Shown here: one piece after another, positions 1 to 64,000 of the stretch
Position numbering within the stretch: the stretch's first letter is position 1
Layout of the letters: each line of letters begins with the position of its first letter
Assembly: GCF_000002075.1 (NCBI RefSeq)
Contig: NW_004798155.1
Location: forward strand, 124,290 to 188,289
Source: Aplysia californica
Lineage: Eukaryota
DNA: 64,000 nucleotides
Direction of reading: 5' to 3'
Notes under the pieces: generated by a model
The model's input: only the letters and a program-made list of their open reading frames with translations
Told to the model about the DNA's origin: nothing
The model's database searches: none
Made by a program: the position numbers and the translations under genes

Positions 1-11640: not shown

Positions 11641-13500
11641 CGAAGTGACTATTCGGACTCTAGTCCGATTATAATGAAAAAATGTTATTCGGACGAAAGT
11701 GGCTATTCTCACCCGCCCGGAAGTTCTCGCAAGATCAACTCCTCCCCTCTTCTCTCTCTCTCTGTCTCTTTCTGAATGAAAGTGGCTATTCTCACCCGCC
11801 CGGAAGTTCTCGCAAGATCAACTCCTCCCCTCTTCTCTCTCTCTCTTCTCTTTCTGAATACTGTCTATCGCTGTGGACGATCAAATTAACCAAAACAAAG
11901 TTAAAATATGATGTTAAAACACAAAAGTAAATTAATTTGGTTGTCTACAAAGGTGCTACGGCTATTTAACTTTTCGAATCGAGCCGAACTACGCGGGTCG
12001 CCATTTTGTTTTGCCCGGAAATTCTCGCGCTACTCCTCTCTCTCCTCTCTTTCTCTCTCTCTCTCCACTGCCCACAGACAAAATTGTACGCTTTTAGTAG
12101 GCTACAGTTGTAATGGAACGTTTGTTCACGGCACAGAATTCTACAATTTTTCTGTTATCACAGTGTAGAATTCTGTGGTTTAGGGTGAACGCGCACCAGG
12201 TGAGAATAGCCACAAGACTCGCCTGCACTATTCTCACTCCGGGTGAGAATAGAGGTGGCCTATTCGGACTCTGACTCTTGTCCAGCATGACATCACTTCC
12301 GACTTCCTATGACTCGTGAATCCGGCTTCCTGTCCTGCCTCACTCGTGACTCGCCTCAGGCTGGGTAGAGACCGGGATCACTTCGGGCAAAAAGGCGTTT
12401 TGTGCAGGAGCCGAGTTTTAATCTTATGATGAATTTGAGGCCGGCCTGAAAAGTTATAGCGCTTTTAGATAATAAATGTTTATTTGTCAAGAGGTCATCA
12501 GAAGCAATTAAAGATGGCTCGTTAGCGTGTGTCGGGGTCGGATGGGCAGCCTGCACACGTGTGGCTGTGTGCGTGTCGGGGAGGGGGTGGGGGGGCACTA
12601 TCGGTCCGGGTGTTGAACGTCGCATACGCGTCAGTCTTTTTCCCCCCAGCAACTGATCATTATTACAATTACAATAATAAGTTAATCTTGACGTAGATCT
12701 ACGTAATGAATTGTGCGCTGGTCTTGGAATCAAAAGTTGCCGTATGCTCAGCTCTACACAGCAACACAACTTTTTCTTGGTAAACAATCGATATGACACA
12801 GGCTTGTGTATTTGAACGAATCGGTCTTTTTTTTTTTACCCAGCTCATAATATGCAGGTGCCAGGTGGTCTGCTAATCTTCAATTTTACCTTTTTCTACA
12901 ACAAAGAAAGTGGGAAACATGGGGGGGGGGGGGCGTATCAATGAGGCGGCGGGCATCGGATCGGCAGAAAAGGTGTGGGGGAAACTAAAAAATGGCGGAA
13001 AATTGGAAGCACTGAATGTTAGATCTATAGAACGAAGACACTTCCTTTTTTCCGGACCCGAGTCCGAATAACATTTTTTCATATTCGGACTTGAGTCAAG
13101 GTGTCTAGTAAACGTTTTATCCAGTAATTGTGAATAAATAGTAAACGTTTTATCCAGTAATTGTGAATAAACTGTGCTCGTCTAGAAGATTGTGCTGATT
13201 GTGGAATAATGCTCTACCCACCACCGTCGCTGTCAAAAGTAGGCTGAGCTGGCTTAGAAGCTGAAGTCAACAAAGTTGTGTCTAAAAACACCATGCCCCA
13301 GTCAAGCCCATGACTATGATCAATCATTATCAGCCATGGCAGGTAGGCCTACACCCATAGAAATATATCTCTAATAATTATTAGTGACAATACAATGTTT
13401 CCTCACCAGCGGTCATACAGAAATTTTAACATTCGGGACTCGAGTCCGATTAGAGAAAAATTAGATCTTTACTCGGGCTCTGAATTGAGTCCAGCAGGAC
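11641..13500. mobile_element. Mutator-like element, type 3 (TATTCGGACTCGAGTCCGAATA palindromes); right end uncertain
   Basis: Starts CGAAGTGAC-TATTCGGACTCTAGTCCGATTA; further copies at 13049-13070, 13082-13098 and 13431-13452; interrupted by a type-1 element. Confidence 0.5.
11695..12260. mobile_element. Short type-1 Mutator-like element nested in the type-3 element, 9-bp TSD
   Basis: TATTCGGAC at 11686-11694 and 12261-12269; ends GAAAGTGGC-TATTCTCACCC and GGGTGAGAATA-GAGGTGGCC; 83-bp tandem duplication of the left end (11695, 11778). Confidence 0.75.
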
Positions 13501-14436
13501 GTCCGTTCCAACTTCCGACCCATGTTCCTAAATATTTCCAGCCTTATATGAAAATTGTTTCGATTTTAGTGTGGTAACAATCGAGATGTGAGCTTTGGTG
13601 AATTAATTTTGAATTTGCTTGAGTGGCAGCTGAAGCTTTCTTTACTATCGATTTTAGGACCACCAAGGGATCTTTGAGGTGCACAGCTTGCACACTCAAC
13701 CTTCGGGATTTTTTTCACCGTTATCCAAGAGGGCTAGGTGTTTGATTTTATCTACCCCTAAGATCAGGGGTGTGGCTGAAAAACAGCAGTAAGAAGAGCC
13801 AGGATTAATAGTAGATAGAGTCAAGAGCCCAGAAGGTGGAGAAGAAGAAAGCAGAGTGATGAACATGACTACTACCACTACTAGAGAGCAGAACTGGAGG
13901 TGACATTAATTTAACCCTTTCTCTACCTCACCAATAAGAGATTGATGAAAGCAATATATATATACCATTGACTAAGTAAAATGTTCCGAAAAAGAGAGCA
14001 ATGTACCTAGGATGAACAATGTAAGTCTTGGCATTTTTTGTTTTGTTTTGTTCCATTTTTATTATGATGATTCATGGGCCGAAATCTTTTAAAGACTCGC
14101 AGACCCAAGGCATTACAATACAATGCACGCACTTTACCGGGGGGCTCTGAATATTTATATAAATATATATTTTTTAATTCGAACTTGAAGTGCCAAACCT
14201 GTTACGACTAAATTTCTCTCTGATAGTTGATAGCTCTAGCCAAACAAGATTCGGAAAATGACCTTACGATTTCTTGTGTTCAAATCTAGTCTCTCTTTTT
14301 TATTTTATCTCATCTCGTCTTCCCCTTTCTAAGTCTAATGTCCATCTCCCTTTATATCAACTTTACGCTTCTTTTGTATCTGTTGACATTTTTTTGTTGT
14401 AAATTGCAGAGAAACGGGTGTTTCATCTGTCCAAGA

Positions 14437-14492
14437 ATGGATGCTGAGGAAGTTTATGTGTACAATCCTTTCCAAGGAATTGAGATTGGAAG
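14437..14492 (+). CDS. CENPC: CENP-C coding exon 1
   Basis: MDAEEVYVYNPFQGIEIGR; gtgag donor; upstream acceptor at 14408-14409. Confidence 0.82.
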
Positions 14493-15309
14493 GTGAGTCG
14501 ATCTATTCAGTTCATCTAGCTCAAACACAAACGTTTCTAGTGTACAACATTTATTTCACTGAGGACTGACTTTAGATAACTTGGGGATGGGGGCAGCTTT
14601 TAAGATTGATGATTTTGGGTCAAATAGTGGGTGGTACCTGGGTTGTTCATGTCTGAACCTGAAAGGAGCTTTGAGAATGTTTGAAGAACGCTTGATAATT
14701 TATCTTTCAAAACAGTCGGGTAGTGCAGAAACTATAATCAGTTATTAGCTATGATATGTGTAGTTTGGGGTTGGGTTGTTTTTTTCAAACCATTCTGACA
14801 GTAAATATTCATCTTGGTCGTATTTGATTTTATTTCTTTTTTCTCAAATGTTGTTATTATTTTAATACAGTGAGTAATACATGTGGAACAATTCTCTTAA
14901 GCTGCTGGTCCTCTATTCTTTTTAACTATTAAACTCCTTTTTTGAAGCTTCAGAATGCAACACGACATGTTAAATCTTAGTGTTAGTAAAAGTTCCTCCT
15001 TCTGCAACTTGTGAAATGTCTTTTGCATATTTCCCAGGAGAACGGGTATTTCAATTCACAAAGTCAAAAATGTGAAAAATGGCATGGACAACATAGATGA
15101 TTACTTCACAGACTCTGGTAATAATATAGAATTTTATTATTTTGTTAATAATAGTGTTTGTAGAGCCTTATTTAACTCCAGCGTATCATCAGTTTGCTGT
15201 GAATGTGTGTAACATGCTGAGTTTCTGTTCTCAAATGTTAATAATTGCTTTTTTTGTCCTAGTAATGAAACGGTGCTGCATTTAAGAGAATATCTCCTGC
15301 TGACCTCTT

Positions 15310-15364
<55 letters not shown>

Positions 15365-18300
15365 TTCTCTCTCTCTCAGTGTGGATTGGGTTATATAATT
15401 TTGTGTGGGAGCAAGTTCTGTTAACACAGAATGTTTCAAATGTAGACACTTAAAAGTTATACTGAAATCTTTTCCCATCAGTTATATTAAAGCTCTCTTT
15501 TAGTGTTCTGTCAAGTCTGTTTCTTTTTGTCATTAAAAAAATTTCAAGCAAAGAATATAGTGTGATGTTAAAGTTGAAATTTTTTTTTGAAATTTAGAGG
15601 GGTGGGGTTTCTTTTCCTTAAAAAAAAAAAAATCTAAGTTTGCTATTTTCTTTTGTAATTTTCAAGTTTGCGAGTATTTTCTTTTTATTATGCCAAGGTG
15701 GTATTATCAAAATAAGTATTTTAATATCCTTTGTCATTGCAATGTTTACATCTCTAATACTTATGATAACTTTTTTAATGAACTGTACCCACAACTTTAA
15801 AAAAAAAACTTCTGGAATCCCAGAGGCGGACCAGACTCTTGACGTGACCCAACAAGTGCCCCTGACCTCAGTGGAGAACACCAAAGTGTCGCCGCACAAA
15901 AATGTCAAGGATGTTGTCTTGGCGCCAGCTCAAACTGGAACTACCAAGCGAGGCGGTGCGGTCAAAAATGTTAAGCAGCCGACAACGGCAAGAAAAAGTG
16001 AAGGGGCACCGTCCAAGGTTTGTTTTGGTGCGGGCTTGCCAACTGTCCCGAATTTCCTCTGGGAATTTGAGAGAAGTTTTGTGTATAGTTGCGTAATCTG
16101 ATATGTCATGACACTGGGTATTCCTGGCTTGGTTTTCCAAAAGTTTGCAAGCCTTTGAATACTTTGATGCATGTTTTAGCGTTTGAGTAAAGAGAAGCAC
16201 ATTGCGGGGGGGGGGGGGGGGGGTTACTTTACGCTTACCCGCATCAAGATGCCAGTGATCATATTTTATTAGTGTATGTTTTAACAAACTTAGTTGAGGA
16301 GGGCTACTGAAAGGTCGTTCTTCTTCCCTGACCTGATGTAAATATCTGTCTTCCCCAAAGCCCTGTTATATTGCAATCATGTTAAAAAATAATCTTTAGC
16401 TTTTCAGCAGAAAAAAAGCAACCCTTTTTCTCCTGTGTTTTCCAGAGCCCAGCTATGGAGGTGCCAGTGAATCCTTTCGACTGGAATCCTAGAGTTGGAA
16501 GGTCAGTTGGGAACTATAGATTAGAGGCCTCTGGGTCTCTTATTGCCAGCATGACGTGGGTAGTAGAGCAGTTGTTCAGTAGTGCTGTACGGTACTCATT
16601 ATCTTTATTTTACAACTCGTGAGTGCTCGATGCCAAGCTTGCTACTACTTGAGTGCTCTCTGTTCAAGCCAAAGGATGCTACTAGCTGCTCTGTTTCCAC
16701 TCATCCCACCACCCCAACCCCATCTTCTACACTGCACTGCCGCAGAAAGGCACTCGACACACTGACGTAAATGTCAAAAAAAGAGGGGGGGGGGGTCCCG
16801 CTATGAAAGCGGCAGGCTTGCTCTGCAGAATTTCTCTCAAAGACAGGAGATGAAGACTGCTGAAAACACTGCGATGAAGCACTGATGGTGCGATGCTGCT
16901 CAAGCAGCTCTGTTTCAATCGATGACAATGCTATTTGAGCTAGGTGCCACTCACGAGTAACAAATACTTGAACGTGATATTTTGTTTGGTTGTTTTTTTT
17001 TCTTACCTATTTATAAATTTTGTCTGGGTTGTTGTTTTTTTCCATTATCCCTTCATAGTTTGTTTCATTTCCTTTTCTCAAGAATGCCAAGCAATGTTAG
17101 TGGCATCAAATTGGATGTGCCCTTGAGAAAAACACTGACCTTTGCTGGAAAACAGGCTCTTTTAGAAATTTGTTCCTATTTTTTTAAAAATTTGTTTGTT
17201 TCCTTTAGCATGAACAGAGTTTTTCTTTGCAGTATGAATGTGTATAGTTGGTGCCGTTAAAAAATTAATTGTCGAAAAGAAAAATATGTTGTGTTTATTT
17301 CTTGTTTTCTTTCTTTCCTTCGGTGTGTGCAGGAGAACAGGCCGAGATCTTCTGGCCGGCAAAAACGTCAGTAGGGTGGAAAACTTCAGCCAACTTCAAT
17401 CAGATAATGGTATGTTGAAACCAAACATTGTAGCAGCAATGTTACCTCACAACAGCAATGTTACTTCACAGCAGTAGAAAAGTTAATCATGCTCAGATTA
17501 ATTTCTCCTATAGATTCTAGATACAATGAGCTATTAACTTTGATGTATTTTTGGTATTTAGTTCGGTGGTCACTGGGGTGTGTCTGAGCAAAACACGATA
17601 AACCTTTTTCAAAAAACAGGGTGCTGCACATTGGCAACCAGCAGTGGCATGTTTGTAGTATTTCTGTATGTTTGAATATGTATACATGTATTTATGTACT
17701 GTCTTTATGTAGGTATGGTATATCATCATATGTTAAGCCATTGTAATTTAAAATGTCCCCACAGGTATCAATAAAAGAGGAATATTATATTCAAAAATTT
17801 ATTTTTAAGTTTTGTGAAAAATTTGTTTTAAAAAACTTAAGCAGATGGGTGACAGGTACAGACCAGGATAGCACAGGTTTTTTATGAGCATCTGAGCAGA
17901 GAAATGAGAGACGAACCAGCTGATTAAATTGAATCTGTATGAACTCCCCAACTATTAGATATCAGCAGTTTGTTTCCTCTCATTTGTTTCCAACCAGAGT
18001 CCACCATGTCCCCACAACTTACGCCCGAGACGTCGTCTATCAAGAATTCTTTGGTAAGTCTAGTGTGGGATCTAAGAGATCATCGCTTTCTACACAACAG
18101 CATATTAACTTTTTTCTACGGCCTTTTGTAATGATCCCAAAGCTCTTTCTGTGCCAGATTTTTTTTTTGAAGATTCGGTTTGTTTGATGCTCTTTGTATT
18201 TGCTTTGTTTTGTTTTATGACTGCTGTGTGTGTGGGTGGTTGTTGGGGGCTCTGTTGTTTCAGCTTCTTTTTTCCTATGAAACATCTATCGTCCTTATCT

Positions 18301-21300
18301 CTCCTTCTTTTCTTCGTATATTACTCTCCAGTAACACCCCTAATCTTCGGCACTTGTGTGACCTATTTGTGTTGCAAGTGCTGTAAAACTCTTACTAAAA
18401 ATCGAAACTACCTTAGTTGTTGTGAAAAGAAGTAAATTTTTGTTACATTTCTATACACCGTTTTTATTTTTTAAATGTATGCTATTAGATAGTCTTGAAA
18501 TGTTGGGGGGGGGGGGGGGGGGTGTCATTTAATACAAAAATATACTTTGGCTTTCAAGGACAACACAGTTCAAAATACATTCAACCATGGCCACATGGCC
18601 ACCTGTATAAGGCAATTACCTGTACAGACTCCCATTTACCTCCATTTTCCCAATTAAATGTTTTTTGGGTTTTTTTACATTGTAGTGACACTGTAAGACA
18701 ACCACTTGTTTAAAACGGCCACTTTTCTCCTCGACAGTGTGTGACCATCTCAGACAACTTTGACTGAGTTTATATTTCTCTATGTGTCGTAACTCCCCAG
18801 CGCTCTGGCTCACCTGGAGAAACAAATCAACCAAACGCGTCTACCCTGCACAATTCTGGTTCTGTCCATCATTCTGATAGTCTCTCAAGCAAAGTACACA
18901 GACGAATGGAAGAAAGGGCGAGCAGCAACTCTGGAAAAACATCCAGCGCAAAGAAAAAAGTCTTAGACTCGGGCAGTGGAGAGTTAGCGTCCAGTGGCTC
19001 TGACACTGAAACAAGAAAGGAAGTTAAAGCGACGACAGGAAGACGAAAATCAATGCGAAAGAATCATGCATTACCTGCATCTCATGACGACGAGGAAGGA
19101 AAAAGTAGTCCAGCCGATAGTCAGGAGGATAAAGATCAAGGTAGTCATGTGGACCGGCGAAGATCAGTGCGAAAGAATCAAGCATTGTCTGTATCTCATG
19201 ACGACGAGGAAGGAAAAAGTAGTGCCACTGATAGTCAAGAAGATACAGATCAAGGAAGTCATGTGGACAGAAGAAGATCAAGGCGAAAGAATCAAGCATT
19301 GTCTGTATCTCATGACGACGAGGAAGGAAAAAGTAGTGCCACTGATAGTCAAGGAGATACAGATCAAGGAAGTCATGTGGACAGAAAAAGATCAAGGCGA
19401 AAGAATCAAGTGTCGCCCGTCTCCCATGATGATCAAGGGGGGAAAAATAGTCCCCACGTTGATCAAGATCCAAATCAGGGTGGAGGTCATGGTGGAAAAC
19501 TCGACAGCTCCAGGAAACAGTCAAAAATCACAAATGATGTTGGTCAGAAGAGAACAGAACTCGACAAAAGGCCCCACAGTGAGCACCTTGGAACTGAGCA
19601 GACGGAGGATTTGAATTTATCTCGAAAGGGGACTTTGAGAAAAGGTTTGAAAAAGCTTCAAGAAAAAAGTCCCAGTGAGGAAAGAAAGACAGGTAGTTCC
19701 AGTGACAGCTCGGAGAAGCTGAGTAAATCGGCGAATGTTTCCCTCAAACAACTGAAAGAGTCAAGTGGCCGAGACAGTTCTGCATGCGGTGCAGATCCTC
19801 CTTTGGAACAGGCTGTAGCCGAGCTGAGTAAAAATTTGAATAAATCCCAAAACGAGGGTGTAAGAAAGAGCTTAAAGAAAGTGAAAATAATCGCTGCTGG
19901 TGACAATGTTGAGACAATTCTCCATCTTAGTCGCATCAAACCCAGTCCTCAGAAGAGGACTGGAAATAATTCTGACCGAGACGACGACACAGAGCACGGG
20001 GCAACAGCAAGCGCAGAAACAGAACCACCAGAGTCGAAGGATGGAAGTACATCCGGTGATTCTTCGACATTGTTTAAAAGGCCGCCGTCTTCAGGCGGGG
20101 AAGAATCTGAAGGATTGACCGAGAATGGTGGGAAGACAAAGTCATCAAGAGGTGCTTCCAAGGTACGGGGTTTGAATACAAGTTCAAAGGTGAACGTCTC
20201 TCTGAAGTCTAAGCCTTCTGCTGTAGGGGAGTCTGAGGTGGTGATGAAGCGAGAAAAGTCTGTGCAGTCAGCCTCCCAAAGTGGCAGAAAGACAGATGGA
20301 AGTGGAAAAGATCAGATGTCCAGTAGGGAAGATGGAAGCACAGCTGTGTCACAGGTAAACAAGTCTGAGAGATTTTGTTTGTCTGTTTTTGTGTATTTAT
20401 TATTTTGTGTGTTTGTGAGGGGTTGTTTATTAGTGGCAATTTTTTTGAAATCCTGATTGGATTGGCATAAAATCAATTCTTTTTAAAGATTGAATTCTAT
20501 TTTCATCAGTTGTACAGGACTATTTGTAAACGAACTGACAGTACACAGTTTTATTTGCAACATTTGTGTGACTTAATTTTAAATGACATCTCAGACGGGG
20601 CATTCTTGTACTCGGATCGTTTGTGGAGTTTTCAAAACTCTCAACCCATTTGGCTTGGTCCTGTCAGAGACGGGTGTTAAATTCAGAAGTCCCACCTCTT
20701 AGATAAATTAATAGTGTTGATTTGGGCATCAAACTCATACATTTATACACTCATTGCTGTCAGCCAGTACATACAAGTTATGTTTAATATGTTTTTGAGG
20801 ATCTGAGTACAGAATTGTGTGTTTTTGCAATGCTTTTTCTTTGTTTTATAGCATTGCTCTTCACAGATTCACCACTGGTCTTTCAATACCGAATTTGCTA
20901 ATAATAATGAAGCCCATTATAAGTCAATAGGGTTTGTGTCAATACATAACTGGAGATCTTTATTAAACATGTATCACTTCGTTTGCTGCTTTGAATAACT
21001 TGAATTTATTGATTGCAGAAAAGTGTGTTTGTGGAGGGTTTGGAATTTGGGCCACTTGGCCAATGCACGCCATCTTGGCCTGCCGCACAGGTAGAGTCGG
21101 TTTTGTGGTTTTGAAAAGTTGGCAGCTATCCGCTATTATGTAAATGACCATTATCGTGTTGACATGCTTCTCTGACCTCAAACATAAACTAGTAAGTGTG
21201 GGTGGATGGCAGGTGCTCTGGTGTGGTTTACTCCTTCTGCCCTATAAAAAGTCTATCGTCTCTGTCTCCCCTCCTTTTTTTTGTGTTTGTTACTTCCTTG

Positions 21301-24300
21301 TTACACCTTCGGCATTTATATGACCTTATTCTGTTGCAAGTGCCGTAAAACTCTTACTGAAACTAAACTAGTAAGTTTTGTTCCTTTCTGCTTTCTCTCC
21401 TCTGCAGGAGATCTCAGGTCTGGGTGGGAGTCTTTTGTCTCGTCCAGGCAGGAGTCTTTTGGACAAGTCTAAGGACACGACCACAACAGCCACGCTCAAC
21501 TTTGGCGGTGATGTGACCGGCTCTGTCACCAATGCCGAAAAGGCTTCTGCCAGTCACTTCTTTGGGATTAAAAAGAGGTATGCTGGAAGTATCATCATCA
21601 GCATTATCATCATCATCATCATTGTTGAAAAAGCAGAGTAGAAATCTTGATTGATTTTGAGTCAGGAAGTATAGGTAACAAAATTTTAAAATATTTATTA
21701 AAATGGCTCAACTTAGCAATGCTATCATCATCAACATCATCATCAAATACCAGACATCTTAAAGCTTGTTCGTTTGTCTTGCTTTCAATGAAAAATAATA
21801 ACCGGAATAGTGGGTGGTTGGCGGGTGCTCTGGTGTGGTTTGCTTCTTCTTTCCTATCAAACATCTATCGTCTTTATCTCTTTTTCTTTTTTATGTTTGT
21901 TACTCTCTTGTAACACCTCTAATCTTCTGGTGCTCATATGACCTTATGCAGTTGCGAGCGCCGTAAAACCTCTACTAAAACAATATCTTGAATAGAAGTC
22001 CTGATATTTTATTTAGTGCTGAAGGAGGTGCAGGTTGCCTGGTTTCAGAGGTGAAAGGTAGCAAGAAAATGGCCACCAAAGTTTAGTGATTTTCAAAGCT
22101 CAAGTGTCCTTGGAAATTGCAAATTAAAATTTTTTAAACTTTTGATCGACGTCTTTAACCACCCAGTTTCTTTCGATTTTCCCCAAAATGTCTTTGCCTT
22201 TGATGGCGAGGGTTTTTACTATAATAATATAGTGTAAAGGGCATAGAGCTTGCTGTCGAGTGGGGTTATGCGCTATACAAATGCTATTTATTATTATTAT
22301 TATTATTACTATATGAGCCTTGTGATGGCAAAGTGTTCAGTAAAATCCTCACAGAAATGTGTTGTTAAATAGGTATAAAAGATGTTGAGCCTAAAAAAGG
22401 AAATTCGAAGAAAAAATGTCCACTGGCCAGAAAAATGCCTGGTCTTTTTATAAATTCATTATTTTGACAAGCGCTGGATTTCACCACGATGACTCATATT
22501 TATATTTATTTTTTTATGTATGGCATTGATGTTTGACCACAATATGGATGTCTTTCTCAGGCTGTCATACTCTGTCGCTATAGCAGACGCCAGTAAAAAC
22601 AAGACAGACAGATCACAGAATGACATAGAGAAAAAGAAATCTGCCATCCCAGTCAGGTAAGTATTTAGAATGTTCTCAGTTTTTATTTGTTCTAGTACAA
22701 TCAGTTTTCCACTAAAGGAACAATATTTAATTAGCACGAATAAAAATATTTTTGTCCTCATTGAATTAAATTCATAAAATGATTTTTTCTATCTGTCTGT
22801 CTTCCTGATCCAGTTTCCTCAATGAGCCTCTGTGTTACTGTCTTCTCACATGAAACAAGTCTGGGGCCAGCTGATCGGATGTACTCAAATAAACATTTTG
22901 ACATTTTAATTTTCTGTTTCTTTATATGTGGTATCGGTTGCATGTGCTCAAGAAATATTTTGTTAAAATCTATATTCTAATTGTCGAAAGACTCAGAAAA
23001 AAATTCATAATATAGGTATAATTGTCAAGAGAATTAACTAGCTTGGTTTTTTTCCCCCCTCTCCTGTAAAATTTTTCTTTGGACATAAAGGAATGACTCC
23101 ACGCTGCAGTCAGTTATAGTTACTGAGATTTCCTTTGTTTCCAGACTTTAGGGACAACCTATGCATTCATCTAGTCTATCACATTTGTACAGGCCTCTTT
23201 CGTGTAGTGGTCAGGCGCTTAGCTGTCGCACGCAGGAGACCTGAGTTCAATTGCCGTGTAAAGAGAGTTTTATTGAGTATCTTGGTCTTTCTGCTGGGAT
23301 GTTGTATCCCTCTCAGCCCGGGTTAGCCCTGACCGGCAGGGTCAGAAGCCCGCCTCATAAATGGGGTAAATTGTGTCAATTGAGGAAGGGGGGGGGGGGG
23401 GGGGGTAAAGCACCATTTTATTTTTTACTTTAAGACTTGAGATACATCCTGTATATTCCAGAATTCTTTAACTTTTGTCCTTCCAACCCCAACAGGACCA
23501 GGGCCAATCTGTCCCAGAGCCAGCAAGACAAAACTCTCCTGTCTACCTTCGAGAGTTTCACCTTTGTTGACGTGGGAGGTCAAGACAACTTTGTCATTGT
23601 CGAGGCTGGTGATGAAGAAGAAAGAAATGACGCTACAGAAAGGTCAAAGACGAAAGAGACGAGGAAACGTAAATCCTCGTCAAATACGCTGGATCAAGGG
23701 GCGTCTTCACCATCTCCTCCAAAGTTGAGCAAGACAGATCTTTTGGCTTTGGGCTACAGCGCAGAGAAAATCGCAACCCTGGCAGCAGACGAGGAATCTG
23801 CCAAGGGCAAGAGGAAAGGAAAAGGAAAGGCTGTTCAAACTAGAAGTGCTGCCAAGAATGATGGACAGAAAGAGAAAGATATGGTGGTAATCAGTGCCGG
23901 CCAGGACTCCGAAAGTGTGCGGTCCGAGCCAAACACGGACATATCACCCAAAAGGTCTGGCGGGAGAGCAAAACTGAAAGATAAGAAACCGTCACAAACC
24001 AAGCCGTCACAGACTGACAGGAAATCCTCAGAAAGCAGTGATGAATCTGCGGAACTTCCTGCTGATCTGGACACGAGAAAAAAGGCAACTAAAAGATCAA
24101 GCAGAAAAAGGAAACAAGAAGCTGAAGAAAATGTGCCTTCTACTCGTGCTGCTTCAAAGCGAGAGAAAGACAGTCGTGAAGTATCTGAGGTCACGTTATC
24201 GTCGTCTAAGATGTTGACTCTCTCGCGGACGGTCACGTCAAAAGACATCAGTTCTAGAGGGAGAGTGAGAAAAAAAGCAGCATCCAAAGAATATCCATTT

Positions 24301-27300
24301 TCTAAAACTTCTGGACCATCAAAGGAGGAAGAGACAGATGATGAAATTATTCTTGGTGGTTTCAAAAAGGGCTCTGGGTTGGAAAAAGAAAATTCTATCA
24401 AGAGGAAAAGGGTTCAAAGTCAGCCCAAGTTAACAAGAGCAGTTTCTAAAAGCAAAAAGGTTAGGCAGTCAAAACGAAGACAAGCTGCCCCTTTGAATAA
24501 GCAGCTGAGAAAACGAAAGAGGAATGTGGACGCCAACACTTCTGCAGGTCCTGAAGAGCAAGAGTGTCTTCAAACAAATGTCGCAGGCGAAATTTCGGAG
24601 GTGTGTGAGGAAGCTGAAGTCAGTTTAGCAGAGGACGAGAAATCCCCGGTCAAACCTCCACAGTCAGACACCAAGTCTTGTGACCCCCCAGCTGAGGTGC
24701 AAGATGAAGAAAAAGTACCAGGAAATCCAACGACAGGTTCCCGCACGAGAACCAAATCTTCTACAACAAAAGAAGTAGAGGGTAGTCGCACTAAAGCAAA
24801 ACCTTCGACAAAGGAGTTGGGAGGTCGTAGCGCCAAAACAAAATCGTCTTCGACAAAGGAATTGGAGAGTAGTTGCAGCAGAAGCAAATCTTGTACAAAA
24901 AAAGAGTTGGAGAGACAAGTGGGAACCTCTGGTCCCAGAAGATCCCTTGCTGCAGTTTTGGAGGACAGTGTTTCTGCTTCTGATGATGGAGACAAAGAGA
25001 AGGAAGTGGAGGAGGAAAATGCTCAGGACCTCGCAGGCGAAGGCGCTGAGTCGACCGAAGGGGAAGCAGAGCGCCTGCTGGGAGTGTCCGAAACCAAACC
25101 CGAGAAGTCGAAGAGACTTTCAACGTCAAAAAGAGGGAAGAAAGAGAAAGAAGTTACAGACCAGCCCAGAAAGAGTTTGTCTCGGAAACCTCGACATTCA
25201 CAGAAACATGGTGAGGTTTCTCACAGATTTTTTCTTCCCTCAGCTTTTTCTGTTTCAGACACAGTCAGTGGGTGGTTGGCAGGTTCTCTGGTGTGGTTTG
25301 CTCCTTCTTTCCTATAAAATATTAATCATCCTAATCTCTCTTCCTTCTTTTCTTTGCGTGCTCTAGTAACACCTCTAGTGTTTGACGCTTATCTGACCTA
25401 TTTGTGTTGCGAATGCTGTAAAACTTTTTCTAATACTAAAATCACTGTTTTAATCAGTCGTTGGTGTACACCTGTCTCTGTTTTCAGCAGTGTCTATGTT
25501 CATCTACTAAAACGTGTAAGATCATAATTTGTTATAATATTGTTTAAATCGGTTTACAGACTTGTGTATTTGGGTTTTTTTATTCGTATCAGTTTTTGTT
25601 TTCTTCTTCTGCACCTGGCGTGCAGTGCAGGAGGCTAGAGGGCGCCACTAATAGACTAATAGATCCTACCTCTTTTCTTCCCTTCTGTTGTTTCTGTCCA
25701 TGTTGTATTTTTCCTTGGACTGAGAGGGTTCTATTGACTCAGTGAGTCAACGTAGGTAGTTCAGTGAAAATGTCAATGTGCTTGTTCTCTTTACTCAAAC
25801 TCAAACAATGTTTAGTGAACCCAGGTTGTGGGTGGTTGGTGGGTGCTCTGGTGTGGTTTACTTCTTCTTTGCTTTCAAACATCTATAGTCATGATCTCCC
25901 CCTCCTTCTTTTTTGTGTTTGTTACTCTCTTGTAACACCTCTAATCTTCGGCACTTATATGGCCTTATTGATTGTGTTGCAAGTGCCGTAAAACACTTAC
26001 TAAACGGGTGCTCATATGACCTTATGCAGTTGCGATCACTGTAAGACTCTTACTAAAACAAACAAACACTTACTAAAACAAAAAGAACCAAGGATAAGAT
26101 TCAATTGAAATGTTTAGTTCCAGCTTCAGCGACGCCGCAGCGAGTGAACTTGTTGCTGTCATTGCCCTCGGTGACCCCACAGAGCGGTCCGTCTTTCCGG
26201 CTGTCGCGCAGATTTTCCCCGCAGTTGTCCTCGCCGGATCTGGATTCCTCCCCGGAAAGTCCGAGTCCTCGAGGTGAGTTTATAATACGGGTGGTTGGTG
26301 GCTGCTCTGGTGTGGCTTGCTCCTTCTTTCCTGTCAAACATCTATCGTCCTTTTCTCTCTTCCTTTTTTTATGTTTGTTACTCTCTTGTAACACCTCTAA
26401 TCTTCAGCACTCACATGACCTTATTGTGTAACACATTTTGTTGTTGTTGTTGAAATGGTTAAATCTGATATCATATTCAAATTCGTGGTTAAATTTTGAG
26501 AAATTACAAAAATAGACCTGCTGTGCGACCTCAATGTGCTGAAACAAAGAAGGCACACAACAAACACAATGTGGAATGAATTTGATGATCCCAGTCGGCT
26601 ACCATTTGTTAAATGGATGGATGGATGCGGATTTTTTATCTGAATGCGCCTCTACAGCACCAGGCTATTATAATTATCCCTCACTTCCCTGTGGCCCAGG
26701 TAATACTGGAGTCCTTGACTCCTCAGGCTCGGCCAACACTGAATGTGTCTGTAATTTTTGGCTGACATTAAACCATAACTTCCAACCAGTAAGTAAAGAA
26801 CATGCAGATGCTGAAGGACAATTATGACCTTTCAAGAACAGACTTGAGAATTATATTGAGAACGAAGCTCTTGAGTCAATTGGAGAGGTCTTTTACTTTT
26901 ACCGCAGTTCCACTTTGAATTGCTTGAATTTACTGAATGTAGAAAAGTGTGTTGAGGGTTTGAAGGAAGAGGAGGGGGGGGGGGGGGGGTCAACTGGCCA
27001 ATGCCCACCATCTTGACCCACCTTAAGGGAGGAATCTGTGTTTTGGTCTTGTAAAGTTGTCATCTACGCCTTGTACTTTTCCAGTGGAGACTCCAGGCCC
27101 CCTGGCCAGGAACACAAAGATGGCTATTCCGGCAGTGGACGCCACCCCCCAGGCCCCTGCCTCGTGTCTGCGTGGGAACAACCCACACAAGAGATCGCTG
27201 AAGGGGAGGAAAGTGCGCATCAGCAACATCATCGACCGACTGGAGGTCTCCCAGAATGAAAGCAATNNNNNNNNNNNNNNNNNNNNNNNNNNNNNNNNNN

Positions 27301-30300
27301 NNNNNNNNNNNNNNNNNNNNNNNNNNNNNNNNNNNNNNNNNNNNNNNNNNNNNNNNNNNNNNNNNNNNNNNNNNNNNNNNNNNNNNNNNNNNNNNNNNNN
27401 NNNNNNNNNNNNNNNNNNNNNNNNNNNNNNNNNNNNNNNNNNNNNNNNNNNCCCTCTTCCTCAGATCGGCTTCTTATTCTTGTGTTTTTTGGGTTTTTTT
27501 GTTTTGTTTGTTTTTTTGAGGGGGGATACATTATAACGACTAATGACACTGTAAAATTTCCACCTATCTAAGACAACTTCTTTACCCCTCAACAATGAAT
27601 GACCATCGTAACAATCTCAACTATATGTAATTTTTCATGACATTCCTCATGTTCTGTTCTCCAGGCGAGCTTTCTTCCGATGGACGGAGCTCCACGATGT
27701 TGCCCTCACCAACGTCCTCCCCGGTCCACTACGCCGAGACCACCCACCACTACCCCAGCCCGAAAGACTTCCTTGTACCAGACCTCTCGAACAAAATCAG
27801 TAAGACTTAACTCTTTGTCGTCATCATCATCGTCGTCATCACCATCACAGACCAAAAAACTCCTGTTTTTCTTGAAGCATTACAATTTGTACCATGTTGG
27901 CACGATTTTACATAACTTACAAATATCAGCACCAAAATCAGGACTCAGGACCAATAACTCATCACAGCCAAGGTTCTTTAGCTCTTATCAGCCAGAATTT
28001 ATGTCATAGATTTACCTGAACAGCCAGAATTCGATTTCTGGCCATTATCACTATTTGTTAATTACAAGGAGTAATTCATTTTGTCCGCACGCCTCATATT
28101 TAATTTGGTCGGTTCCTTTTTACATTTACTTGTTTTGTTGCTTTTTTAGCTTGTGTCAAATGTTTAAACCCATACCCTGCTGTACCAGCATCTGTGGTGT
28201 AGTGGTTAGACACTTTGTCATAGTGCAAAGATCTAAGTTCCATTCCTGGAAGGGGAGAATTTTTATTGAGTTTCTCAGTCTTTCTCCTGGGACATTGTAT
28301 CCCTCTCAGCCCAAGTTGGCCTTGACAGGCAGAGTGTTGATGGGGACATAAAATCACCTACATTTAAAAAAAAAATTTATTTTGATTTTGGATACTGCCA
28401 TAGTATCACTGTGGGTACTGAGAGAATGCTCACATACACAGGGGTTGGGAGAGAGTTATCCTGAAGGTTCTTGGTGTCACTTCTTTACTCACTGAGACAA
28501 TGAGCACCTGTTCCCACACTGGCACCGCTGAAAGCATAGTAGTTTTGTTTTTTCTTTTTTCACTTTCAAACAAATGTGTAGAAGCTCCAAATAATGATTT
28601 GTGTTCCTTATTATCTAAATAAACATGAACCAAAAAAACCACGACTCTAATGGCAACCAATACTTTTTTACTGTGATGATGAAATGAAGACATGATACAA
28701 GATCTGTGGGTGGTTGGCGGGTGCTCTGGTGTGGTTTGCTTCTTCTTTCCTATGAAACATCTATTGTCCTTATCTCCCCTTCTTCTTTTTAGTGTTCGTT
28801 ACTCTCTTGTAACACCTCTAATCTTCTGGCGCTCATATTACCTTATGCTGTTGCGAGCGCCGTAAAACTTCTACTAAAACAGACAAATACAAGATCTTTT
28901 CTTTTTTTTCTGTCTTTCTTTTCTTTCTTTCATTTTTCTTGTGATTGGAGGATGCCCCTGGTTGATACTACTTCCTTAACTTTTTTTTTTCTCTCATTTC
29001 TCTTGTGGTTGAAGGATGCCTCTGGTTCATCCTGCTCCTTTTATTTTCTTTCTGTTATTTCTATCCGCCTGTCTTGCTCTTTGTCAAGGCTAAATGGCTG
29101 TTATTGTGTCAATGTGCTGCTCTTTAAATACACAAAATTTACTCAAAAGTGTTCACATTTCATAATCAGAGCCAGGAAATAATTTTCTTTTTTTTTTTTT
29201 TTTTTTTTTTCAAATCTTCTTTTCAGTTCGACCTGGCAGCGAAAATGATGACGGACTTCGTCGGTCTCATAGAACGAGAGTGAGGCGCCTCAGCGCTCAC
29301 AAGGGGGAGGGAATAATCTACAGGCGAGACAGTACAGGTAAATCCAGTGTTATTAGTCGTAGGGAAGTGTTTGAGAAATGTTTGCAGGCTTGCCAACTGT
29401 CCTGAATTTCCGGGGACTGTTCCGGATTTGGCAATCAAAAATTTGAGAGGACATTGTATACACTTAGCCAAAACTAGTCCCATAGGATGTAAATTCGTTT
29501 TTTTGTTGCGCTGTCTGATGTTATAATGTTAGGGGTCACTAACTGGGGTTTTGTTAAAGTTGGCAGGCCTGAGGCCTGCGTTTATGTTATATTTAATAGA
29601 GCTCTTGTTAAGGGAATTCACAGGGGTGCGTCCTCGAGCAAGACACAATAATCCTTGCACAGGAACAGGCGGCTGTACAGCGGCGTCCACCAATTGCGTG
29701 TTTGTAAAATGACGATGTAGGTTGGATATTGTGGGTTATGTAGCTTAGAGGAAGAAATATTGTGTGCAAGTATCCAAATTTCTCACGCGGATAAATATGT
29801 GGTATTTATTTATTTATTATCTTTATTAATTATTTAGTTAGTTTTTTTTGTCCTCAAGTTATCAAGAAAAGTAGTATTGTTTATTTTATTATCTTTATTG
29901 ATTTTTTTTCTACACATGTTCTCTGCTCAACAGGATTTGGAATGATGGTGGCCGGCATCCAGCCCTCCGTGGTGGAAGCGAAGGAGAGAGCCAGAGAAGA
30001 CAAGCGTAGGAAGCAGATCAAACAGCGAAAAAGTAAGTGGTGGTTTTGTCTTCTTGGTGGAAATTCGGCTTGATAACTCATCTTCTCCACCTTCTGTGGT
30101 GTAGCCTTGGAGCTTCGTCATCACTTACAGAAGACATGGGTTTGATTCCTGAGTGGCGAGGGGTTGTTGTTGGGGTTTTTTGGGGGGGTGTTTGGAGTTT
30201 CTCTGTTTGTCTGCTGGGACGCTGTATCCCTCTCAGCTTGGTTTGGCCCTGATAGGCAGAGCTGTTAAAGTACTTTTTAAAAAGTACTTAAGTGCAAATT

Positions 30301-31331
30301 TTAAGTACAATCTAAAAAATGTACTTAAGTACAGTAAAAGTACTTTCTTGTAAAATGTACTTGAGTACAAGTACTTTTTAAAAAAGTACTTATGAGTACA
30401 TTTTGAGTACTTTCTGCTAATATGCTAAAACTCATCAGCGCTTATGCAAAACATCATATTAAATAACATATCCAGTATATTTGACCAATTAGGCTATTTA
30501 TTACTAAACATGTAAACAGTATACAAAGCATTTGAATATACAATGTACACACTGAACGAAGGTGGAAATGGTTCGTGAAATTGAAAAACCCCCAAAACAA
30601 ATAGACGCAACTAGTGGGTAAGTGATATATATTATGAATAGAACTTGTTTGAGCAAGACAATGTGATCAAATGTAAGTCAGTCCAAGAGGTCGGAAAGTT
30701 CTACAGAAAAAGTATCCAAATTAGAAAATGTAGATACTAAGCTGCTCTTAAGAAAACATAAAATTAATGAAAATGGCCAGCATAGAAATGGAAAAGTGCA
30801 TTGAATTCTTCATGAACAAATCCTCAAGGAATCAATGTAGCCTTACGCAAAAACCACCCAAAAAAGGTTTTAAAGAAATTTAGGCAGCCTAAAAAATTGT
30901 TAGATACACATTGAGAACACAGTTTCAGTTTCAATTGATTACAGTGGTAAGATAGATTTTGGTCACACTGTATAGTCCACGACGCCCACGGCAAACCAAA
31001 ATACAAAGATTCTCTACTACAGTAGTCTCCGCCTAAGATCCCAGTACTCGGGAGCAAGAAAAATATGGGATCTCAGCCGACGAAGCCAAGGAAGAATCTA
31101 CAGTGACCCATGAACTGACGTGACCCCTGGGTGGATTTATGACATATGGCGAGCAAAGAGTGGTCAACCTTGATGACCAATCACAGTGGCATGAGGCATG
31201 CCATAAATAATTTATATACACACTTATTAGCCTATCGTGAGTCTTGAGATCTTTATCTACGTTTATCCAGTTGCTCCTCCCCTTCACCTGTCCAACAATT
31301 TTAGCTTTCCATCTCTGATTGAGTCATCCTC

Positions 31332-31384
<53 letters not shown>

Positions 31385-34300
31385 CCGCCTTTACTTTGTT
31401 GTTACGCACCATTACGTTGTGGCAACACCAATTAAAGTTCAGGCTGTCTCGCAAATTCGGGAATAGAGAAAAACTGCTTTCAATGGTCAGGGAAGAGTTC
31501 CTTACCCACCCAGCGAGTGATGTAAGTTTAGGTGGTGAGCTCAGATGCGAGTGCGATGTTTGGGGAAAAGAAACGCATCGGTCAGTTCACACCTTGGTGT
31601 GATCCTGTCTGGAGCAAACACTGTACCGTTTCATGGAGTTTTACAACGCTTGTGATCACATTCACGATAGTGGCTGATCTTTGGCGCGACGGGCCGTTCT
31701 TTGATCTCAACTTTTAACTCTTGGTTGATCGGCTGTGCCCCCCCGGGTGTTTGTTCCGTAAATTATGACCAGAAATGCCGGCACATACCCTTTCATTAAG
31801 CTTCAAAAGTACTCAAAATGTACTTTAAAAATACTCAAAAGTACTTTTATGAAAAGTATCGGAGTACAGTAAAAGTACTGGTTTCCAAAATGTACCGGAG
31901 TACAGTAAAAGTACCGAAAATTGTAATGTAAGTACAAGTACCGGAGTACTTGTACTCCGTTACAACCAGCTCTGCTGATAGGCACGGTCAAAGCAGCCCA
32001 CCTCCTAAATGGTCTTAATAATGTCGATGGGGGCGTAAAAACATCTGCAGTTACATTTTTACAGCAGGTTGATAGCTTGTCTTCTTTGTGAAAACTGAGG
32101 CTGATAACTGCGTCAGAAGTTGAGAATTTAGTTGGGGGTTTTTTCGTGTGTTTTTTTTTACTTCACAGTTGAAAGTTATTTCATTTTGTTTTTCAAGTCT
32201 ATCATGTGTCTCTGGTTTCTAACATAAAAGGCTTGGATTAAAATGTAGTTTTAACAGTGAAGTAAGTACATGTTTGGCAAGAAACACATAGAAAGATTTC
32301 TGGATTTGAAGAGAATTTTTTGTGGGTGGTTGGCGGGTGCTCTGGTGCGGTTTGCTCCTTCTTTCCTATCAAACATCTATCGTCCTGACCTCTCCTACTT
32401 CTTTATTGTGTATGTTACTCTCTTGTAACTCCTCTAATCTTCTGCGCTTAATATGACCTCATTGTGTTGCAAGTGCCGTAAAACTCATACCAAACCTAAA
32501 CTTAGAATATTTTTTCCATCCACAGTGAAGGCCCTAAGTGTTCCTGCCCATGGGCCAAAGAAACGTCTGTCGTGCCACTACAAGACAGACAAAGATGTGA
32601 CCTTGACCACCGAGGTCGCCGTGCTGGACCCGGACACTGAAGAGCAGAAGATGATGGGTAGGTATTTATCACAGGATGCTGGCTTACCAATTGACGGTGT
32701 TTGTGGTGTAGCGGTTAGGTGCTTTGCTATTGCATGCAGGAGACCCGAGATCGATTCCCGCGTGGGGAGAAATTTTGATTGAGTATCTTGGTTTATCTGC
32801 TGGGATGTTGTATCCCTCTTAGCCTGGGTTGGCCCTGACAGGTAGAGTTGGAAGCCAGCCTCATAAATGATCTAAATTATGTCGATGAGGGTGTAAAAAA
32901 CACCATTAACTCTTATCCTGCGTCTGTGCCCAGATGCATATCTTATCAGCAACTGATTACGTTGGACGTGCCGGGCAGGCCGCCGGGGTCACTCAGTGTG
33001 TACTGTTGGTGTACAGCGCGCGCGCCGGGAAACGTGTGTTTTCGCCATGAATACCGCGGGAGTGTGTTAACCGATGATGAAAATAACGCTCTATCCTTCA
33101 TAGCTTTCTATTTATAAAGTGTTACAAACATGTGAATAACCCCTTCTCACAAGCTGATAAGACATTACGAGTAGTTACGCCCATTCAAATAACCTTTCTG
33201 GACGCTCTTGTTGTTATGAATGACCTGAGGTTCGAAAGGGGATAATTTAGGTCAATTTCCTAATGTTTTACACTCAAATTGTTCTTTGTACCTGCACAAT
33301 GGTATTCAAAACTATCAAACAAGCTTATTTTTTATCAGGTAGTATCATTTCATACAAAATCAAGCTCATTTGAAATATTTTGTATAGAAAAATGGAAGTC
33401 TTGTTTCCTGACTATCCTTTCGAGCTCCTCATGTCTAAGTGGGTCAATTTCTTCTATAATTTCATTGGACAAACATCTAGAGCTACCAACTTGGCATCTT
33501 TTGAATGAGACGTATGCCTCGATTACGAACCCAGGCAGGCGGTTCTAGAAGAAGGCCACAAACGCACACAAACTCAAGCAGACTGACGCACACACACTTG
33601 ACCTGCGTGAATGGGGATCCGACTCGGGACCCGAATGACACGTATGAGGATGCGCGTGCGCTGAGCCAGGAGCTACACTGACTCGGGACCAGAACGTACG
33701 CGAGGTGCCGAAATAGGCTTTTCGGGCTACATAAACCCGGCTTCCGCATGATGAGGGTTGAAAAAAATTATTTTTTTAATGAATAAAATCATCAGAAACC
33801 GGAACAGGTGACAAGAAAATCTCTTTTAGGTCCTTGTTTCTTGGCAGATTTTGCCCACACTAATTTGCTCTTATGAAAATAGTTGAGGCCATGGGATAAA
33901 ACCATGTGTAAACAGAAAAAAAAGTGCCAAACCGTGGATGGAAAATATTGTAATAGCTTCCCTAGCATGGTTTAGAAATAATTTGTAGCATTAAAAACTA
34001 GTAATAGACAATATGTGAATCTGACATACTTCGTCAATCTGAAATCTGCAACTGGACACTACTTTTAGCGTTCGCAGTGGGTGGTTAGTGGGTACTCCGG
34101 TGTGGTTTGTTCCTTCTTTCCTATCAAACATCTATCGTCCATATTTGTTCTTCTTTTTTGTGTTTGTTGTTTGCTTGTAAAACCTCTAATCTTCAGCACT
34201 CATATGATATTATTGTGTTGCAAGTGCCTTAAAAATCTCACAAAAACATAGAACAATCTAATATTTGGCACTCGTATGACCTACTTGTTGCAAATGCTAT

Positions 34301-46100: not shown

Positions 46101-49017
46101 ATAGGTACAGTCTTAACCAAGTAACGATGATAGGTATAGATTGAAAGGAAAGCCAGTGACGAGACCGTTTTGGTGGTGTGATATATATATATAAATAAGG
46201 GAAGAGGAGGGAACCCAAAACTGGAATTTCACAGGGGGGAGTGGAAGTGAAAGTTTGGAACAAGCAGACGGGTGTCCAACGGACAACAGCAAACAATACA
46301 TCACATCATGGGAAACAGATTCTTACACAGTCTTCTACTAATTTTAGCTGTCTTCACTAGATGTAGTAATACTATAAAACAAAATGTACTAATAATGTGG
46401 TTTAAGAATAAAAGAAGCACTTTTCAAAAGTATTAAAATTGTGTGTTAAAAACACAACATCCTACGTTTTGTTATTGAATTAATACTACACAATTGCAAA
46501 AAAATAATTGAAGGAGAAGACGAAGAATCATTGAATTCTGACAGTTTTTAATACCGTATACCAATATAGAATAACATGTCAAGTATATATGTACAAAGTG
46601 CTACAGCCATGTCAAAAAAGTCAACAGCAACTATGAATGATCAGTGCTGGATTTTTAAAAATCAGACTGACACCATAAAAGCCATTCTTTTAGCATCTAA
46701 CTTTTGCAAATTTCATGAGTGGAAAACCTCTCTGGAAAACTATGCTGCACACAAGAAAAACAAACAAAACATTATGATGAACAGTTCTAGAAGGTGTAAC
46801 ACTAACAAACATTTAAATGCTCGTGAAAGTTGAAAGTCCTTTTTGATGTTTTGCAAAACACAAACTTTTTTTCCCCCCGTTTAACAGAAGGCAGACACAA
46901 CTCCTCAATTCATAACAAGAAAATTCAGAACACGCCGAAGAGCTGACAAATTGGTGGTTCCGGTACAGATATTGTGAGATGTGCACACTTATGCAAATAT
47001 TGAACAACCCTGGCAGTCTAGCTAACAATGATACATATACATGTATTTTGATTCTCAGGTGAGCAGTGCAACTCGGCTAAACATTCACAAAACAGTAACA
47101 CTTAAAGTTGAGGGATTGCGTGTGGGAACAAAGCGGCAGCAGAAACTACACAAACACCGATGAGTCATGAGTCACAAACATTGCTGCTTTAGCTGCAATT
47201 CGCTCATGAGGAGAATCAGAAACTATGAACGGTGGGAGTCTGAATAAAAATTGGAAGGGTGTCAATTAAACCATTTCAATTTTACTTGTGCCATCACGTC
47301 TGGTTATTTTAACTTTCAGTAGTGTTTATGTTGGACTTTGGGAACGTCTACTGATTTTAGCAAACGACTTACTGAACTCTTCAAGGTGTCCAATCAAATT
47401 TCAAACCTCCATTCAGTGGAAAGAATCTAAAAAAAAAAAGCAACCTCTGTTTCATCTGATGAGTGAAACCTTAGAAATTTTACAACAGAACTTTCAAGAA
47501 ACTGGTGAAGTGTAAAATTAAATATGCACTACCATGGGTAAAATTAGAAGCCTACAAAATAAAATGTGTCAACATACAACTACATAAATAGTGGAAATAA
47601 AAATACAAAGCTTATCTAAAATGAACTCTTCAATAAATTGAGCATCTAAAACTTCGGTTAACATCAACACTGAGTAAGTACTACAGTAAGCGATTTGTAA
47701 CAAGTAGAATATATATTTGACATTCACACACACACGTATGCACCTAAACAGAAAACAAAAAAGAAGAAGCAGATGAAAGGAGACAGAAATGTTCTTGAGA
47801 GTTGTACATCAAACTGTAAAGCAATAATATTTTGGAGCATGGGCTTTTTAAAAATCTGAACATATGTTACCAACATCAAGGACTAATAATTTACTGATTA
47901 AAAACTAAAACTTACTTTGGAACCATTCTCCCAATGAATTAAATTCCCTCTTTCGAAATGTAAAAATAAAAGTCCAAATAAAAAAACCAGCAATGATAAC
48001 AACAACAAAACAACATCATCAGCGAACAGAGCAACTATCACCATTATCATCACCTTTACCATAGAGACAGAAGTGTTGTAGTAGGAATGACAGCAGAAGC
48101 CCAGAAGGTAAAAGAAGAAAGATCAAAAGACAAAAACTATAATTGTTCAGCAAAATATATAGAACCATACTCATTCAATCATCTGCACACAAATATCACA
48201 AGAACAGAAATGTGCACTGGAATGCAATTCTTTCTTGGGGGTAGGAAGGGGAGGAATGTTAAAATGGAGGAGAGGGGGGTTGGAGGGGGGGGGGTTACCC
48301 TTGAAATTGAGCAGAATTGAGAGAGACATATTATGTGTCGCAATGAGGTGGAATCAGGCACTCGCCAATTTTTGGGCCTGTGGGGTTATTGGTATCATCT
48401 TAAAGCCTGTTCATTTGCCTTAGCTTCGATGAAAAAAATATCCATCTGTGTTGAATAGAAGTCGAAACATTTGCAATTGAAGGAGGTCAGGGTCGCCAGG
48501 TTTGAGAGGTGAAATTAGCGAGAAAATGGCCGCCAGAATATAGTAATTTCCATAGCTTGAGAGTACTTAGAAACTGAAAATTGACATTTTTTGTGCGTTT
48601 AATCAATGTTAAATCCACACAGAAATGTGTTTTAATGGATTATAAGGTGTTGAGCACCCCACCCCTCATGCCAACTTCTTTGATTTCACTATTTTGACGA
48701 GCGCCCGATTTCATCACGATGCCTCACATAAGCTTAAATTGGGTCTATCCGAGTTACCAACATGCAAAACTCAGTGTGCTGACAGGGAGATATGAAGCAG
48801 CATGCATGCATGACAAGCAGGCAACTTATCCCAGTTCCGTGTTACAACTCGACTTACAATCAAAGACAAATCCATTTATTCCCATACTAGATGTATATTT
48901 ACAAAGCTTCATCATGTATCCAACAAGTCATTTCTAAACTGGATCAGTCTTTTGCAAACAAACAAAAATTTGAAAAAAGAAAATACGATCACAGAGAAGT
49001 AGATGAGGTGAACACTA

Positions 49018-54819
<5,802 letters not shown>

Positions 54820-55335
54820 GATGAAATGTCCCGCGTCTGCTGAAGCCTGAAATGAACGCCACAAAAGTGTAGAGCTTGCAAAAGAATGGCGATTGCTAAA
54901 TCATGCTACGCAATTTTCAGTGTAGTAAGTTGTTTTACCAAAGGTTGACTGTTCAGCTGCCAAACCACAAACAATCCTGATATACTGAAATATATTATTG
55001 CATATCCTCATCACTAAAGAAATAATTACCTTCGTTAAGCTGCTGCAATAGTGAACTATTTACCGGGAACAAGTCTAATCCTGGTTCCAAAATATCGATC
55101 TCGCGTGGCCCGCAATCGATGTTTTGAGCAATGTTACCTAGCAACGATGGGGAGCATTCCTTGTTTGTAGTGCACCACACGATGGTTTAAGTCAGTGGTT
55201 TTCACTGTAGCAGTAGATAATCTCCTATTTACTGTGCATTATTTCCACTTGTATTCAGTTACACAGATATATGATGTCAAGAGACAAAAGTTCTCTCTAT
55301 GTTCATGCAAATCATAAGAGTCAATGGTATGTTAT

Positions 55336-55690
55336 GGAAGAGGCTAGCCGTACTTAATGACGGCTAGACTCGTAGTCTAGCCGTACTTATTCTTAATATG
55401 ATGGCTAGATTGACCATTTACAAAAAATAGGCCTACTGAATTGTAAATATAATAATATACATTTTTAGTGTACAGTACCTAAAGTATTTGTATTTGAGAC
55501 GAAACCAGGTGCCTTAATGACAGTGCATGTATTTTAAACCTCCTGTTTTCTAATGTAAATAGGGCCTAAGATAAGTACGGCTAGATAGGGCCAAACCTAG
55601 ATCTAAGTACGGCTAGACTGGCAGTCTAGCCGTACTTAAGTACGGCTAGACTCTCAGTCTAGCCGTACTTAAGTACGGCTAGCCACTTCG
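55336..55690. mobile_element. 355-bp Mutator-like MITE, type 4 (TAGCCGTACTTAAGTACGGCTA palindromes), 9-bp TSD
   Basis: TSD GTATGTTAT at 55327-55335 and 55691-55699; termini GGAAGAGGCTAGCC / GGCTAGCCACTTCG. Confidence 0.85.
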
Positions 55691-56110
55691 GTATGTTATT
55701 GGTTGGAATACTGAAATCGCTGGGCAAAACAAAAACAATAATGAGTTCAAAGGGAAACAATACCGAAAAAAAAATAACATTCACGAGGTGGGTGTGTCTG
55801 GGGTAACGTATTTGTTGTATCTCAAGGAGGGGAGGGGGAGGAAGGCTGGAACATCTTGATGTTCGATCACGTTGCTGTAGCTAGCTGCTCAGGTACTGAA
55901 GAGCTACTCCGCATGTATGGAGATTTGTTACAACCACGGGAAGGGACATAACCAAATAGTTTGCCTTAGCACGGTAGTGCCGACTTAATGTCCTTTATTA
56001 TGCCGCCGGTTCCATCACATTCAACATGATTCTAGATTCTTAATTAATTCTTAAGTGGCCTTCGCTTGATTTGCACGCGTGCCTCTTGATGTGTATGTTT
56101 GTGTCTGTAT

Positions 56111-56244
56111 NNNNNNNNNNNNNNNNNNNNNNNNNNNNNNNNNNNNNNNNNNNNNNNNNNNNNNNNNNNNNNNNNNNNNNNNNNNNNNNNNNNNNNNNNN
56201 NNNNNNNNNNNNNNNNNNNNNNNNNNNNNNNNNNNNNNNNNNNN
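56111..56244. other. Assembly gap
   Basis: 134 Ns. Confidence 1.
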
Positions 56245-56870
56245 CGAAGTGGATGGGGATTAGTTGCATTCGCCAACAATAAAATCATCCACAGAGCATC
56301 TGGAGCCTGCAGCAGGGCTACATTAAGTATGGGAATGGAAATTGAAGCCATCACGAAAGCGCTTGAATGAATAATTACTCAGCATCGCCCCCACTAAACG
56401 AATTCATCATAGATTCCACAATGTGTGCCCTCAGAAAAATCAAAAAAGGTTTCCAGAGATCAGAATGGATTCAACAGATCGAAGCAACGCCAATAAGATC
56501 GCTCACGTGGATTTTCTGCCTTGGCCATGCAGGCGTTTAAAAGGAAATGAAAAAGCCGACAGACTGGCTGGTAGGGCCACCTCAGAAGACAGCATGGTTC
56601 AACCAGACAAGGTCGAGATCCTGAAATTCTCTCGCCACCTAATTGGAGAGGCAGAGGCCAGTACTGCTGTGGAGAGAATGATGGCCTTGGGAATACAAAA
56701 AGGAAGCGGGAAATCTAGCACCTTGCACTTGCAGGAAAGAACAGAAGAGCGTTCAACCAGATATATGCACTGGCACAATAAGTAGAAAGACCCTCAGAGG
56801 CATTTTGGAGAGAGCAAACGGAGCATCTACGGACATGTCCGGAACCCAGGGATGTTGCTTCCTGAATCAA
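56245..56870 (+). pseudogene. Decayed RNase H region of a non-LTR retrotransposon
   Basis: RSGWGLVA...SMGMEIEAITKALE* ... TWIFCLGHAGV/KGNEKADRLAG (RNase H WxxxxGHxGxxGNExAD motif) with stop and frameshifts. Confidence 0.8.
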
Positions 56871-58335
56871 TTAACAATCCCCCCCCCTCTCTCTCTCTCT
56901 CTCTCTCTGTGTATCTCGTTCTCTTTTCGTCTCTTACTCTCTTCGACTATCAAAGCACCCCGGAAATAACAGTTCACAAGAGTGACAAACATACAAAACA
57001 AGTAGAGGAAAAATGACGATAATAAGGATGAGGAAAGAAAAAGCAGTTCCCCCTTTGTTGTTCCGGCACAGTGTGGGCAGACATTGATAAATCAGCCCAT
57101 TTACAATTTTACTGTGCATAGGAACATTATTAATATCCCCCTTTGGGAATGGCCCAAAGACAGTAGATGTTTTTACGTCCCCATTGACAAAATTTATCTC
57201 ATTCAGAAAAAATGTTTCTGACCCTGTCCCAGGCTAGGATGAATACAACATCCCAGTAGAAAGACCGAATAAATACTCAATAAAAATTCTCCTAATTCGG
57301 GAATCAAACTTTGTCTTCTGTGTGCAACAGTGAAGCACCTAACCGCTACACTACAGATACCAATAGAAATAGAAAACTCTCCACACACTTGGACATAAAC
57401 TGCCACCCCAAAAAAAATTCAACAAGAACAAATGCGAACTGAGTTTTGATTTTTATTTATTCAATATAACATAAAAATCGACAGGCAAGGGGAGGGGAAC
57501 TTTCAGAGAGACACTTCAAAGGCTTAATACATCCAGCATCAAGGATATACAGTTTAAAAAGAAGAAAGCAAAAAGTAAAAACATACGGAACAAAAAAAGA
57601 GAAAGAATAATCGTTAGTATGTGCACATCGCAGAAAAGAATCTTAGAACAACTCTAATTCCAGCGACCTTCTGTTTCAGTTCATCGACATCAATCGGTGA
57701 AACTGACAAACAACCGGTATCTTTGTTTTGTTTCTTTTGAGTAAAAGCCTGGGTTCTCAGCAGCCTCACGGTCATCATGGACAGAGAAATACGCAACATC
57801 CATACAGTGTAGAGGAAATTCTGATATTTCAATGGCACCAGTGAGCACATAACAAAAGTCATTTACCAACTAAAATGTACTGCACTTTTTTTTTTAAGTG
57901 TCCAAAATTTATTTTTTTAATGTATGTGTTTTCAAATCCCCATTGAGACAACAATTTATTTAGATCATTTAGGATGCAGACCGGGAGGGATACAACATCC
58001 CAGCAGAAGGACCGAGATACTTGATAAAAAATTCACTCCATTCTGAAATTGAACTTGGGTCTCCTGCATGCAGTAGAGAAGCACCTATCTGCTACACCAT
58101 AGACGCTGGTGGGCAGCGAGTAATTTATCAATGAGAACCCAACGACCCAGAATACAAAATACTAACTTCTCTACCTTTCTCAGGACTTGGTGTGGTTTAC
58201 AAAACAAGCCCCACCATTCCACCATGACTTCCTCCATTGCCCTGCAAGCTCGTGTAAATCATTGAAAGAAGTATACATGACAAACAACAATAAAAAGAAA
58301 GCGTCAGCATCAACATGTACAGTAGAATCATCGTC

Positions 58336-58374
<39 letters not shown>

Positions 58375-60913
58375 TGACATAAAGTTTGAGAAGCATGCAA
58401 ATAGAGCGGACTTGCCATGATGAGCAAATAATAAAACACTGTAGTAGACAGTAAGCCTGGCTAAAAATGTCGCCGTCGCCTGGCACGACCAGCTTCGGAC
58501 AACGTCCACAGCAACACTAGGGGAGGCCCCGCCCAGGTGTCCGGAACAACACCGCCACATACAAACAAACAAACCTACAGGCGGTCACACAGTCACAGAG
58601 GGAAAAGTAAAGGTCAAGTAGATCCCCCCCCAAGTCTTTATTTTAAGAAAGAGTTTTACATTACTGTACTTGCAACACAGTTAGGTCATAGAGGCGCCAC
58701 AGACTGGAGGTGTTACAAGAGTCTAACAAACACAAAAAAGAAGAAGAGATAAGGACGATAGATGTTTGAAAGGAAAGAAGGAGCAAACTATACCAGACCA
58801 CCCACCAATTACCCACAAAATTCTTTCTGTATCACGACGATCACAGCACGACCGGAAGGTCACCCTGGATGTCGCATACTAGGTCAAGCACTTCGAGCTG
58901 GGGGGAGCTACACTTTACTTTTATCGACACAGAAACAAAAGGGAAGAAAGCTCATGATTAGAAATGGCATTATCCCTGTCCATAAATCTCAGTGAGTGGA
59001 ATGAAAAAACACATGATGACAAAAGTACATTATTAGTAAATGTATTAGTACAATACTGGAAAACTGGGTGTTTCTTCGCAAGCATCTAGTTTCTCTGAAC
59101 AGTGAGTAAAGTAAAAGTATTTTTCAGTGAACCTTCCCCTTCAAAATCAGTTCATGAAAAATTCCATAAAGCTTCCAAGGAACATTTGAGGTATCATACA
59201 TTTTTGTGATGGAAAAAACCAAGGTCTTTCCTTTAAAATAAAACACAGAAATCACCAAACAATCAAAGTGTATCATTTTGACAACATTTTTCAATCATCA
59301 GAAGGCTAGTGGAGACACAATATCTGCACACAAAAAACCCCAACAGATGTTTCTTAAACCTAAGGAAAAATCCTGCGACTTTCATCAATGCATACATATG
59401 TGTAATATACGCAATGCCTCTCGTTCCAGTTGAAATATTTGTAGGCCTACAACTATACTAAGTCTATTTAACTATTTTAACACACAAAAACTGAAAAGGA
59501 AATTTTCATGTAAAAAGAGACATGCAATCCAGTATTTAGGAATTCACATTCAACCATACAGAAGTTTTGAGAGGTTCCGACAAAATGAGATACTTCTCTC
59601 AATATATGCAAATGGGGATCAGATATTGGTCGAAAATTGAAAAAAGGGTCTAATTCGTTGATTTTTCAACTGATGGCGTTTTCTTCAAATTCAACATGTC
59701 TTTCAGCATTCCATAAAAACATTCTTTACAAACTCAGCCTTTGAATTTGGCTTATCTATGTCCATAGGGATAAAAGCTAAAAAGTACCTCAGTCTGTCAG
59801 CATACTCCACAATTAATGAATTATATTTTTCAATTGCACAAAAGTAGTTTTCGACATAGATATGCTTTCAAGGGAAAATGAAGAGAAGCACTTTTCCATA
59901 TAAGCCAGAACAGCAACAAAATCCATGTGGTCAAAAGTGGCACCTTTTACTCTATAAAACGCAGTTTGAGTTTGAGTAAAGAAAAGCACATCGACACAAT
60001 ACGATCGCCCGGTGAAGGAAGAAGCAAGACAGACAGACAGACAGGAACAACAGAGGGAAAGAAAAGACGAAGCACTCATCAAAGATGCCAATCAATTTAA
60101 AACAACCTATTGACAGCATTTTCTTCGAAGTCACAGAAGAACATCCACTCGAAACCCAACAAGAAATCTGTCAAGAGCTTTAACTCATCATCAAGGCTTG
60201 AACAAATTATGGAATAGAGTTCTCATGTTCTGCTTTAGGTGAAAGGAATAAAAATCTACCCCCAAAAAAGGAAAGGAACAGAGGATTTGGATCATCAGTG
60301 AGTACAAAAACACAGTAGGGGCCTACCGGGTACAAAAACATAGTAATGGGCACTCTCTGATTACAACAATAGTACAAGTCAGTGAAACAAACACAGGCGA
60401 GGGATCGGTGCTTCGAAATAAAACATTGTTTTGGTTTATATATCCACCTCCACTTTCTTCATTTCTCTAAAAACTCCTACAGCTTTTTTCTGCCAGGGAG
60501 AAAAATAAAGTCATTTTCAACAAACACATCTCTCTATACACCTAGTGGAAACTTCTTTATCAGCAATTGGAATTGTTCACTCAACAAGCAAACCTAACAA
60601 GCAAACCTAACAAGCAAACAGGATCTGGATTTTAAAAAAATATTTTAAAATACTTTCCCTGATGAGAACTGAACCCATGTCTACTGTGTACCCTGTATAC
60701 TTCACTGAGATCAGACAGCCAGGTGTTGGTTGAGTAAAGAAATGCACATCCACATAATAACAGTTTTTACTGCTACGGGGAAAGTCAGACAGAAATAATA
60801 GAGGGGACGAAAAGAAGTAGGATCTTCCATAAGTCCCCTCCAATCATCCGCATTTCAGGCCCAGGACACGGGGTAGACACATAGGCCACAGTTTTCAGTC
60901 TCAAGAACTGACA

Positions 60914-61205
60914 TAGATACCTAGACACTATAAGTTTATAACTGTCACTTAGTGGAGGGAAGTAGATACCTAGACACTATAAGTTTATAACTGTCATTTA
61001 GTGGAGGGGAGTGGATACCTAGACACTATAAGTTTATAACTGTAAATTAGCAGAGGGGAGATATACATAGACACTATAAGTTTATAACTGTCAATTAGTG
61101 CAGGGGACTAGATACCTGGACACAATAAGTTCATAACTCTCACTTAGTGCAGGGTACTAGATACCTGGACACTATAAGTTTATAACTGTCACTTAGCAGA
61201 GGGGA
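60914..61205. repeat. About 48-49-bp minisatellite x6
   Basis: TAGATACCTAGACACTATAAGTTTATAACTGTCACTTAGTGGAGGG units. Confidence 0.92.
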
Positions 61206-62599
61206 GAAACTACCACAGACATGCAGAAACTACAGGGAGTGAGTGGAACACAAAAAAAGTAGGACCTACCAGTGGCACCCTCCAACCACCCACACATTTT
61301 TGTCACTGGATAGGCTCACTGCTAAGCATTTTATCAATATTGCTGACTGCATGAATATATTGCACATCAAAAACAATATGAAAGAAGGCAGTTTCTATCT
61401 CTAACATTCTACAGTCTTGCATGCACATAGCCAAACACACACACATAGAGAAAAGATATTCAGGTCCAGAATTTTTTCTATACACGATGTGTATCTAAAA
61501 CACACACGTACAGAGTGGAATTCGTACGAAACAAAGCAAAAGGACTTCCGTGCCTCGCCGATTTCATTATGTGCTGGGTGGACTGTAATCTACACAACTG
61601 ATTCTGTACCCAAATGAAAAGGGGGGAAAAAAAAGAAAAGAATGACCAGTTTAAATGTTTCCTTTGTGATATTTTCAGTCTGTCAAATACAGCTTCTTGA
61701 TTTGTCCTCAACTGTGCACTCTATGAAAGGGACAAGAGTCTCACGCAACATCGGTCATGTAAATACTTGTCTATGGCATTGCGCAATCACTGTCAGAATA
61801 ACAATGGCAAATCTGAGGTTGCTGATTTTCCCATAAAAACCAAAAGTTAAAAATTTCAGGAACGCCTGCCGTAGAATTAGTTGATGTCCCTGTCCCTACA
61901 TTATAAATGTGTTGCAACATGGAGGAATCAGGCGTTCATTAATCTTCAGGGATATTTGGACTTTTTGGTATCAACTTCAGTTTTGAACAGAAGTCAAGCA
62001 ATTGAAGGAGGTGGGGGTCACCTGGTAGCAGAGGTAAAATTAGCCAGAATATGGCCACCAAAGTTAAGTGACTTCCCAGCTTGAGAGACCTTGAAAACTG
62101 CAAATTTTCTTTTTTTGTGTCTTTGATCAACATTTTTCAGTAAAATTCACGCAGAAATGCGTTCTTAAATGAACATACAGGTGCTGAGTCTTAAAAGAAA
62201 TATCATCCAAAATTGCCAGACGGGTGAGAAAATATCAGTTTTTTCGACCTCATTATTTTGAGAAGTGCTTGATTCCTACACATACATCCAAACACACGCT
62301 ACAGTGGTGGAGGCAACATCTGGCCAGCAGGAACAAGACGGCAGACCAGTCGATCATCCACGTGGACCCTGTCTGAACAATCTCGGCTACTAGTTACATT
62401 TGAGGAAAAAATCATGGCTATACAACGGCAAACGATTTTTTCACAGGCAGTTTTCTTTGAACATGGAATATATGCAAGAACACACACAGCAACAAAGCCA
62501 TACACAAAACAATAGCATTGATCTCCAAATGTCAAGCCCCCCTGAATTCCTCCAGCATCCTTTCTTCCACTGTCAATGAAAGAACAACATTCTCATCAT

Positions 62600-62740
62600 A
62601 AGTCTGAGTTTTGAGTATAGAGAAGCACATCAGCACAATAACAGTGATAGAGTGCAGGGAAGAAGCAAGACAGATACACCAGAAACATCAGAGGGGAAAG
62701 AACAGAAGTAGGACCTACCAGTGGTGCCCTCCCACCACCT
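62600..62740 (-). mobile_element. SINE-like repeat family C (head similar to family A, ACTCAA-type tail; representative copy)
   Basis: GGTGG...GAGGGCRCCACTGGTAGGTCCT...GATGTGCTTCTCTWTACTCAAA; related copies near 25630-25808 (+), 28940-29145 (+), 59960-60080 (-), 60725-60845 (-). Confidence 0.6.
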
Positions 62741-63606
62741 GAACATTCTCACAATTCATGAAGCTAATTCCCCAGAAGGTCACACATCCACTGGTACAAA
62801 TGGCACTCTTTACCTTCACAACAGACACAGGTATCTTTTGACAAAGATTGAGTAATCTATTTGACAGATAACAGAATATTTTTTTGTGTTTTTTGTTGCT
62901 TTCTAAAATTTTTTTTAGATCAATACTCATTCCATATTTCAAGGAAATAATTTCACAGCTCCATCTGAGCACTAGGCTAGGAGAAAGTCCGGGATCTTCC
63001 AAAAATAACAGGAACCCCCCCCCCCCCCCTTTAATCCAAAAATAAATATTGGCCTTCCCCATCAACATTAGAAAGAGTCATTTCTGAATGGCCCACAATG
63101 CCACAGCAACCCGTAAAAAGTTAGACAGGACAAATCATTTCTTTTAAAAATAAATCTAGGAATTTTTACACCCCCATTAATATAATTTAGATCATTTAGA
63201 AGGCAGACTTCTGACCTTGCCTGTCCGAGCCAACCCGGGCTAAGAGGGAGACAAGATCCCAGCAGAAAGACCGAGATATTCTATAAAAATTTTCTCCCCC
63301 CCCCCCCTCCCCTCTTAGCAGTACAATACTGTTTTGTGGTCAAGGCCTCTGTGTGGAGCAAACCAACCCTAGCAATGTTGTATGCTCAATTAATCACAAG
63401 GTTGGAATTTCACTTCGAGTTTTAATAAAGTGAAACGCATCAATGCAACAAGTGTCATTAGGTGCACGGAAAACCAAGACACAAACGAAACACAAGCAAA
63501 GAAGCAGGACCTACCAGTGGCGCCCTCCGACCAACTGCAAGATAAAGGGCCATACAGACAGAAACAAGAGAAGGAAAGAAAAGAAGTGGGATGTATCAGA
63601 GGCACC

Positions 63607-63706
63607 NNNNNNNNNNNNNNNNNNNNNNNNNNNNNNNNNNNNNNNNNNNNNNNNNNNNNNNNNNNNNNNNNNNNNNNNNNNNNNNNNNNNNNNNNNNNNN
63701 NNNNNN
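63607..63706. other. Assembly gap
   Basis: 100 Ns. Confidence 1.
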
Positions 63707-64000
63707 TCGTTATCAGTCAGATTCAGACTTGAAAGAAAAAAGTGCACAAAATACACAGTCCGACAACCCACAGCGACAAAAGTTACGCGTGTGCACACAC
63801 AGAGACAGAATATGTTTATATATATAGCATATATACAATATGTTCTACATGTTTGACACTGTTCCACTGAAAAAAAGACCCTGACTTAATACTCACACTG
63901 TAATTCAGTTTAGTTTTAGTGAGAGTTTTACGGCACTTGCAACACAGTTAGGTCATATAAGTGCCAAAGATTAGAGGCATTACTAAAAAGAAACAAACAA

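Follow-up and report, generated by a model that had tools for sequence, protein, structure and literature searches.

Introduction

The gene described here raises the question of whether a single CENP-C chain can carry two docking sites for the Mis12 complex. Models that count kinetochore components assign one Mis12 complex to each CENP-C chain and leave it to CENP-T to multiply the microtubule-binding complexes. The gene lies in a 64,000-nucleotide stretch of Aplysia californica DNA (the window; RefSeq assembly GCF_000002075.1, contig NW_004798155.1, positions 124,290 to 188,289 of the forward strand), for which a first-pass annotation had proposed that a two-exon Mif2-like N-terminal module is duplicated within CENP-C, and that the chain might hold two Mis12-docking sites or might switch between them by alternative starts or exon skipping.

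Docking is described in the accessible parts of the following papers. Fission yeast Cnp3(26-52) binds Mis12-Nnf1 at 12.6 µM, both subunits being needed, and binding depends on nine residues including R26, K27, T28, F43, E44, Y49 and F50 (PMC5740674). Aurora B phosphorylation of T28, in the Cnp3 RKTG, raises the Kd to 92 µM, an approximately eightfold weaker binding. The Mis12-Nnf1 head is bound via a basic R-K-T patch and aromatics further on (binding mode and regulation: PMC5101189, 10.1101/2025.06.03.657598, PMC7360964).

Sequence data and searches

Contigs of four runs (X2, X17, X19, X9) were aligned to positions 13860-18120 of the window; contigs of this kind lose rare forms. Homologs were collected with the last 230 residues of the protein among 1.84 billion representatives, giving 134 matches, 82 of them of at least 600 residues; species names were assigned for 20/134, and the mollusc counts below include Aplysia. 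Two motif profiles were built. Profile 1 was made from first copies only, from 18 species other than Aplysia, and was searched among the 134 proteins. Profile 2 was made from all copies; because the two Aplysia copies and the first copy of the chiton went into it, their scores with it are not independent. It confirmed the copy counts. Copies were also scored leaving one species out at a time (38 copies, with Liolophura and Cronartium left out), and a motif tree was computed from 32 copies and 53 columns, which is poorly resolved.

Gene identity and structure

The gene with the doubled segment is Aplysia californica CENP-C, misnamed in RefSeq. One cupin exon used as query matched XP_012944614.1 (Aplysia californica, 1,747 residues; hereafter P0002) at 100%, a protein whose RefSeq name is 'serine/arginine repetitive matrix protein 2'. 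The exons (14410-36698, + strand) form one open frame with GT..AG introns, a masked stretch excepted (Table 1). The cupin domain at the C-terminus of P0002 scores 38.8 bits against Pfam CENP-C_C (PF11699; E 1.1e-9, cut-off 29), as is expected of CENP-C/Mif2 proteins, and in a C-terminal tree P0002 groups with proteins of Biomphalaria and Bulinus with a support of 100, the Biomphalaria protein being named centromere protein C. A CENP-C motif, alignable with the motifs of the homologs, is found at residue 1522. Its two aromatic residues, described in the accessible text of PMC5371998 and expected of a canonical reader of the CENP-A tail, occur in 66/73 matched motifs; no aromatic is present in Aplysia, Biomphalaria or Bulinus. 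The missing aromatics lower the assignment as a canonical reader, not the orthology. The region occurs at a single place in the genome, and an assembly artefact was rejected on account of this one genomic place and the agreeing spliced contigs.

Table 1. Coordinates of the features in the window
Feature	Position	Strand	Remarks
Exon 1 of coding region	14410..14492	+	ATG 14437; front of motif copy 1; ends within Arg codon of GRRTG; joint 14490-15036 in 4/4 runs
Exon 2	15038..15117	+	Remainder of copy 1; acidic-aromatic helix segment intact (P0002 residues 35-44); Mif2_N 13.7 bits, own profile 43.9 bits
Exon 3	15824..16017	+	Spacer, poorly conserved, phase 1 to 0; joined to exon 2 in 3/4 and to exon 4 in 2/4 runs
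Intron 3 arm of inverted repeat flanking exons 4-10	16172..16204	.	Score 41, 2nd of 153 intron pairs, 0/2000 shuffles
Exon 4	16446..16501	+	Front of motif copy 2; in-frame ATG 16455; acceptor of exon 10 back-splice; joint 16499-17331 in 3/4 runs
Exon 5	17333..17409	+	Remainder of copy 2; basic part retained; short linker of 11 residues; Leu150 and Gln151 in place of the helix aromatics
Exon 6	17998..18053	+	Short spacer exon, phase 1 to 0 as exon 3; joint 17408-17997 in 4/4 runs
Exon 10	23496..25210	+	Donor 25210 back-spliced to exon 4 in a single X17 contig
Intron 10 arm of inverted repeat	25774..25807	.	Duplex energy -38.4 kcal/mol
Exon with CENP-C nucleosome-binding motif	29227..29337	+	Basic half present, aromatic pair absent
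Last three exons: CENP-C cupin dimerisation domain and stop	34373-34545, 36022-36112, 36591-36698	+	Pfam CENP-C_C on P0002

The duplicated exon module

The exon arithmetic of the first-pass annotation was reproduced: coding lengths of 56/80 nt for exons 1 (coding part 14437-14492) and 2 and of 56/77 nt for exons 4 and 5, two introns that split an Arg codon in phase 2 with identical flanks, second exons that both end in phase 1, and an ATG at 16455 that is in frame from sequence. The copy 1 and copy 2 peptides align with a score of 45, reached by 1/20,000 shuffles. Some points were amended. The length parallel between exons 1 and 4 is correct in its numbers, but exon 1 is internal and 83 nt long, with its acceptor at 14410, and the parallel sets a coding part against a whole exon; the contigs carry 148-167 more letters upstream of it. 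The duplication likewise stands, but its unit is most likely three exons and not two (1-2-3 to 4-5-6), a phase 0-0 module, because exons 3 and 6 both run from phase 1 to phase 0 and exons 1 and 4 each begin in phase 0. A three-exon unit also fits Mytilus, where motif and spacer are repeated together. Exons 4-6 most likely repeat exons 1-3 in tandem and in frame; the repeat gives this CENP-C a second Mif2-type N-terminal motif. Skipping of exons 4 and 5 alone shifts the frame; skipping of 4-6, 3-5 or 2-4 preserves it.

None of the runs listed for the region is recorded as RNA; the contigs of X2, X17, X19 and X9 contain spliced sequence, as their GT..AG joints show. One contig each in X2 and X19 spans exons 1-2-3-4-5-6 in line, which establishes that exons 4 and 5 are included in transcripts (joints by run in Table 1); the splice sites of copy 2 are strong and used. 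The hole in X9, which has no contig over exon 4, carries no weight, and the raw-read RNA runs X21-X23, with next to no exon depth, have no bearing on expression or splicing. The unusual sequence of exon 5 is real, since the aligned contigs show no differing letters or gaps; it too has a single genomic place.

Motif family membership of the two copies

A scan of both segments with Pfam Mif2_N (PF15624; curated cut-off 23.5 bits), which the first-pass annotation had suggested, gave 13.7 bits (E 0.1) for exon 2 alone and nothing for exon 5 alone or for the whole protein. The model misses animal motifs in general, since it matches none of 12 animal proteins (one of them without its N-terminus), nor P0141 or P0035. 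With profile 1, which excludes Aplysia, copy 1 of Aplysia scored 43.9 bits; for copy 2 the score was 23.1 bits (E 3e-7 among the 134 proteins, over profile positions 3-32 only). The same profile picks out the N-terminal motif of proteins that do match Pfam Mif2_N (P0127, 41.9 bits); vertebrate-type N-termini do not match this mollusc-based profile. Searches for close relatives of the N-terminus returned P0002 alone or nothing, and an Atlas search with residues 105-160 gave no usable match.

Copy 1 has the basic R-[RK]-T core (R19 R20 T21) and the two helix aromatics (Y41 F42) of a docking motif. Copy 2 has the core (R129 R130 T131), and its basic-half score of 21.1 is within the family range; at the helix positions, where 37/38 copies have an aromatic and a hydrophobic residue, it has L150 and Q151. 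The residues Y49/F50 of Cnp3 would correspond to Y41/F42 in copy 1 and to L150/Q151 in copy 2, a matching made by spacing. Copy 2 is homologous to the Mis12-docking motif without being a complete member of it. Together, the cupin match and the motif profile bear out the CENP-C identity and the Mif2-like nature of both segments, and the RKTG core of the yeast sequence quoted in the first-pass annotation agrees with the accessible literature. The profile scores place both segments in the family of Mif2/Cnp3-type N-terminal motifs, and with exons 4-5 in spliced transcripts one chain carries two motifs.

Distribution and history of the copies

The ortholog survey found second copies in gastropods and bivalves, with at least two clear copies in 10/13 named molluscs. 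Two copies each occur in Aplysia, Biomphalaria, Bulinus, Haliotis, Gigantopelta, Argopecten, Saccostrea, Sinanodonta and Mactra, with two further two-copy proteins grouping with Mactra, and three occur in Mytilus. The second copy of the chiton Liolophura is weak (7.5 bits), Pinctada has one copy and the Nucella model none; P0009 and P0011, long proteins that fall in the mollusc clade, lack the motif and may be truncated models. Single copies were found in Diadema and Holothuria (echinoderms), Centruroides (scorpion) and Lineus (nemertean), and two copies outside the molluscs in Nematostella and the fungus Cronartium. The mollusc copies lie 84-129 residues apart (110 in Aplysia). Second copies of other molluscs score about as high as the first; profile 1 gave 81.9/82.6 bits for the first/second copy in Gigantopelta, 75.1/69.4 in Haliotis and 30.4/35.4 in Biomphalaria. 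The doubling is not a peculiarity of Aplysia, which is its weakest example.

On the motif tree, Aplysia copy 2 joins copy 2 of Biomphalaria and Bulinus with a support of 98/90, as their ortholog. The copy-1/copy-2 label needs 6 changes on the tree against 10.7 for shuffles, 2/500 of which were as low. Between species pairs, 44/66 favour pairing of like with like and 22/66 favour crossed pairing, and copies of the same species cluster in Sinanodonta, Gigantopelta, Mytilus (copies 2 and 3) and Nematostella. These patterns fit a duplication of old date in molluscs, followed by conversion or renewed duplication; because the label needs 6 changes and 22/66 pairs favour crossed pairing, they do not establish a single origin.

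Conservation and decay of Aplysia copy 2

The helix of Aplysia copy 2 scores 2.3 bits, the lowest of the 38 copies, the next being 17.5. It is the only one of the 38 that lacks both helix aromatics and an acidic residue before them, and its linker is the shortest. The front (basic) half tells a different story: compared with Biomphalaria it is identical at 17/22 positions, against 10/73 in the spacer and 5/31 in the following stretch, and compared with Bulinus, the second planorbid, at 14/22 against 7/73 in the spacer. The corresponding figure for the front of copy 1 is 10/14. Such conservation of the copy 2 front, far above that of the spacer and the following stretch, points to selection. 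The two Aplysia copies have decayed in complementary fashion, copy 1 keeping the helix and having lost the mollusc-type middle segment, copy 2 keeping the middle and having lost the helix aromatics. Since copy 2 lacks aromatics at the presumed Y49/F50 positions, copy 1 should be the principal dock and copy 2 should dock weakly.

Alternative starts, skipping and a putative circular RNA

The suggestion that copy 2 serves as an alternative N-terminus, reached by an internal start at ATG 16455, by exon skipping or by translation of a circle of exons 4-10, found little in its favour. The ATG is in frame and in good context, and in run X17 contig depth, a poor measure, is 3.7 on exons 1-2 against 9.6 from exon 4 onward. 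Against this, no skipping joint occurs among the contigs of the four runs, which shows inclusion and not the absence of skipping; skipping of exons 4 and 5 is out of frame; all copies are kept in 15/15 annotated isoform models of four genera; and a Met within 25 residues upstream of copy 2 exists in only 4/12 species and is absent from both planorbid orthologs.

One observation concerns exon 4 itself. The X17 contig that holds exons 4-7 opens with a loose end before 16445, 22 letters equal to the end of exon 10, which joins the exact donor at 25210 to the exact acceptor at 16446, with a shared G in addition. A downstream donor is thus joined to an upstream acceptor at exact splice sites, as in an exonic circle, and the flanking introns hold reverse-complementary sequence: introns 3 and 10 share an inverted repeat of about 34 bases, by which intron 10 is the best partner of intron 3 and the pair ranks 2nd of 153 intron pairs, a fairer measure than its score of 41 (0/2,000 shuffles) as the introns hold dispersed repeats. 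The junction was seen in one contig of 1/4 runs, among the loose ends listed. The putative exon 4-10 circle, which rests on this contig and whose junction would equally be given by trans-splicing or by an allele with a duplication, would measure 3,724 bases. Its frame from ATG 16455 stops 15 residues past the junction, a computed protein of 1,253 residues with copy 2 and without the nucleosome motif or cupin. That it is translated is speculative; according to the accessible text of PMC8365531, most mammalian circles seem to arise from errors in splicing.

Function of the second copy

Copy 2, spliced together with copy 1 and common to most of the molluscs examined, is probably a second Mis12 docking site, predicted to be weak in Aplysia. 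The best reading of the sequences is that it would be an old, always-included dock whose strength is full in most molluscs and reduced in Aplysia. Where a mollusc has two intact copies, 84-129 residues apart, each of them would bind one Mis12 complex, and the outer-kinetochore load per chain would rise from one to two, or to three in Mytilus. In Aplysia, docking would fall mainly to copy 1; copy 2 would be a dock of low affinity, tunable by Aurora B, that would work at high local kinetochore concentration. The two-dock idea seems better backed by the intact second copies of other molluscs than by Aplysia, whose helix is the most decayed of 38. Against it stand the failure of either Aplysia copy to reach the Mif2_N cut-off, the exceptions of Pinctada, Nucella and the chiton, and the unproven single origin.

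The partners are partly visible in the genome. A Mis12-like exon is present (E 0.017, below cut-off; located with a short motif), and Aplysia Mis12 is split over short exons, of which this one was located. Nnf1/PMF1 was not found by a Pfam profile search of the genome, a method that also missed Mis12, so the blank does not argue that the gene is absent. P0147 (a mid-protein fragment) and P0141, used as queries against PDB sequences, returned nothing relevant. Doubling as compensation for the loss of CENP-T was set aside, as an exon of CENP-T/CENP-S type exists (37.2 vs 32.4 bits).

A broader proposal we hold as somewhat short of probable: mollusc CENP-C would be a multivalent outer-kinetochore amplifier with two Mis12 complexes per chain (three in mussels; four to six per dimer), in which the copy number of the three-exon module turns over by duplication and conversion, a sea anemone and a rust fungus having each arrived at the same solution on their own, with Aplysia as a natural half-site mutant and the exon 4-10 circle starting exactly at the second dock.

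It is less likely, although worth weighing, that Aplysia copy 2 is kept as half of a site, its basic front adding avidity to the one Mis12 complex held by copy 1, competing with the Dsn1 auto-inhibitory segment or binding some other acidic partner, with the helix coming from copy 1. The complementary decay of the two copies, a copy 2 front as conserved as that of copy 1 and the competition of Dsn1 and Mif2 for the same head surface, described in the available portion of 10.1101/2025.06.03.657598, all suit this idea; the 110 residues between the copies do not, and the planorbid copy 2 keeps its aromatic helix, so the front half is conserved there within a whole motif. We think it improbable that copy 2 is a decaying relic of the Aplysia lineage, functional in the mollusc ancestor and tolerated in a disordered region as the three-exon module keeps the frame. 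Its loss of helix aromatics, its end branch of 0.88 against 0.06 and 0.28 in the planorbid orthologs and the existence of single-copy relatives such as Pinctada would be explained, whereas the conservation of the front half relative to the spacer on either side and the strong, used splice sites would not. A switch of N-termini has, on the evidence of the preceding section, equally little to recommend it.

Comparison with known systems

The mollusc motif resembles the docking segments of fission-yeast Cnp3(26-52) and budding-yeast Mif2 (start of PF15624; PDB 5T59) in an R-[RK]-T-G core that is basic and fits the Aurora B consensus, in an acidic-aromatic helix segment 13-17 residues past the core and in its N-terminal place within a cupin-bearing CENP-C. 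The yeast proteins have one site per chain in the accessible text of the papers, whereas molluscs have two or three putative docks, and Aplysia copy 2 is without aromatics at the presumed Y49/F50 positions. Human CENP-C 1-71 in complex with MIS12C (PDB 5LSK; PMC5101189) likewise places a basic cluster and an amphipathic helix on head 1 and is the functional counterpart by the structural alignment of that paper, in its available part; its sequence is too distant for a mollusc-based profile, and human CENP-C recruits one MIS12:NDC80, 1:1, in the available text of PMC5241120. The N-terminus of CENP-T, with two NDC80-binding motifs (same text of PMC5241120), also repeats a short linear motif in a disordered inner-kinetochore tail and so multiplies outer-kinetochore complexes, but it is another protein with another, CDK1-activated partner interaction, whereas the mollusc repeat is a predicted Mis12 dock of CENP-C. 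[quoted passage not shown]

No report of a repeated Mis12-binding motif in CENP-C, or of mollusc CENP-C structure, was found in the open full-text literature searched, nor is a two-site CENP-C mentioned in the accessible portions of a linker-evolution review (PMC9252888) and a Tetrahymena preprint (10.1101/2025.11.28.691167). The repeat may already stand in the ortholog alignments of comparative surveys of kinetochores. That the proteins are mostly misnamed and that the Pfam model misses the animal motif may explain why it was overlooked.

Conclusions

The doubled segment is real, expressed and conserved, and its interest lies in the mollusc-wide multiplicity. If copy 2 of Aplysia does not bind, the Aplysia case would be an ordinary exon duplication with decay. 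If the two-dock reading is true, two or three docks on CENP-C throughout a phylum would offer another route, besides CENP-T, to setting the number of microtubule-binding complexes, and the natural series of one copy, two, three and one decayed would let the relation of dock number to strength be tested directly.

Gene boundaries, repeats and transcripts

Transcript contigs of Aplysia CENP-C extend 148-167 letters upstream of position 14410, the start of coding exon 1, and no place for these letters, and no first exon, was found in 13860-14408. Downstream, the gene is faced by a convergent gene, whose last coding exon presumably resembles calcyphosin-like EF-hand proteins; a Pfam search with this piece gave no match. 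Two repeats lie inside CENP-C, and the RefSeq isoforms X1 and X2 differ by one unit of the 114-base exon 7 repeat. One contig, from sequencing run X17, joins the end of exon 10 (25210) back to the start of exon 4 (16446) at the exact splice sites, and the product of this back-splice is likely a circular RNA of 3,724 bases; inverted repeat arms are found in the flanking introns.

Features located in the window and elsewhere in the Aplysia genome (G000)
Feature	Location	Strand	Remarks
Inverted repeat arms	window 16172-16204 and 25774-25807		introns 3 and 10, flanking exons 4-10 of the back-splice
Tandem repeat	window 19041-19454		exon 7; unit 114-base (38-residue), ~3.5 copies
Looser repeat	window 24750-24891		unit 45-base
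Last coding exon, convergent gene	window 42405-42503	minus	downstream of CENP-C
First located exon, candidate Mis12 gene	L002:1408-1549 (G000:C844)		Pfam Mis12 E 0.017
Apparent next exon, candidate Mis12 gene	near L002:2015-2081
Exon, CENP-T or CENP-S histone-fold gene	L003:1501-1605 (G000:C27)	minus	37.2 and 32.4 bits

The gene on L002 is likely Aplysia Mis12.

The duplicated N-terminal motif

A tandem acceptor (CAG GAG; 15035-15040 and 17330-17335) opens exons 2 and 5, the second exons of the two Mif2-type motif copies, and use of its distal AG would remove one Arg in frame from the RRT core. A contig of run X9 begins at 17334, where a distal-acceptor branch would be expected to start, but a coverage gap also explains this start. 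When the two copies were aligned as DNA, the helix codons of copy 2 (17385-17405) lined up with copy 1 out of frame, flanked by a small offset on each side; speculatively, a short compensated frameshift may have cost copy 2 its aromatics.

Outside the molluscs, the N-terminal motif occurs twice, at a spacing of about 60 residues, in proteins of Nematostella (P0031) and of the rust fungus Cronartium (P0075), and these pairs probably arose by separate duplications.

The nucleosome-binding motif

Two aromatic residues are present in 66 of the 73 matched CENP-C nucleosome-binding motifs of homologs. Both are missing in Aplysia (29227-29337) and in the planorbid snails Biomphalaria and Bulinus, and the motif of Argopecten likewise lacks them. 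In Aplysia, Biomphalaria and Bulinus, the CENP-A tail may have changed in step with the CENP-C motif.

Follow-up and report, generated by a model that had tools for sequence, protein, structure and literature searches.

Within the CENP-C motif, a pair of aromatic residues is regarded as the conserved means by which the kinetochore tells the CENP-A nucleosome from the H3 nucleosome, and in vertebrate CENP-C and KNL2 mutation of this pair abolishes nucleosome binding or centromere function. The canonical motif is known from human CENP-C (residues 736-758), from the rat and chicken proteins, and from yeast Mif2 (Kato et al. 2013, PMC3865007). In sharks, the 'motif' position of CENP-C is without tryptophans and an RxxxxPxxWW element is found elsewhere in the protein, and in teleosts the putative CENP-C matches the motif only partly while fish M18BP1 carries it (Kral 2016, PMC4830207). 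In the chicken, both CENP-C and KNL2 touch the 'RG' loop L1 of CENP-A with the stretch that lies downstream of the motif (PMC10015371; PDB 7BY0).

We analyzed a window of 64,000 nucleotides from Aplysia californica in which one gene (Table 1) encodes P0001 (XP_012944614.1), a protein of 1747 residues whose source calls it "serine/arginine repetitive matrix protein 2 isoform X1." Toward its C-terminus, P0001 contains the cupin domain PF11699 (Pfam; residues 1655-1731, with E 1.1e-9 and 38.8 bits where the cut-off is 29), as the initial annotation had stated when it placed a cupin after the motif. This domain scored above its cut-off in six of six mollusc proteins, with the five orthologs at 38-55 bits. 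About 130 residues before the cupin we found the arginine anchor by which the family is recognized, RR[ST]xR (residues 1522-1528). All six mollusc proteins share two conserved N-terminal NPF...GRRTG modules, which may correspond to the Mis12-complex-binding region of the family. Over the C-terminal ∼350 residues, P0001 shares 40-45% identity with proteins of Physella, Bulinus, and Biomphalaria (alignment A1), and the Physella and Biomphalaria orthologs carry the source (NCBI) name "centromere protein C(-like)."

In own-genome searches that ran exon by exon with low sensitivity (a PF11699 profile search missed even this CENP-C gene), we found no CENP-C paralog in Aplysia using the motif exon, two cupin exons, or the canonical motif of the bivalve Mya arenaria as queries. 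Exon 14 matched only itself, and the Mya motif, a short query of 51 residues, had exon 14 as its sole match in the six-frame genome (E 0.99). Two matches to cupin exons were not counted as paralogs, both being short and low-scoring (C596:377739, E 0.24; C316:392160, E 9, the latter with an internal stop). A profile search for CENP-N (PF05238) on the split-exon genome, an insensitive type of search, gave a best E of 1.33, which speaks neither for nor against the rewired inner kinetochore that the initial annotation had offered as one possibility. These searches may have missed a paralog that is highly divergent, or a KNL2 with a CENP-C-like motif. Judged by its sequence, P0001 is the genuine CENP-C of Aplysia californica, encoded by a single-copy gene, and its SRRM2 label is wrong, as are the other public names, mst101(2) and RIF1-like, given to Aplysia and Mya proteins; re-annotation as CENP-C is possible.

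Exons were numbered by mapping P0001 back to the window, and splice chains exactly reproduced exons 1-11 and 13-19. The reading frame is open across all 19 exons. At the run of Ns beside exon 12 (27267-27451), P0001 has one residue and one base that are absent from the assembly. P0001 is collinear with its orthologs across this gap (A1), and we saw no sign in the sequence of an exon hidden within it. Isoform X2 has exactly one repeat unit of the exon 7 array fewer; each 114-bp unit of this array encodes an R[RK]RSxRKN...SH basic module without an aromatic residue (regular expression search). The variant motif described below is present in all isoforms, X2 and P0009 among them. A word search with the low-complexity exon 10 (572 aa) returned no match, its length window having left out the 1747-residue protein.

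Table 1. Coordinates of the CENP-C gene and its features within the window.
Feature	Position	Strand	Description
CENP-C gene, Aplysia californica	14437-36697	+	19 exons, 100% identical to P0001 in tblastn against the window
Tandem array in exon 7	19041-19454	+	TRF: 3.2-3.6 copies of a 114-bp (38-aa) unit
Exon 12	27085-27266	+	Runs straight into the N gap 27267-27451
Exon 14, CENP-C motif exon	29227-29337	+	P0001 residues about 1511-1548; AG at 29225-29226, GT at 29338-29339
Variant CENP-C motif LRRSHRTRVRRLSAHKGEGIIY	29256-29321	+	Translation; gapless against human CENP-C; A1 with five mollusc orthologs
Arginine anchor RRSHRTRVRRL	29259-29291	+	Residues 1522-1532; RRS.RTR invariant in 6/6 mollusc sequences
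Arg (cgc) at the canonical Pro position	29286-29288	+	Arg in 5/5 heterobranchs; Pro in Mya and human
Ala-His (gct cac) at the aromatic pair	29295-29300	+	gct 29295-29297 (Tyr position); cac 29298-29300 (Trp position)
Conserved downstream segment KGEGIIYRRDST(G), start	29301-29337	+	Goes on in exon 15
Exon 15	29934-30032	+	Conserved downstream segment continues (GFGMMVAGIQPS...), then basic linker; aligns to human GGFVISGV
Exon 16	32526-32657	+	Linker, start of C-terminal domain
Exon 17, first cupin exon	34373-34545	+	Contains GELQLGPLAEK; sole genome match is itself
Exon 18, cupin	36022-36112	+	
Exon 19, cupin end and stop codon	36591-36697	+	

Positions 29253-29321 of the forward strand translate to GLRRSHRTRVRRLSAHKGEGIIY, within exon 14 of 19, and the 22-residue string given in the initial annotation begins at 29256. 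When the motif region was searched against PDB sequences with phmmer, it aligned without gaps to human CENP-C (7xhn_C, 726-771, including VRRTKRTRLKPLEYWRGERIDY); the E value of the motif stretch alone was 0.69, and the match is backed by the downstream cupin and by orthology. The search reproduced the alignment of the initial annotation with all four of its substitutions, and translation and alignment together bore out its claim that the arginine anchor is kept while Pro and Tyr-Trp are lost. The Aplysia sequence agrees with the canonical motif in lying a short way upstream of the C-terminal cupin, in its RR[ST]xRTR anchor, in the Leu that follows the Pro position, in the GE and the final Tyr, and in the G-hydrophobic-G segment that comes next. 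However, Arg stands in place of Pro and Ala-His in place of Tyr-Trp, and the canonical pattern R...P..[YFW]W is not found in the Aplysia motif; among the other snails, the two positions of the pair hold Ser-His, Cys-Asp, or Arg-Asp. In chicken KNL2, the CENP-C-like motif also has an aromatic pair (F535/W536), which is missing from the snail motif.

The initial annotation treated this motif as the oddity of a single species, a view that did not hold. Both the Pro-to-Arg change and the aromatic loss were also found in Physella, Bulinus, and two Biomphalaria species (pairs SH, CD, and RD). In alignment A1, the heterobranch sequences read RL-SAH, RL-ASH, RL-NCD, and RL-NRD (the last of these twice), whereas Mya has RP-IAWY and human CENP-C has KP-LEYW. 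His at the Trp position is common to Aplysia and Physella. All five heterobranchs share the string GEGIIYRRDS unchanged, and the two formerly aromatic positions vary; the constrained portion comprises RRSxRTR and about 25 downstream residues (GEGIIYRRDS.G...GIQP). The species recovered belong to a single heterobranch subclade (Aplysiida plus Hygrophila), with one bivalve for comparison. By this comparison, the motif variant is old, lineage-wide, and fixed, being shared by at least five heterobranch gastropods, and the rest of the motif, anchor and downstream residues alike, is under strong constraint. The codons in Aplysia are read from one assembly and take their support from conservation in the other species.

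The bivalve sequence indicates the direction of the change. The CENP-C of Mya arenaria (P0004, source name "RIF1-like") is an ortholog whose last ∼350 residues are 29% identical, and it is like the Aplysia protein in its architecture, its similar length (1752 aa), its GLRRSKRTR anchor, and its cupin. Unlike Aplysia, Mya has both the Pro and an aromatic pair (RPIAWY; Trp-Tyr). Retention of these residues in Mya shows that molluscs ancestrally had the canonical state.

We modeled CENP-C in complex with Aplysia's own H2A and H2B. The model gave an ipSAE of 0.65 (0.62-0.69 over three runs) and 0.00 for each of three controls. In the calibration, which covered neither peptides nor disordered partners, 51 of 78 solved complexes attained that mark, as did 2 of 108 mismatched pairs. 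The docking runs had a contact agreement of at least 43% and a partner pLDDT of at least 40. The confident interface placed LRRSHRTRVRR (residues 1521-1531) on H2A residues 60-61, 64, 88-92, and 94, with residues 41, 44-47, and 102-106 on the H2B side. Docking of the arginine anchor on the H2A/H2B acidic patch is a prediction of this model, whose high score may reflect memory of solved arginine-anchor complexes and shows likeness, not binding.

Our favored explanation, which we consider likely, is that acidic-patch docking is kept, that reading of the CENP-A tail by the motif is lost, and that specificity comes from elsewhere. The motif would keep docking on H2A/H2B through its arginines but would no longer read the tail, and CENP-A would be told from H3 by the conserved downstream segment or by other parts of the kinetochore. 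Docking without tail reading is the likeliest mechanism because the anchor and the downstream residues are constrained while the formerly aromatic positions vary. Nucleosome binding without reading of the tail was one of three possibilities named in the initial annotation, and with an anchor that is conserved, aromatic positions that vary, and a model that docks, it is the best fit of the three, though unproven. This group of snails thus probably recognizes its centromeres differently. By analogy with the chicken proteins, we hypothesize that the downstream segment of the snail motif contacts the L1 loop of CENP-A. The variant motif resembles the generic arginine-anchor binders of the acidic patch (a class described in PMC5371998), in which arginines are inserted without a reading of the histone variant. 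Unlike those binders, it sits in a CENP-C ortholog, beside a conserved segment and a dimerising cupin.

We regard as rather unlikely that the motif has instead co-evolved with the CENP-A tail or gained a new contact as a replacement, a possibility that is compatible with docking without tail reading and not exclusive of it. CENP-A exists in molluscs (PMC12210499). In the Aplysia genome, CENP-A-like exons with an extended L1 loop are found on scaffold C1131, and the only divergent H3-like C-terminal exon (C488:39025-39138) ends in ...ARQLKGLK-stop; both speak for co-evolution. The candidate CENP-A tail encoded by this exon would be Leu-Lys, two residues after Gly, where human CENP-A has six (LEEGLG) and H3 has three (PMC5371998). 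However, the candidate C-terminal exon lies on another scaffold than the C1131 exons, in a 4.6-kb piece between N gaps, and we found no overlap between the flanks of the C488 and C1131 pieces, so the join of the candidate gene is putative. Also against co-evolution, the candidate tail surpasses H3's in hydrophobicity because its first residue is still Leu. The co-evolved CENP-A tail proposed in the initial annotation therefore draws tentative support from the short Gly-Leu-Lys end, and with the exon on a separate scaffold it is unproven. A fuller history is possible, though we hold it to be somewhat doubtful: the aromatic clamp and the Pro would have been lost before the split between Aplysia and the freshwater pulmonates, the CENP-A tail would have been cut to two residues in parallel, and specificity would be provided by another contact, either that of GEGIIYRRDS.G with an enlarged L1 loop of CENP-A or a different route through the CCAN.

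Tail reading could also have moved, whether to a second aromatic motif in the central region, to the four RRRSxRKN repeats, or to KNL2/M18BP1. For this there are precedents in fish (PMC4830207), yet the second RxxxxPxxWW element present in shark and teleost CENP-C was found in none of the five heterobranch proteins. Neither R....P..[YWF][WFY] nor R.{8}[YWF]W occurs in any exon of the gene (regular expressions, six frames of the window), and the canonical motif is absent from all five heterobranch proteins, in keeping with the initial annotation, which had seen no second canonical motif. These CENP-C proteins have only 2-4 Trp residues each, none in a motif-like context. A "YPF" element offers some encouragement, in that SRGRVRKKAASKEYPFSK of Aplysia (window 24253-24312) resembles RRSGRVKVSAQPVQYPFFK of Physella, but it is missing in Bulinus, Biomphalaria, and Mya, and the resemblance is within chance (in a shuffle test the best local alignment is another one, z = 1.7). 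The RRRSxRKN repeats were likewise rejected as extra copies of the motif, being without aromatic residues and unconserved in other snails. With no canonical motif in the five proteins or in the genome search, which was of low sensitivity, a relocation of tail reading appears improbable.

Very unlikely, in our estimation, is a complete loss of nucleosome binding, with the basic stretch serving as an NLS, in DNA binding, or in kinase or phosphatase docking, and with recruitment through CCAN partners and cupin dimerisation. It is true that RRSHRTRVRR is a generic basic cluster and that in humans the CENP-C motif does not by itself suffice to target the kinetochore (PMC5371998). Against this, the RRS.RTR spacing is invariant from bivalve to snail and near human RRTKRTR, which exceeds what an NLS needs; the adjoining segment, which is not basic, is equally conserved; and the anchor docked on the acidic patch in the model where three controls scored 0.00.

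An artefact (an error of sequencing or assembly, a wrong exon or frame, a pseudogene, or a real motif in the N gap) is effectively refuted already, even though this draft assembly has gaps, including one within the gene: the loss recurs in four independently assembled and annotated snail genomes, with Physella sharing the His, the frame is intact in a single-copy gene whose cupin is above cut-off, and the protein is collinear across the gap but for one residue and one base. Sequencing error in particular, judged unlikely in the initial annotation, is ruled out because the same substitutions are present in four other species. Nothing that could overturn that annotation came to light: there is no paralog in our searches, the gap is collinear, the isoforms retain the motif, and in the literature we found no paper describing an aromatic-less CENP-C motif in these snails.

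Taken together, a clade-wide loss of the aromatic pair alongside a constrained anchor and flank amounts to an experiment of nature that sets acidic-patch docking apart from tail reading, and it makes the downstream segment a candidate specificity element. Snail CENP-C also gives a concrete test of co-evolution between CENP-A and CENP-C. If the fuller history, with its parallel shortening of the CENP-A tail, is true, this clade would be a natural "aromatic-less" mutant of a contact held to be essential in vertebrates.

Because P0001, the 1747-aa Aplysia californica database protein XP_012944614.1, carries the Mif2/CENP-C cupin PF11699 above cut-off (38.8 bits against 29), its public name is wrong and the gene is Aplysia CENP-C. 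Queried with the neighbouring 572-aa exon, an exhaustive HMMER search retrieved the protein at 99% identity; searches were run exon by exon, and full-length comparisons used P0001. The source names for Aplysia CENP-C are 'serine/arginine repetitive matrix protein 2 isoform X1' (XP_012944614.1) and 'axoneme-associated protein mst101(2) isoform X2', and that of the Mya ortholog P0004 is 'telomere-associated protein RIF1-like'. The misleadingly named P0001, P0008 (a further Aplysia record) and P0004 all contain the CENP-C cupin and motif. Isoform X2 differs from X1 solely by a single 38-aa repeat unit and an older gene model solely by an N-terminal extension, and both keep the variant motif. Exon 7 (19041-19454) holds 3.2-3.6 tandem copies of this 114-bp/38-aa unit at 87-91% identity, each encoding GSHVDR[RK]RSxRKNQ..S.SHDDEEGKSS; copy number differs between isoforms, X2 being short by exactly one. 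The RRRSxRKN...SH modules are basic, contain no aromatic residues and are not conserved in relatives. Their RRRSxR core is similar both to the beginning of the CENP-C motif and to kinase consensus sites.

Locations of the CENP-C gene, its motif exon and the candidate CENP-A exons (unprefixed coordinates are window positions; G000 entries are other Aplysia scaffolds)
Feature	Location	Strand	Remarks
CENP-C gene, Aplysia californica	14437-36697	+	19 exons; P0001 mapped back onto window, all identical
Motif exon (14th of 19)	29227-29337	+	polypyrimidine tract and AG before, GT after
Candidate CENP-A, 5' exons	G000:C1131:138896-139511	-	N-tail/alpha-N/alpha-1 exon, then long-L1 exon
Divergent H3-like C-terminal exon	G000:C488:39025-39138	-	4.6-kb piece between gaps; ends ...TPKDITVARQLKGLK-stop

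Translation of 29253-29321 (+) yielded GLRRSHRTRVRRLSAHKGEGIIY, and the opposite strand held nothing notable. In a phmmer search against PDB sequences, residues 1508-1556 aligned to residues 726-771 of human CENP-C (7xhn chain C), with the motif gap-free and Aplysia LRRSHRTRVRRLSAHKGEGIIY opposite human VRRTKRTRLKPLEYWRGERIDY. The flanks matched as well, both upstream (Aplysia NKIIRPG, human HKLVLPS) and downstream (Aplysia GFGMMVAGI, human G-GFVISGV). Aplysia has Arg (cgc) for Pro, Ala (gct) for Tyr, His (cac) for Trp and GEG for GER. The initial annotation had reported these four substitutions in a gapless alignment to the human motif, which the translation and phmmer bear out as written, and its assignment of the motif to the 14th exon agrees with P0001 mapped back to the window. 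Directly before the anchor, human CENP-C reads NTPN (Thr-Pro), Physella and Bulinus have Ser-Pro, and Aplysia has an acidic run, SENDDG. A block LPDLSHKI(V/I).P lies just upstream of the motif and matches human HKLVLPS.

Five orthologs, each of them carrying PF11699, came from two word searches limited to the C-terminal region; the sampling comprises six mollusc species, five of them heterobranchs and one a bivalve.

CENP-C motifs of the mollusc proteins
Species	Group	Protein	Motif
Aplysia californica	heterobranch	P0001	RRSHRTRVRRLSAHKGEGIIY
Physella acuta	heterobranch	P0007	RRSRRTRVKRLASHKGEGIIY
Bulinus truncatus	heterobranch	P0003	RRSKRTRVMRLNCDRGEGIIY
Biomphalaria glabrata, B. pfeifferi	heterobranch	P0006, P0005	RRSKRTRVLRLNRDRGEGIIY
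Mya arenaria	bivalve	P0004	RRSKRTRLRPIAWYKNERVVV

The loss of Tyr-Trp first described for Aplysia stands, but not as the oddity of a single genome, since it is a clade-level trait found in five heterobranchs. Because the loss is common to the sea hare and the freshwater pulmonates, we place it before their split, which is deep; because Mya retains the Pro and the aromatic pair, we take the canonical motif to be the ancestral mollusc state. The former aromatic positions vary across the heterobranchs (A/S/C/R, then H/H/D/D), and constraint at both has relaxed. Invariant or nearly so are RRS.RTR, the Arg in place of Pro, the next Leu and the downstream GEGIIYRRDS.G. At a distance of 50-90 residues before the motif, exons 12-13 (27085-27266, 27664-27799) encode the blocks KGRKV(R/K)IS and SPVHYAE(T/I)T, which are conserved among the five snails and which Mya retains in recognisable form (TPQHICETT). 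Exons 1-5 (14437-17409) encode NPF...(I/V/Y)GRRTG with a subsequent acidic (D/E)(Y/F) patch as two N-terminal modules, and both modules are kept in all six mollusc CENP-Cs (6/6), Mya included.

The patterns R....P..[YWF][WFY] and R.{8}[YWF]W matched in no exon frame of the window, and loose motif patterns that do detect the Mya motif found no match in the five heterobranch proteins, in agreement with the earlier statement that no second R...YW motif is seen in the visible exons. Each of these five proteins has only 2-4 tryptophans, none in a basic or Pro context. A genome check for CENP-C paralogs had been proposed with the initial annotation; when the 927-Mb genome was searched in six frames, the motif exon, two cupin exons and the canonical Mya motif matched this gene only, at exon-wise, limited sensitivity. 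A Pfam cupin search of the same genome failed to detect even this CENP-C gene. Because exon-wise searches are of low sensitivity, a highly divergent paralog or KNL2-type motif elsewhere in the genome keeps a residual probability. The N gap at 27267-27451 begins at the final assembled base of exon 12, and P0001 has one residue (Glu 1465) and one base more than the assembly there, which puts the exon 12 donor site just inside the gap. Since nothing more is absent, and since the Aplysia protein is residue-for-residue collinear with four snails across the gap point in the mollusc alignment, a hidden exon is unlikely. The exon 10 stretch SRGRVRKKAASKEYPFSK (24253-24312), the sole basic-plus-aromatic stretch in the central region, resembles Physella RRSGRVKVSAQPVQYPFFK; it was rejected as a second motif, since planorbids and Mya lack it and a shuffle test put the resemblance no higher than chance. 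That the other heterobranch orthologs share the loss of Pro and Tyr-Trp rules out an error of sequencing or annotation in Aplysia.

[quoted passage not shown] Compared with these structures, the snail motif keeps the acidic-patch arginines but lacks the aromatic contact to the CENP-A tail, while the segment corresponding to the downstream region of chicken CENP-C and KNL2 is exceptionally conserved and contains an Asp. When Aplysia residues 1505-1565 were modelled with the animal's own H2A and H2B from a histone cluster, the complex scored 0.65 (three runs, 0.62-0.69; best control, 0.00). In a calibration that excluded peptides and disordered partners, 51 of the 78 solved complexes and 2 of the 108 mismatched pairs attain this mark. 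Contact agreement between runs was at least 43% and partner pLDDT at least 40. The confident interface places exactly LRRSHRTRVRR (1521-1531) on H2A 60-61, 64, 88-92 and 94 and H2B 41, 44-47 and 102-106, which is the acidic patch. What the model supports is likeness to arginine-anchor complexes of solved structure, perhaps through model memory, rather than affinity.

The protein is a CENP-C family member. Of the features that define the canonical CENP-A-reading motif, the snail motif lacks one, and we therefore describe it as a variant, which probably works as an acidic-patch anchor. Acidic-patch docking would be kept and CENP-A tail reading by this motif lost, and we infer that specificity would then lie with the downstream segment or with other parts of the kinetochore.

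Centromere proteins evolve fast. Searched for histone-family members, the genome yielded canonical H3, H2A, H2B and H3.3-like exons and, on scaffold C1131, a single CENP-A-like exon. This exon encodes a divergent N-tail; the exon after it encodes an L1 loop that exceeds that of H3 by four residues and is followed by a 1321-N gap. Among the H3-like C-terminal exons of the assembly only that on C488 is divergent, and the split of the candidate between the two scaffolds is probably a scaffolding misplacement. If this exon joins the C1131 gene, the putative CENP-A tail after Gly would be just Leu-Lys; after the corresponding position human CENP-A has LEEGLG and H3 has ERA (PMC5371998). Compared with human CENP-A and H3 only, the short tail of this putative two-scaffold CENP-A would suggest CENP-A/CENP-C co-evolution, although it still begins with Leu.

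A histone cluster lies on the window's scaffold (G000:C885:30821-36369 and 53044-53421), about 70-95 kb upstream of the window. In addition to canonical H3 it contains an intact 146-aa H3-like ORF, repeated in tandem at least four times, with a rewritten alpha-1 region RYPSFETRKLSFKH, a short alpha-2 insertion QKSCVMVLYEAY and Cys substitutions. These stop-free ORFs recur on further scaffolds (C2:1904358, C2100:15143, C695:63659) and may represent either a family of variant H3 histones or repeats borne by a mobile element. Many window introns contain a short interspersed repeat in both orientations (for instance 25260-25320, 32290-32430, 34060-34180, 36850-36990 and 37510-37590), of which at least some copies look tRNA-derived; it reads ...GWLAGALVWFAPSFLSNIY... 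in ORF listings and ...FDRKEGANHTRAPANHP... on the opposite strand.

Full-text literature searches for work on CENP-C in Aplysia, Biomphalaria or gastropods at large yielded no paper. The nearest precedent is in fish, where tryptophans are absent at the shark 'CENP-C motif' position and teleosts fit the motif only in part, and where the proteins contain a second RxxxxPxxWW element (Kral 2016, PMC4830207). This precedent is partial, as the heterobranch proteins, unlike those of sharks and teleosts (PMC4830207), lack such an element. The heterobranch motif offers a clean and testable natural case in which two contacts that normally go together are separated.
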